This document shows positions 1 through 64,000 of a stretch of 64,000 nt of DNA, in pieces (the stretch's first letter is position 1; every line of letters starts with the position of its first letter). The stretch lies in the IMG/VR virus record IMGVR_UViG_3300009159_000033; one strand, 5' to 3'. Both the position numbers and the translations under genes were made by a program. Origin of the DNA: a virus. The notes under the pieces are model-generated. The model had not been told where the DNA came from. It worked only from the letters and a program-made list of their open reading frames with translations, and made no database searches.

Positions 1-83
1 TTGTGATCTCCTTAGGTGCTATAGAGATCATCTATCAGCCACGCTGGTGCTTCGCTCCCTTGGATGCATAACAAGGGGTGCAT

Positions 84-269
84 ATGAGAATAATAAGATC
101 TATTCCGCCGTGGTCCAGAGCACAGCTCTGGACCAATGGTTGGACTTGTAGCACTTTTAGAACAGTCTACTGCGTGTATTCATGTAATAGAACAGTGATA
201 CAGCCTTGGTCAGTTAACTGGTCACATAGTGAAGTTATTTCCACTACAGCATGGAGGGAATACCGATGA
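84..269 (+). CDS. Array unit 1, 61 aa (MRIIRS...AWREYR)
   Basis: ATG at 84 after AAGGGGTG; TGA overlaps the next ATG. Confidence 0.75.
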   Translation: MRIIRSIPPWSRAQLWTNGWTCSTFRTVYCVYSCNRTVIQPWSVNWSHSEVISTTAWREYR

Positions 270-475
270 TAAGAAGAAGTATAGATTTTGCGGGGTCTGA
301 GTCTTGGGCCGAGAATTTTAATACATCTATTTGGATGCCATTTGCACCTCAATATGTGGCTGTGGCTTGGTCTCAAAATTATGCTAAATCTTGGTCTGGG
401 ATTGGGTCTTGGGCTAGGTCTGGTGCTTGGGTTAAAAATAGAATTGAATCTTGGCATTGGAGGGATAACTTATGA
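266..475 (+). CDS. Array unit 2, 69 aa (MIRRSIDF...HWRDNL)
   Basis: GGAGGG upstream; ATGA overlaps at both ends; 8 Trp. Confidence 0.85.
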   Translation: MIRRSIDFAGSESWAENFNTSIWMPFAPQYVAVAWSQNYAKSWSGIGSWARSGAWVKNRIESWHWRDNL

Positions 476-624
476 TAAGAAAAACAATATATTCTCAAAC
501 TTATTCTTGGGCTTTGTCTTACCCTACAGCTTGTCACTGGATGTTTACTTTTAAAAGCTGGTCTAGGTCTTGGATATGGAAAAAGCATTGTCCTAAGTCT
601 AAATCTTGGAGAAATAACTTATGA
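472..624 (+). CDS. Array unit 3, 50 aa (MIRKTIYSQ...SWRNNL)
   Basis: Translated by hand (absent from the ORF track); open from junction to junction. Confidence 0.85.
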   Translation: MIRKTIYSQTYSWALSYPTACHWMFTFKSWSRSWIWKKHCPKSKSWRNNL

Positions 625-854
625 TAAGAAAAATATCATATAGAGGGTCATACTCTTGGAGAGGTGCTATGGATAAGCCTTGGGGCGAAACTGAATCTGC
701 AGCTTGGTCAGATTCTAGGTACAGATTTGGAAATTGGAGTTTAACTAGGGCTTGGGCAAAGTCTTGGTCTTCTTTTTCTTCTTGGGGTTGGGTTTGGTCG
801 GCGACAGCTGTTATGTCTTCACCTACATCCGAGTCATGGGGAGAAGACACATGA
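621..854 (+). CDS. Array unit 4, 77 aa (MIRKISYR...SWGEDT)
   Basis: ORF track; ATGA overlaps. Confidence 0.85.
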   Translation: MIRKISYRGSYSWRGAMDKPWGETESAAWSDSRYRFGNWSLTRAWAKSWSSFSSWGWVWSATAVMSSPTSESWGEDT

Positions 855-1051
855 TAAGAAAAGTATTGGCAAATTCTCAAACTGAAGCTTGGTCCATAGG
901 TCTTTCTTGGTGCCATCATCACTCTTGGGCTGCGCCTTGGAGTTGGAACTGGCATTTAAGTCAAACTTACACTAAGTGCTGGCCTCAAGCTAGACTGCGT
1001 TCTAAATTCGTAGTCGATTCCACCCCTAGATCTTGGAAGCACCACATATGA
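851..1051 (+). CDS. Array unit 5, 66 aa (MIRKVLAN...SWKHHI)
   Basis: Internal ATG of track ORF 752..1051 at the conserved junction. Confidence 0.85.
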   Translation: MIRKVLANSQTEAWSIGLSWCHHHSWAAPWSWNWHLSQTYTKCWPQARLRSKFVVDSTPRSWKHHI

Positions 1052-1230
1052 TAAAACGAACAATGAGAGAACCTGAAAAACTATCTCGTAACTGGGCTGG
1101 GTCTGTGTACTGGTCTGCGTCTTTGTTATCCGGTTCTGGATCTCTAGGCTGGCCCGGACGCTGGCATTACAGCTATGCGTGGAAATCTAGAAACTGGACC
1201 CTAGCTATTCTGCGAATAGGATGGAGATAA
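1048..1230 (+). CDS. Array unit 6, 60 aa (MIKRTMRE...IGWR)
   Basis: ATGA overlap at start; ends in TAA, 1 nt before the next ATG. Confidence 0.8.
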   Translation: MIKRTMREPEKLSRNWAGSVYWSASLLSGSGSLGWPGRWHYSYAWKSRNWTLAILRIGWR

Positions 1231-1231
1231 C

Positions 1232-1408
1232 ATGATAAGAAAAACATTAATAACTCCTAGATCAAGAGATTGGTCAGACTTGTTTTTATGGGGAACTTGC
1301 TTTACACGGAACTGGCACAGAGCCACCGCTACGCCTTCCGGAAAAGCTTGGTCCTACTTGTGGGTCTTTCCAAAACTCAGATCTAATTCTTGGAGTTCTT
1401 TCCGATGA
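1232..1408 (+). CDS. Array unit 7, 58 aa (MIRKTLIT...SWSSFR)
   Basis: Translated by hand; open from junction to junction. Confidence 0.85.
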   Translation: MIRKTLITPRSRDWSDLFLWGTCFTRNWHRATATPSGKAWSYLWVFPKLRSNSWSSFR

Positions 1409-1587
1409 TAAGAAGAAAAGCTTTTGGCCAATCTTTCTCTTGGTCTTTAGATACGAACATGTCTTGGTGTTTGGCTAAATATAGACCTTGGCCTACATGG
1501 GCTCATCTTTGGACAGAAGAATGGCGTATTGGCGGGTCTTGGGCTGAGGACAATATAGAATCTTCCTCTTGGAAAGGAGATATATGA
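1405..1587 (+). CDS. Array unit 8, 60 aa (MIRRKAFG...SWKGDI)
   Basis: ATGA overlaps; GGAG upstream. Confidence 0.85.
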   Translation: MIRRKAFGQSFSWSLDTNMSWCLAKYRPWPTWAHLWTEEWRIGGSWAEDNIESSSWKGDI

Positions 1588-1757
1588 TAAGAAAGCTAGC
1601 ACGGCCTAGAACTATAGCTTGGGCGGGATTTACGTGCAAGTCTGGGTGTTCTGAGAATTGGAGTTGGGTGTGCGAGGTTTGGCGTAGGTCCGACAATTAC
1701 TCTGTATGTTGGACTAAGTTTGGGTGTTGTTCTTGGGTATGGAGGAATAACACATGA
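1584..1757 (+). CDS. Array unit 9, 57 aa, 6 Cys (MIRKLARP...VWRNNT)
   Basis: ATGA overlaps; GGAAAGGAG upstream. Confidence 0.85.
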   Translation: MIRKLARPRTIAWAGFTCKSGCSENWSWVCEVWRRSDNYSVCWTKFGCCSWVWRNNT

Positions 1758-1930
1758 TAAGAAAAATGCGACCTGATTCTGGGGCTATGTCCCTTTCTTG
1801 GCATTGCTCTGCGTTTAGGTCTAAGTCTTGGGCTGAGTCTTGGCCCGGGATTAGGTCTTGGTCTTCGTTTATGATTTGGTCCTGGTCTTGGCACTGGGCT
1901 AGCTCTAGATCTTGGAAAGGACATATATGA
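1754..1930 (+). CDS. Array unit 10, 58 aa (MIRKMRPD...SWKGHI)
   Basis: Translated by hand; GGAGGA upstream; 9 Trp. Confidence 0.85.
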   Translation: MIRKMRPDSGAMSLSWHCSAFRSKSWAESWPGIRSWSSFMIWSWSWHWASSRSWKGHI

Positions 1931-2091
1931 TAAGAAAAATATGGTCTGGGTCTGGGTCTGAGTCTGGGTCTTGGTCTGAGTCTGGGGCTGAGTCTGGGTC
2001 TTGGCCTAGGTCTGGGTCTTGGTCTTGGCCTTGGTCTGTGCCTTGGTTTTGGTCTGGGTCTTGGTCTAAATCTTGGAAAGGGCGTATATGA
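1927..2091 (+). CDS. Array unit 11, 54 aa, near-pure (Ser-X)n repeat (MIRKIWSGSGSESGSW...SWKGRI)
   Basis: Translated by hand; TCT-NGG/GAG hexamer repeat; 10 Trp. Confidence 0.8.
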   Translation: MIRKIWSGSGSESGSWSESGAESGSWPRSGSWSWPWSVPWFWSGSWSKSWKGRI

Positions 2092-2279
2092 TAAGAAAAA
2101 CTTTAGCTATGGGAGGTTGTGCTTGGTCTACATCTCAACCTTCCGCTAGTGTTGACAATACAGACTTCGATATGCGAGAGCGTAGTGTTATTAATTTTTG
2201 TTGGACTAGGCTTCGTTGGAAATCTGTTAGCGGTCAAGATGGTGAAATTACTTCTTATTCTTGGAGCACCAGCACATGA
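2088..2279 (+). CDS. Array unit 12, 63 aa (MIRKTLAM...SWSTST)
   Basis: ATGA overlaps. Confidence 0.85.
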   Translation: MIRKTLAMGGCAWSTSQPSASVDNTDFDMRERSVINFCWTRLRWKSVSGQDGEITSYSWSTST

Positions 2280-2452
2280 TAAGAAAAACAAAATGTTTTG
2301 CTGCTACGACTTTTTCTCGGGATTGTGCTAGATCTTGGGATTGGACAGAAGAATGGCGTGAGTCTTGGTCTTGGTCTATGTCTAATTATGATTCTGGGTC
2401 TTGGACTAATACTTGGGTAAAGGCTAGGTGCTGGGGAAGGAATTCTCAATGA
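2276..2452 (+). CDS. Array unit 13, 58 aa (MIRKTKCF...CWGRNSQ)
   Basis: ATGA overlaps. Confidence 0.85.
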   Translation: MIRKTKCFAATTFSRDCARSWDWTEEWRESWSWSMSNYDSGSWTNTWVKARCWGRNSQ

Positions 2453-2634
2453 TAAGAAAAACAAATGCAGTAATCATCTCTGATGTTTGGAATTGCCAAC
2501 AGAAATGTTCGTGGTTTAATCAATGGGATCATTACGATTTAAAATCAGGTAACTGGTTTCGTGAGCGCACCCATAGCGATTTTGGTAGTTCCATATGGTA
2601 CAACCGTTCCCACTCTTGGAGAACAAATCAATGA
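2449..2634 (+). CDS. Array unit 14, 61 aa (MIRKTNAV...SWRTNQ)
   Basis: ATGA overlaps. Confidence 0.85.
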   Translation: MIRKTNAVIISDVWNCQQKCSWFNQWDHYDLKSGNWFRERTHSDFGSSIWYNRSHSWRTNQ

Positions 2635-2810
2635 GAACGATAATATCGTCAACACGGTCTAAAAATTGGACGATAGAAATGAAAAGGTCTACAACATCAA
2701 CTAACCCTTGGTCGCTTTCTCTGCACAGTTGTGCTGCTTGCTGGTCTTTGTGTCGTCTATTCTCTGAAGCTATTTGGGTTCGATCAAAGAGTTGGAGAAC
2801 AGACGCATGA
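2631..2810 (+). CDS. Array unit 15, 59 aa (MRTIISS...SWRTDA)
   Basis: ATGA overlaps; variant start resembling unit 1. Confidence 0.8.
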   Translation: MRTIISSTRSKNWTIEMKRSTTSTNPWSLSLHSCAACWSLCRLFSEAIWVRSKSWRTDA

Positions 2811-3022
2811 TAAGAAAGGTAGCCAGAATACATGCTAAGACCGGATCTTGGGACAACAGTTATGTCTGGTCTTCGTGGGGTGGCACACTTGTTAAAGGGC
2901 CAGGTGTTCCATTCTTTGGAGGCTGGGGTTCTGGCCCTGCATTTTCTAAAGTCTGGGCGCATCGTCACCTATGGTCTGACTATGGGGTTGCACTCTGGCC
3001 GTCACCTAGAAGGAGGAGGTAA
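2807..3022 (+). CDS. Array unit 16, 71 aa (MIRKVARI...PSPRRRR)
   Basis: ATGA at start; TAATG overlap at end after AGGAGGAGG. Confidence 0.85.
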   Translation: MIRKVARIHAKTGSWDNSYVWSSWGGTLVKGPGVPFFGGWGSGPAFSKVWAHRHLWSDYGVALWPSPRRRR

Positions 3023-3207
3023 TGATAAGAAGAACTAACTCATTTCCAGGAGCTCAATCTAAGTCTTTTACAGAAGCTATAGTTTGGAGTTACTCTTATC
3101 CAAGAAATCATTCTTGGTCTGCAAGTTGGAGAGTTCTTGTAGCCACAAGTAGATCAGAATCTTGGTCTCTTGACTGGACTACTTATTGGAAAGGAATGTT
3201 CCAATGA
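3022..3207 (+). CDS. Array unit 17, 61 aa (MIRRTNSF...YWKGMFQ)
   Basis: ORF track; strong RBS. Confidence 0.85.
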   Translation: MIRRTNSFPGAQSKSFTEAIVWSYSYPRNHSWSASWRVLVATSRSESWSLDWTTYWKGMFQ

Positions 3208-3395
3208 TAAGAAGAATACGATCTGCAAATTGTTCATGGGATACTAAACTCCCTTCTAAAGGTTGGCATAGAAATAGGATTTGGTCGTTGAGTAATCTCA
3301 ATGCAATGTCAAAATCCAGATTTGTAAACAATGCGTATTCAGGTGTATGGGCTATTAATAGCTCTGCAACTGAAAATTGGTCACAACAATTCTAA
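3204..3395 (+). CDS. Array unit 18, 63 aa (MIRRIRSA...NWSQQF), last unit
   Basis: ATGA overlap at start; ends in TAA; followed by an unrelated gene. Confidence 0.85.
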   Translation: MIRRIRSANCSWDTKLPSKGWHRNRIWSLSNLNAMSKSRFVNNAYSGVWAINSSATENWSQQF

Positions 3396-3413
3396 CAAAG
3401 AAATGAGATTCTA

Positions 3414-3707
3414 ATGGAAACTAAATCGTTCAGTCATATACCTTTCTTCACCAAACCCGAACTACTAAAAGCCAACTTGTTGGCAATCAATAGAGGTTAC
3501 AACCGCACTCTTAGCCCAGAGCTGCTAGCAGAACTGCCAGAAGACTTCATATTCCCAGTAAGCTTCAGCATGATTCATGAACATGCTGCAGGCAACTCAG
3601 TAGATCCGCACATGCGTTGCATCATAATCACAGGGCACAACTGTAAAGGAGTATTCTTAGATTGCGATATGAACATCTTTAAACAAATTAAAGAAAGAAA
3701 GGACTAA
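3414..3707 (+). CDS. Hypothetical protein
   Basis: 97-aa ORF, tightly packed with neighbours. Confidence 0.75.
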   Translation: METKSFSHIPFFTKPELLKANLLAINRGYNRTLSPELLAELPEDFIFPVSFSMIHEHAAGNSVDPHMRCIIITGHNCKGVFLDCDMNIFKQIKERKD

Positions 3708-3709
3708 AG

Positions 3710-3991
3710 ATGAGACTAACGATTGCTGTTACGGCCTATGGTAACATTGACCACGGGCAAAACCCAGAGAAACCCATTTGCGGTGCATGGCTTAAAGCCG
3801 ACACCATTGAAGAAATGAGAGCAAAAGTTCGAAAATGGCAATATGATGAAAATGTGGGGGCGGGCAACTGGGCACCTGCCCCCCTTTGGTTAGGTGACAA
3901 GCGTGTAGGATATATGTCCTACAATGGAAAAGTTTGGAAAAATAAATTAAGCAAGTCAAAAGTCATCGAAGTACCTGACTGGAAACTCTAA
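3710..3991 (+). CDS. Hypothetical phage protein
   Basis: 93-aa ORF, AAGGA upstream. Confidence 0.75.
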   Translation: MRLTIAVTAYGNIDHGQNPEKPICGAWLKADTIEEMRAKVRKWQYDENVGAGNWAPAPLWLGDKRVGYMSYNGKVWKNKLSKSKVIEVPDWKL

Positions 3992-4006
3992 CAAAAGGAG
4001 CATAAA

Positions 4007-4234
4007 ATGAAGATTTTTACTACATATCAAAAAGCAGTAGGCAAATGTCCTAAATGCAAAAGATTCCCCAGATGGTTCAATGATGTACCACTAAGAGCAT
4101 TTTGTTGGGGGCCAACAAAGAAAGAACATGAAGAATGTTCAAGGGTAGTGCCAAGCCCAGAACAACCCTACGGCACTGCAAACAATACTCCATGGATTAT
4201 AAGAAAAGAATTTACAATAATGGAGGAAATATAG
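4007..4234 (+). CDS. Small hypothetical protein with CxxC (CPKC)
   Basis: AGGAG RBS; 75 aa. Confidence 0.7.
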   Translation: MKIFTTYQKAVGKCPKCKRFPRWFNDVPLRAFCWGPTKKEHEECSRVVPSPEQPYGTANNTPWIIRKEFTIMEEI

Positions 4235-4235
4235 C

Positions 4236-4427
4236 ATGACCTACATAGAAAAGCTAACCAGCGAAGACACAGGAGGCGGTGTCATGGTAGATGTAGTCCA
4301 TCTAAAGGATGGAAGATGTCTCGGCATTACAAACGAATGTGTAGTGCTATGCCCAGATTTCGAAGGTGTATTTACAGCCACTGCTGATTTTCCAGCAATC
4401 AATTTAATAGAAGGAAAAGTACCATGA
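4236..4427 (+). CDS. Hypothetical protein
   Basis: GGAGG RBS; ATGA overlap with the next gene. Confidence 0.7.
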   Translation: MTYIEKLTSEDTGGGVMVDVVHLKDGRCLGITNECVVLCPDFEGVFTATADFPAINLIEGKVP

Positions 4428-4624
4428 AGAAGAATGTATCAGCTAAAATCGGAGTTACGGAACCAACAATCCAAAAAACAATGAAGGTGCTGCTCTCTCC
4501 CGAGCAGCATGCCACTGTAACCTTTGCTGCAAACAGCAAAGGGATGCGTGTAGGAGCCTACATGCAAAAAGTAGTAATGGAACAAGCCACGAAAGATTTT
4601 AAAGAAAAAACTAAAGGAGAATAA
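4424..4624 (+). CDS. Small protein, possible ribbon-helix-helix DNA-binding domain
   Basis: MKVLLSPEQHATVTFAANSKGMRVGAYMQKVV resembles the RHH strand-helix-helix pattern by eye. Confidence 0.45.
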   Translation: MKKNVSAKIGVTEPTIQKTMKVLLSPEQHATVTFAANSKGMRVGAYMQKVVMEQATKDFKEKTKGE

Positions 4625-4626
4625 CT

Positions 4627-4926
4627 ATGACAGAAGAAAAAGAAGAAGAAAAAAGAGTAAAAATCAAATTGCAAGAAAATGTGTTACCAGACCGTTTTAT
4701 GTCCGTGCTGGAATACAAAAACATGGTAGGCAAAATGGAACGAAAAGTCGTTGCTGTTGCCGACTTAATAATCATGGCTAAATATGCTCTTGTAGATTTT
4801 GAGAAAATTCTAAAAGAGTATGAGTTTAGTGGAGAAAAGAAACCTTCAAGCTGGAAACATCCAGCTTGTCAAACAATTGAGCAACTCCGAATAGCAATTC
4901 AAAATGCTGCTTGGTGCTTTGTATGA
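4627..4926 (+). CDS. Hypothetical protein
   Basis: AAGGAG RBS; 99 aa. Confidence 0.7.
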   Translation: MTEEKEEEKRVKIKLQENVLPDRFMSVLEYKNMVGKMERKVVAVADLIIMAKYALVDFEKILKEYEFSGEKKPSSWKHPACQTIEQLRIAIQNAAWCFV

Positions 4927-4938
4927 AAGGTGGTTTAA

Positions 4939-5175
4939 ATGAAAGCAGTTCGATTCTTTAATCTAGGGTCTGGCGGTGGTGGTAGTCAAGAGTTCTGGGT
5001 CAACCCTGCGTTTGTCAAATCGTTCTGGGAAGAAAAGTCAAAGTACTCCACCGCAATTACTTGCATCGAAGTGTCGGGTCCTACTTATCCTAATGGACTT
5101 CTCTGGGTAAAAGAAACACCCAGAGAAGTGGCTAATTTGCTAAACACTCAAATAGGAGAAAAACATGAAGATTGA
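4939..5175 (+). CDS. Small protein, FlbD-like pattern
   Basis: WVNPAFVKSF...VKETPREVANLL resembles FlbD-family small proteins. Confidence 0.4.
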   Translation: MKAVRFFNLGSGGGGSQEFWVNPAFVKSFWEEKSKYSTAITCIEVSGPTYPNGLLWVKETPREVANLLNTQIGEKHED

Positions 5176-5569
5176 TGATGCAATTAAATCTCTAATAGAA
5201 GTGAAGAAAAGAGGTGTTAAGAACATCATCTTTGCTCACTGGGAAGCTGACTTGTTTGACGAAAAAGATGACAAGGATTGGGAAATCATCTGTGAGCACA
5301 TCGACAGCGAAATGGATTGGGGCAATGCTTATGACAACATTGTAAGAGTTATGGATCTAATGCCCACGACAACTGCAGAAAGTATTTACAGTAGGAACCA
5401 ACCTGTTATGGCTTCATTCTTCGATGATCCCAGATATGGGAAACAAAAGAAAGAGCCAGAGCTAGTTGACGATATCCTCAAAGCAATGATGCAAGCGGAA
5501 GGAGTTGACGAATTCCCAAAGAAGATTGAAGACTCTATTCGTGAGCAAATTATTGATGGGTTAACTTAA
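5165..5569 (+). CDS. Hypothetical acidic protein
   Basis: AGGAG RBS; 134 aa. Confidence 0.75.
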   Translation: MKIDDAIKSLIEVKKRGVKNIIFAHWEADLFDEKDDKDWEIICEHIDSEMDWGNAYDNIVRVMDLMPTTTAESIYSRNQPVMASFFDDPRYGKQKKEPELVDDILKAMMQAEGVDEFPKKIEDSIREQIIDGLT

Positions 5570-5588
5570 ATAAAGTACATAATGTAGG

Positions 5589-5625
5589 TAGCCACAAGCT
5601 TAGTTCATTGCTAAACTTGTGGCTA
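5589..5625. promoter_or_regulatory. Intergenic inverted repeat related to the 7161/7596 hairpins
   Basis: TAGCCACAAG...CTTGTGGCTA, 10-bp perfect outer stem sharing the CACAAG/CTTGTG core. Confidence 0.6.
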
Positions 5626-5651
5626 AATGTTTTTTAACTCACAGGTGCTAA

Positions 5652-5963
5652 ATGGAACTACACGGCGGGCCGGTCAAACGTAAACGAAGAAAACCCCCAG
5701 ATCAACTCTGGGTGCAATTCATGTCTGACGACGAAAAAGAGAAAGACAGAATTGAACAATGTCAAACTATCTCGTTGTCAGATGTTGGACTGCCTGTCCG
5801 TGTAGCTAACACGCTAGAAAACTATGGGCTATTGACTGTAGGGGATCTAGCTAAGCTAACTGTGGAAGACTTAGAAAGCATTCAAAATCTTGGAGAAGTT
5901 ACTATTGCACGCTGCACTAAGCTGTTAGATGAAATGCAGATACCCCATCGCCTTGGAGAATAA
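5652..5963 (+). CDS. Stand-alone RNA polymerase alpha subunit C-terminal domain protein
   Basis: LSDVGLPVRVANTLENYGLLTVGDLAKLTVEDLESIQNLGEVT matches the alpha-CTD helix-hairpin-helix consensus. Confidence 0.8.
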   Translation: MELHGGPVKRKRRKPPDQLWVQFMSDDEKEKDRIEQCQTISLSDVGLPVRVANTLENYGLLTVGDLAKLTVEDLESIQNLGEVTIARCTKLLDEMQIPHRLGE

Positions 5964-5973
5964 GGAAATACAC

Positions 5974-6744
5974 ATGAGCGAAATCTTAGTAGTAATTCCC
6001 ACTATCTTTAAAAACTCTTTTAAAGACAACCTATTAGATCAGCTGTGTGGTGACTCTTTAGTCAAACAAGTAGTAGTAGTAGATAATGGAAACTGTTTTG
6101 AGATACCTCCAGAAAAACAACAAGCATGGGCTAAAGTGCAACGTGTAGAAGCTGGCTGCAACTTAAACTGGCTTACCTCTTGTAACCTTGGAGCTGCTAT
6201 CACAATAGCACAACAAATTCCCTATGTCTGCTTCTTGAACGATGATGTTAAACTTTCAAATCCGTTTTTTAAAGAAATGTTAAAAACTTTTACTAACTGT
6301 AAAGATGCAGCAGTTGTAGTACCTAGGTATACTGGGTATTGTCCTACTGCAAAAGAACTTCGTAACGAAGCAGACTGGAAACCAGAGGAAAAAGAAAAAG
6401 TAGTAGGTTATGTAGATGGAACTTGCATGTTAATATCTTTGCAAACGCTTCAAACTATAGGGTTACTAGATCCAAGCTTTCAACCACCTGGCTGGGGAGC
6501 AGATCAAGATTATTCCTACAGAGTCAAATGCAAAGGCAAATCACTTTATGTTAGTTATCGTGCCATGCTTTGGCATGGAGAAGAAAACAAAGAAAAAGAT
6601 AACCGAGTTTATGGCGGCACTTCTGCTACAAAATTATATGGAAGTAAAGCTAATTGGCTATCTGCAGGCTGCCGACAAATGAATCATGATATGGATAAAA
6701 AGTATGGTAAAGACTGGAAAAGAATTCTTGAAATACAAGAATAA
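5974..6744 (+). CDS. Glycosyltransferase family 2 (GT-A fold)
   Basis: VVIPT, VVDNG, FLNDD (DxD-like), DGTCMLI, GADQDY. Confidence 0.8.
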   Translation: MSEILVVIPTIFKNSFKDNLLDQLCGDSLVKQVVVVDNGNCFEIPPEKQQAWAKVQRVEAGCNLNWLTSCNLGAAITIAQQIPYVCFLNDDVKLSNPFFKEMLKTFTNCKDAAVVVPRYTGYCPTAKELRNEADWKPEEKEKVVGYVDGTCMLISLQTLQTIGLLDPSFQPPGWGADQDYSYRVKCKGKSLYVSYRAMLWHGEENKEKDNRVYGGTSATKLYGSKANWLSAGCRQMNHDMDKKYGKDWKRILEIQE

Positions 6745-6766
6745 AACTAAAAGAAAGGAAAACATA

Positions 6767-7117
6767 ATGCGGAAAGACTACACAAAAGGTTTTAACAAAG
6801 GTAAGCAAAAGATTTGTCAGTATATCAAACAGCTTGGTAGTGTTTGTGACATAGACATACAAAAGGCGACAGGGCTAACTAAAGCAACGGTATTAATATA
6901 TCGGAGTCAGTTAGTTCAAGCAGGGATAATTGAAAGGCATATGTCTACAATTAGAGCGGGTAAAACCAGACCTGCATGGAGAATGAAAGCAGATATACCT
7001 AAGTTGGCAGTAATTACCGCCAAAGTTAAAACCCAACCTAAATCAGAAATTCAAACAAGTATAAAGCTACTTCATCAAATTCTTAATTTAATTGAAAAAG
7101 AAATTTTAAAACTGTAG
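6767..7117 (+). CDS. Winged-helix DNA-binding protein
   Basis: DIQKATGLTKATVLIYRSQLVQAGIIER wHTH pattern; start moved to the ATG after AGAAAGGA. Confidence 0.6.
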   Translation: MRKDYTKGFNKGKQKICQYIKQLGSVCDIDIQKATGLTKATVLIYRSQLVQAGIIERHMSTIRAGKTRPAWRMKADIPKLAVITAKVKTQPKSEIQTSIKLLHQILNLIEKEILKL

Positions 7118-7142
7118 ACATTGATACATATCGTCCTACAAT
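7115..7142 (+). promoter_or_regulatory. Candidate sigma70-like promoter
   Basis: TAGACA-N16-TACAAT; same architecture as 51696-51723. Confidence 0.45.
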
Positions 7143-7156
7143 ATGTATCAATAACC

Positions 7157-7197
7157 ACAACACAAGTTCACAACTTTGTGAACTTGTGGTATTCTAC
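7157..7197. repeat. Left copy of a 41-bp inverted repeat with an internal 12-bp perfect palindrome
   Basis: 39/41 identical to the reverse complement of 7587-7627; CACAAGTTCACA-ACTT-TGTGAACTTGTG. Confidence 0.9.
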
Positions 7198-7361
7198 ACT
7201 AAAGTGTAGAGAAGAACACCCGTAGGAAAGTGTTCTTCTCTAATTAACAAAATTGAAAGCAAACTAAGGCCAGTGCTAAGAAGAAGGCGACTCTTTTTCG
7301 ATGTGTGTTGCCCCTTGAGATCCGGCACTGGCTTTAGCTTTAAACCTAACGAGGAGAACCA

Positions 7362-7565
7362 ATGGAAAACAAAGAACTAGAAGACGGAGACTATGTCCTA
7401 ACCAATCAGGCAGGTTGGTTTACTGTAAAAGGATTTTCAATAAGAATCCACGCAACCGACGAAGGAGTAGCGGTGGATGTGTATGTGAATGGAAAGGAAA
7501 CAGACGGCCCCATCTCGAGCGCGTATGGGTTAGACGTGGAGGCGGATGTGCGTGAGTTGGCTTAG
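7362..7565 (+). CDS. Hypothetical protein enclosed by the inverted repeats
   Basis: GAGGAG RBS; 67 aa. Confidence 0.75.
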   Translation: MENKELEDGDYVLTNQAGWFTVKGFSIRIHATDEGVAVDVYVNGKETDGPISSAYGLDVEADVRELA

Positions 7566-7586
7566 CTATTGTTCTACTCTCTTAGA

Positions 7587-7627
7587 GTAGAATACCACAA
7601 GTTCACAACTTTGTGAACTTGTGTTGT
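7587..7627. repeat. Right copy of the 41-bp inverted repeat
   Basis: See 7157-7197. Confidence 0.9.
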
Positions 7628-7647
7628 AACTTACTAAAGGAAAACAT

Positions 7648-7845
7648 ATGGAACTACGCTACAAGATTATTCGGTTTTACTCTAAAGGAGGGGCTAGAAC
7701 GCTGCATCGAGGGTTAACTCTTGAGCAAGCCCAAAAGCATTGCTCTGACCCAGAGACAAGTTCTAAGACGGCTGTGCTGCCGCTTGCAAAAGCTAGAACA
7801 GCAAAGGTTGGAGATTGGTTTGAAGGTTATGAAGTGGACGCTTGA
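7648..7845 (+). CDS. Hypothetical phage protein
   Basis: AAAGGA RBS; 65 aa. Confidence 0.7.
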   Translation: MELRYKIIRFYSKGGARTLHRGLTLEQAQKHCSDPETSSKTAVLPLAKARTAKVGDWFEGYEVDA

Positions 7846-7858
7846 ACAGGAGATTGAT

Positions 7859-8092
7859 ATGACTGAGTGGAAAACTGAAGAAGAAGTAGTTAATGGGGTT
7901 AAACATGTTACTCACCGCTTTAAATATTCTAAAACTGTTTACCCCACTATTTTCGAGCGTGGCAACATTGCTGGGGTTACTTTGATGATTAATGGGTATC
8001 AGTTTAAATGTAAATCAGTAGAAGATGCCAAGATTGAAGCTGAAGACCGATTGCGGACAAACAGAGGCATCTATTTGCAGTCTTCTAACTAA
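7859..8092 (+). CDS. Hypothetical protein
   Basis: Start moved to MTEWK after AGGAG. Confidence 0.65.
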   Translation: MTEWKTEEEVVNGVKHVTHRFKYSKTVYPTIFERGNIAGVTLMINGYQFKCKSVEDAKIEAEDRLRTNRGIYLQSSN

Positions 8093-8108
8093 CAGGAGGG
8101 GTAAGGGT

Positions 8109-8423
8109 ATGCTTAAGACTAAGAAGCGAGAAAAGCTGTTTAAAGCGGTAGACAAGTTTGTGTCAAAATACATTGATACAAAAACCTATACGGCTGAACA
8201 GTGGGAAGAGAAAGAAAAGGATATGGCGTTTGGAGAAGTGGTGTTTGTTGCAGAAGGGCTATTGTACCATTTGTTAAATGGGGGCAATGGGGAAAAAGAG
8301 TGGGCTAAGTTGGATAAGATAGCTGCGGATCATGGGTGCCACATTGAGCAAGGCTTTCATTGGTCCTGGCATTTCTGTGATAGTCAAAATTTAGAAAGAG
8401 AAAGAAACAGTAAACATGAATAA
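8109..8423 (+). CDS. Hypothetical protein
   Basis: Start moved to MLKTKK after AGGAGGGG...AAGGG. Confidence 0.7.
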   Translation: MLKTKKREKLFKAVDKFVSKYIDTKTYTAEQWEEKEKDMAFGEVVFVAEGLLYHLLNGGNGEKEWAKLDKIAADHGCHIEQGFHWSWHFCDSQNLERERNSKHE

Positions 8424-8757
8424 TTACATTGCCTTATTGCAAGATGATAAGGCTGTAAACAATAGGCTAGGGTATCACGCAAAGATTACAGACATACTTC
8501 GTAACTGGGATAAGGATTTAAAGCAGTTTTGTAAACACTTAACTGACAATAAATTTCCTATTGGTTATACGCTTTTTGTTCCTGACTTTTTTGCTATAAC
8601 CTTTGGAACTTCGCAAGTGCTTTGCCCAAAAGAAATAGCTTTCTTATGGCGAAGCATTGCTGAAGTTAGCAAAGTGTTAAAGTTTCAGAAGGAACAGAAT
8701 CAAATAACAGCAGTACAAGTTTACAAACCTTATTTAGGCACACAGTTTATTTGGTAA
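8416..8757 (+). CDS. Hypothetical protein
   Basis: 113-aa ORF overlapping both neighbours. Confidence 0.65.
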   Translation: MNNYIALLQDDKAVNNRLGYHAKITDILRNWDKDLKQFCKHLTDNKFPIGYTLFVPDFFAITFGTSQVLCPKEIAFLWRSIAEVSKVLKFQKEQNQITAVQVYKPYLGTQFIW

Positions 8758-9581
8758 CAGAAAGACTTATCATGGACGATCCGAACATTGTTGAAGCAGT
8801 TAATTCTATTAAAGGCGTGGTTAAACATCAGTTGCAAGATAAAGGGGAAAACACTGCGTTATCACTTTTACGCTATTGTGTTTTAAACGCATTACCAAAT
8901 ACGCACAGCTCGGATATGGCTCGCACGCAAATACTGCAGAAGAATCTGCGTAATCAGTACTATCGATTAATGCACCAATATCCAGAAAACAAGTACGCTT
9001 ACACCTATGCTTTAAACTGTTGTCCTGTTGGTTTTTTGATAGAGCCTATCACTCGCTTTTGTAACAATCCAAAAGCTTGTCCTTGGTGTTTTGTGCGTAG
9101 GCGGCTGTATCCTATTTACTTGGCTTTAAATCGTATCCCTAGAGCAATAAGGCAACCTTGTAAAGTCATAGCTTGGCAGCGTACCAAAATCTGGAATTTA
9201 CAAGAATTACCTTTCTTTCGTTCTGACTATGGCCCGCATCAGTGGTGCTCTGCTTTGGCTACTGTTCAACTGTGCGTTCCATTTGTAGACAAAGGTAACC
9301 TACAAGTACGGCATGCAGGTATTCAAATTGTACCGGCAGATTGTGACATTCGTAAGCAACTGACTAGGCTTGCCGTACAGCCTAGTTTAACTTTTACAAC
9401 TTTTAAAGGAGGTACTAACACTAACATCGTTAAAGCAATGGCGACAGTTTTGCGTGTTCCTTGGGCAACTTTGTTTGCTTCTGAAAATCTGCAAAGTTTT
9501 GTTTCGTTATTGACTAGATCTGACGCTCATTTATTACGCATTACTAAATACAAACAAAGAGGAGACATCGATGGAAATTAA
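8751..9581 (+). CDS. Hypothetical protein with C-x5-CPWC zinc-finger motif
   Basis: 276-aa ORF; FCNNPKACPWCF; start uncertain. Confidence 0.7.
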   Translation: MVTERLIMDDPNIVEAVNSIKGVVKHQLQDKGENTALSLLRYCVLNALPNTHSSDMARTQILQKNLRNQYYRLMHQYPENKYAYTYALNCCPVGFLIEPITRFCNNPKACPWCFVRRRLYPIYLALNRIPRAIRQPCKVIAWQRTKIWNLQELPFFRSDYGPHQWCSALATVQLCVPFVDKGNLQVRHAGIQIVPADCDIRKQLTRLAVQPSLTFTTFKGGTNTNIVKAMATVLRVPWATLFASENLQSFVSLLTRSDAHLLRITKYKQRGDIDGN

Positions 9582-10116
9582 TTCACCCCCATATCCCAAG
9601 AACAGCGGCAGCCCACGAGACTTATTCTTCAATCTAACAGAATTATATCAGTGGGCTGCAGAGCAGTTTGACTGGGCTAATGAAGAAGCTATTCGTTTAA
9701 ATGCTCCCGAAACTCCTTTTATTAGGAAGATGGGGCAAGAGCCCTTGCCAACGGATGCATCTATAAACCAGTTTACACGGCTGGCTGTACCCGATATGTT
9801 TATGTCGTGGCAAGCTCTAAGACGCATCCGTGAAAAGTACGATGCTATCGTGCGGAACTATGAAGAGGAAGATGAATGGAATTCAGATGCGTGTGTGTTT
9901 CACCGCATCACAACAGTAAAGGCAGCTGCACTGCTGCTGTCCGTAGCATTTCTTGACTTTGAGAGGCGGGAAGCCAAAGGTATGGAATTGGCTAAAAAGA
10001 CAAGGAAAGAGTTTTTTAAATGGCTTAAAGGTGCTCTTGGAGAGTTAAGCCACATTCAAGGAGGAAATGATAATGACGAAATCGACTTCGATAGCTTCCA
10101 AGGGGAAGAAGACTAG
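9571..10116 (+). CDS. Hypothetical protein
   Basis: GAGGAG RBS; 181 aa. Confidence 0.75.
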   Translation: MEINSPPYPKNSGSPRDLFFNLTELYQWAAEQFDWANEEAIRLNAPETPFIRKMGQEPLPTDASINQFTRLAVPDMFMSWQALRRIREKYDAIVRNYEEEDEWNSDACVFHRITTVKAAALLLSVAFLDFERREAKGMELAKKTRKEFFKWLKGALGELSHIQGGNDNDEIDFDSFQGEED

Positions 10117-10396
10117 GACTAGCGTTTGTCGTATGCATGTGTCTCGGGCAGACATGCGTAGCAACATTAGAAGCGGTAAAGATGATCCGGTGATTGCGGT
10201 GCATAGACGAGGTCGCAGTTTGCGTGGCAATTTAGTGATCATATACGATAAGCTAGGTAACGAGGTTGCACGCATTGTGCAGAGTATGGACAAGCCTTTG
10301 AAGAATGGAGCTAGAATTTGGATTGAGACGCATGAGACTGTAGCTTTGTTTTACACTGATGGCGATGCAGTAGTATCTGAGTTATTGGACCGCTGA
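10067..10396 (+). CDS. Conserved-looking phage hypothetical protein
   Basis: GGAGG RBS; DKPLKNGARIWIET resembles a widespread small phage protein (recalled, not searched). Confidence 0.7.
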   Translation: MIMTKSTSIASKGKKTRTSVCRMHVSRADMRSNIRSGKDDPVIAVHRRGRSLRGNLVIIYDKLGNEVARIVQSMDKPLKNGARIWIETHETVALFYTDGDAVVSELLDR

Positions 10397-10788
10397 CTAA
10401 TGTGATTCATTTTGCAGTCACTAAATTCAGGTTGTCCGGCCAACATGGTAATCTTGTTTTTAATGGCAACTCGAATGCAATTTAAATTCCGGATTTTAAT
10501 AGCTCGTTTACCTATTTCAGCTAGCCCTAGTATGTCGTCTAGCCCTTTGCGTATGTCGTGTTCTGCGTCCCACATTTGTCCGTTGATATCAAGCAACGCA
10601 GCAATCAAATCGCAGATTTTGGAATCGTTATGATCAATCCCAGTTTCATAGTATGCAATTTGTTTTCGTAATAAAGTTTTGTTTAGTTCTTCAGCTGGCA
10701 ATCGTTGCAGTTTTAACTTTGCAATGGTAAGACGATCACATAGCTCGCAAATGGGCATGGCAACTATCTGTACATTATTTTTTAACAT
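10351..10788 (-). CDS. DUF6165-like hypothetical protein; the only credible minus-strand gene
   Basis: ELCDRLTIAKLK...DINGQMWDAEHDIRK...IRNLNCIRVAIKNKI resembles DUF6165 (recalled); fills an otherwise empty 400-bp gap. Confidence 0.7.
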   Translation of the reverse strand: MLKNNVQIVAMPICELCDRLTIAKLKLQRLPAEELNKTLLRKQIAYYETGIDHNDSKICDLIAALLDINGQMWDAEHDIRKGLDDILGLAEIGKRAIKIRNLNCIRVAIKNKITMLAGQPEFSDCKMNHISQRSNNSDTTASPSV

Positions 10789-10800
10789 AAGGAGTATCTC

Positions 10801-11922
10801 ATGAATATCTTAGTAACAAGTGACCTTCACCTCAGCAATCGAGTCTGGACTCATCGCCCTATCGAGGGAGATAGTTATTATGCGTGGGACCAGATTGTAA
10901 CGCTAGCCCTCGACAATGGAGTCGAGGCAGTCATACTTGCAGGAGACATCCTTGACAAACAGGTCAATGTCTCAGAACCCATTCACAAGCTTTTGGAGGG
11001 TGTCCGTAAACTAACGGAAACGGGTATTAAGGTTTATTATAACCAAGGGCAGCATGAGTATCAAGAAAGCCCATGGCTACAAGCAGCTACTAAGGCTGTT
11101 TGGCTTCACGAACAAAGCACATCTTTTGACGGCTGGCAAATTGCTGGATGCGATTACCAGAACAATGAAGAGAATTTAAAACAATTTCTCAAAAGTGATT
11201 TAGCAAAAGAGTCTTCTATACTTGTTTGCCATCAAGTGTGGCGAGACTTTATGGGAGACATGGCTAAACCACAAGGGTGTTTCAATGACATCCCTCCAAA
11301 TGTAAAGTATCTAATCACTGGTGATTACCATATGAATTTGATTCATCACCATGGTGATCTTACTGTGCTCAGTCCTGGCAGCACGCACATGCGTAGTATC
11401 TCAGAGCCCGTGGATAAGAAAGTATTTTTAATTAAGAATTACGATAAAAAATACAATACAACAGAGAAGCTTATAATAGAAACTCTGCCTTTGTATAGCC
11501 GTAGGTGCATTCGTTTGAATGCAACTACAGCAAAAGGTTCTTGGGAAGTATTAAGATTAATGGCAGAAAAAGAATTAGCTACAGCTGCAGCTTATGCGGA
11601 AGACAACGCAATACCCGCAGAAATCGCAATGCCTTTGCTGCACCTATTACATACCTCTAGTGACATCGAGTTGGTAGGTAGATTTAAACAACACTTTGAA
11701 TCCAAAGCTCATTTGTTTTTCAAACAAAAAGAAAACAAACAATTTGAAGTAGAAGAACAAGGTGTTCAAGTTGTCGCTGGGGATCGCATAGGCATGATGC
11801 AATGCGTAGACGCTTGTATAAGCAAATCAGAAAAGCCTTTAGTTCATGATTTAGTGTTAACGCTTTTACAAAGCCCTGACCCTGAACAAGCATTACAACA
11901 GTGGGTTAAATCCCATGCTTAG
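10801..11922 (+). CDS. sbcD: SbcD/Mre11/gp47-like metallophosphoesterase nuclease
   Basis: SDLH, AGDILD, NQGQHE, GDYH, PGS motifs; directly upstream of an SbcC ATPase. Confidence 0.85.
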   Translation: MNILVTSDLHLSNRVWTHRPIEGDSYYAWDQIVTLALDNGVEAVILAGDILDKQVNVSEPIHKLLEGVRKLTETGIKVYYNQGQHEYQESPWLQAATKAVWLHEQSTSFDGWQIAGCDYQNNEENLKQFLKSDLAKESSILVCHQVWRDFMGDMAKPQGCFNDIPPNVKYLITGDYHMNLIHHHGDLTVLSPGSTHMRSISEPVDKKVFLIKNYDKKYNTTEKLIIETLPLYSRRCIRLNATTAKGSWEVLRLMAEKELATAAAYAEDNAIPAEIAMPLLHLLHTSSDIELVGRFKQHFESKAHLFFKQKENKQFEVEEQGVQVVAGDRIGMMQCVDACISKSEKPLVHDLVLTLLQSPDPEQALQQWVKSHA

Positions 11923-11930
11923 GAGTTACC

Positions 11931-14075
11931 ATGTATATCGAACAAGTAGAGCTTAAGAACATAGGCCCGCACCAAAGCTTAAATGTTAAGTTTGGGCGTG
12001 GTCTTGTTGGTATTGTAGGAGCCAATGGGGCGGGTAAATCAACATTAGTCAACGCAATTTATGCAGCGTTGACTAATGACTTCACTCGCCTTGGCGGTAC
12101 TAAAGCCGAGATCATTACAAATGGTAGCAGCGATCCAAGTTACATTCGTGTAATAGGGAAACACCAAGGTCAATCGTTTACCTTGACAAGATGGCTGCGA
12201 CCCAACAAGAACGAGTTTAAGATAGGCATATCTGTATTTGACAAAACTACAGATGTGAACGAAGCAATTATTAACTACCTCGACATCAGTAAAGCAGTGA
12301 TTGACAAGTATGTGTTTGTTAATCAGTGGGAAATGTTTAGTTTTTTGGATCAGACAGCTAGCGAGAGAGCTAAAACCTTTCAGTATCTGTGCGGGACGGA
12401 AGCAGCCTCAGCCATTCACAAAGTGTGTATGGACTATGTGGCAAGGCAGCAGGGTATTGAGGTAGTGGACAATAGCGTGGAGCTAGAAGACGCTATTACC
12501 GAAACTCGCACAGCGATGACGGAGCACAGTAAGGTAGGTAAAGCTGCCAAGCTACACATCTTAACAGATGAAGAGCTGGAAGTACGGCAGTTATTGCTTT
12601 CGCAGTATGAGTTAGGTAAAGAAGCTCAGACTCAGTTGAAAGAAGTAAAACATAAAATTGAAAGGCTAGAACTATCTTTAGAAGAGCTGCAGCAAAGCCA
12701 ATCTAAGCATAAGCTGGCTAGGCGAGAAGCTTGGCAAGCTAAGTTTAAAAACAAGTTAGCAGTAGCTCAAGAAGTGTTAGACCTAGTAGAAGTGCATAAG
12801 ACAGCTCGACTTAACCTTTTTTCTAAAAAAGACATCTACGATGAACATGTAGCAGTGGCTGAGCTTAAGAAACGAAGTAAGCCTAAATCTAATAAAGATT
12901 ATGTGGATTTAAAACTTCAAAAACAACTGACCAAAGAAAAGCATGAGCTTGAGTTTCAAATAAAACAAGTAGCTACATTGTTGACACATTCGGACAATCG
13001 TCTTTGTACGCAATGCCAGCAAGAAGTTACAAAAGAATATGTCGAGCAGGTAAAGGTAGAGTATCTAAGAAATGTAACCAGACTTGCAGAAGTTGTGCGT
13101 ATTTTAACTTATTCCGAAAGCTATGATAGGAAGTTAGAGCAGTATCAAGAGGGATATAAAATTTGCCAACAACTTTGTATGGATGCGGCAGCAGAATTAG
13201 AAGAAGTAGAAAAAGAGGTTGAGTTACTTTCCAAGAAACTAATAGGAGTAAACGATGAGCATATAGATACAGCCAAGGCTTTGATCGCTCGAAATCTTGA
13301 TATAGAGCAACAAAAGTTTTATTTAGAGAAAGATGTTAAACAAGAACAGCATCACATAGCAGGGTTTCAAGGCGAGCTTAAAAATGTGTTAGAGCAAAAA
13401 AGTAAACTAAGTAAACAAATTAAACAAATGCCTGCTGTGGACAAAGTCTCGACTGCAAAGATACGGTTAGCTCAACATCAAGAAGCTCTTGCTGTTTGGC
13501 AGAAATCTGTAGGAGCTTTTCAAGAAGCTAAGAGGTCTTGGCTTCGTACTAAGCAAAGCTTAGAACAGCTTACTGCTAAGATGGCAGATCGTGAAAAGGT
13601 GCGTAAGCTATTAGACACAGTCAGTTCCGCTGGAGATGTATTCCATTGGAATAACTTACCTAAGCTAGTGTCGCAGTCAAATCTCCAATTGCTGGTTGGA
13701 GACATCAACGCAAACCTACAGTTCTTTAATGATCCGTTCTATGTGGAAGCGGATGCTGACTTAACTTTCAATGTGTTTTTTGCCGGACAAGAGCCAGTTA
13801 AAGCAAAACAATTGAGTGGCGGGCAGAAAGTTCTACTTTCCATCGCTTTTCGTGCAGCTTTAGATAGGGTTTTTGGGCATAATATAGGTATGATGTTTCT
13901 TGATGAACCGACCTCCGGCCTAGATGCCGACAATGTAAGCTTCTTTCAAGAGGCATTACAACAGCTGGCAAAGAAGGTAGGAGAAGACCATCAATTGATT
14001 GTAATTACTCATGTTCAAGAACTAGGGAAGGTTTTTGATCAGCTTGTTGAAATTAAAAAAGGTGAAGTTTGTTGA
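11931..14075 (+). CDS. sbcC: SbcC/Rad50/gp46-like ABC ATPase
   Basis: GANGAGKS, coiled coil with CTQC zinc hook, LSGGQ, LDEPT, ITH. Confidence 0.92.
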   Translation: MYIEQVELKNIGPHQSLNVKFGRGLVGIVGANGAGKSTLVNAIYAALTNDFTRLGGTKAEIITNGSSDPSYIRVIGKHQGQSFTLTRWLRPNKNEFKIGISVFDKTTDVNEAIINYLDISKAVIDKYVFVNQWEMFSFLDQTASERAKTFQYLCGTEAASAIHKVCMDYVARQQGIEVVDNSVELEDAITETRTAMTEHSKVGKAAKLHILTDEELEVRQLLLSQYELGKEAQTQLKEVKHKIERLELSLEELQQSQSKHKLARREAWQAKFKNKLAVAQEVLDLVEVHKTARLNLFSKKDIYDEHVAVAELKKRSKPKSNKDYVDLKLQKQLTKEKHELEFQIKQVATLLTHSDNRLCTQCQQEVTKEYVEQVKVEYLRNVTRLAEVVRILTYSESYDRKLEQYQEGYKICQQLCMDAAAELEEVEKEVELLSKKLIGVNDEHIDTAKALIARNLDIEQQKFYLEKDVKQEQHHIAGFQGELKNVLEQKSKLSKQIKQMPAVDKVSTAKIRLAQHQEALAVWQKSVGAFQEAKRSWLRTKQSLEQLTAKMADREKVRKLLDTVSSAGDVFHWNNLPKLVSQSNLQLLVGDINANLQFFNDPFYVEADADLTFNVFFAGQEPVKAKQLSGGQKVLLSIAFRAALDRVFGHNIGMMFLDEPTSGLDADNVSFFQEALQQLAKKVGEDHQLIVITHVQELGKVFDQLVEIKKGEVC

Positions 14076-14965
14076 GATCACTTATGACCTGTATTCACAT
14101 AGACCATGATGGCACTACTTGGGTGATAACTCCAGAAGGTATACCTACACAGGTAATTGGAAAGTATCGCCCAAGTAAACTGCTGTCAACCGTTTACCGA
14201 GTTATCGGAATACCACAGAATTATAAGCTTATTATTTCTTTGTATCTAGCTTTGATCAGCAAGGAGATAAAGGGTAAGTTGTTGGTGGGTGCTCCTTCAA
14301 TCTGTCACCGATATCATAATTCAAGTTTGCAACTGTTAAACTGTATTTCAGTGCTTAACGCACATGATAATTTGCCCCATACTTGGCATACTGTAGACAG
14401 TGCAAGCTATCGTAATTTTTTATTATTACAAGTGAAGCAAGAACAGATCTATGATTCTTCTCCGAAGCTACAAGATAGAGTACAGCACTGGTATTCACAG
14501 CATGTTACTTATCCGTTCTGGCAGTTTTTAAAAATAGAACAGCATAGTGACTTGCTGATAGATATACTTGCAGCAATAGCGGATCCACGCTGGTACTTCA
14601 ATGTGAACCATCCTAATAGATTGACAAAGTTAGACAGTTATTTTGGGTTAATGCCTTTTGCTGATTTTTCTAAGTTTTGGAATTTACGCATAAGGAAAAA
14701 GACAGCAGAACTTGATGCTAAACAAGATAGGGCTCGTTTGCTAGTAGAAGCTGTAAAAGCTTTACCAGCGGATAGTCCTCTTTTGTTAGACTATTCTTGT
14801 GACATCACCGACAAGAAAGATGTGCATAAAACTTGTAAGCGGTTGTTACATTTTATAGTGCGTAACTGGCTGGCTGGAACTATGGAACATGCTGACTTTG
14901 ATCCTCGAGTATTTTTCAGCAACAAGCTGGTTAAAGACAGTTTTTTAAAGCAATTTGGAGAATAG
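14069..14965 (+). CDS. Protein with an IS110/Nop (Tas-like) C-terminal domain
   Basis: HVTYPFW...DILAAIADPRWYF...KLDSYFGLMP and KRLLHFIVRNW parallel the IS110/Tas Nop-domain consensus; N-terminal CIHID may be a degenerate RuvC first strand. Confidence 0.55.
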   Translation: MLRSLMTCIHIDHDGTTWVITPEGIPTQVIGKYRPSKLLSTVYRVIGIPQNYKLIISLYLALISKEIKGKLLVGAPSICHRYHNSSLQLLNCISVLNAHDNLPHTWHTVDSASYRNFLLLQVKQEQIYDSSPKLQDRVQHWYSQHVTYPFWQFLKIEQHSDLLIDILAAIADPRWYFNVNHPNRLTKLDSYFGLMPFADFSKFWNLRIRKKTAELDAKQDRARLLVEAVKALPADSPLLLDYSCDITDKKDVHKTCKRLLHFIVRNWLAGTMEHADFDPRVFFSNKLVKDSFLKQFGE

Positions 14966-14967
14966 CT

Positions 14968-15462
14968 GTGCGTGAATTATCTGTAAGAATTCGTTTCACC
15001 ACTCCTAGTTTGGGTAATGAAAAAGAAAAAAAGACAGGTCGTTTTCGGTTCCAACGAAGTCCTGGTCGGGATGGTAAGATTTTATTTTTAGCTACATGGC
15101 ATCATAGCAATATGAAGTTAGCTGCAGAAATGTTAGGCAAACACCAAGAAGCAGTTAAACGCATTTGCTGGGATATAGGATTAGACGCAGAGATCAAAGA
15201 CAAATGTTTAACTCGTTGCTTCTATCAGAAATCTGCAAATGGTAGGGAACGCTGGTCGTTACATGAATCAATTATGGCAAATCAAACTGTCGTGATTAAT
15301 TGTGTTGTGCCTATAGAAATTGATGAGCAAGATTTTTGGACATTGATGCAAATTGCAGGTAAGTATAAAGGGTTGTCTCCGTGGCAGCCCGGTAAGTATG
15401 GGCACTACGAAGTTGTAAGCATACAACCACGAAGACAACCTCAAAATAATACTTTGGATTAA
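14968..15462 (+). CDS. Stand-alone RAMP (Cas7-like) protein
   Basis: RIRFTTPSLG at the N-terminus, HESI mid-domain, C-terminal Gly-rich loop AGKYKGLSPWQPGKYGHYEV; GTG start after GGAG. Confidence 0.55.
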   Translation: MRELSVRIRFTTPSLGNEKEKKTGRFRFQRSPGRDGKILFLATWHHSNMKLAAEMLGKHQEAVKRICWDIGLDAEIKDKCLTRCFYQKSANGRERWSLHESIMANQTVVINCVVPIEIDEQDFWTLMQIAGKYKGLSPWQPGKYGHYEVVSIQPRRQPQNNTLD

Positions 15463-15468
15463 TAAAAA

Positions 15469-15501
15469 ACCATCGGCTGGGTGCGGTGTCCAGCCGATGG
15501 T
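15469..15501. other. 12-bp perfect GC-rich hairpin in the intergenic region
   Basis: ACCATCGGCTGG-N9-CCAGCCGATGGT; preceded by an A-run, so it is terminator-like only on the minus strand. Confidence 0.7.
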
Positions 15502-15584
15502 GAGTGTAGCGGGTGCGATGTATCGCCAACCCACAGCTGCATTCTAATCAATTAATTCAAAAATGCAATAAGGAGTTAATATAA

Positions 15585-24806: not shown

Positions 24807-26643
24807 GCAAAGATCGTTAGTTCCTCGCACCTTAGCTTCCTTAAATAGGCAGATGGATCCTGCCAAGGAAGACACAACTCGTAGGGGAGTCCCGATGGGT
24901 AATGTGTGCATCAACCCAAGTCTCTCTAGTGTAAGACTTGAGAATTTGCGCTGCTACACTGGTGGCAAAACAGTATTGCGAGTATGGCCTATGTTGGATC
25001 CAGAAGATCCAAGTAACAAGCTGCTCAATGGTAGGCTATCTGCCATTGATATGGCTGGGCTTGGTGGCATGTCGGTTTCGGAACCTGCGTACACAATCCA
25101 GTATGCGGGCATTAAAAGGGACACTCCACACTTCGGTGGCAATGGGGAGTTTCAGCAATGCAGTTATATTATTGCACGCAACAAAAGCTCTGTTTACGAA
25201 GGTGTAACCTTCTGGAACGAGCCTTATGTAAAGCTTTATATGACAGTTAAAAAGGCATTTGAAGGTAAAGACTTCGGATATGGTGGTGTTTATGACGCAA
25301 AATGGAATGGCTTGATGAGTGCAAAAATGCCCGCTCTTGGGGCTTTCACTCAGAAGTATTTCGTCATTGCTTCTGTGTACGAAAATGGGGATTCGCTTGA
25401 TTTGCTGCGTGAGCATATCTCATACAAACAGCAAGGCAAGGATGTGTCGAAAGACATACCACGCAATGGTATCCCACTAGGTGAAGGTGAGAACGATCCT
25501 TTAGTTGTTATCCCTATGTCTGTATCTGCTGGCAGAAATCTGCTTAAGCTTTGTTGCATTGAAAAGCAAGAGTGGGTAGGGGATGAACAAGCAAACCCTA
25601 GTCTTCCCTTTAAATACGGCGATCCTACTGGTATCTTTGATGCCAAAACAGGAACTGTTAAAGGTGGATTGTTCTTTACAATCTACAACCCAACCAAGGA
25701 AGTAGTTGACAAGCACAGTACATTTGCAGGTGGTGCAACCAGCAAGATGGCTGTGGAATACGAAGCAGCTGTTAGCACTAAATATTCAGGTCCAACGGGA
25801 GTTTTGACTCCAGACTTGAGTAGTGCCCAAGTTGATCACATTCTTAGTAAGAATGTGTTCTTGTGGAAAGAAAATGCAGGTGACCCTGCTGATTCTTACC
25901 TACTGCATGAGCCAACGATTGAAGAAAGGTGCGTGTTGATTGCGAAAGCATTTCGACAAGTACCAAAACTTCTCGAGTTTGGTTGGATGAGCCACCCAGA
26001 GTATCTAAACTTTGATGCGGTGGCTGGCATTCTAAACAACCGTGTGGTGACCTCGGGGGTTGCTAATATGGTCGAGGAGGATAGTGAGGAAGATTTGCCG
26101 GTTTATCCAAAGGTTAATCCTTTGGCAAAACCAAAGGTGGTTGCAGCTAAGGCGGGCGTTACCAACAGCCCTAACCTTGCTAAACCATCCAGTGGCAAAA
26201 AATCCGCTGCAGAACTCGTAGATGAGTTTGACGAAGAACTCGACGAGGATAAGTTGGATGACGAGGAGTCTGATGATGAGTTTGCAACAGGATCTATCGG
26301 GAATGCGAAAGTCAGCAAAAGTAAGTCCAAAGACGAAGACTTCGGTGACGAAGAGTTCGACGAAGACGAGCTTGAAGAAGACGACGACAGCGAAGAAGCT
26401 GACCCCAAAGAAGACGACGAAGACAGCGAAGACGATGACGACTTCGTTGACGAAGACGAAGAAAACAGCAAGTCCAAAGACTTCGATGAAGACGAAGAAG
26501 CCAGCGAAACGCTAAACGACCAGCTGAACAACAGCTTGGCCAAAGCAAAAGGGCTGGCTCGAAGCCGTAAACGAATTGCGCCTATTCCAGCAAAAGAAGT
26601 GGCACCCGCTCCTTCTCCTGTTAAGAAAAAGCGTCCTCGTTAA
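24799..26643 (+). CDS. Hypothetical protein with long acidic C-terminal tract (possibly SSB-like)
   Basis: 614 aa; D/E-rich tail of about 100 residues; lies between tmk and recA. Function is inferred from position only. Confidence 0.6.
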   Translation: MRKQRSLVPRTLASLNRQMDPAKEDTTRRGVPMGNVCINPSLSSVRLENLRCYTGGKTVLRVWPMLDPEDPSNKLLNGRLSAIDMAGLGGMSVSEPAYTIQYAGIKRDTPHFGGNGEFQQCSYIIARNKSSVYEGVTFWNEPYVKLYMTVKKAFEGKDFGYGGVYDAKWNGLMSAKMPALGAFTQKYFVIASVYENGDSLDLLREHISYKQQGKDVSKDIPRNGIPLGEGENDPLVVIPMSVSAGRNLLKLCCIEKQEWVGDEQANPSLPFKYGDPTGIFDAKTGTVKGGLFFTIYNPTKEVVDKHSTFAGGATSKMAVEYEAAVSTKYSGPTGVLTPDLSSAQVDHILSKNVFLWKENAGDPADSYLLHEPTIEERCVLIAKAFRQVPKLLEFGWMSHPEYLNFDAVAGILNNRVVTSGVANMVEEDSEEDLPVYPKVNPLAKPKVVAAKAGVTNSPNLAKPSSGKKSAAELVDEFDEELDEDKLDDEESDDEFATGSIGNAKVSKSKSKDEDFGDEEFDEDELEEDDDSEEADPKEDDEDSEDDDDFVDEDEENSKSKDFDEDEEASETLNDQLNNSLAKAKGLARSRKRIAPIPAKEVAPAPSPVKKKRPR

Positions 26644-26663
26644 TTGGCACTACTGTTAATTTC

Positions 26664-26698
26664 AATAAGAGTGGGGTTATCAGCCTCACTCTTATTTT
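26664..26698 (+). terminator. Intrinsic terminator, possibly bidirectional
   Basis: AATAAGAGTGGGG-N7-CCTCACTCTTATT followed by Ts. Confidence 0.75.
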
Positions 26699-26725
26699 CT
26701 ATGTAATTTTATCTGAGGAGTGGTT

Positions 26726-28159
26726 ATGTCAGATGAGACAGATGACTTGCTAGACTCGGTTTTAAATCCGCCAATTCAACCTGCAAAGAAATCAAAAGTT
26801 AAACTTAAAGAAGCTAAAATTGATGTGCCTACTCCGAGCAACAAAGACACTGAACCGAAGAAAAAGATTATAGGTTTGTCCGGTGGGGTTAAGCTTACTA
26901 ACAAAGGTAAAGACACTTTACGAGCACGCTGGTCTAGAGAGAAGAGCGGGGAAAGCCGTAATGAGATGATGAATACTTTATTCTCAACCGCTCGAGATAA
27001 ATTTGGAGCAGATCGAGTGTTTGGTTCACGAGAAGAGTTAGGACAATTGGCAATTGGTATCCCAACTCCTTCCTTGGCATTTGAATACTTGATTGCCAAT
27101 GATGTGTTCCCGCTGTCAAGCGTGATGATGCTTGCGGGTAGCTGGGGTAGTTGTAAGTCTGCGTTGGCTTATGAGTTCTTTCGTTGGTTCTACGAGCAGC
27201 GAGGGTTAGCGGTACATATCGATACCGAAGATAAATTTGATGCAGATTTTGCATGCGACATCATGCGTGTGGAACGAGATGCTATTCCAATCTTATCTAA
27301 CCGAGCAAACTCTGTAGAACAGATGCAGCAGATCCTTACGCATTATTTAAGGGAAGTGCAGCAGATGCTGGTAGGTACTGCTACTGAGCCTGGCCCAGGC
27401 AAAACCATACCATGTTGTTTTTGCATTGACTCTCTTGCTGGTGCAACTTCTGAAGAGATTCAAGAGAAAATTATCAAGGAAGGTAATGCAGGGCGAACTC
27501 ACCCAATCAATGCATTGAAGAATACTCACTACTTAACTGGCATCAAAAAGCAGTTTGAGAACTGGCCCTTCACTCTTTTGATTGTTAATCATCTTAAGGA
27601 AAAAACAGATGATCGAGGTAATGCTCACCAGTATACCTTGGGTGGCCAAAGCTTTAACTTCCATGAAAGCTTTGAGCTTCGAAATTCGGTGTGGAGATCT
27701 AAGTTTAAAAACGCACAGTTTGAAGGGTTAGGCATTAAAATCCATTGTGCTAAGAACTCATTTGGTCCCACAGGTCGTGCGCTTAAAACTAGGTTCCTAT
27801 GGTGGATCGAAGATGAACCCGAAACAGGTCACCCTCGTGATATGTTCCTATGGGACTGGAACTGGGCATTGTGTACCTTGCTGAATGAAATGGATGGAAT
27901 TCATAAAGTAAGGTTGACGGATCGAGAGCTAGTAATTAAATGTAAGTCTCCAGCTGCTGATGTTGAATGCTTAGCAAACTTTAGAGCAATTGGTATGGGT
28001 AAAGATGAATATCTGCCTTTTCAAGAAGTTGGGCAACTTATTCAAGATAATCCTAAAGTATGCGATGGCATCAGAGATGCCTTGAATATTAAACGCAGGT
28101 ATCAGCTAGACAGACCGTATGATGAGATTGTGGCTAAACACATAAAATCAGCGGAGTAA
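26726..28159 (+). CDS. recA: RecA/UvsX-like recombinase
   Basis: GSWGSCKS Walker A, IDTE, CIDSLA, VNH, KNSFGP. Confidence 0.82.
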   Translation: MSDETDDLLDSVLNPPIQPAKKSKVKLKEAKIDVPTPSNKDTEPKKKIIGLSGGVKLTNKGKDTLRARWSREKSGESRNEMMNTLFSTARDKFGADRVFGSREELGQLAIGIPTPSLAFEYLIANDVFPLSSVMMLAGSWGSCKSALAYEFFRWFYEQRGLAVHIDTEDKFDADFACDIMRVERDAIPILSNRANSVEQMQQILTHYLREVQQMLVGTATEPGPGKTIPCCFCIDSLAGATSEEIQEKIIKEGNAGRTHPINALKNTHYLTGIKKQFENWPFTLLIVNHLKEKTDDRGNAHQYTLGGQSFNFHESFELRNSVWRSKFKNAQFEGLGIKIHCAKNSFGPTGRALKTRFLWWIEDEPETGHPRDMFLWDWNWALCTLLNEMDGIHKVRLTDRELVIKCKSPAADVECLANFRAIGMGKDEYLPFQEVGQLIQDNPKVCDGIRDALNIKRRYQLDRPYDEIVAKHIKSAE

Positions 28160-28162
28160 CCC

Positions 28163-28717
28163 ATGGATAAGATAAACCCATTAAATCCACTGCTCAGCAA
28201 GATCGCTAAGTTTGAGCAAGTGGATACACATGGTAAACAATGGGAATCTAATCGAGTAGAATGGACTTTACGAAGATTAAAGTTAGAGAAGAAACGAAAA
28301 GAAATCTTAGATCTAGGACCTTACTATTCTTTTGAAGCCTATAATCAAGTAGTTAATTTCCCGATGTACTTATTTGCGGAACCATTATTAAATGTTCCTC
28401 CAATTCATCGAGACCCTAGAACTATTCATCCTTTTTGGTTTAAAGCTTTTCGTGGGCTTCCCTTTGTGGAACGCTACGAAGAACAACTGGAACCTTTGCT
28501 AGCAAAGTACCCAGATCGCCCTATTGGTATGGTGTTCCCACGGAAGGGTTTCCTACAAGGATTGTTGATTCATAATGGTGACTGGGAATTGTTCGCACCG
28601 CTGCAAGCCAGCTGCCATATTTTTAAAAGCGGTAAAAAGAGAGAGATGAATCTAATTGTACAGCCGTACAGTGGATTCATCGACCATGTACGAGATGTTC
28701 TCGCATGGAAAGAATAA
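28163..28717 (+). CDS. Hypothetical protein
   Basis: GGAG RBS; 184 aa. Confidence 0.75.
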   Translation: MDKINPLNPLLSKIAKFEQVDTHGKQWESNRVEWTLRRLKLEKKRKEILDLGPYYSFEAYNQVVNFPMYLFAEPLLNVPPIHRDPRTIHPFWFKAFRGLPFVERYEEQLEPLLAKYPDRPIGMVFPRKGFLQGLLIHNGDWELFAPLQASCHIFKSGKKREMNLIVQPYSGFIDHVRDVLAWKE

Positions 28718-28747
28718 GTTTAAAATCCAGATTTTAAGGAACGCACT

Positions 28748-29686
28748 ATGAGTAAGACAAAATCAGTGACACCAAACAAGTTAGTAAGGTTAGATGTAAA
28801 GAAACAGGAAGATAGAGAAGCCATCTTTTCGGAGATGGACCCAACAACGCAAGCAATTGCTTTAGAGGTGGGAAAGAAGCTCCAAGTAGGATTTCAAGTT
28901 GCACTGTTAGTACAGCATGATATTGGCACATCAGTCTTAAATCTGCTCAACCAAGAGCATTTAAATGAGGCACAGAAAAAGACTGAGATAAGAAAGCTGG
29001 CAGCGTATTGGAATTTACCAACGCTTACCCCAGCTACGATCTATGATCTTTCCAATGTTTCTGCTGCGTTCACCCGTGACTTTGTTAAAGCACAGGTTGA
29101 AGAAAAGATGTCTAATGGTGGCTATCTGACATGGAATCACTTCAAAGAATTGCAGAAGGTTGGTTCAGAAAAGCGACAGTTGGCATTGCTTAAGCAAGTG
29201 CGAAGAGAATGCTTATCCGCAAATGAGCTTGCACTTGAATTGCAGGGTAATAAGGAAGCTGAAGTAAAGCGGTCCGGTGGTCGCAAGCCTAAGTTACCAA
29301 GAACACCTGTAGCGATGCTCCAGAAGATCTACACTACCATCCAGCTAGCTGATAACTACTTGGAAGCAGTAGCTGAGCCTCTTGATGGCATGTTCATGGA
29401 AATGCCACCACAAGAAGTGTCTGAGCAGTTTGTGAGCAACATTAAGAACACGATGGAGCGTATTGGTAAGACTAAGAACCAATTAATCAGCACAATGGAA
29501 AAGCTTTCCAAAGTGCTTGAGCGTTCCCAGAGTGTGTTGATTAAGCAAGCTCAGCTTCCATTAAGTAAGAATGTAATGGCTTTAGCTGCTAAGAAATCAG
29601 TTGAAGAACTTGATGAGCTACCTGAGATAATTGAATTGCCCGAAGCTCCAGCGAAAAGGCAGTTAAGAGGCCGGTCACCCCGCTAA
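28748..29686 (+). CDS. Hypothetical, largely helical protein
   Basis: 312-aa ORF; AAGGA RBS preceded by the palindromic motif. Confidence 0.78.
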   Translation: MSKTKSVTPNKLVRLDVKKQEDREAIFSEMDPTTQAIALEVGKKLQVGFQVALLVQHDIGTSVLNLLNQEHLNEAQKKTEIRKLAAYWNLPTLTPATIYDLSNVSAAFTRDFVKAQVEEKMSNGGYLTWNHFKELQKVGSEKRQLALLKQVRRECLSANELALELQGNKEAEVKRSGGRKPKLPRTPVAMLQKIYTTIQLADNYLEAVAEPLDGMFMEMPPQEVSEQFVSNIKNTMERIGKTKNQLISTMEKLSKVLERSQSVLIKQAQLPLSKNVMALAAKKSVEELDELPEIIELPEAPAKRQLRGRSPR

Positions 29687-29700
29687 CAATAGCTAAAATA

Positions 29701-29738
29701 AAAAGGCTCACAGTATTAACACTGTGGGCCTTTTTTTT
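29701..29738 (+). terminator. Intrinsic terminator
   Basis: AAAAGGCTCACAGT-N6-ACTGTGGGCC followed by T8. Confidence 0.85.
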
Positions 29739-29762
29739 AGCTATTATCTAAAGGAGTTATTT

Positions 29763-30581
29763 ATGTTTTCTGTGTGTGCACTTCTGTATGGAGATTACCC
29801 AAATCTGGCGAAAGATTTGTTAAGTTCTTTTAGATATACCGCACATATACAAGATATTCGTCTCGGTTTAAATGCAGTTAGTAGGGAAACTAAAGAATAT
29901 GTAGAAGGTTGGGCAACAAAACAAATGCGTAGTTGTCCCGTTTATATTTACGAAGAAGAACAAGGAAAAAACTTAGGTAAGTATCCTTTAATGCGACAGA
30001 TGTTTAAAGATAGACAGTTAGCACCTAAGACAATGTGGTTTGATGATGATAGTTTTTTAGACGCAACTTACACGGATTGGTGGGATAAAGCTTTAGCAAT
30101 GAGCCAGCATCATACTCAAATTGGATCTTTACATAAAATGCCGCAGCAAGGTCTTCAGTATGAAGTAATTGCTAAACAGCCTTGGTTTACTGGAAAACCA
30201 TTTAACAACCGTAGCCTATATTTATTTGCCACAGGTGGTTGGTGGGTTGCAGATACTGCATTTTTAGCTAAATGGGATTATCCTTTTGCAGACTTATACC
30301 ATAATGGTGGCGATTCTATTTTAGGAGAGTTGATAAGGCAGCAAGGTGGCAGCGTAGGTGAGTTTCATAAAGGAGTGCAATGCTGTTGCGATAGTTGTCT
30401 TAAAAATTACATAAAACTACATGCAGTAGTTAGGATCAATGTCGGGGGTAGAAATGGTAGACGGGGGATAGGTAAAACCTCTGAACAAACTCTTTGGAAA
30501 GATGGTAATGTTACCCCCTCGCTTGAACATCAAGCATTTAATTTAAAAATAACTAGATATGAAAAAGGAGGAGTTGAATGA
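29763..30581 (+). CDS. Glycosyltransferase-like protein (GT-A)
   Basis: KYPLMR, MWFDDDSF, TGGWW, NGGD..LGE; AAGGAG RBS. Confidence 0.55.
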   Translation: MFSVCALLYGDYPNLAKDLLSSFRYTAHIQDIRLGLNAVSRETKEYVEGWATKQMRSCPVYIYEEEQGKNLGKYPLMRQMFKDRQLAPKTMWFDDDSFLDATYTDWWDKALAMSQHHTQIGSLHKMPQQGLQYEVIAKQPWFTGKPFNNRSLYLFATGGWWVADTAFLAKWDYPFADLYHNGGDSILGELIRQQGGSVGEFHKGVQCCCDSCLKNYIKLHAVVRINVGGRNGRRGIGKTSEQTLWKDGNVTPSLEHQAFNLKITRYEKGGVE

Positions 30582-31492
30582 CTATTGCAGAAGAACATCC
30601 TCCTTTACCGGAGATGTCAATTAAGCGGGTGCTGGCGACTCGAGATAGGCTAATAGGTACTTTGGCCTCTTTTATAAGCACTACATTAGTAGGCCCTAAT
30701 TTTGCTTCTTTTGTGTCACAGCTACATACTGCCTTACCGGACAACATTCTTAAAACTACGGTATATGCCAGCGTTAAAAGCTTAGTAGGTAGAGAGCTGA
30801 CTCGTCCGCTATTGGTAGCTACTTGTTGGCGGATGGCCGGTAATTTACCCGCACTAGCTTGCCAACGACCTGTTACGCAATGGTTACATCAAGCGTGTTT
30901 CGAGTGGATTCCGGCGCGCATATGTGATGTATGTACACATAAGCAATCTAAACAATTTGTAAATGCTTTTACTTTTCAAAGCCTAGCAGGAACTGTAGTG
31001 CCTAAAAAGTTAACGCAAACTTGGTCTTTCAAAAAAACACAGTATTTGGCAACTTACCGTAATGCGAAGGGATTAGGTTTTGGGTTTAATAGGTCCCGCA
31101 TAAACAGTAGAGGGGAACAGCGTAACCAAGGGTTGTACTCTGATTTGCAGCAATTTTATGGGTTACAGTGTTTTCTACTACTTGATCCAAAACGCTCACA
31201 GCAAGACCCTTTTGTAATAGAAATTGGACACAGTCATGCTACAATGACGCACAATCGTCAACTGATTGTGGCGAGAGATAGAAGTCAGACACCCTGCTTG
31301 AAAGGATTTCCAGAGACACACGAATGTTTTCGTTGCCCTTATGGTACTGATAATTGTGCGTTGGCAACGCATCTATTAACTTATAAAAAGGGTAAGTGTA
31401 AAAGGTGTAATCAGTTAAGTTTTTTTAACCCTGCAGAAATAGATCATATTGGGATATGTATCACATGTGCAGACATTGAAAGGAAGTCATGA
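30578..31492 (+). CDS. Hypothetical protein with C-terminal Cys clusters
   Basis: CFRCPYG..NC, CKRC, CITC. Confidence 0.75.
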   Translation: MTIAEEHPPLPEMSIKRVLATRDRLIGTLASFISTTLVGPNFASFVSQLHTALPDNILKTTVYASVKSLVGRELTRPLLVATCWRMAGNLPALACQRPVTQWLHQACFEWIPARICDVCTHKQSKQFVNAFTFQSLAGTVVPKKLTQTWSFKKTQYLATYRNAKGLGFGFNRSRINSRGEQRNQGLYSDLQQFYGLQCFLLLDPKRSQQDPFVIEIGHSHATMTHNRQLIVARDRSQTPCLKGFPETHECFRCPYGTDNCALATHLLTYKKGKCKRCNQLSFFNPAEIDHIGICITCADIERKS

Positions 31493-31998
31493 CACTACAA
31501 GCTAGAATGAGTTCGGAAGATCGCCGGCTTTATAACCCAAGTAGAGATGTTGCTCATAATTTTCAACAAGTTATGGAGCTGGTGGCAGCTAGATTAGAAG
31601 ATCAAAGTTGGCCTGAGCTTGAAGAAATACTCCGTCGGGAGAAAGTAAGCATGGACGATTTAGGGGAAGCTTGCGGAGCTTATTGTTGTTATCTAGCTAA
31701 CGCTGTTGATTCTCCTACCTTGTCTATGTTTGACAGTTTAGCTCAAAGTAAATTCTTCCAGTGCAAACCAGGAGCACAAGTAGCTGTTCTAGCTATGATT
31801 GGTACATGTTATGCTGGTATACATTATGCAGGCATAAGAGAAGCTACAGTTGCTAGTGAAGGTCCAATGCAGACTATTGGCGATTTGCTGAAACATGCCG
31901 AACGATTTCGTAAATACGCTGGTATGTCCAGATGGCAACGCTGGTTTATTAAATGGAAAGCTCGCATATATGCTAGCTTTTCTGCTTTATCAAAGTAA
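31489..31998 (+). CDS. Hypothetical protein
   Basis: 169-aa ORF; ATGA overlap. Confidence 0.72.
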   Translation: MTLQARMSSEDRRLYNPSRDVAHNFQQVMELVAARLEDQSWPELEEILRREKVSMDDLGEACGAYCCYLANAVDSPTLSMFDSLAQSKFFQCKPGAQVAVLAMIGTCYAGIHYAGIREATVASEGPMQTIGDLLKHAERFRKYAGMSRWQRWFIKWKARIYASFSALSK

Positions 31999-32010
31999 GA
32001 AAGTAAGTAA

Positions 32011-32844
32011 ATGATTATTGACGCATGGGGGCAAGAGTTCGCCACAAAGTATGGTAATACTTTACCTAAAAGCTATTTGTGTTTCGACACGGAGTTTACA
32101 GGTAGTAGCGAACAAACTGATCTGATTATGGAAATTGGGCACACAATGGTTGAGGATGGCAGAGTTGTTGATCAACTTAGTCTTGTCCTTAACTGGTATG
32201 ATCATCCTTCTATTACAGAGGATTGGTTAGACTACAAGCTGAACACCATGCGATCTATCGTAGGTGAAGGCTGGCAATTGCTCCCAGCCCATGTGAAGAA
32301 AACTGGTATCAATCCTATACAAGCCTTACAATTCTATTACAAGTTGTTTGATGCGTGGAACAATAGAAATCTTCCATTTGTGGCTCAGAATGGGCAGAAC
32401 GCAGATGAAAGGTTGCTGCGTGGTAACTTTAATAGGTTCTTAAATAAAGGGTTTGAATTACCTTCTGATAATTACTTTGATATAGGTGGCATTTATAAGG
32501 CTACGCAGATATGGGAATCATCAAGCCCTAACTGTGCTAACTTACGAATGGCTGTATTACCTTATAGGTCAGACGACTTAAAAAGTTATTTCAAACGAGT
32601 AATTGGAATAAAAGTAGCTGGAATCAAATGGTCATTACCACTAATACTAGAACAGTATGGGTTGATAGCTAAGCATAGTGTTTCTCCGGAGCAGATGCAT
32701 AGTGCTGGTTTTGACTCATTATGTTTACATTGGATTATGGAAGAATTTAGAACACAGACAAAGAATCAGAAGGAGCTAAGGCCCAAGTCTTCGCAATCTG
32801 ATATGGGGCAGCGTAACTCAACACGGCGACAACGCTTAATATGA
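32011..32844 (+). CDS. DEDDh 3'-5' exonuclease (DnaQ-like)
   Basis: FDTEFTG, AQNG..AD, HSAGFD. Confidence 0.8.
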   Translation: MIIDAWGQEFATKYGNTLPKSYLCFDTEFTGSSEQTDLIMEIGHTMVEDGRVVDQLSLVLNWYDHPSITEDWLDYKLNTMRSIVGEGWQLLPAHVKKTGINPIQALQFYYKLFDAWNNRNLPFVAQNGQNADERLLRGNFNRFLNKGFELPSDNYFDIGGIYKATQIWESSSPNCANLRMAVLPYRSDDLKSYFKRVIGIKVAGIKWSLPLILEQYGLIAKHSVSPEQMHSAGFDSLCLHWIMEEFRTQTKNQKELRPKSSQSDMGQRNSTRRQRLI

Positions 32845-32858
32845 AAGGAAATATAGAT

Positions 32859-33257
32859 ATGGCAAAACGGAAAAATTCTCGCAACAAAGGGGCGGTAGGA
32901 GAACGAGAATTAGCAGCAGAACTAAATAAGTTATTTGGAGCAAAGGCCCGAAGAGGGCAGCAATATAGCGGATTAGAGGGAGAAGATGTTGTTGGGCTAG
33001 ACGGTATACATGTAGAGTGCAAACGAGTTGAGAAATTAAATATTTATGAAGCAGTAGAACAAGCTGTTACTGACTCAAAGTCTGTTAAAATTCCTGCAGT
33101 GTTTCACCGTAGGAATCACAAGCCTTGGTTGGTGACAGTTCGCTTAGATGATATTGAAGCTTTCTCTATCGCACTACAAAAAGTGCTGTCTCAACAAAAA
33201 CCCGCAATTAATTTATTTGAAGCTAATGTAGCAGAGCTGATGAAACAAATGTTGTAA
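32859..33257 (+). CDS. Phage Holliday junction resolvase-like PD-(D/E)xK nuclease
   Basis: SRNKGAVGERELA, EDV, HVECKR. Confidence 0.8.
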   Translation: MAKRKNSRNKGAVGERELAAELNKLFGAKARRGQQYSGLEGEDVVGLDGIHVECKRVEKLNIYEAVEQAVTDSKSVKIPAVFHRRNHKPWLVTVRLDDIEAFSIALQKVLSQQKPAINLFEANVAELMKQML

Positions 33258-33278
33258 ATGATGTTAGTTAATTTATTT

Positions 33279-33294
33279 TAAAATCCGGATTTTA
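33279..33294. promoter_or_regulatory. Perfect palindrome TAAAATCCGGATTTTA, best copy of a recurring motif
   Basis: Directly upstream of an RBS; related copies at 10481, 20495, 28719, 46796, 48213, 62237. Confidence 0.6.
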
Positions 33295-33306
33295 GAAAGG
33301 ATTAGA

Positions 33307-34431
33307 ATGTCAGAAGAAATCAAACCTACAGAACCAGAGGCTAACCCAGTTGCTGAAGCAATTGACCCACAGCTGGTTACCGACATAGAATTAGTTGCAG
33401 CTGTTGCTAATAAATTAGTAGGTAGCCATCCTGGTTTCACCCAGCTCATTGCAAGTATGCTGGCGTCTAGACAATTATATGCCATGTGCCTTTATGAGCT
33501 AGATTGGCTTTGTCGAGATACTGATTTTAGTGCGGTAGACACGGCCCTTGCTGACATGACGGATCAGCAGAGAATTATGTTTAAAGAAGTGCTAATTAAT
33601 GCAGCTGCGGTACAAGCCCAGCAGCCTTTTGATGAACAAGTGCTTTTTGCTGGAATGACTCAAACTGTATTCCCTTGGATGCAGACTGTAGTTAAAAAAC
33701 ACAGTGAGCATCAAGCTGCAGAGAAGAAGAAGGGGAACGAACAAAGAGAAGAGTTGCGTGTTTCTACTCCCATCAACCTTGGATTTCAATTTTATGCCGA
33801 AACCGAAGCAATTGAAACACATGCGATCAATCGGCATAAACCTGTTTTGTTGGTTGGCAAACAAGATGCAGTCCGTTGGCTATTGCATCGAATTACTGAA
33901 AGTGTTTTAACTCCTGCAAGTGGTGCAACGCAACTGACTAGGCTGCTAGAAGGTGCACCTAAAATTACGGACTCGCATCTAGTTAACATTCCCAAAGATG
34001 TGTGGGAGAACTGTGCAAGCAGTAATACAGGCTTTCAAAAGATATATGACTTTTTTGTTTATCCCAAGCTTAATGAACCGGTAGATCTACTGATAGTGGA
34101 TAACTTGTTGCAAACTTGCAAAGGTATGACTTCTATACCTATTACAAGTATCGCTAACGAGGCACAGCGTAGATTTAAAAACTGGGGAGAAAAAGCTGGA
34201 GCTTTAGTTCTTGGCTGCATTCCTTTAGACAGAGAGCTACGAGCAAATGAGCTAAATGGCACAGAGTACGAAACTCTAAGAGTTCATAATATTATTCGAG
34301 GAGTGGTAGCAGAACCTTGCGTAATCAATGATGCTCCTCATTTTAAAATATGTGTAGGTCAGCACGAAGTTGCACAAATTCCAGCTGCAGAGCTAGAAGC
34401 TTTTCACTTTAGTAAAATTATTACAGCTTAG
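33307..34431 (+). CDS. Hypothetical protein
   Basis: 374-aa ORF, AAAGGA RBS. Confidence 0.8.
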   Translation: MSEEIKPTEPEANPVAEAIDPQLVTDIELVAAVANKLVGSHPGFTQLIASMLASRQLYAMCLYELDWLCRDTDFSAVDTALADMTDQQRIMFKEVLINAAAVQAQQPFDEQVLFAGMTQTVFPWMQTVVKKHSEHQAAEKKKGNEQREELRVSTPINLGFQFYAETEAIETHAINRHKPVLLVGKQDAVRWLLHRITESVLTPASGATQLTRLLEGAPKITDSHLVNIPKDVWENCASSNTGFQKIYDFFVYPKLNEPVDLLIVDNLLQTCKGMTSIPITSIANEAQRRFKNWGEKAGALVLGCIPLDRELRANELNGTEYETLRVHNIIRGVVAEPCVINDAPHFKICVGQHEVAQIPAAELEAFHFSKIITA

Positions 34432-34439
34432 GAGGGTTT

Positions 34440-35126
34440 ATGCGTGTATTTGTTAGCTGGGCAGATGTGTCAACTGCTGAAGAAGCAGAAACGGCACGAT
34501 TGGATTGGGTAGAAAAAGCTAAGAAATCTAAAGCTGTAGAAGACAAACAATTTGTAGCTACACTTTCCCCTACTTTATGCTTACCCGAGTACCATGAATA
34601 CCTACAGACGATAAAGCAACAAGAAGGAGCATTTGCACAATTAGACCCGCTTAACCGCAATATTCTCGCAATTCGATTTGTTGTCCCTGCCTTGGAAAAA
34701 GTAGTAACATATCAACTTGCTAAGCGAGTGCCCGGAGATAACAAGTTATCGGTCAGTTTGGCTGCTCGTGCTTTCCTACTAAATACATTTCCAGGGGAAT
34801 GGGTAGGCGAAGCAAATCCTAAGCATGTTGTGTTTGTAGGAATGCAGGGTTTAAAACATTTTATGCAAAGATTTGCATATGCATGTGGGGCACTCGGTCA
34901 AGCACTTCCTTCAAGTTTATGGTTTAACAGCCCACAAATAGAATTGGCAGATGCTATTTCCGCTCGAGAGCTGATAGATGCTTGTGCTTTTGTACAGTCA
35001 ACCATTGAAACCAAGCAGCCATACTTATCATTGACACAAGGTTGGATGGGCATAGGGGCTAGCGCAGACCGTGATAGCTCCTTACTATTAGCCACAGCTT
35101 TTAAGCTAGGGCTTGGTGGTGTTTAA
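34440..35126 (+). CDS. Hypothetical protein
   Basis: GGAGG RBS; 228 aa. Confidence 0.78.
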   Translation: MRVFVSWADVSTAEEAETARLDWVEKAKKSKAVEDKQFVATLSPTLCLPEYHEYLQTIKQQEGAFAQLDPLNRNILAIRFVVPALEKVVTYQLAKRVPGDNKLSVSLAARAFLLNTFPGEWVGEANPKHVVFVGMQGLKHFMQRFAYACGALGQALPSSLWFNSPQIELADAISARELIDACAFVQSTIETKQPYLSLTQGWMGIGASADRDSSLLLATAFKLGLGGV

Positions 35127-35129
35127 ACT

Positions 35130-35831
35130 ATGGACTCACCGGCTAAACCACAAGATGATAAGTTTTATGAGTTTAAAGCATTTCGTGTGCCAAAGTATCG
35201 AATAGAATTTCAACGAGCAGGGAAGCTCGAAGATATTCCCGGATATGTTTGGTACACGCCTGCTGCCTTATATCTGTATGGCAGATATACAGATACAAAT
35301 TTGGCAGATTTAGTGCAGCTGCATAATTTAAAAATCTTTTGGTACAAGTTTGAAAAACCAATCTTTAATGGGTTCAAGTTTAATGAAGATCCCAGCTGGA
35401 ATCATGTATTATGGGCTGCGAGCACTGAACAATGGAGTAAGTTAGTGGACGGCATTTTAGAATCTGTCCAATTTGATCTTAAAAATTCAAAGCTTTATCA
35501 ATATGCTTTGCAGCAGTTAACCATATATGATCCTTTGTCTGTAGATAACAAGCGTATTGTGTCAGAACTTACTCCTACAATAAAAGTACATGCTTTTGCA
35601 GTGTTGAGCAATGAAAAGCAATATGCTTTTGATGTTCGAAATAAAGATGTGCGATTGCTTCCGGCTATGTCTAGTTTTAAGCCAGATCCTTTGCATGTAA
35701 TGGCAGCACAGCGTCTTTTTTCTTCTCCGAATATGACTCAAGATAAAGCTTTTAATCGTTACAAAGAAATCTTAGTTAGCGAGCAAGATGCTGAGTTTCG
35801 TAAAAAGAATATGAAGAAAGGAACATCATGA
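35130..35831 (+). CDS. Hypothetical protein
   Basis: 233-aa ORF; ATGA overlap downstream. Confidence 0.78.
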   Translation: MDSPAKPQDDKFYEFKAFRVPKYRIEFQRAGKLEDIPGYVWYTPAALYLYGRYTDTNLADLVQLHNLKIFWYKFEKPIFNGFKFNEDPSWNHVLWAASTEQWSKLVDGILESVQFDLKNSKLYQYALQQLTIYDPLSVDNKRIVSELTPTIKVHAFAVLSNEKQYAFDVRNKDVRLLPAMSSFKPDPLHVMAAQRLFSSPNMTQDKAFNRYKEILVSEQDAEFRKKNMKKGTS

Positions 35832-36067
35832 GTAAGTCTGTAGATTTTCCATTACAATCTTTGCGACAGTTTATGCTGCCGGATCAAACTGTGCAGTTAA
35901 AGACTTTTCAAGCAAAAGACATACAACAGTTAGATATTCAAATTAATGCTTGGGTGCAAAAGACCAAAAGCATTATTGCAGTGCCTGGACCTTTGGTAAC
36001 TAATGCAGAAGGCGTAGCGTTAAGCTTAACATTTGTAGACGCAGCAGAAGGGATATCCAATGGCTAA
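35828..36067 (+). CDS. Hypothetical protein
   Basis: AAGGA RBS; 79 aa. Confidence 0.7.
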   Translation: MSKSVDFPLQSLRQFMLPDQTVQLKTFQAKDIQQLDIQINAWVQKTKSIIAVPGPLVTNAEGVALSLTFVDAAEGISNG

Positions 36068-36653
36068 GGTTAACAACGAAAAGTGGGAAGCTTATAAAGT
36101 TTCTATTCCCGGCCTAGAATCTCTGTTAAAGCCAGCACTTACAGCCCCATCTGACTCAGACATAGAATATAACTCTTTAACAGAGAAACTGCCTTCAGAT
36201 GTACTTGCACAGATGCAAGACACAAAACAGGGAGCTAACGAACAAGTGTGGGGGGCTAGCATAGCACATCACTGGTGCTTATGTGATATGCAAGAAGGGG
36301 ATTTTCCCAGAGTACATATCTACCCAAACTTGCAAAGCTTAACCGAAGCTATAGCTAAACGAGAAGGAAAAGAAACTGCTGTTTGGGCAATGTATGGTAT
36401 ACCTTTACAGTTGACTAAGCCAATCCTCAAACCTAATGGGGATAAGCAGCGTTATTTGTTGTTACCTAATCAAATGGCGGTTACTGTGGGAAGTAAAGAA
36501 GATTATAGAATGATGGAGCAATCATTATTGCCCGCTACGACTTTGGAAGAAACTGGATGGCTTGGCAATCCTTTGTACTTAGAATCACAACAGTTTTACA
36601 CGCCTGGCTTTGTGGATGATGACCAGTTTTCAGAAGAGCCAGACGAAGACTAA
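36060..36653 (+). CDS. Hypothetical protein
   Basis: 197-aa ORF. Confidence 0.75.
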   Translation: MAKVNNEKWEAYKVSIPGLESLLKPALTAPSDSDIEYNSLTEKLPSDVLAQMQDTKQGANEQVWGASIAHHWCLCDMQEGDFPRVHIYPNLQSLTEAIAKREGKETAVWAMYGIPLQLTKPILKPNGDKQRYLLLPNQMAVTVGSKEDYRMMEQSLLPATTLEETGWLGNPLYLESQQFYTPGFVDDDQFSEEPDED

Positions 36654-36682
36654 CTCTTTTTTTTAGCTATTGGACAACAATT

Positions 36683-37669
36683 ATGGCGGATAACTCAGTC
36701 AGATCTAATACCCCAGACCCTACACGCTACCACGCTAACCAGTCTGGTATGACTGGTACTATGATACCGAGGTCGGGGATGGATGGCCAATCTTTAGGAT
36801 TTGATCCTAATCAGCCTCAAACTGTAATAGTAGATCCTGGGGTAGAAGGTGGTGGTTTTGTTTTAGATTTAAAAGCTGCATCTTCTTCCCGACCTCAGTT
36901 TAATGCCGAGGCAAGGCGTAGCAATGTAATTAACGATGTGCATTCGTTTTACAAAGGGCTGAGCCAGCAGGTGGCGGTAGACGAAAAGATAACCCATAAT
37001 GAAAAGGAACTGCTTGTGGACGAACCTCTTAAACCTTTAAACTTTTCTGCACCAAGCAACGATTTTGAAGAAACTTCTCAACCTCAAATTGAAAACAATC
37101 CAACTGTTAAGCTTGCTGAAGAAATTCAAAACTTGCTGCAAGCTGAGTTACCTAGAGTGCAAGACACACGAACAAAAGTACAAAATCGTAGAATGGAAGT
37201 AGAAGCGTCGATTGCGGCTATATCTTCAAAATCTACTCCGCAGCAATTATCTGACCAAACCAATCTATTAAATGCACTCGTGGGCAGAGTAAATAGGTTA
37301 AGTGCTGCTTCTGCTGAAAACAAAGAAATGCCAGATTCGATTCAAACAGCATTTTCTAAGTTACAAATTCCATTCTTTTCTGGGGTCAAACCAGAAAGAC
37401 CACAATATGAAGTCTATTTTGAAATGGCAAAGTTGGGTACAATATCTGCAAGGTATCACGCAGTGATTGCCGGTGATGCTTGTGTTGCGCTGGTTTATGA
37501 CACTAGATTTGAAGATGGTTTTCAATATTTACCGCCCAATCTAGGTGAAGAGCAGATTATGGTTTCTGTCCCAAAGACAAAAGAAACTTATTCATGTTCA
37601 TCACTTGGGTTACACTGGTCGCTTGGTTGTTTAGATGTAGTTATTTTAATTAGATATAAGGAGGATTAG
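36683..37669 (+). CDS. Hypothetical protein
   Basis: 328-aa ORF. Confidence 0.78.
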   Translation: MADNSVRSNTPDPTRYHANQSGMTGTMIPRSGMDGQSLGFDPNQPQTVIVDPGVEGGGFVLDLKAASSSRPQFNAEARRSNVINDVHSFYKGLSQQVAVDEKITHNEKELLVDEPLKPLNFSAPSNDFEETSQPQIENNPTVKLAEEIQNLLQAELPRVQDTRTKVQNRRMEVEASIAAISSKSTPQQLSDQTNLLNALVGRVNRLSAASAENKEMPDSIQTAFSKLQIPFFSGVKPERPQYEVYFEMAKLGTISARYHAVIAGDACVALVYDTRFEDGFQYLPPNLGEEQIMVSVPKTKETYSCSSLGLHWSLGCLDVVILIRYKED

Positions 37670-37673
37670 TACA

Positions 37674-37883
37674 ATGGAAAAGAATGGAGCTATTAACGCA
37701 AACACACCTAGGTGTGGCGGTGGCTGTAGTTGCGGTGGCAACTGTAGCTGCAAAGCTAAAACAGCTAGTGCAAAACAACTTTTGTTATTTCCAGAGACTA
37801 ACGAAGTTGCAGACAACCTAGATCAAGATTTGATTAAACAAGCAGTAGAAATAGTTAAAGTGAATAGTAATCCAGCTCATTGA
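37674..37883 (+). CDS. Small Cys-rich protein
   Basis: GGAGGA RBS; CGGGCSCGGNCSC. Confidence 0.7.
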   Translation: MEKNGAINANTPRCGGGCSCGGNCSCKAKTASAKQLLLFPETNEVADNLDQDLIKQAVEIVKVNSNPAH

Positions 37884-37916
37884 TTAGCTGTGCATAATTG
37901 CTAGGGGGAAACAGTA

Positions 37917-39812
37917 ATGTCAATGATGTCTTCGGGCAGCCCATTCTTTAATCGTAGCACCACTAACACTGGTTTTGCTGACCCTTTCAATGACATAGCC
38001 ACTACGCAGATGCCGACTACTATGAAGTCGGCACTGTGGTGGTCTGAATACATTTGGACGGTGCAAGGTACCTACCGCATGGCAATGGAACGCATTGTCA
38101 GCTATTTCATCACAGATATTGAGATAGGTGGCGATGTAAGCGATGACGAGAAAACTAAATATTCTGATTTTTTAAATAAACAATTAAATGTATTAGCTTT
38201 TCTTGGTCAGCTTATGCGAGACCGTCTTTGTTATGGTAATTCCTTTGCTAGCGTAGTTGTTCCATTTCGTAGATTTCTGCGTAATCCAAAAACTGGGGAT
38301 ATCTACCCACTCAAGTATGTATTTGATAACTTTGATTTTAAGTTTACAGAAGACTTTAAGTTTGAAGCCACTTGCCCAAAAACTAAATGGCGTGGTGCTT
38401 GGATCGTAGAAGACAAGGCAAGAGAAGAATCTAAACATGTGATTCTAAAGCGATGGAGTCCTCATGAGATAGAAATTTTACATGATCCATATACGGATGA
38501 AGTTGCCTACTTGTGGCGTATCCCCGAGTACTATAAGAAAATGGTAAAAGATGGAAATCTGTTTCATTTAGAACGAGCGAGTAAACAAGTCCTTGAAGCT
38601 ATTCGCACAGACAAATTGTTTAGGTTCAACCCAGATGCTGTCTTTCACATGAAAGAGCCAACTTTGGCAGGTATCCGCAACCTTGGCTGGGGTCTTCCCC
38701 GCAGTTTAACCAACTATCGTCAAATATGGTATGTACAGGTTCTTCGTAGATACAACGAAGCAATTGCCTTGGACTATGTTATTCCATTCCGTCTAATCAC
38801 TCCCGCTGCACGCAGTGGTGGTTCTAATGCAGGTAGCGTAGCCACACAAGACCCGATGTCTATTTACTCAGCGGGGGACTTCCGCTCTCAAGTTAGACAA
38901 ATGATCAATAGACGCAGACGGGATCCAGCAGCTTGGCAGCTTCTGCCTTTCCCAGTCAATTATCAGATCCTTGGTGGTGACGCTAAACAGCTAGCTCCTA
39001 CAGAGTTGATACAGCAAGGCACTGAAGAACTATTAAATGAGTGTGGTACTCCTGTAGAGTTCTATCAAGGTTCTTTGTCGCTACAAGCTGCACCTGTGGC
39101 TCTTCGCCTTTTTGAAAGCACCCATCGTCAGTTAGTTACAGATGCAAACACTTTCTTGCAGTGGATGGTTACTACCCTTAGTCAAATTATGTCTTGGGAA
39201 TCTGTAGAGTGTAGCTTACAGAGAGTTACCACTGCAGATGATATGCAGAAACAAATGGCTGCGTTGCAGTTAATGATGGGTCAGCAGTTGTCTGGCACAA
39301 CAGGGCTTCGTGCTATGGGTTATAGTTGGGATTCCGAACAGAAGCTACTCGCAGAAGAAGCAAGCAAACAGCAAAAGATGCAAGCTCGACAAGCTGAAGA
39401 AGCAGAGCAAGCTGGATTCGCTGCACAAGTATCTAAAGGTGTTAATCCAGAAGCTGGGGCGGGTGCTCCTCCCGCTGGTGGTGCTCCTCCAGCCGGTGGC
39501 GGTCCTGCCCCAGCGGGTGCTGGTGGTGCGCTTGGTGGTGGTGTTCCAACGCCTGTTACCACTTATTTGCAATCAATGGGTCCAAATGCAGCTATTACCC
39601 CTAATGACTTACAATCAACCGCAGAACAGCTAGCTCAAGAGTTGTTAGGCATTCCTGAATCAATCAAAGATTCAGAACTGCGTAAACTTAAGCAAAATAA
39701 TGCTACGCTGCATTCGATTACGCGCACCAAGCTAGACGAAGCTCGCCAGAAGATGAAAGCACAGGGCGGAGCTATGTTGCAGCAACAGCTGCAGCAAGGT
39801 GGCGGAGGTTAA
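37917..39812 (+). CDS. Putative portal protein
   Basis: 631 aa; RDRLCYGNSF and GWGLP resemble portal motifs; Gln/Gly/Pro-rich tail. Recognition is by eye. Confidence 0.55.
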   Translation: MSMMSSGSPFFNRSTTNTGFADPFNDIATTQMPTTMKSALWWSEYIWTVQGTYRMAMERIVSYFITDIEIGGDVSDDEKTKYSDFLNKQLNVLAFLGQLMRDRLCYGNSFASVVVPFRRFLRNPKTGDIYPLKYVFDNFDFKFTEDFKFEATCPKTKWRGAWIVEDKAREESKHVILKRWSPHEIEILHDPYTDEVAYLWRIPEYYKKMVKDGNLFHLERASKQVLEAIRTDKLFRFNPDAVFHMKEPTLAGIRNLGWGLPRSLTNYRQIWYVQVLRRYNEAIALDYVIPFRLITPAARSGGSNAGSVATQDPMSIYSAGDFRSQVRQMINRRRRDPAAWQLLPFPVNYQILGGDAKQLAPTELIQQGTEELLNECGTPVEFYQGSLSLQAAPVALRLFESTHRQLVTDANTFLQWMVTTLSQIMSWESVECSLQRVTTADDMQKQMAALQLMMGQQLSGTTGLRAMGYSWDSEQKLLAEEASKQQKMQARQAEEAEQAGFAAQVSKGVNPEAGAGAPPAGGAPPAGGGPAPAGAGGALGGGVPTPVTTYLQSMGPNAAITPNDLQSTAEQLAQELLGIPESIKDSELRKLKQNNATLHSITRTKLDEARQKMKAQGGAMLQQQLQQGGGG

Positions 39813-39823
39813 AAAGAAAGATC

Positions 39824-40621
39824 GTGCCAAAAATTGGGTTTATTTGCCCTGTGTACAATGCTACGGTTTTTGCAAATTATACGCAAAAAGCTTTAAAATC
39901 TTTTTTTGATACTACTCCAGATGGTGTAGCTATCGTTGTAAACGATGGTTCAGCCGGGTGGAGTGATGCTTATGAGCAATCTTTATTAAAGCTAGCAGAT
40001 AGTTATCCTATTGTTTCTTTATACATTTTAAAATTTTACACATCTGGTGGCCTAACCCGAAGCTGGAATGCGGGGTTGGCTAAAGCTGCGGAACTCAACT
40101 TAGACTATGCCATTGCTGGTAATAATGACATAATTTTCTCAGATGGTTGGCATAAAGGAATGATACATGCGTTAGCCAATGGTTATTCGTTAGTAGGCCC
40201 AACTTCTAACGCACCTGGAGTTACAGCGAAAGGCAAGCAAAATATAGAGTTATATGTGCCTAATTACCAGCTCACCGATAATTTGATAGAGGTAAATAAG
40301 GTCGCAGCCCAATTGCAGCAATTGCATTTTAACGAAGTTTTAGAACGCAGTGTTAATGGGTTTTTCCTAATGGCAACTGTAGAATCATGGAATAATGGAA
40401 AATTTGACGAACATCATTTTTTCAGACCTAAAAACAAATATACATCTAAAGGAAAAGTTATCCCAACTCCCACGATGGTCGGGAATGAAGATGAACTGCA
40501 AGGAAGATGGGCTAAAAAAGGTATGAAATCTGGAATTGCTTTGAGCACTTTTATTTTTCATTATCGGTCTGTCTCTAGAGGAGACAAATATAAGAAAGGA
40601 AAATGGTATCGACAAGCATGA
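39824..40621 (+). CDS. Glycosyltransferase family 2
   Basis: ICPVYN, VNDGS, SWNAGL, GNNDI, GNEDE. Confidence 0.8.
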   Translation: MPKIGFICPVYNATVFANYTQKALKSFFDTTPDGVAIVVNDGSAGWSDAYEQSLLKLADSYPIVSLYILKFYTSGGLTRSWNAGLAKAAELNLDYAIAGNNDIIFSDGWHKGMIHALANGYSLVGPTSNAPGVTAKGKQNIELYVPNYQLTDNLIEVNKVAAQLQQLHFNEVLERSVNGFFLMATVESWNNGKFDEHHFFRPKNKYTSKGKVIPTPTMVGNEDELQGRWAKKGMKSGIALSTFIFHYRSVSRGDKYKKGKWYRQA

Positions 40622-41346
40622 CTAAAACATTAATTTACAGCTGTATTGCAGGTGACTTCGAAGACGCTACAAAAGGCGTATTGTCTTCAATGGCTCCAAT
40701 GGAAAAAGATGCAGTATATGTATTATACACCGATCAAATAATTAAAAATGCTGTAAAAACAAATCAAAATTGTTTGCAATATCAGGTTCCAAATGGAAAT
40801 ATTCTTTGGCAAATTAAACCTTTAGTTTGGGAACATCCTTTTTGTAAAAGACGCACAGCTCGTTTTTGCAAAATTAACCCTCACATTTTTTGCGAAGATG
40901 AAATAACACACACTATATGGATGGATGGTACTCAAGTTATCAAAGAAAATATGGAACTAGCTAAAAATATGTTGCCATTATTAGGTGACAATTTCGTGGC
41001 TGCGTTTAAACATTATGAGCGTAATTGTATTTATCAAGAATTAAACATGTGCATAAAGTTAAAAAAAGATAACAAAACATTAATGCAGCAACAGATTGCA
41101 AAATATCAAAAAGAGAATTATCCCGCTTACAATGGTCTAGTTGAAACAGGTTGTTTGATACGCAAACAAGGAAAGGAAGCAGCTGAGTTTAATAACCATT
41201 GGTGGAATGAAATTACGCAGAACAGCTATAGAGATCAGTTAAGTTTTAATTATGTGATGTGGAAATATAATCAAAATTATAGTCTAATCCCAGAGCAACC
41301 TCGTAAATGTAAATTTTTCCATCATGTGTCGCACTCAAACAGATAA
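40618..41346 (+). CDS. DUF616-like glycosyltransferase
   Basis: YSCIAGDFE, RFCKINPH, IWMDG, H..RNCIYQE, RDQLSFNYVMW. Confidence 0.78.
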   Translation: MTKTLIYSCIAGDFEDATKGVLSSMAPMEKDAVYVLYTDQIIKNAVKTNQNCLQYQVPNGNILWQIKPLVWEHPFCKRRTARFCKINPHIFCEDEITHTIWMDGTQVIKENMELAKNMLPLLGDNFVAAFKHYERNCIYQELNMCIKLKKDNKTLMQQQIAKYQKENYPAYNGLVETGCLIRKQGKEAAEFNNHWWNEITQNSYRDQLSFNYVMWKYNQNYSLIPEQPRKCKFFHHVSHSNR

Positions 41347-41365
41347 TTCAAGCCTAGGAGTTATC

Positions 41366-42430
41366 ATGCTTAAAGTTGGAATTTTTGCACCTTATGTTCG
41401 CAATGAAACCACTTTAGCAGCTGTGCAGATAGCAGATTGGTTAATACGTTGTGGCATTGAAGTAGAGTTCCTAGCTGATGGCAAAGTCTCAAAAGGTATT
41501 CACCCAGTATGGGATAACAAGGTTAAGCGAGCAAATGAAGACTCAATTCACCATTGGGCTTTTCAAGCAACACATCTATGCTGGTTCAGTCCTAACCTAT
41601 GGGCATTACAAGAAGCTAAGTTGGTAAGTTCATTCAGCCCAAAGTATCAGACTCTTCATTACTATTTTCCTTATTGGGGTATGTGGAATGAATATAACTC
41701 AATATTCTTGAAAATGGCGGATCGAGTCATTTGTTTAAGTCATGACTTATCTAACTGGTTAGACAAGCATCAAGGTAAAGTGTTGCCTAACCGCACTTGG
41801 GCTAACTTAGTGGTTTCAGATAAGTTGTTGTCTCCGAAGAGTGGTTGGGTACAGCCTGGCATACAAAAATTCTTAATTGTCGTATCTAAATCAGTAAAAT
41901 TAGATTTAGGGCCAGAGCTACTCGACATATTTTATTCACTTTTAGACAATTACAGTGGGACTAGATTTACTTTTTTGTTAGAACATTCCATGCCCCGCAG
42001 ATATCGTACAGATATCAAAAACTTGCAGCAGGCTTACCCTAATCGAGTTGCTTGTGTGACTAGCCCGCCTTACTATGATTACAGTAATCTAGCACGGCAG
42101 CATGACTGGGTTTACATGGCTAGCACTCGTTATACTTATGGATCTGTGATGGCAGCCTTGGTTAGTAGTTCTTCAGTTTTGGCTTGTCATGACATTCCCC
42201 CAGTAGGAGCCCATGTAATAGATGATTCAAATGGTAAGTTAATTGTGTGTGGGCTAGATGAGCAGCCCGCTCCTATTGCTGAAGTGTCTTTAGATGATGT
42301 GGAAATCGCCTTATCAGAGTTAGCTGAGGTGCCCACAGAGCTGCTGGAGTCTATGCAATTAGTTACAGCAGAGTACATACGCAAGAAACAGAAAGCTTTT
42401 GAATGGTTCATTTGCAACGAGTTTGTGTGA
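41366..42430 (+). CDS. Possible GT-B glycosyltransferase-like protein
   Basis: AGGAG RBS; context between glycosyltransferases; GT-B similarity is weak. Confidence 0.45.
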   Translation: MLKVGIFAPYVRNETTLAAVQIADWLIRCGIEVEFLADGKVSKGIHPVWDNKVKRANEDSIHHWAFQATHLCWFSPNLWALQEAKLVSSFSPKYQTLHYYFPYWGMWNEYNSIFLKMADRVICLSHDLSNWLDKHQGKVLPNRTWANLVVSDKLLSPKSGWVQPGIQKFLIVVSKSVKLDLGPELLDIFYSLLDNYSGTRFTFLLEHSMPRRYRTDIKNLQQAYPNRVACVTSPPYYDYSNLARQHDWVYMASTRYTYGSVMAALVSSSSVLACHDIPPVGAHVIDDSNGKLIVCGLDEQPAPIAEVSLDDVEIALSELAEVPTELLESMQLVTAEYIRKKQKAFEWFICNEFV

Positions 42431-42993
42431 CCAAGCATGTGTTAGTAGCAGGTACTCCCGGAGCTTGGACTAATCATGTGGCTAAACGCTTGCACAATTT
42501 TGGCTGGGCTGTGCTCTGGCCCAACCAAGACATAGAAATGCCACATATTCGTTTCTACTATGACCATGACTTCCAAAATTACGAAGCACAGAAGATTCAT
42601 GAAAGTATTTGTGAGAAACATGGGGTTAGTTGTTTAAGTGATAAGCTTCCTACTTATTACGATCCACCATTTCCGGGCCCATCTGAGTTTATTGCAAAGT
42701 TTGATAGCCCTGCTGTTATTTCCGCAACAACGATAGCCCCATTTTTAGATTTGTGGGCTAATACAACTAATGTTGTAATAGATATACAAGCAACAGAGGC
42801 AGAAGATAAAGCCATGATTGAACGTTGGACAAAGAGTTCATTTACCTCCGACTATATAAAATCTATCTGTAATTGTTATCATAATAGGTATAATGCTCAC
42901 TTGAAATTGTTTAGTAAAGTTTTCACAATGACAAACGCAGAAGTTAAGGACAGGCATTTTAATAAGTTAGATAAGTTTCTAACCTCTATTTAA
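42403..42993 (+). CDS. Hypothetical, possibly degenerate sulfotransferase-fold protein
   Basis: VLVAGTPGAWTNHVAKRLHNFG resembles the sulfotransferase P-loop-like start; start uncertain. Confidence 0.4.
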   Translation: MVHLQRVCVTKHVLVAGTPGAWTNHVAKRLHNFGWAVLWPNQDIEMPHIRFYYDHDFQNYEAQKIHESICEKHGVSCLSDKLPTYYDPPFPGPSEFIAKFDSPAVISATTIAPFLDLWANTTNVVIDIQATEAEDKAMIERWTKSSFTSDYIKSICNCYHNRYNAHLKLFSKVFTMTNAEVKDRHFNKLDKFLTSI

Positions 42994-43018
42994 TGTTTTT
43001 AAAACAAGGATAAACGCA

Positions 43019-44314
43019 ATGAGTAATTCAGATGGGTCGATTGAACAGCAAATGAAGGCATCGTTGAGCAAGGCATCGGGTGTGCCAATTGCCACTCCTC
43101 CAGTTGCTCCCCCGGTTGCCCCTATTGTCACACCTTCAATCGCACCCCCAGTTGCAGCCCCCGGTGTTGTGCACATAGGTAACATCGCTGCAGCATTGAA
43201 TCCTGCTGCCCATAAGCAAGCAGCAACCCAAGTAGTGGTAAACGATGCCTTTCCTTATGATGTCGCATTTAACATGGCATTTCTGGGGTCTGGGCAGGGC
43301 GGTGCTCGCTTAGCCTCCAGCTTCTGGTCCTTAGGCTATAGACGAGTGGCCTTATTCAATACCGCAGAAAGCGACTTCCAAGGTTTACCCGATGAGATTC
43401 AGCGACACACGCTGCAATTGGGTGGGGCTGCAAAAGATGCAAGGTTTGCTGAACAAGCCATAAATGGGCACGAAGAGGAAATCTGGGATCTGTTGCAACG
43501 TTCATGGGGCAACGATGTGGACTATGGCTTAATCTGTGTTGGCCTAGGTGGTGGTACTGGCTCTGGTACTAGCGGTAAGCTGGTACAAGTGGCTAGAGAG
43601 TACTTAGAGTCAAAAGGCAAGCCACCCCGAGTTGGAGTGATAGCTTCAATTCCGGCTTTTACGGAAGGTCAGCAAGTATGTCGCAATGCAGTTACATCCT
43701 TCCAAAGATTAATGGAGCTCAAAGTAAGCCCATTAATCTTGATTGACAATGCACGCATTAACCAACTGTATCGCCCAGGCATGGCACAGCTGTACAATGT
43801 GGCTAATAGCACAGTCAGTCAGCTATTCCATTTGTTTAATCAATTGGCTGCGGTACATAGCCCTTTAATCACCTTTGATCGCAGTGAGCTAGCTCAGTTA
43901 CTGGATCATGGTATCTGTGTGATGGGTGCAGCCAGCTTACAAAACATCACTAGCCCTGCAGACATCTCTGCAGCGATTAGGGATCAGCTCACTAACAATG
44001 TGTTAGCTGAGGTGGATTTAAAGCAAGGCACCAAGGGTGCTTGTCTGTTCGTAGGTGATCAGCATCACTTGGACAGCCTCGGTTTAGAGTACTTTGATGC
44101 AGGGTTCACGCAAATGAATCGTACATTGAAGGGTGGTACTAGTGTGGTGCATAGGGGTGTGTACATTGGCTCGTCGCCTGGGTTACAAGCTTATGCTATG
44201 ATTAGTGATCTTAAGCCACCCTTGCCTACCTTGGCAAAGTTGGCAAAAGAAGCTAATATTTCCAAAAGTCAGCTGACCAGTGGGTTAGCTCAGTTCCTCG
44301 GTGTGAATGATTAG
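43019..44314 (+). CDS. Tubulin/FtsZ family GTPase (PhuZ/TubZ-like)
   Basis: FLGSGQGGARLA, NT..SD, GLGGGTGSG signature, LIDN; Pro/Ala-rich N-terminal extension. Confidence 0.88.
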   Translation: MSNSDGSIEQQMKASLSKASGVPIATPPVAPPVAPIVTPSIAPPVAAPGVVHIGNIAAALNPAAHKQAATQVVVNDAFPYDVAFNMAFLGSGQGGARLASSFWSLGYRRVALFNTAESDFQGLPDEIQRHTLQLGGAAKDARFAEQAINGHEEEIWDLLQRSWGNDVDYGLICVGLGGGTGSGTSGKLVQVAREYLESKGKPPRVGVIASIPAFTEGQQVCRNAVTSFQRLMELKVSPLILIDNARINQLYRPGMAQLYNVANSTVSQLFHLFNQLAAVHSPLITFDRSELAQLLDHGICVMGAASLQNITSPADISAAIRDQLTNNVLAEVDLKQGTKGACLFVGDQHHLDSLGLEYFDAGFTQMNRTLKGGTSVVHRGVYIGSSPGLQAYAMISDLKPPLPTLAKLAKEANISKSQLTSGLAQFLGVND

Positions 44315-44326
44315 GAAAGGATTGAT

Positions 44327-44632
44327 ATGAATAGTGTTATAAACGGAAAATCTGGAGAGCTTCCCGATTTGATTGCTTTCTTGACTACGGCATATCGTAA
44401 AGAAATCAAGATTCCCGAAGGTGTTCAAGATTCTTCAGATGCTTTTGTTAGCTGGGCAAAGAGCTATCTAGCCAAATATCGCCCTAGCGAAGTATTTGCT
44501 GTAGATAACAACTATGGGGTACAATTAAACAATGGGCAGCGTCTTCAAATCAGTCCTAGTGCCTCTGTAGATGGGGCTGTAGCTGGTAAGATGGCGAGCC
44601 AAGATTCATCGATTGCAATCTTTAATAGTTAG
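44327..44632 (+). CDS. Hypothetical protein
   Basis: AAAGGA RBS; 101 aa. Confidence 0.72.
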   Translation: MNSVINGKSGELPDLIAFLTTAYRKEIKIPEGVQDSSDAFVSWAKSYLAKYRPSEVFAVDNNYGVQLNNGQRLQISPSASVDGAVAGKMASQDSSIAIFNS

Positions 44633-44649
44633 TGTTTTGCCTTATTAGC

Positions 44650-44684
44650 AGCGGGATTGAACGAATTCAACCCGCTATTTTGTT
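44650..44684 (+). terminator. Intrinsic terminator
   Basis: AGCGGGATTGAA-CGAA-TTCAACCCGCT followed by ATTTTGTTT. Confidence 0.65.
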
Positions 44685-44715
44685 TCGTTACCATGTATAG
44701 AAAAAGAGGTATAAA

Positions 44716-45279
44716 ATGGACTCTGCACAGAAATTGCCTAGGTTGAGACGAGGTAGGAAGGGTTTAGGACTTAAAGAACTAATAGATTATATCAACAAAA
44801 TAGCTCCAACTAAGGAAATGACATTAGTAGAGATAGGAGCTTATGCAGGGGAATCTACATCTGTCTTTTGTGAGAATTTTAAAAGCGTAATCACAATTGA
44901 TCCTTATCTTAATGGATATGACCCCAGCAATAAAATTAGTTATATAGTTCCCATGTCTAGGGTGTATGAAGTATTTTGTCAAAATATGCAAAAATACGAT
45001 AACTATAGGCTAATACAAAAAAAATCTGATGAAGCTATTCTTGAGCTAGCTGATCAGCAATTTGATGTTATTTACATAGATGGTGCGCATCAGTATGAGC
45101 AAGCAAACAATGATATTATTAATTACAGCAAAATTGTAAAAGTAGGCGGGTTTATAACTGGTCATGATTATAACAAACGCTGGACTGGTGTTGTCCAAGC
45201 TGTATCTGAAAACTTTAACAAACCTGAAGTAAGATTTAGAGACTCAAGCTGGTTAGTAAGAAAAACTGAAAAGGTATAA
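44716..45279 (+). CDS. Class I SAM methyltransferase (Methyltransf_24-like), paralog 1
   Basis: EIGAYAGES, TIDPY, YIDGAHQYE, GHDY. Confidence 0.85.
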   Translation: MDSAQKLPRLRRGRKGLGLKELIDYINKIAPTKEMTLVEIGAYAGESTSVFCENFKSVITIDPYLNGYDPSNKISYIVPMSRVYEVFCQNMQKYDNYRLIQKKSDEAILELADQQFDVIYIDGAHQYEQANNDIINYSKIVKVGGFITGHDYNKRWTGVVQAVSENFNKPEVRFRDSSWLVRKTEKV

Positions 45280-45283
45280 TAGT

Positions 45284-45853
45284 ATGAGCACATCTCAAAT
45301 CTTTCAAATGAGAGGTGAAGAGTTAGAGCAAGGTTTGCTAGATATGATAGCTTATATCAACAGAAGATCTCCGACTAAAAACATGAGACTGTTAGAGATA
45401 GGTGCTTATACTGGGGAATCAACAGCCATCTTTTGTCAGCACTTTAAACATGTAACTACTATTGATCCGTATAAGGGTAGTTATGACCCACAAGACTATG
45501 TTTGTTACTTTTCTCCCATGTCTACAGTCTATGAAGCATTTTGCGCAAGGATGAGCAAGTACACCAACTACACACTAATAATTAAAACATCTGACGAGGC
45601 TATTAAGGATATAGCAGATCAGCCGGTAGTGCACTGCTTTGATGTAGTGTATATAGATGGCATGCACCAGTATGAACAAGTGAAACGAGACATATTGAAT
45701 TATAGGGTTGTGGTGAACCGAGGTGGGTTTGTCACTGGGCATGATTATGGGGGTGGTTGGGTAGGTTATGTGGATAAGGCTGTAGATGAGATCTATGGAG
45801 CACCAGATGTTGTTTTCAATGATACTAGCTGGTTAGTTAGAAAAGGCACTTGA
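45284..45853 (+). CDS. Class I SAM methyltransferase (Methyltransf_24-like), paralog 2
   Basis: EIGAYTGES, TIDPY, YIDGMHQYE, GHDY; tandem duplicate of the upstream gene. Confidence 0.85.
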   Translation: MSTSQIFQMRGEELEQGLLDMIAYINRRSPTKNMRLLEIGAYTGESTAIFCQHFKHVTTIDPYKGSYDPQDYVCYFSPMSTVYEAFCARMSKYTNYTLIIKTSDEAIKDIADQPVVHCFDVVYIDGMHQYEQVKRDILNYRVVVNRGGFVTGHDYGGGWVGYVDKAVDEIYGAPDVVFNDTSWLVRKGT

Positions 45854-45881
45854 CAGAAAGTGCGATATCGAACACCCTTAT

Positions 45882-46448
45882 TTGGCCAATGCCTTAGGAA
45901 AAATGAATATGAAAATTAGGCCATTTGACGGCAAAGTATTAGATGAGATTATATGTATGTTTAATAACGATGTAGTTATTTGCGGAAGCTTATTAGATTA
46001 CCTTTACATAGACTATGCAACTGTACATGATTTTGATTTCATTACTGATAAATTTGTTTTTCTTAAAAGTTTTAATCTATCTGAGTTAAACAACGAAATA
46101 AACTTAAATGGTTTTTCTCTTAAAAAGAAAACAGTAACAACTTACAAACATGTATCATATTTTGGAAGATACAAAGAAAATACAACAGTAGACTTTTTTA
46201 TAAAGGACCAAGTTGTAGACGATGTTAATGTACAAATAACTTCAAGTTTATTTCTTGATAACAGCAGATATGAAACCTATACAGTTAACAATGTGGCAAC
46301 GCGAAAGAAAAGACTAAATGAATTACTTGTAATTGCTAGTAGCACTGATGATGCTAATGAGAACTGGATCTTAGAGTGGAGAAAGAAAAAGTTACAACAA
46401 GTAAATGAAAAGTTACCCTTGTATAACAACAAATTTCCCAATGACTAA
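45882..46448 (+). CDS. Hypothetical, possibly nucleotidyltransferase-like protein
   Basis: CGSLLD..HDFDF resembles the NTase GS..DxD motif; start uncertain (45882 or later). Confidence 0.45.
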   Translation: MANALGKMNMKIRPFDGKVLDEIICMFNNDVVICGSLLDYLYIDYATVHDFDFITDKFVFLKSFNLSELNNEINLNGFSLKKKTVTTYKHVSYFGRYKENTTVDFFIKDQVVDDVNVQITSSLFLDNSRYETYTVNNVATRKKRLNELLVIASSTDDANENWILEWRKKKLQQVNEKLPLYNNKFPND

Positions 46449-46515
46449 CTAGAATACCGCTAAACAGGCCCATATTGTGATAGATTTCAGAGCATACTGC
46501 AGAAAGGATTAGATA

Positions 46516-46785
46516 ATGGCTAACTTATACGGCAATTTAGTGGACATTGTGGCGGACCATTTGGAGATCGAAGCGGATCGCATTCGATCCACTGACACCT
46601 TTCATTCCCTAGGAATAGACAGTCTTAGCTCTATGGAGCTATGGTTCGTGATTGAAGATCGCTGGGGCATAGACAAGGACTTAGTAGACAACGGCATGCA
46701 CCAGACCTTGGGAGATCTAGCACACCAGCTAGAGCAACAAGTCCATAAACAAGGCATGCCTGACAAGCCAGTTTTCATCAAGTGA
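46516..46785 (+). CDS. Acyl carrier protein
   Basis: LGIDSLSSMEL phosphopantetheine attachment site; acidic; 89 aa. Confidence 0.85.
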   Translation: MANLYGNLVDIVADHLEIEADRIRSTDTFHSLGIDSLSSMELWFVIEDRWGIDKDLVDNGMHQTLGDLAHQLEQQVHKQGMPDKPVFIK

Positions 46786-46831
46786 TGGAATTTAGTTTCA
46801 AATCCGGATTTTAACTTGCAAGGATGCATGT

Positions 46832-47182
46832 ATGTGGTTCGCACTATCGGATGGTGGTGAATTAAACAAATCTGAATTTCTAAATGAACTTCGCAACAAT
46901 CGTGTATGTCCTCTGCTGGTGTACCAGAAGGAAGATCAAGCAATTGTCCCTACATTTGCGAGCCAAGAGCTTGCTGCCCGATTCGCTAGACGAAACACTT
47001 CCAAGGAATGCTCGGTTGGAGCAATGGAAGCTATAGAGGAAGATATGGAAAAGCTTCGCAAGGAAGGCTTTGTCTTCGAGAAGCTGGAATGGCCCAATCT
47101 TCGTAGTGTTACTGTGCATGTCCTATGGATAGATCGAGAGGTGGAACCAATAACCAAAGGCTTTAGAAAAGACATTAGTTGA
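46832..47182 (+). CDS. Hypothetical protein
   Basis: 116-aa ORF downstream of the palindromic motif. Confidence 0.68.
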   Translation: MWFALSDGGELNKSEFLNELRNNRVCPLLVYQKEDQAIVPTFASQELAARFARRNTSKECSVGAMEAIEEDMEKLRKEGFVFEKLEWPNLRSVTVHVLWIDREVEPITKGFRKDIS

Positions 47183-47211
47183 TGTTATAAACTCTCTTGA
47201 AAGGAATTCTC

Positions 47212-47904
47212 ATGTTTAATTGCGTTTTTGTTTTAATTGCACTGCCCCTACAGGGAGCAGTTTCTTTCCCCAATGCAGGCCAAGATCAATACTTACCTTT
47301 AGCGGAACAACAAAGGATCCATAAGATGTGGCCCAAGGGATTAGCATTCCCCGATAGGCTGCACTTCTACAACCGATCTAACTACAGCCAGCGACTCACT
47401 ATCACCAATGGACTGGATCACCATGTATGGGTGCCTACCAGCCAAGACGACAGCATTGCAAGGGAAACTAACCCCAACCGCAAGTTTCCTTGGGCAACCT
47501 CGGGTGGTACAGACGATCTAGCCGACTTTGTATCCTATGTGGGAGTATCCTTCCCCAAAGATGCGGAAGTAAACCTCTACATTGAGAATGTGGATGCAGG
47601 AGCAAGAAGGGCATTACCCATGCACAAGTGGGGCTGGCCCAAAGGTTCTATCTTCATTGACATGCTAACGCACAAAAAACAAACCTTTGAGGTGCGTAAG
47701 CGTGAGAAGGTGAGCGAAGATGAATGGACATCTAAAGTGGTATTCACTGACGCTGACTGTGCCCCTAATGGTTTCACTGGGGCTGGGCAGTCGTGTATGT
47801 CCTGTCATGGTAAGACTGGTAGCCAAGATGGCTATGGGATTAGGATCCGTGGTGGTGATACCGTGTTCTCCTTAACCCCAGTCAGTCTGATACCTAAAAA
47901 ATAG
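47212..47904 (+). CDS. Putative exported protein with a CxxCH heme-c motif
   Basis: Hydrophobic N-terminus MFNCVFVLIALPLQGA; CMSCHG near the C-terminus; AAGGA RBS. Confidence 0.6.
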   Translation: MFNCVFVLIALPLQGAVSFPNAGQDQYLPLAEQQRIHKMWPKGLAFPDRLHFYNRSNYSQRLTITNGLDHHVWVPTSQDDSIARETNPNRKFPWATSGGTDDLADFVSYVGVSFPKDAEVNLYIENVDAGARRALPMHKWGWPKGSIFIDMLTHKKQTFEVRKREKVSEDEWTSKVVFTDADCAPNGFTGAGQSCMSCHGKTGSQDGYGIRIRGGDTVFSLTPVSLIPKK

Positions 47905-47905
47905 C

Positions 47906-47966
47906 TCCATATCTCTGCTAGGCTGAGATATGGAAGCATCGCCAGTCTATATTATAGGCTGGCGAT
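47906..47966. other. Two tandem intergenic hairpins without a U-tract
   Basis: TCCATATCTC/GAGATATGGA (10 bp) and ATCGCCAGTCTAT/ATAGGCTGGCGAT (13 bp, one G-U). Confidence 0.7.
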
Positions 47967-48002
47967 AATATCAATAACTTTGATCATATTTGCAATGCTG
48001 CT

Positions 48003-48482
48003 GTGTACTATTTAGGCATGTCTTGGGTAGACTCATATCTTATGAGACGCACTATGAAAACAGCCAAAGCCCTCCCCGATATTGCTTCAGCACCGCATCT
48101 GACAGCATGGCCTGTCGCAATGCAGATAAGTCGCTGTAGGCAGAAGGCTACACTTCAAGACATGAGCTCTAAGGGGCTATCTGACCTAGTGTGTAATGGT
48201 TGGCACTGTGACTTAAATCCGGAATTTAACTGCTTATCTTTGAACCTAGTAGCTGGGCAAAGAAAGTCGTTATGTCACTGGGTTAAGAAGTTCAGCATGC
48301 TGGGGCATGAGCACTGCATACTAATACAATTGCCAAAGACTGAAGTGTTGCTGTACCGCCCTGTGTGTACGCAATCTAGTGACGATTATCTCTGCTTTCA
48401 TTACTTAAACCGAATATACCGACCTTGGAAACAATTCACCTTTGACAAGGAGTCTTACCATGGCCAGCAAGAAGAAACCTAA
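48003..48482 (+). CDS. Hypothetical protein
   Basis: ORF fills the gap before phoH; start uncertain. Confidence 0.5.
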   Translation: MYYLGMSWVDSYLMRRTMKTAKALPDIASAPHLTAWPVAMQISRCRQKATLQDMSSKGLSDLVCNGWHCDLNPEFNCLSLNLVAGQRKSLCHWVKKFSMLGHEHCILIQLPKTEVLLYRPVCTQSSDDYLCFHYLNRIYRPWKQFTFDKESYHGQQEET

Positions 48483-49122
48483 TACACCTACATCATTGCA
48501 AGAGACTGTGTTTCACTTTAAGCCCGCTAACCCTACTCAGATCAAAGTTGCTAAAGATTACCCGACTCATGACCTTATCTTTTTGACCGGACCCGCTGGG
48601 ACAGGCAAAACTCATTGTGCCCTCGCTTGTGCACTACAAGAGCTATTAGCTGGTGAGAAGAAACAAATCTTAGTGGTTAGGCCCATTGTAGAGGTGGGTG
48701 ATACCCTAGGATTCTTACCAGGCACTGTAGAGGAGAAGATATCTCCTTACTTTGATCCTATCCGAAGATTGATCAAACGCTTGACCTATAAGCTGCCCGA
48801 GGAAGCTGTATTGTTTCAGCCCTTAGCCTATATGCGGGGCGATACCTTCGAGGACACTGTCTTGTTCCTTGATGAGGCCCAAAACGCAACCTATAGCCAA
48901 CTTAAGATGTTTTTGACTAGGGTGGGCAACAACTCTAAGGTACTCATCTCCTGCGATCCCGAGCAAACAGATGTTAGACCACACAACCCTGACAACACAC
49001 CTTGTGATATACTCTCTGTAATGCAGCGGTTGTCCCCTATGCCTACCGCATGCACGCATACTTTTACTGAAGGTGAGTCGCTTCGCCATCCGTTGGTGCG
49101 TGAAGTGCTAAAGAGACTGTAA
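48460..49122 (+). CDS. phoH: PhoH-family ATPase
   Basis: GPAGTGKT, RPIVE, LGFLPG, YMRGDTF, DEAQN, FLTRVG, RHPLV. Confidence 0.93.
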   Translation: MASKKKPNTPTSLQETVFHFKPANPTQIKVAKDYPTHDLIFLTGPAGTGKTHCALACALQELLAGEKKQILVVRPIVEVGDTLGFLPGTVEEKISPYFDPIRRLIKRLTYKLPEEAVLFQPLAYMRGDTFEDTVLFLDEAQNATYSQLKMFLTRVGNNSKVLISCDPEQTDVRPHNPDNTPCDILSVMQRLSPMPTACTHTFTEGESLRHPLVREVLKRL

Positions 49123-49138
49123 ACTAATAAGGTTAATC

Positions 49139-50287
49139 ATGGCTAACATTCCTAAACTGCGATTGATGCTTGCTCGGCTGGAGAAAGAAGCTGCAGTAAC
49201 CAAGGCAGAGCTACCATGGCGAGACAGAGTTGAGGTCTACACTCAAAACCCCAAGGGCAAGATCTATGGTGGCATTTGGGACAATGACAAGTCCTTTGCC
49301 CTCCCTGGCGGTGGTATTGACGAAGGTGAGGATCCTTTAGTAGCTGCTTTGAGAGAGCTTAAGGAAGAGACAGGCATTACTGCCAAGAATCCTAGGTTGC
49401 TCCCTATTGATCCCGTAGACAGTCCTTGGAGTGATGCTCATAGAGCTAAGATTAAACGCAACTTCGCTGGTTCTAGAACGCACTTTGTTTTAGCGGACGC
49501 TATGGGTAGACGAGGTAACAAGAACTTAGATGTCTGGAATGCTTCTAATAGGGGTTATTATACACCAGCCAAAGCCATTGATATCATGAACAGCAACACT
49601 AATTACATGGCTCCTACAGCTGCTGCTGCTCGGCTCAAAGCTTTGCAGCATATCCAGTCCCTAGCCATGGCAGCAGCTAAAGAAAAGTCAGCCGCTCCAA
49701 TGAACCTATACTCTTACATTCCAAGTAGTTCTATCGAGCATGTAAAAAAGCATGGACTGTTATCGGGAAACGAATTAGCAAAGCCCGAAAATAGGCACTT
49801 GTTAGACATAGCTAGACCAGATGGAGATGCAGACAGATGGCTCAAAGAAAGGGATGCAAGATTAGCTAAGTCTCCATGGACAAACTCTTATAACGGCCCC
49901 TCTGCTTTCTTTGGGGACATAGACGCTGGGAAAATCCACGATAAGCACCCAATCAAGAAGTTTGATACAACTAGGGCTGTAATTAAATTACGAGAACTAT
50001 TGAGGGACTACCCCGCTACAAAGATGGAAGGTAGCGAATTGATTCCATTCTCAGACACTACTTACGATGCCTTAGATGAAAAAGGTCAAAATGAATTTGT
50101 GAATAAACGGCATCATACGCTATCATTGGACGAGATTAAGGCATTGCTGACGAGGGGTCAAAACCCGAAAGATATGTGGAAAGACTTCAAGGACACAGAA
50201 GGTAAGTACTACGCATCAGACGTGCCACATGCACAAGTTGTTACACCTATGGGAAAGATACCTTCTAAATACATTGAGTTTAAATAA
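49139..50287 (+). CDS. Nudix hydrolase fused to a second, possibly ADP-ribosyltransferase-like, domain
   Basis: Complete Nudix box GGGIDEGEDPLVAALRELKEETG; second domain begins LYSYIPSSSIEHVKKHGLLS. Confidence 0.75.
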   Translation: MANIPKLRLMLARLEKEAAVTKAELPWRDRVEVYTQNPKGKIYGGIWDNDKSFALPGGGIDEGEDPLVAALRELKEETGITAKNPRLLPIDPVDSPWSDAHRAKIKRNFAGSRTHFVLADAMGRRGNKNLDVWNASNRGYYTPAKAIDIMNSNTNYMAPTAAAARLKALQHIQSLAMAAAKEKSAAPMNLYSYIPSSSIEHVKKHGLLSGNELAKPENRHLLDIARPDGDADRWLKERDARLAKSPWTNSYNGPSAFFGDIDAGKIHDKHPIKKFDTTRAVIKLRELLRDYPATKMEGSELIPFSDTTYDALDEKGQNEFVNKRHHTLSLDEIKALLTRGQNPKDMWKDFKDTEGKYYASDVPHAQVVTPMGKIPSKYIEFK

Positions 50288-50294
50288 GTAAGTA

Positions 50295-50879
50295 ATGAAA
50301 AAGTTAGAAATTGGACCATCTAGTCACCAGCGTACCCCCGATGGTGCACCTACAGCGACTTGGGATACATTAGATAGTAGCTATAAAGCGACCTTCAACG
50401 CTAAATGGTCTGGTGATGTAGCCTCACTCCCTATCCCAGAATCTACCTACGATTGGGTGCACGCTTCGCATGTATTAGAACATTTGCCATGGTGGCAGAC
50501 TATTGGTGCGTTGACCGCTGTACATAACATCTTGAAGTTTGGTGGTCGGTTTACAGTTTGGGTGCCCGATGCTTTAAAAATCATCAAGTTAGCAATGGAA
50601 GATCCTGCGCAATTGCAAGAGCTTGAGAAGATTTGGCGGTGCGGTGGTCTTAACCCTAGCAAAGATCCTTGGATTTACATGAATGCTCGTGTATTCTGGG
50701 GAGCTAGGCCGGGCGAGGTAGGACAGGAGCAGCACTTTCATCGTGCTATGTTTGGGGAAGAATCATTGAAAAGGTTGATGGAGAAGGCTGGGTTCACTAG
50801 CGTGGCTCGAATTGAGCGGGACACCGCTGTTGATGTGGGGCATGGTTGGATGGAAATTGGGATGGAAGGGTTTAAATGA
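50295..50879 (+). CDS. SAM-dependent methyltransferase-like protein
   Basis: LEIGP, DWVHASHVLEHL, LKFGG. Confidence 0.75.
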   Translation: MKKLEIGPSSHQRTPDGAPTATWDTLDSSYKATFNAKWSGDVASLPIPESTYDWVHASHVLEHLPWWQTIGALTAVHNILKFGGRFTVWVPDALKIIKLAMEDPAQLQELEKIWRCGGLNPSKDPWIYMNARVFWGARPGEVGQEQHFHRAMFGEESLKRLMEKAGFTSVARIERDTAVDVGHGWMEIGMEGFK

Positions 50880-51589
50880 GCAAGATAACCTTTGTCCTTT
50901 TGAACTATAAGCGACCCGATAACTTAATTAAACATATCATCCCAAGCTTATTAAAGAACGAGCTAACCGCTAAAGTGATCGTGTCTCACGCACTGAGAGA
51001 GACTTGCTTTGATACCTATGTACATGACGATAGGTTACTACAGTTAAAAAGCTTTGACGAGCAGAAGCGGGTAGGGATGTATTGTAGGTTCTTAGCCACG
51101 GAAAGAGCCACCACTGAGTGTATTGCCTTTCAAGACGATGACTTCTTAGTAGATAATGCTTCTATTAAGTTTTGTTATGAGCAGTGGGCAGAAGACAAGC
51201 ATTCCATTCATGGGGTTACAGGTAGGGTTATAACAGAAGACACCTACATTCCTAAAGATACACCCTCTGCCCGTGTTCCAGTGATATTGCCCCACTTTGC
51301 CATGACCTCTAGCCTTACGATAAAGAAAGTGATGGAGCTGGCACCTACAGTTGCACCCTATGTTCAAGACTGTACACCGATATGGAATGGGGAAGACATC
51401 TTTCTAAGCATTGTTGCGATGTTGCAAACAAAGAAGTTCAACCGAAGGCATGATTTGAAGCTCCAAGCATTACCATGCCCCGCTGCTATTTGTGAAATCG
51501 AAGGACACTATGACCATAGAACTTACCTAGTTACAAAATTATTTAAACTATTTCCAGAGCTCAAAGAAATATTTAAATCAAATAATTGA
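50876..51589 (+). CDS. GT64/exostosin-like glycosyltransferase
   Basis: LLNYKRPDNL, FQDDD, NGEDIFLS. Confidence 0.65.
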   Translation: MSKITFVLLNYKRPDNLIKHIIPSLLKNELTAKVIVSHALRETCFDTYVHDDRLLQLKSFDEQKRVGMYCRFLATERATTECIAFQDDDFLVDNASIKFCYEQWAEDKHSIHGVTGRVITEDTYIPKDTPSARVPVILPHFAMTSSLTIKKVMELAPTVAPYVQDCTPIWNGEDIFLSIVAMLQTKKFNRRHDLKLQALPCPAAICEIEGHYDHRTYLVTKLFKLFPELKEIFKSNN

Positions 51590-51590
51590 G

Positions 51591-51675
51591 TGGCAAGGAG
51601 CAGCAAGGAATGGCAAGGAGCAGCAAAGAGGTTCATAGAAGTTCATTTTAAGATTGAACAAGATTGAACGTTCAA
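51591..51675. repeat. Short intergenic direct repeats in 10-bp register
   Basis: TGGCAAGGAGCAGCAA at 51591 and 51611; GTTCAT at 51631 and 51641; AGATTGAAC at 51651 and 51661; palindrome TTGAACGTTCAA at 51664. Confidence 0.8.
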
Positions 51676-51695
51676 TTTTGTTTAAAAGATTTAAC

Positions 51696-51723
51696 TAGAC
51701 AACCCCCCAAAGGGGGCTAAAAT
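51696..51723 (+). promoter_or_regulatory. Candidate sigma70-like promoter
   Basis: TAGACA-N16-TAAAAT upstream of the HNH gene. Confidence 0.45.
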
Positions 51724-51766
51724 GGTCTGCAGTTATTAGATCCTTATACATAGAAAGTAGGGTAAC

Positions 51767-52588
51767 ATGCTTGAGGAAGCAAAATACTGTGTAGATAATG
51801 CGGATACTATTAAAGCTATAAAAACTGCTCAACGGAAAAAACGTAAAGTACTTCAGCAGAAAGAACGTAGAGCGTTTGGAAAAGAGTATGTGGTAATATC
51901 TGGTAAACAGAAAAGAGTAAAATACCCAGATAAGATAATAGATGTATTGAGTGAGCGTTTTACAGTTTCTGGTTGTTCTGAAACTGGGTTAAAGTGGTCT
52001 GACTCTGCTATTAATAAGTCTTGGCTTAGAGGTCAAGAAGCAGGTTATCCCTCCTCTGATGGATATTTTTTCGTTACTATTGTTATAGATTTGGTTACTT
52101 ATGCAATACAAGTAGCAAACGTTGTGTGGATGTTGACTCATAAACAACAAATTAAAGATGGCGAAATAATAGACCACATTAATCATAATCGTCGTGATAA
52201 TAGAATAGAAAACTTAAAAAGTGGTGACTATTTACACAATGCAATCAATTGTTCACATAAAAAATCATATGGGTATCCCAACATAAGTATTAAAAAGTTT
52301 GCCAATTTTAAAAAAATATATTTCGTGGCTAGATTTAGCTGTTCGGGCTCAAACTGGTCTTCTAAATATGTACAATCACAGGACCATGCTTTTGTATTAG
52401 GGTGGGAAATACTAACATCAGGACAAATTCCTTTGAATTATATAAAAAGCAAATCTTTAGAGTTTTTAGACGGCACTTATTTAAAAGAAGCCCTAGCCGA
52501 GTGCGCAAAGCAAGGCATAACCATCGCATCTCTTAAATTCAAAACGCTGTACGAATACATAGCTTCTGTTGAGAACAACGCTAACTAA
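51767..52588 (+). mobile_element. Free-standing HNH homing endonuclease
   Basis: IDHINHNRRDNRIENL HNH motif; C-terminal GYPNIS..YFVARF resembles an AP2-like domain; AT-richer than neighbours by eye. Confidence 0.8.
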
Positions 52589-52618
52589 GTAACCAATAGT
52601 AGAATAGGAAATTAGATT

Positions 52619-53941
52619 ATGACTACTGATGAAGCTTTGGATCAGCTTATAACTCAACTTCAAGGAAAAACAGCTAAAGTGATGGTGGTAGGTCTCGGCT
52701 ACGCTGGCCTACCTCTTGCTGAGTGTATTGCCAGTGCTGGGTTTGATGTCATTGGTTACGACATAGACCCAAACAAGGTTGAAATCCTACAACAAGGGAA
52801 AAGCTACTTAGAAACCATTCCTGCAGCTAGGGTGCAAAGCTTATTAAACACAGGTAAGTTTAAAGCAACCTCAGACATTGCTACTGCAGAACCTTGTGCC
52901 GTCTATTGGATTTGTGTCCCCACTCCTTTGGTAAATGGTGCCCCTACTCTAGATATCTTATATAATGCGATCAATGCAGTAAGCACAGTAGCTAAAACAC
53001 CTTTCTTGGTTGTGGTCTCTAGTACATCCTTCCCCGGAACCACTCGGTCTATGGGCTTGAGCATTCTAGAAGAAGATAGGAAAGAGGATCGCAACTTCTT
53101 TCTTGCCTTTAGCCAAGAAAGAGAAGATCCAGGCAATACCAAATTTACCACGAGAACGCTTCCTAGAGTCTTTGGAGCACTCAATGACTCTTCGGAAAAA
53201 GTGACTTCAGTTTTGTTTAATCAGCTGTTTGATGAGGTGCATCAAGCAAGCTCCATGGAAGCAGCAGAAGCCTCTAAAATGATGGAGAATGTCTATCGTG
53301 CGGTAAACATCGCACTTGCAAACGAATGGGCTGATATTTGTAATAAATTGGGTTTGGATGTGTGGGAGGTGATTAAACTCGCAGCAACCAAGCCTTTTGG
53401 CTTTCAAGCGTTTTATCCTGGTCCGGGTGTTGGTGGTCATTGCATCCCTGTGGACCCTTATTACCTTCTTCAAAAGCTGCAGAGCATGGGTTCAGACGCT
53501 GAGCTTATTAGTCTTGCGTGTGAACTGAACAAAAAGAGGCCAAGCGTAATCGTAGGCAAGCTAGTGGAGTTCTTAGGACTTTACACCCACCGCTTTGATG
53601 AAAGCTTTCCTATATTATTGATTGGGATAAGCTACAAAAAAAATGTAGGAGATCTTCGAGGTTCGCCAGCGCTTGAAATCCTTGATTTGCTCTGCAGAGA
53701 AGGTTTTGATGTAACATGGTATGATCCTTTAGTAGATAAGACAGACTTGGCTCTAGAATTATTGAGAGAAACTACTCTCAGCTCAATACTATTAAAGGAG
53801 CAAGCTGTCTGCATTATCCTTTCGGACCATGACATAATTGACTGGGATATGGTGTTAGCCCACTCCAACTTTATATTTGATACTAAGAACAAATATGCAA
53901 AGTGTGATGGGGTAAACCCGTTCAAGCTGATAAGACTTTAG
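52619..53941 (+). CDS. UDP-N-acetylhexosamine/UDP-glucose dehydrogenase family protein (WecC/WbpA/TviB-like)
   Basis: VVGLGYAGLPLA, ICVPTP, ASKMMENVYR, GPGVGGHCIPVDP, YKKNVGDLR. Confidence 0.92.
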   Translation: MTTDEALDQLITQLQGKTAKVMVVGLGYAGLPLAECIASAGFDVIGYDIDPNKVEILQQGKSYLETIPAARVQSLLNTGKFKATSDIATAEPCAVYWICVPTPLVNGAPTLDILYNAINAVSTVAKTPFLVVVSSTSFPGTTRSMGLSILEEDRKEDRNFFLAFSQEREDPGNTKFTTRTLPRVFGALNDSSEKVTSVLFNQLFDEVHQASSMEAAEASKMMENVYRAVNIALANEWADICNKLGLDVWEVIKLAATKPFGFQAFYPGPGVGGHCIPVDPYYLLQKLQSMGSDAELISLACELNKKRPSVIVGKLVEFLGLYTHRFDESFPILLIGISYKKNVGDLRGSPALEILDLLCREGFDVTWYDPLVDKTDLALELLRETTLSSILLKEQAVCIILSDHDIIDWDMVLAHSNFIFDTKNKYAKCDGVNPFKLIRL

Positions 53942-54015
53942 CTACCCTTGCGTTTAATCCCTATGCTATTTAAACTAAATTAGTGAAGTAGTTTAATAAC
54001 ATAGGGAAATGCATT

Positions 54016-54654
54016 ATGTACGCACAACGCACCAAACAAGCAAACATTGGTAAACTTTTGGCAAGCCTAGGGCTTGGCGGATTGATTGGAGGCGGTATTG
54101 GCCGTGTCTCTGGCTATAATTCTGGTAACCACGCAGGTTACGCAGAAGGCTCTGCAAATGCGAGCAAAGACACTTTAATAAATCTACTCAAAGGTATGAC
54201 TGGTGTTGTACAACAAGGCGCAGAAAGCAAGCTAGACTTAAAGAAGCTACTTGAATCTAAACCTGGTGTAATGCCATCTATTCCTATGGCTCCACTAAAT
54301 GCAGAATCAATTAAAACTGCAAAACTACGCAGAGTACTCCGCCGAGTAGAAAAGTCAGCTGCGGAGAAACGAGCCATTGCTGCGTTGTTAGCTGCGCTTA
54401 AGGGTGGTGGTGGTAAAGCGATGGGTGCAATTGAACGGCTGATGGGTAAAGCTGCACCTAAAACTCCTTTTGTTTCACAAGGTGCGCTCAATGCCGGACT
54501 TGAATCTTCTGCGGCGCGCCCCTTAAGCTTTGCGGAGTCTGCTCTGCCTGCCCTACCTAAAGGGTTTAGTGGTGTGCACCCCGCAGAACTTCCTGACACC
54601 GATATAATGCACAAATTATTTATGCTTAACCAAAAGTTTAAACACCAGAACTAG
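54016..54654 (+). CDS. Gly/Ala-rich protein with K-x-A motifs, probably virion-associated
   Basis: KQA, KTA, KSA and KRA precede Gly/Ala-rich segments. Confidence 0.7.
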   Translation: MYAQRTKQANIGKLLASLGLGGLIGGGIGRVSGYNSGNHAGYAEGSANASKDTLINLLKGMTGVVQQGAESKLDLKKLLESKPGVMPSIPMAPLNAESIKTAKLRRVLRRVEKSAAEKRAIAALLAALKGGGGKAMGAIERLMGKAAPKTPFVSQGALNAGLESSAARPLSFAESALPALPKGFSGVHPAELPDTDIMHKLFMLNQKFKHQN

Positions 54655-54664
54655 GAATTTAACT

Positions 54665-56437
54665 GTGCCATTTAAATCTGATGCTCAGCGTAAATTATGT
54701 TATGTCCTTAAAGGCAAAGGTCAGGCAGGTTCATGGGACTGCGCTGAATGGTCTGAAGCCACCGGCGATAAGAAGTTGCCAGAGCATGTAGAGGACCAAA
54801 CAGAGAAGAAGGCACTGGGAATCACCAACAAGCTGAAAGGCGGAGTTGGTGATAATAAAAATCCTGCGGAGTTAGACAGATCTGAATTAAATTCTGGAAT
54901 TAAAGAAGAAAAAGAACATACCAATGATACGGATGTAGCCACAGAGATTGCAGTGGATCATCTTACCGAAGAGCCTAAGTACTACTCAAAAATGAAAAAG
55001 GTTGAAAAGAGGAGTGCTATGCACATTATACAACCCTCAAAATTCGCTGAGTTGTTAGCTAAGGTGGCAGCAGCACGACCCGGCCTTTGGGCTAACATAC
55101 GAGCTAAAAAGAAGCGTGGCGAGACTGCTGCTACGCCTGGGGACGAGGACTATCCAGATTCTAAGAACTGGGACAAGGTAACGGCGATCTCTGAGAAGAA
55201 GGCTCAATGCTGGGAAGGCTATGAGCGTGTTCCGGGCACTAAGGCATTAACTTCTGGTTCTTGTCGGCCTAAAGGTAAAAAGAAAGAAGATAAAAGTGCA
55301 GCAGCTTGGGAAACCTCTGAAGGTAAGAATCCCGAAGGCGGTTTGAACGACAAGGGCAGAGCTAGCTTAAAGGCACAAGGACACGACATCAAACGACCTC
55401 AGCCTGAGGGCGGAGCTCGTAAAGATAGCTTCTGTGCACGCATGGGCGGGATGAAGGCTAAGCTCACCTCTAGCGAGACAGCTAACGATCCCGATAGCCG
55501 AATCAACAAAGCATTGCGTAAGTGGAAGTGCGGTAGTGACATGGTAGAGAAACAAGCTATCGCTGCATTATTTAAGACATTGGGTCAAGGTGCATTAAGA
55601 GCTATGTCTAAGGCTCCTATGACCACGGCTGCTGTGGGTATTGGTGGTGCGGGTGCGTATGAAGCTACTCGACCTACGAACAAGCTTATTCCTCAGATAC
55701 TTCCTAATGCAACTGGTGCAGCTCCGCCTACTCCTCCTCTTAATGAGAAAACTGGTTATGTTATTGCTGCTTTGGCCAAATTGGCAGTAGATCAAGCTGG
55801 TGGATCTTATTTAAATGCACAAAATACTATAAATGCACAACGAGTAGCACAAATAAAAGCAGATGCCGAGCGAGTGCGAATTGCTTCGGGTGCTCCTAAA
55901 CCATCTGGAAATGGAACTTATAGATACAGCGGCACTGTATTTCCCAACAGAGTTGAAAACGCACAGCACAGCTTTACTCCTCCCGCAGCCCAAGGCCAAG
56001 GAGAGTTTCTACGACAACCAGTTCAAGCTCCTAGCATGAAAGGTGACACTACACCTACTTTTAACAATCCTACTCCGCCTACCTCTAATAACACTTTTGC
56101 ACCGAGCACGGCAAAGCCTACTAATCCTCCTCCTGCTAATCGTTGGAAACCCATAGACATTAGTGGAGATCGAAGAAGAAAAGAGAAAGAGATGGGTTGG
56201 GCTCCTAATTCTATGGATCAAGGTGGGAGTCGCTATGGAGAGAATGGCCCACGTTCTGCGGAACTAGTAAAACAGTATGGTCCAACTGGTGCACCTTCTA
56301 AACCCGCTACACCTACTTCTTTAACGCAGGCTCCGGTGGCTAATGCTTCTAAAGCCCCATCTAATACTTATGCTACTTCTAGGTTCTCTTCCACACCCCC
56401 AAGTTGGGCGACACAAGGTTGGAACCCAAAACTTTAA
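54665..56437 (+). CDS. Modular polyprotein-like protein of short domains separated by K-x-A
   Basis: Segments resemble small stand-alone phage proteins (EHT..EIA.DHL.E...YY; GLWANIRAK; CWEGY..V.G; GGLN.KGR..SFCARM); GTG start. Confidence 0.75.
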   Translation: MPFKSDAQRKLCYVLKGKGQAGSWDCAEWSEATGDKKLPEHVEDQTEKKALGITNKLKGGVGDNKNPAELDRSELNSGIKEEKEHTNDTDVATEIAVDHLTEEPKYYSKMKKVEKRSAMHIIQPSKFAELLAKVAAARPGLWANIRAKKKRGETAATPGDEDYPDSKNWDKVTAISEKKAQCWEGYERVPGTKALTSGSCRPKGKKKEDKSAAAWETSEGKNPEGGLNDKGRASLKAQGHDIKRPQPEGGARKDSFCARMGGMKAKLTSSETANDPDSRINKALRKWKCGSDMVEKQAIAALFKTLGQGALRAMSKAPMTTAAVGIGGAGAYEATRPTNKLIPQILPNATGAAPPTPPLNEKTGYVIAALAKLAVDQAGGSYLNAQNTINAQRVAQIKADAERVRIASGAPKPSGNGTYRYSGTVFPNRVENAQHSFTPPAAQGQGEFLRQPVQAPSMKGDTTPTFNNPTPPTSNNTFAPSTAKPTNPPPANRWKPIDISGDRRRKEKEMGWAPNSMDQGGSRYGENGPRSAELVKQYGPTGAPSKPATPTSLTQAPVANASKAPSNTYATSRFSSTPPSWATQGWNPKL

Positions 56438-56446
56438 GAGCTAAAT

Positions 56447-57970
56447 GTGTTCAAATGCTCCGGCAGTACCTTTGATGCAATTGCACACTTAGCTGCCCAT
56501 GCTGCTAATTTAAATCTTACAAAATACGCAGACTTAAATTCTGGAATTGAACTGCAGCCTCATCAAGCAAGAGTTGTACGCAATGTACAAAATCAACTAG
56601 CTACTGAAGACAAGGTTAGACTGTTGCTGTACCAAGGGCTGGGCTCTGGCAAGACCTTAGGTGGTCTTGCTGCTGCTGAAAGCTCTAAGCTACCTTACAC
56701 CGCAATCGTACCCGCTGCTCTCCGTACTAATCTTAGGAAAGAGCAAGAGAAGTTCATCGACCAAGATACGGCGGTGCCTAGCAGCATCATGAGCCATACT
56801 GGGTTAGGTAGAGGGCTTCCCATAGCAAATCCTGACTCGTTGCTCATTGACGAAACACACCGGTTTAGGAACGCACAATCTTCTCAAACGCAGAACTTGT
56901 TAGATGCAGCTAGAAAAGCAAAGCAAGTAGTGATGTTGAGTGGTACACCTATTGTGAACTCTCCTGCGGATTTTGCAGTACCTTATAGCGTGCTTACCGG
57001 CAAGGATACGACCCCAGAAGAGTTTAGTGCTAGGTATGTGGACAACGACCCACAACCTTCGCTGTATCGCCGTTTCTTTAATTTAAAGGCACCCGATCCC
57101 GGCTTAAAGAATGTAGAGGAGCTGAAGAGCAACTTAAAAGGTAAGGTAGATTACTTTGCACCAGCTAAGCCTCAAGCAGAGATTAATAGAGAAGATGTGA
57201 TCACGGAGATGACTAGGGATCAAACAGACCTAAACTCACAGATGTATGGTAAGCTCCCCGCCTTGCTCAAATGGAAGCTACAACTAAACTACCCACTGAG
57301 TGACGCAGAGTCTAAGAAGATGGTTAGCTTTCTGACTGGACCAAGACAGCTAGGGTTGTCTACGAGCACATTCACGCAGGATAAGTCTGACCCCATGGCT
57401 GCGTTTAACAGCTCACCTAAGCTAACAGAAGCATTTAAAAGGGTTAACGAAATGATCCAAAAGGATCCTAAAGGTAAAGCTCTCATCTTTTCTAACTTCA
57501 TTGAGTCGGGCTTGAACCCTTATCAAGCTGCGTTGGACAAAGCGGGCATCCCTGCAGCATCCTTCACAGGAGCACTCTCTGACAAACAGCGAAAGAAGCT
57601 GGTAGACGACTATAACTCAGATAAGCTGAAGGTGGCATTGCTGGGGCCATCTGGTACTGAGGGGCTCTCGTTCAAAGGTACAAAGCTTATGCAGCTATTG
57701 GATCCACATTGGAATAATGTTAGGTCTGAGCAGAGTGAAGGGAGAGGATTAAGGTATGACAGTCATGCCCATCTTCCGCTTGCCGATAGGAAAGTAAAGA
57801 TAGAGCGGTACATAGCTAGGACAGCCCCAAGCCGATTAAAATCATTACTCCGCTACATTGGGGTTAAAGTTAATCCCTTATCTGCTACTGATGATTACCT
57901 CATTGCAGCGGGTAATCGTAAGCAGCAGCTAAATGACAAGTTCTTAGACTTACTCAAAGGATTAGATTAG
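56447..57970 (+). CDS. SNF2-like superfamily 2 helicase/ATPase
   Basis: LQPHQ, QGLGSGKT, IDETH, LSGTP, FSNF, GTEGL, DPHWN, Q..GR..R. Confidence 0.88.
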   Translation: MFKCSGSTFDAIAHLAAHAANLNLTKYADLNSGIELQPHQARVVRNVQNQLATEDKVRLLLYQGLGSGKTLGGLAAAESSKLPYTAIVPAALRTNLRKEQEKFIDQDTAVPSSIMSHTGLGRGLPIANPDSLLIDETHRFRNAQSSQTQNLLDAARKAKQVVMLSGTPIVNSPADFAVPYSVLTGKDTTPEEFSARYVDNDPQPSLYRRFFNLKAPDPGLKNVEELKSNLKGKVDYFAPAKPQAEINREDVITEMTRDQTDLNSQMYGKLPALLKWKLQLNYPLSDAESKKMVSFLTGPRQLGLSTSTFTQDKSDPMAAFNSSPKLTEAFKRVNEMIQKDPKGKALIFSNFIESGLNPYQAALDKAGIPAASFTGALSDKQRKKLVDDYNSDKLKVALLGPSGTEGLSFKGTKLMQLLDPHWNNVRSEQSEGRGLRYDSHAHLPLADRKVKIERYIARTAPSRLKSLLRYIGVKVNPLSATDDYLIAAGNRKQQLNDKFLDLLKGLD

Positions 57971-57997
57971 TGCTTTCTAAGATTTAGAGGAATAGCT

Positions 57998-59014
57998 ATG
58001 AAATTGTTATGCGGAGTTATCGACAATCCAAAACATGATTTAAAAATTAGAGGGATAACTGAATTTCGCTCTTTGTATATGTTTGGAGAAGATCATTTAA
58101 TGAGCCCCAATGCCAACTTGTTGCTTAAGCAGGCTGAGCATCGTGGCGACTACATTGTAATGATTGATCCTGGATATCATTTCACACATAAAAAAGTTAT
58201 AGAGAGTTGGGCTTTAGCTTCCGATGTACTTTGTATGGGGCAAGAAGGAATTACGCTTATACATTTAAAAAAATGGGTACAACAAGATAAACCTTCTTGG
58301 GACCAGCTTTTATCAACTAAAATACATGTAGATATTTCGGATAAAGTTGTTTTGTTTAATAATTTAGATTGCATTGAATATGCAAACCATTACCGCAACC
58401 GCATTTGGCATATAAACACAGAGCAAATTCAACCGGCTCTACCTACAAATCGTAATATTAATTGTATAGTGATACCTACTGCTGGGCTAAAAGCCATTAC
58501 CGCAGCTCACTATTTTAAATGTCCTCCAAATTCTGAAATTGTCTTTTTTGACTATTCAAAACCTAGTTTGGAATTTAAGAAGAACTTAATTTTAAATTGG
58601 GATGGAATCGATTATCCTAAATATGTTCGGGCTAACCCGACAAATGATGTGTTAGAAGATATGGATAATTTACCTCAAGACTCATTATATGGCTACTGGC
58701 AAGCTGTGTTGAAATGGTTTAAAGGTTCAGCTGCTTTTGTTGAACATTGGAAACTTTTTTGTAGTTTTAAACATTCTTTTGTGCATTGCGATTTGCTAGA
58801 CGAATCAAACCAAGATACACTGTTTAAAACGATGGCTAATAAAAATGTCGCTGTTTTTACTAGTAACATTTTTTTTACTTCTTATGCCTACCACACTGCA
58901 CCGCCTCCTACTGTAAATCAATTAAGCGAAAGATGGTTTGCCTTGTTGAAATCGCATCCTTCTTTAATTGTAGAGCATAACTGTTATACTTCACGCCATG
59001 GGTACTTTATGTAG
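57998..59014 (+). CDS. Hypothetical protein
   Basis: GAGGA RBS; 338 aa. Confidence 0.78.
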   Translation: MKLLCGVIDNPKHDLKIRGITEFRSLYMFGEDHLMSPNANLLLKQAEHRGDYIVMIDPGYHFTHKKVIESWALASDVLCMGQEGITLIHLKKWVQQDKPSWDQLLSTKIHVDISDKVVLFNNLDCIEYANHYRNRIWHINTEQIQPALPTNRNINCIVIPTAGLKAITAAHYFKCPPNSEIVFFDYSKPSLEFKKNLILNWDGIDYPKYVRANPTNDVLEDMDNLPQDSLYGYWQAVLKWFKGSAAFVEHWKLFCSFKHSFVHCDLLDESNQDTLFKTMANKNVAVFTSNIFFTSYAYHTAPPPTVNQLSERWFALLKSHPSLIVEHNCYTSRHGYFM

Positions 59015-59125
59015 CTCTGTTTAAAGAATCAAATTAAAGTTAGCCCCAGCAATTGCTAAAGTTAACAAACAAAGTTAAAGTAATGACTAAGTTTGCGGTT
59101 TTGTTTCGATTTTATGGAGATAATC

Positions 59126-61930
59126 ATGTACGAAAAAAATGCTGATCTAATGGGTTCGTTTTCCAATGCAAGAAGTGCAGTGTCTAAAAGTGCATTAGGT
59201 CTATTAGACAAGATTAGAGGTACTTCCGTAAATGATGTAGTGGCGGATCGTGAAGCACAGGGCAAGCAGCTGCAAGACAGCATAACCGAAGCTATTCCTA
59301 AGTCTATTCGAGAAAATGTAGATTCCTTAAGCAGCCAACCTATAGGTGAATTAGCAGACAAAGCTACAAAAGCTTTGTCAAGCGTGGGAAATCATTCCAA
59401 ATTAGACACAAGTCCTTCCGCTTTATCCTACATTCCCGGCATTGGTGGATTTTTAGGTGGGTTAGCCAAACCGACACCAGGACGGGGCCGATTTGTTAGC
59501 TCCTTGGGTGAAGGTATTACCGGCAACGCTGGAGCTGGGTTAGGTGGTGCTTTAGGTTTTACAGGCGGTGCAGCACTAGGGGGTGTTGGTCACCTACTCA
59601 TGTCTTTGTTATCTAAGGGTAAATATCATAAGTTAACTGCTGGACTTGGAGCACAGCCTGCCATGATGGGTGGTGCAGCCCTTGGTGGCTTAACTGGTGG
59701 TTCCTTAGGTACGCACGCTGGTGCTGGTCTTTTCCGTGACATTGCTGCCAAACCAGAGAAAAGTGCTGAGCTTACCGGAAACCAAGAAGAAATTGATGTT
59801 AACAACAATGATAAAATTGAAGCAGCAGATTTAGCTAATTTGAGAAAAGGTAAAAATCTTTCTAAGGATAAGACTAAGTTTGCTGAATGGCCAGACAAGC
59901 CTACATTTACAGCAAATATGTCACTACCTGAAAAGCAACCTAATCGTTATGTGGTTGGTAAGAAATCTGCTCCAAAAGCAAATACAGCTGGGATAGAAGA
60001 GGCGCAGGCTAAACTTGCCTCACAAGACAATGCTTCTCCCTCTCGCTCAGCTGCAGGTGACAGTAAAGGAGTGAAGTACAAACAGCAGAACGAAGACCAT
60101 GCAACAGGCACAGCTGCGTTTGACTCTTTAGACAAGTATCTAAGAATGTCTAAGAAAGCCGGATTAAACGATTTCCAAACTAACTTCTTTGGTCGATTGA
60201 TCCAAGAAGGCAGAAATCAACAAGAGATTTACGCAGCGGTTAAACAAGCTAATGCTCAATTTGGAGCTGAAGTTGGTAAAGAATTAAAGCGTGGCTTTAA
60301 GAAGTTAGCAGGGGTTGGTAGCTTACTAGGACAAGGTCTTATGACCGCCGGTAGAGCTGCGATGGGTAATGCTGGCAATATTGCTAAGATTGGGGTTGGC
60401 GGTGGGGCACTAGCAGCGGGAGCAGGTGCGGGCTATGGTGCAGCTCAAATGCCCGAAGCAGTAAAAGGAGGAATCACTCAAGCAGCCCCCGCTATCGGTG
60501 CTGGTGTTGCAAATACTGCAATGGATCGCATGCAGAAGATGCCCGGACAAATTGCACAAAATCTACCTAGTCAGTTTGGTGACATGGCTGGTCAAGCTTT
60601 ACAAAGAATGCCAGCACAGTTTGGTGACATGGCTGGTCAAGCTTTACAAAGAATGCCATTTCAAATGGGCGGGGGACAATCTGGAATAGGACAATCAACC
60701 GGCGGCTTTGCTGGTCCTTACAAGCAAAGTAGGGATAAACAAGCAGGTGTGTGGGATAAGCTAGTAGGGTTAGGGCTTAAAGGTACAGGAGTTGCAACAA
60801 AAGCAGCACCTAGAATCATTGGTACTCCTACCGCAGGCACAGGCTTAGCTAATGTAGTAAATCAATCTACTAAGAGCACACTTGTACCTCGTATGGTAAC
60901 AGGTGCAACTACAGGTGCTATAAACCCATTCACTGGGGCTATGGCAGAAGGCCCTGAAGACGAAAGCGGTTGGGGTATGGCTGGAAGAATTGGAGCTAGT
61001 GCTTTAGCTGGTGCCGGCCTTGGTGGTGCTGGCAACATGAAAATGAATAACATGCTGAAGCGTATGAGTGGTGGTACTTTTGCCGGTGGTGCTGCGGACC
61101 AAGCTGCAGGGCTAGCAGGTTATGACACAGGTGGTTATGGCGCAAAAGGCGGTTTCCTTGGTGCAGCTGCTTTACCTAAACTCTACTCTAAAGGTGGCGT
61201 TACAGGAATTGGGGCCACTAAAATACCTGGCACACAGAAAACTATCTCAGATTTAGCGGGCTTTGCTGGTGGTACCGGCGGTAAATCCATACAGACTGCA
61301 GATTTACTAAGTTTAGCTGATCCATTTAATATGGGCATGAAAGGTATAGGTGCAGGTTACAAAGCATTAAAACCATTTGCCAAATCTAATCCTATAGCCA
61401 CTGCTGGTTTAGGGTTAGGAGCTGCAGGGGTTGGCACTGGAGCTTACATGGCTAATTCAGTTAAGGGTATGCGTGATGACATGGCCAAGCAAATGACTAG
61501 CTTCCGCAATGAAGCTAACAACCACTTGTCCGGTATTCGTCAAGATCTTGGCGGTGGCATGGGCGGAATTGGACAGTTCTTTAATGAGAATAAACATTGG
61601 TTGATGCCTGCGTTGTTGGCGGGCGGGGGTGCCCTTGCGGGCGGTGCACTAGGTGGTGGTACCGGTGCTGCACTAGGCGGTCTTAGCTTACCCGCTCTCT
61701 ACATGATGCACCAGAATGGTATGTTTGGTGGCGGTGGTGCTGCTAATCCTTTACAAGCACCAGAAGGTAAACCACGTCTCGATTACGCACAGCAAAATCA
61801 ACAACATGCAAGAGAGGAAGCAGACAAGCAAGTTGCTGCTCGTACTCAAGATCCAAGGTTGGCAAGCCCCACGAAAAAAAATAACTCCGTGGGTGGTGGT
61901 GGATTAATAAATCCTAATAACATGAAATAA
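59126..61930 (+). CDS. Large Gly/Ala-rich protein with K-x-A motifs and an EF-hand-like loop
   Basis: Start moved to MYEKNA after GGAG; DVNNNDKIEAAD; several Gly-rich hydrophobic segments. Confidence 0.78.
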   Translation: MYEKNADLMGSFSNARSAVSKSALGLLDKIRGTSVNDVVADREAQGKQLQDSITEAIPKSIRENVDSLSSQPIGELADKATKALSSVGNHSKLDTSPSALSYIPGIGGFLGGLAKPTPGRGRFVSSLGEGITGNAGAGLGGALGFTGGAALGGVGHLLMSLLSKGKYHKLTAGLGAQPAMMGGAALGGLTGGSLGTHAGAGLFRDIAAKPEKSAELTGNQEEIDVNNNDKIEAADLANLRKGKNLSKDKTKFAEWPDKPTFTANMSLPEKQPNRYVVGKKSAPKANTAGIEEAQAKLASQDNASPSRSAAGDSKGVKYKQQNEDHATGTAAFDSLDKYLRMSKKAGLNDFQTNFFGRLIQEGRNQQEIYAAVKQANAQFGAEVGKELKRGFKKLAGVGSLLGQGLMTAGRAAMGNAGNIAKIGVGGGALAAGAGAGYGAAQMPEAVKGGITQAAPAIGAGVANTAMDRMQKMPGQIAQNLPSQFGDMAGQALQRMPAQFGDMAGQALQRMPFQMGGGQSGIGQSTGGFAGPYKQSRDKQAGVWDKLVGLGLKGTGVATKAAPRIIGTPTAGTGLANVVNQSTKSTLVPRMVTGATTGAINPFTGAMAEGPEDESGWGMAGRIGASALAGAGLGGAGNMKMNNMLKRMSGGTFAGGAADQAAGLAGYDTGGYGAKGGFLGAAALPKLYSKGGVTGIGATKIPGTQKTISDLAGFAGGTGGKSIQTADLLSLADPFNMGMKGIGAGYKALKPFAKSNPIATAGLGLGAAGVGTGAYMANSVKGMRDDMAKQMTSFRNEANNHLSGIRQDLGGGMGGIGQFFNENKHWLMPALLAGGGALAGGALGGGTGAALGGLSLPALYMMHQNGMFGGGGAANPLQAPEGKPRLDYAQQNQQHAREEADKQVAARTQDPRLASPTKKNNSVGGGGLINPNNMK
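60572..60658 (+). repeat. 42-bp perfect in-frame tandem duplication
   Basis: 60572-60613 equals 60617-60658 (QFGDMAGQALQRMP twice). Confidence 0.95.
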
Positions 61931-61959
61931 ATGAAGCTGTGTGTCGAGTAAGTGGCTGT

Positions 61960-62232
61960 GTAGAGCGCAAGGCGGGTTGTATACTCCCCGTATCATCTCT
62001 AGCAGCTGGGTGCGTTTGTTTCTAGTAGATAAACGCACAGAACGCTGCTGGGGAAAATTCCTTGCGATCAGTGTTTCGGGCAGTTGGAATGGTGGCTGTT
62101 TTAAAGGGTCCACGATACCTCAGGTCTCCTTTCGCCCTACCACCATACAACTTGAGACCTCTGATACACCACAGGGTGTCACGTTTCGACGAGGAAAGGC
62201 GGAAACGCTAGACCGGGTGCGACTGCCCAGCT
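61960..62232. ncRNA. Candidate structured non-coding RNA of unknown family
   Basis: Seven complementary stem pairs identified by eye, including one crossing (pseudoknot-like) pair. Confidence 0.45.
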
Positions 62233-62270
62233 TGACTTTAAATTCTGGATTTTAGAAAAGAAAGAATAAC

Positions 62271-63104
62271 ATGATTAGTAAGGAATTCTATTTTTTTGAT
62301 TGTTTAGGACTTTATCATAAACGAAATGTTTTTGCTCCAGAGCAAATAGCTGCAGCTAATCAAGTGGTGGACGAGTGTCAAGCAAACGCAAGATTTAAGC
62401 GTGGTACTTTGGCTAATGAGATCATCAAATACTTTGGCATATGGGAATCACACCCAATTTTCTTAGAGTTAGCAAACCACCCTGCCGTCCTTGAAGTGTG
62501 TAACCATTCCTTTGGAGGCCCAGATTCTTTTCGTTTGGATCATGCTCTCATCGTTGAATCTACTCCTAAAGATAAATTACAAGGTCTTTTGCATGGGCTT
62601 AGTTTTGGTAAGAACACTACGCACTATCACTTAACCCAAGGTCAGCCACATTTGAACAGCGTATGTTGGACTAGAATTGGGCAGCTTTCTGTTGCAATCA
62701 TATTACAGCCACAAAGTTCAAAGACGGGGGGCTTTTGTTTTATACCCGGATCGCATAAAACTTCTTATTTTGTTTCAGGGCAAGAACTGCACAAGCACAT
62801 ATTTAAAAAACAATCTTTAGACATAAATGAGGAACATCTTATTATTCCTGATTTAAACCCAGGAGATCTGATTGCATTTCCCGAGTCTTTAATTCATGGA
62901 CAAACAGGTATAGCGGGAGCAGAAGAAAATCGTAGGCTTATTTTTAATATGTTCTATCCCATGGGTATTAGGTTTATGGACTGGACTGAGCAATACAAAA
63001 AGATTAGAGAGCATACAAAAGACGAGAAAAAGTTAAAAATTATTAAAGAGTTACCTTCAGATTTAATAAAGTTAGACCCAAATTACGCTGGACCCTCTAA
63101 GTGA
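62271..63104 (+). CDS. Phytanoyl-CoA dioxygenase-like Fe(II)/2OG oxygenase
   Basis: FRLDH, LHG, GGFCFIPGSHK, LNPGD..FPESLIHG, RR. Confidence 0.8.
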   Translation: MISKEFYFFDCLGLYHKRNVFAPEQIAAANQVVDECQANARFKRGTLANEIIKYFGIWESHPIFLELANHPAVLEVCNHSFGGPDSFRLDHALIVESTPKDKLQGLLHGLSFGKNTTHYHLTQGQPHLNSVCWTRIGQLSVAIILQPQSSKTGGFCFIPGSHKTSYFVSGQELHKHIFKKQSLDINEEHLIIPDLNPGDLIAFPESLIHGQTGIAGAEENRRLIFNMFYPMGIRFMDWTEQYKKIREHTKDEKKLKIIKELPSDLIKLDPNYAGPSK

Positions 63105-63904
63105 AAAACTACAAGTTTGCAATTGTGCGCATTTTGGGTAATGAAAATCCTCCCCGAGATGTGATTGGGGCAAGGTTAAAGTCATTAGAATTTACTTTAA
63201 AAAATGAACCTTCTTTTCCAGATACCATTAAACTTTTCTTGCTGAACCGTTTTTTAGATCCTATTTTTCGAAATCAAATAGAAGAGCTTCTGTTAGAGCG
63301 GCGTATGCGGTACATGGAGCTCCCATTAGACTGGGATAAGCTAAAAACGATGCAACAGAATAAAGCTACAAACGAAGCTTTAAATTTAGAAGTCATTGGT
63401 ATCAACTCTGCAAGAAATGTGGCGATAGACTATGGTCATGTGTTTGCTACAAATGCAATTGTGCTAGATGGAGATTGTATCTTTGATCAAGAAGGCTGGA
63501 ATCAGTTCAGGCAAATTACAGAAGAACAACCTAGTCAGTACTACAGCCTACCTATGGCACGCATACCTCTTGAGCATTACAGCCAAAGGCTAACTGCTCC
63601 TCTAGAAGAGAGTCAGTTAGCCTTTCGAGAGGATTCCTCATTACGCTTTGACTCGGCTAGATTATTTGGGGATAACGATAAATTGGATTTGTTGTTCCGG
63701 CTTGGGCATGACCGTACTCCTCTAACCGCTCATCTTAAAATAGAAGGAGATAAGACAAAATTAGCTGGATATGTTTTGCACCTACAGACTGGAAAAAATG
63801 TTACAGAAAGCTCAGTGCTTGTACGTTGTAAAGAGCGAAACGAATCGTTGCGTTGTTTGTTTGACAAAGTTCGAACAATGGCAGAGGAGCGGAATCGTTG
63901 TTAA
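63101..63904 (+). CDS. Hypothetical, glycosyltransferase-like protein
   Basis: NSARNVAI, VLDGDCIF (DxD-like); GTG start with 4-nt overlap. Confidence 0.5.
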   Translation: MKNYKFAIVRILGNENPPRDVIGARLKSLEFTLKNEPSFPDTIKLFLLNRFLDPIFRNQIEELLLERRMRYMELPLDWDKLKTMQQNKATNEALNLEVIGINSARNVAIDYGHVFATNAIVLDGDCIFDQEGWNQFRQITEEQPSQYYSLPMARIPLEHYSQRLTAPLEESQLAFREDSSLRFDSARLFGDNDKLDLLFRLGHDRTPLTAHLKIEGDKTKLAGYVLHLQTGKNVTESSVLVRCKERNESLRCLFDKVRTMAEERNRC

Positions 63905-64000
63905 ATGCTCGTAAAATACTACATGTAGATTGGCCTCTCGAACTTCAGCTAATGAATACGCTTAGGGACAATTTACTCAAGTTAAATATAAATGCGTCTA
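63898..64000 (+). CDS. Partial ORF running off the window
   Basis: TTG start after GAGGAG; open to the window end. Confidence 0.45.
   Translation, partial: MLNARKILHVDWPLELQLMNTLRDNLLKLNINAS

Follow-up and report, generated by a model that had tools for sequence, protein, structure and literature searches.

An array of 18 predicted Trp- and Ser-rich microprotein genes next to a putative Sm-like gene in an uncultured lake phage

An uncultured phage of ~200 kb from a lake carries, at positions 84–3395 of the window (the whole stretch of DNA analysed, 64,000 nt), 18 back-to-back ORFs of 50–77 aa that are so strongly diverged that most are no longer readable as repeats. Are these ORFs genes, how did they arise and what could they do for the phage? 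The reading put forward here is that 84–3395 is a polycistronic block of 18 separately translated microproteins, born from a hexamer repeat and putatively acting as nucleic-acid-binding takeover factors beside an Sm-like protein. As a whole it is offered tentatively, with a little less than even confidence; its parts differ in strength and are taken in turn below.

Junctions and coding frame of the array

All units lie on the plus strand, spaced 149–230 nt apart. The array as first described in the initial annotation is borne out: the distance from one start to the next is 2 mod 3 in 16 of 17 cases, and 15 of the 17 junctions are ATGA stop/start overlaps, such as that supplying the TGA of unit 1 (84–269; 61 aa, MRIIRS start). 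The other two are a 1-nt spacer between the TAA stop of unit 6 (1048–1230; 60 aa, MIKR start) and unit 7 (1232–1408; 58 aa), and a TAATG at which unit 16 (2807–3022; 71 aa) ends with TAA and unit 17 (3022–3207; 61 aa) begins. ATGATAA forms the first bases of 16 of the 18 units; unit 15 (2631–2810; 59 aa) has an MRTIIS start. The final unit, unit 18 (3204–3395; 63 aa), ends with TAA. The suspicion that automated annotation misses units holds in part, as public gene calls on the sister contig L091 leave three units uncalled but include most of them.

Each unit has its own ATG, preceded at 6–13 nt by a Shine–Dalgarno-like motif (GGAG/GGAGG/AAGG-type) in 18 of 18 cases. The conserved part of the junction is ~30 nt long (TCNNNNTGGAGG, 5–7 nt, ATGATAAGAAAAA), with a consensus upheld across 123 units of related arrays, and no further ATGATAAGA junctions occur outside the array in the 172.7-kb record. 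The coupling proposed for the units is upheld as a prediction, in that one junction combines ribosome-binding site, stop and start; it would also provide the penultimate Trp of the upstream unit and a TGA-TAA double stop. Given this shared stop and start, ribosomes would terminate and then re-initiate in place. The near-equal stoichiometry initially suggested for the products may follow from this architecture.

Depletion of stops relative to shuffled sequence had been suggested as a check on coding, and it is pronounced: the frame of the units contains 0 stops in 1016 interior codons, where dinucleotide shuffles predict 53 (joint P about 1e-26); the remaining five frames contain 30–91 stops each. 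TGG occurs 125 times in this frame versus 6 and 26 times in the other forward frames. The bodies are Trp/Ser-rich and acid-poor, as initially noted, with W at 11.4 % (7.3 times the value in the phage's long genes), S at 16.8 % and D+E at 5.6 %.

These counts also bear on the possibility that the repeat is non-coding and acts as DNA or RNA (iterons, a protein-sponge RNA, or packaging or recombination sites), its frames being open simply since the underlying hexamer contains no stops. In favour, none of the six frames of a pure (TCTTGG)n tract has a stop, synonymous positions of the junction are conserved too (ATA, AGA, AAA), and four-fold sites of the array are unusually conserved. However, a single frame is stop-free and holds most TGG, the frame relation is preserved in spite of the variable spacing, no inverted repeats or Rfam matches were found, and the junction has no RNA structure beyond that of shuffled sequence. 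A non-coding repeat is thus barely credible, and on sequence grounds the 18 units are confirmed as genuine predicted microprotein genes, Trp-studded, Ser-rich and positively charged.

Selection, turnover and origin of the units

Orthologues in the related lineages L076 and L074 have the same frame and the same length and align almost without gaps, with pooled dN/dS of 0.32 and 0.59. Units 6, 7, 8, 14 and 16 have dN/dS of 0.11–0.35 in 9 of 10 comparisons. The best conserved is unit 16 (93–94 % identical; dN/dS 0.11–0.29), and similar values are found for unit 14 (2449–2634; 61 aa; 0.18–0.35), unit 7 (0.24–0.26) and unit 8 (1405–1587; 60 aa; 0.19–0.25). The unit 8 type is found in more lineages than any other, with 6 invariant Trp columns over six lineages (alignment A1). 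Values are higher for unit 1 (0.31–0.45; orthologues 59–67 % identical), unit 6 (0.29–0.64) and unit 5 (851–1051; 66 aa; 1.05 versus L074). Overall, in the comparison proposed earlier, dN/dS is 0.1–0.35 in about half of the units and near 1 in the remainder. Trp identity among orthologues is 0.948 versus 0.743 for other residues. The open frames, kept lengths, conserved Trp and low dN/dS of several units agree with the initial view of diversified paralogues under protein-level selection.

Divergence of the array orthologues is nearly flat over codon positions 1, 2 and 3 (0.156, 0.158 and 0.170), as against 0.11, 0.06 and 0.29 in the flanking genes, and divergence at four-fold sites is lower in the array (0.13) than in the flanks (0.31). 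Outside Trp and stop avoidance, this points, for much of the sequence, to weak protein constraint, nucleotide-level constraint or recent exchange between lineages. About half of the units appear to evolve almost neutrally except for Trp and stop avoidance.

Such flat divergence, with dN/dS near 1 in so many units, would also be expected if the peptides were irrelevant and translation itself mattered, either by keeping a long leader occupied by ribosomes and thereby sparing the early genes downstream from Rho-dependent polarity, or by tying downstream expression to charged tRNA-Trp. The gapless packing, the lack of internal terminators or promoters above chance within the array and the 126 Trp codons in the block would fit as well. 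Against this, Trp is conserved at 95 % versus 74 % for other residues (though any change of TGG alters the protein), several units have dN/dS of 0.11–0.35, and lengths and unit identities are retained between lineages. Additionally, the next gene starts independently at 3414, 19 nt beyond the array end, and so is not coupled to the array. A role for translation alone is considered improbable.

Homologous arrays, which the initial annotation had proposed to search for, were found in six related phage lineages, with 7 to about 30 units each. Clustered at 50 % identity, the 123 units of related arrays form 66 types, and unit content changes fast between lineages although flanking genes are 94–99 % identical. 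Unit 2 (266–475; 69 aa) is 100 % identical to its counterpart in L076 and 61 % in L074, and unit 12 (2088–2279; 63 aa), the poorest of all in Trp, has an orthologue in L091. The Cys-rich unit 9 (1584–1757; 57 aa) is 63 % identical to one unit of L077, and unit 3 (472–624; 50 aa) and unit 4 (621–854; 77 aa) are lineage-specific. ATGA-coupled arrays of similar kind occur in more distant lake phages (e.g. L120, L147, L154, L163 and L169), with an N-terminal consensus of about 14 residues, M-I-L-K-A-N-S-F-S-x-x-x-C-W. When 1.84 billion proteins were searched with a profile, only 18 matched, and no match to the unit family was found in Pfam (at E up to 1), PHROG, Rfam or the literature. By these sequence comparisons, the array is a member of a wider, undescribed family of predicted Ser/Trp 'register' microproteins in uncultured lake phages.

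The register is evident in the spacing of Trp, with 558 even Trp–Trp distances (2, 4, 6, 8, 10) versus 88 odd ones (3, 5, 7, 9, 11), and it is maintained along entire units; in unit 4, 10 of 10 Trp share one register. In the units 62 % of Ser residues are encoded by TCT, versus 30 % in the phage's long genes, and period-6 tracts are found in the array DNA. The clearest lies in unit 11 (1927–2091; 54 aa), a nearly pure (TCT-NGG)n hexamer tract (hexamer purity 0.85) in which Tandem Repeats Finder reports 20.8 copies of period 6 at 1943–2067; purity is intermediate in unit 10 (1754–1930; 58 aa). Unit bodies thus seem to derive from a frame-neutral (NCT-NGG)n hexamer. Repeat purity decreases with the number of lineages sharing a unit (Spearman −0.58, p 0.011), i.e. 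units with a purer repeat tend to be confined to fewer lineages, a pattern suggestive of genes being born from a coding microsatellite. From this gradient, new units would arise when an (NCT-NGG)n tract expands between two junctions, with duplication of entire units as a probable second source, and would then decay through point substitution while selection maintains the open frame and Trp. Unit 13 (2276–2452; 58 aa) has an exact 19-nt patch in common with unit 8 (repeat family D14).

Neighbourhood and putative function

A look to the left of the window, for more units or a partner enzyme, had been proposed. The array does not extend there, and a gene of 105 aa and a terminator-like hairpin are present. 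This gene (L003:1710-2024:-) begins outside the window, 246 nt to its left, and its 3′ end occupies 1–71 on the plus strand. It is confidently modelled as an Sm/LSm fold: the AF2 model has a pLDDT of 86, and its best Foldseek PDB matches are all Sm/LSm chains (TM-score by target 0.6–0.8). In six related lineages the protein is 69–99 % identical, far better conserved than the array, and its gene always lies immediately before it. Among 34 distant Sm-gene loci, an array is downstream in 8, and the other 26 lack any such ORF within 4 kb. In L086 and L088 some units are located upstream of a DUF6745 gene as well; therefore the Sm adjacency may reflect history and not function. Another gene, 2.2 kb downstream of the array, encodes a free-standing RNA polymerase alpha-CTD-like protein.

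The neighbourhood consists of small early-type, regulatory and replication genes rather than head genes, which argues against the units being basic internal virion or DNA-condensing proteins that are packaged via a common N-terminal motif and enter the host together with the injected DNA. By analogy, small size, basic charge, fast evolution and an N-terminal motif as the main shared part would suit such proteins; the internal proteins of T4 (IP genes) are likewise polymorphic and carry a capsid targeting sequence. However, a prohead-protease-type cleavage motif is absent after the N-terminus, and we know of no internal-protein set that approaches 18 species. A virion role is highly improbable.

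The predicted products are basic, Trp-studded and Ser-alternating, without membrane segments or a confidently predicted fold. The mean net charge over units of related arrays is +4.9, none of the 123 units has a sufficiently hydrophobic 19-residue window for a membrane helix, no signal peptide was seen in the units, and AF2 on a unit gave a pLDDT of 52. A cationic, Trp-rich composition and a short conserved N-terminus (about 14 residues in the distant arrays) before a hypervariable Ser/Cys/Trp-rich body recall the precursors from which modified, secreted or membrane-active peptides are made, either RiPP-like cores or Trp/Arg-rich antimicrobial-type peptides. The initial suggestion that the peptides are substrates of a modifying enzyme nevertheless found no backing: radical SAM, LanC and YcaO genes are absent from the 172 kb searched (in the LanM-dehydratase search the control itself matched nothing anywhere), the units lack a long leader, protease and exporter genes are absent from the surroundings, and the beta-amphipathic moment of the units hardly exceeds that of shuffled sequence. 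Precursor peptides are considered very improbable.

A further possibility is an Sm-independent library of small inhibitors or decoys against variable host targets (a nuclease, toxin or protease), amplified and turned over in an arms race. The rapid unit turnover between nearly identical flanks, the many units with dN/dS of 1 or more and the location among small early-type genes are consistent with this, and segmental amplification of the small counter-defence gene tifA in T4 is a precedent (PMC9391042). Yet the units have one odd composition and register in common rather than diverse folds, PADLOC, Pfam and PHROG anti-defence families gave no match at the levels searched, and the copies are old (~25 % identical to one another) and not a recent amplification. 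A counter-defence library is regarded as unlikely, while still deserving weight.

The roles put forward initially, as decoys, inhibitors, membrane- or RNA-binding peptides or amyloid-like scaffolds, are candidate roles at most. Under the preferred reading of nucleic-acid-binding takeover factors, the peptides would be accessory factors in the early host-takeover programme, binding nucleic acid, most likely RNA, via a Trp/Arg/Lys face. They would probably work beside the Sm-like RNA-binding protein, and host conflict would drive the turnover of units.

Comparison with known systems

The eukaryotic Sm/LSm proteins SmB, SmD1, SmD3 and LSm4 carry Arg-Gly dipeptide-repeat tails, and likewise combine an Sm fold with a basic low-complexity dipeptide-repeat segment. 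In the phage the repeat peptide would be a separate gene product and is Ser-Trp/Arg/Gly rather than Arg-Gly. Trp-Arg ladder modules are found in the thrombospondin type 1 repeat and in the WSXWS motif of cytokine receptors, the latter with Trp at i and i+3. The phage units resemble these in being about 60 residues long and rich in Trp, Ser and Arg, in some cases also in Cys, but differ in their even Trp spacing (2, 4, 6...) and in lacking both a Pfam match and a confident AF2 fold.

T-even phages encode the LSm-like early proteins GoF, MotB.1 and Frd.2, and the GoF mutant D25Y has been linked to greater reporter mRNA stability (Kim et al. 2025, PMC12152347). The neighbour of the array is comparable to these, by fold and context, as a small phage LSm-fold protein from an early gene region, whereas Trp/Ser microprotein genes are not reported beside the T-even genes. 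In the amplification of tifA in T4 (Srikant, Guegler and Laub 2022, PMC9391042), a small accessory phage gene has likewise multiplied in tandem, by short-repeat recombination and within a plastic region. The tifA copies are recent and identical and encode a known ToxN inhibitor, in contrast to the units of the array, which are old, highly diverged and, by the reading favoured here, partly microsatellite-born.

Layout and coding capacity of the array

The array lies at window positions 84–3395 on the + strand, where the 18 consecutive small ORFs (50–77 aa each) of the initial annotation were all recovered. Every unit begins with ATG, 16 of the 18 with ATGATAA, and a Shine-Dalgarno-like motif is located 6–13 nt before the start in all 18. 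The units had also been described as coupled without gaps, which holds for 15 of the 17 junctions, where stop and start overlap as ATGA, but not strictly for the other two, one being a TAATG and one having a 1-nt spacer. A consensus drawn from 123 units of eight genomes gives the junction as TC..tTGGAGg, followed by 5–7 nt and then ATGATAAGAAAAA. Four elements share a single junction of ~30 nt: the penultimate Trp of the upstream unit, a ribosome-binding site, the double stop TGA-TAA and the start of the following unit. A single polyprotein made by read-through or frameshifting was considered and rejected, because TGA-TAA stands in the upstream frame at each junction and no slippery site is present; coupling of the units would instead occur by termination-reinitiation.

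No additional junction copies were found elsewhere in the 172.7-kb record, and promoter and terminator scans within the array gave nothing meaningfully above chance. A search to the left for further units showed that the array does end there: unit 1 starts at 84, and a 105-aa gene of predicted Sm-like fold, immediately upstream on the same strand, ends at window position 71. This gene forms the left boundary and is itself preceded by a terminator-like hairpin.

That the frames are kept open, as proposed from the sequence at the outset, was borne out by dinucleotide shuffles, which predict 53 stops where the 1016 interior codons have 0. The five other frames of the array contain 30–91 stops each. 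TGG occurs 125 times in frame, and 6 and 26 times in the other forward frames. Trp and Ser are used at 7.3 and 2.7 times their respective frequencies in the long genes of the phage. The phage record contains no tRNA genes and therefore no phage tRNA-Trp. No inverted repeats were found in the array, an Rfam covariance-model search gave no match (best E-values of 0.42 and 0.84, far below gathering scores), and folding of the junction RNA revealed no structure beyond that of shuffled sequence. The open frames with their start signals are real, and translation of the named frame is very likely.

Origin, spread and divergence of the units

Distances between Trp residues are predominantly even, with counts of 101, 150, 138, 79 and 90 at spacings of 2, 4, 6, 8 and 10, against 23, 19, 18, 16 and 12 at spacings of 3, 5, 7, 9 and 11. 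In many units all Trp residues fall into one register, where W, R, G and K abound; the opposite register is 28 % Ser. TCT accounts for 62 % of Ser codons in the array and 30 % elsewhere. Unit 11 is a period-6 tract of 20.8 copies, and distances between repeat copies are multiples of 6. Even Trp spacing, register, TCT bias and period-6 tracts together show that the unit bodies originated from a frame-neutral hexamer, (NCT-NGG)n, in which Ser alternates with Trp/Arg/Gly. The number of lineages sharing a unit falls with repeat purity (Spearman −0.58, p 0.011), a gradient consistent with young units being repeat-like and old ones degenerate and conserved. New units would thus be born through hexamer expansion and junction-mediated duplication. 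Additionally, units 8 and 13, otherwise 34 % identical, have in common an exact 19-nt patch, TTGGACAGAAGAATGGCGT (reads W-T-E-E-W-R), at 1509–1527 and 2341–2359, which suggests either gene conversion, as an occasional exchange between units, or a shared recent segment.

Relatives were sought by the pattern of two junctions 149–179 nt apart and by searches with the upstream protein. Homologous arrays, for which the initial annotation had proposed a search, turned up in six more lineages of phages (L081, the L085 group, L086, L087, L088 and L090) with 7 to ~30 units each, and contigs from ENA lake metagenomes hold the same arrays. The 123 units form 66 groups at 50 % identity. Units 1, 2, 6, 7, 8 and 13–18 constitute a conserved backbone with lineage-specific insertions between its members; this is a multigene family that expands and contracts. 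Second blocks of microprotein genes are located upstream of a conserved trio of DUF6745, 108-aa and Sm-like genes in L086 (3587–6914) and L088 (1411–5620), so that in those lineages the family flanks the trio on either side.

Proteins of this family are rare. Unit 8 belongs to one cluster only among 5.8 billion proteins, and a profile of all 123 units retrieved only 18 representatives, all of the same kind, among 1.84 billion proteins. Pfam and PHROGs searches with 10 units returned nothing save one PHROG at E 0.07, with no Pfam match at E up to 1, and unit 16 yielded no usable match when its features were searched in the ESM Atlas.

Between genomes, flanking genes are 94–99 % identical and orthologous units 58–100 %. 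Frame and length are preserved among orthologous units, and gaps are almost absent. Protein-level selection, the initial reading of the open frames, is indicated for a subset: for units 1, 6, 7, 8, 14 and 16, Nei-Gojobori dN/dS is in the range of purifying selection (0.11–0.45 in 11 of 12 comparisons; 0.11–0.35 in 9 of 10 for units 6, 7, 8, 14 and 16), the outlier being unit 6 against L074, an L085-type genome, at 0.64. It is not indicated for units 2, 5, 13, 17 and 18, for which dN/dS against L074 is ~1–1.3. Pooled over the array, dN/dS is 0.32 and 0.59 in two genome comparisons. At aligned orthologous positions Trp is 94.8 % identical, against 74.3 % for all other residues, despite TGG having no synonymous codon; the conservation is specific to Trp across units.

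Divergence of array orthologues from L085 is nearly flat over the three codon positions (0.156, 0.158 and 0.170; flanking genes 0.11, 0.06 and 0.29), and at four-fold sites the array is less diverged than its flanks (0.13 versus 0.31). Against L081, four-fold divergence of array and flanks agrees (0.11 and 0.13). The flat profile and low four-fold values could reflect recent exchange of segments of the array between lineages, constraint at the nucleotide level, or a bias arising from the use of recognisable orthologues only. The second gene after the array (3710–3991; 93 aa) also evolves fast, with 54–57 % identity between genomes and dN/dS of 0.3–0.5; the genes adjoining it are 94–100 % identical between those genomes.

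The Sm-like gene and the genomic neighbourhood

The 105-aa gene upstream of the array is 69–99 % identical across the clade. Its product is predicted as a monomer with an AF2 pLDDT of 86, the best Foldseek matches in the PDB are all Sm/LSm, and Pfam matches to DUF6897 and DUF2642 are sub-cut-off. More than 170 homologues are found at ~60–70 % identity; in three such ENA lineages no Trp/Ser ORF is near the homologue. A further 16 IMG/VR loci include several lineages with Trp/Ser ORFs downstream of the Sm-like gene, and one contig (L120) has an ATGA-coupled array in that position. Of 34 distant metagenome loci whose downstream sequence is long enough, 8 have units, seven of these at least 3, and 26 have none, and so the link between array and Sm-like gene is recurrent but not obligatory. 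In composition the 51 distant units match those described above; their Trp spacings are likewise mostly even (317 even, 51 odd), and they share the N-terminal consensus M-I-L-K-A-N-S-F-S-x-x-x-C-W and the C-terminal consensus S-W-S-K-N-I. A distant array at L209:2045–5775 has units to the left and right of its Sm-like gene. These start with M-K-L-I-R-R-A-N and are nearly pure Ser-Trp/Gly/Arg repeats, and conserved short spacers replace the ATGA overlaps.

The IMG/VR virus record that contains the window is 172,719 bp long and estimated to be 84 % complete. Megablast found no cultured-phage match to 20 kb, and the phage polymerase is <30 % identical to that of any cultured phage. Long ORFs are all on one strand and include genes for SbcCD-type nucleases, helicases, a family A polymerase and a tubulin/FtsZ-like protein. 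A free-standing RNA polymerase alpha-CTD-like protein of 102 aa (PF03118, E 2.4e-11) is encoded at 5652–5960, 2.2 kb downstream of the array, and may mimic the host alpha-CTD or compete with it. This gene and the many small ones around it suggest an early, host-takeover region, and we infer an early-expressed operon. The family A DNA polymerase (20615–24106; 1163 aa) has an N-terminal uracil-DNA glycosylase-superfamily domain (PF03167, residues 144–295) before its exonuclease and polymerase domains. At 43019–44314 this phage of ~200 kb has a gene for a GTPase of the tubulin/FtsZ family (PF00091, E 7.6e-11). The phage also encodes a UDP-glucose/GDP-mannose dehydrogenase (52619–53941) and a family 2 glycosyltransferase (5929–6744), which may be used to modify DNA or the cell surface with sugars. 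In a distant relative that bears the Sm-like gene, L108:11843–12919 (− strand) codes for a protein in which a prepilin N-methylation motif is joined to a DUF1559 (SBP_bac_10) domain. Such a pairing is characteristic of Planctomycetota and Verrucomicrobiota and may hint at the host of the wider group of phages.

Possible functions and comparison with known systems

The units have a mean net charge of +4.9. No membrane-helix-grade segment was found, the highest 19-residue Kyte-Doolittle window being 1.00; membrane or secreted peptides, a candidate for which signal peptides or transmembrane segments were sought, found no support, with 0 of 123 units above 1.6. The beta-amphipathic moment barely exceeds that of shuffled sequence. 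Structure prediction, proposed in the initial annotation, gave no confident fold for the unit-8 family, the type shared most widely (AF2 pLDDT 52), only a weak N-terminal hairpin.

Our guess is that the peptides are basic and Trp/Arg-faced and that they work next to the Sm-like protein on a nucleic-acid target, probably RNA. A counter-defence library that functions independently of this protein is the main rival; for it, amplification of T4 tifA is a documented precedent as regards the amplification process (PMC9391042). Going further with action beside the Sm-like protein, the locus could be a ‘gene nursery’, in which a frame-neutral coding microsatellite, (TCT-NGG)n, within a fixed translational-coupling scaffold spawns microprotein genes, some of which selection would retain as exchangeable Trp/Arg tails or ligands that serve an Sm-ring RNA-binding protein in trans. 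This full proposal is rather unlikely; were it true, the phage would have a ribonucleoprotein system whose peptide component can be diversified and for which no counterpart is described.

One locus and its relatives show small genes at all stages, from raw hexamer repeat to orthologues under purifying selection, and the birth of microproteins from a coding microsatellite is therefore directly testable in a virus. The family is sizeable (>170 units, 11–13 % Trp in a two-residue register, linked to a phage Sm-fold protein), and full-text literature searches turned up no account of arrays like these. Should the peptides bind RNA or counter host defences, phage effectors would gain a new class; even otherwise, automatic annotation and family databases have no family for these phage microproteins.

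Several known systems were compared. A recent tifA-type accordion of near-identical tandem copies was rejected, the 18 units falling into 18 different 50 %-identity groups with ~15–33 % identity to unit 1. Likewise rejected were the target of a diversity-generating retroelement, the record having no RVT_1 (reverse transcriptase) match, and a thrombospondin type 1 / WSXWS Trp-Arg ladder, with no Pfam match and with spacing 3 rare (23 versus 101, 150 and 138 at spacings 2, 4 and 6). Substrates of a modifying enzyme had been among the roles first considered; this idea was not upheld, Radical_SAM, LANC_like and YcaO being unmatched in the 172.7-kb, 84 % complete record. RiPP precursor arrays, for example of the prochlorosin type, have a variable core preceded by a long conserved leader (at least ~20 aa), whereas the window units conserve only M-I-R-K and the N-terminal consensus of the distant arrays is at most ~14 residues. 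T-even phages have LSm-fold early proteins (PMC12152347). Those have no reported neighbouring microprotein genes of this type.
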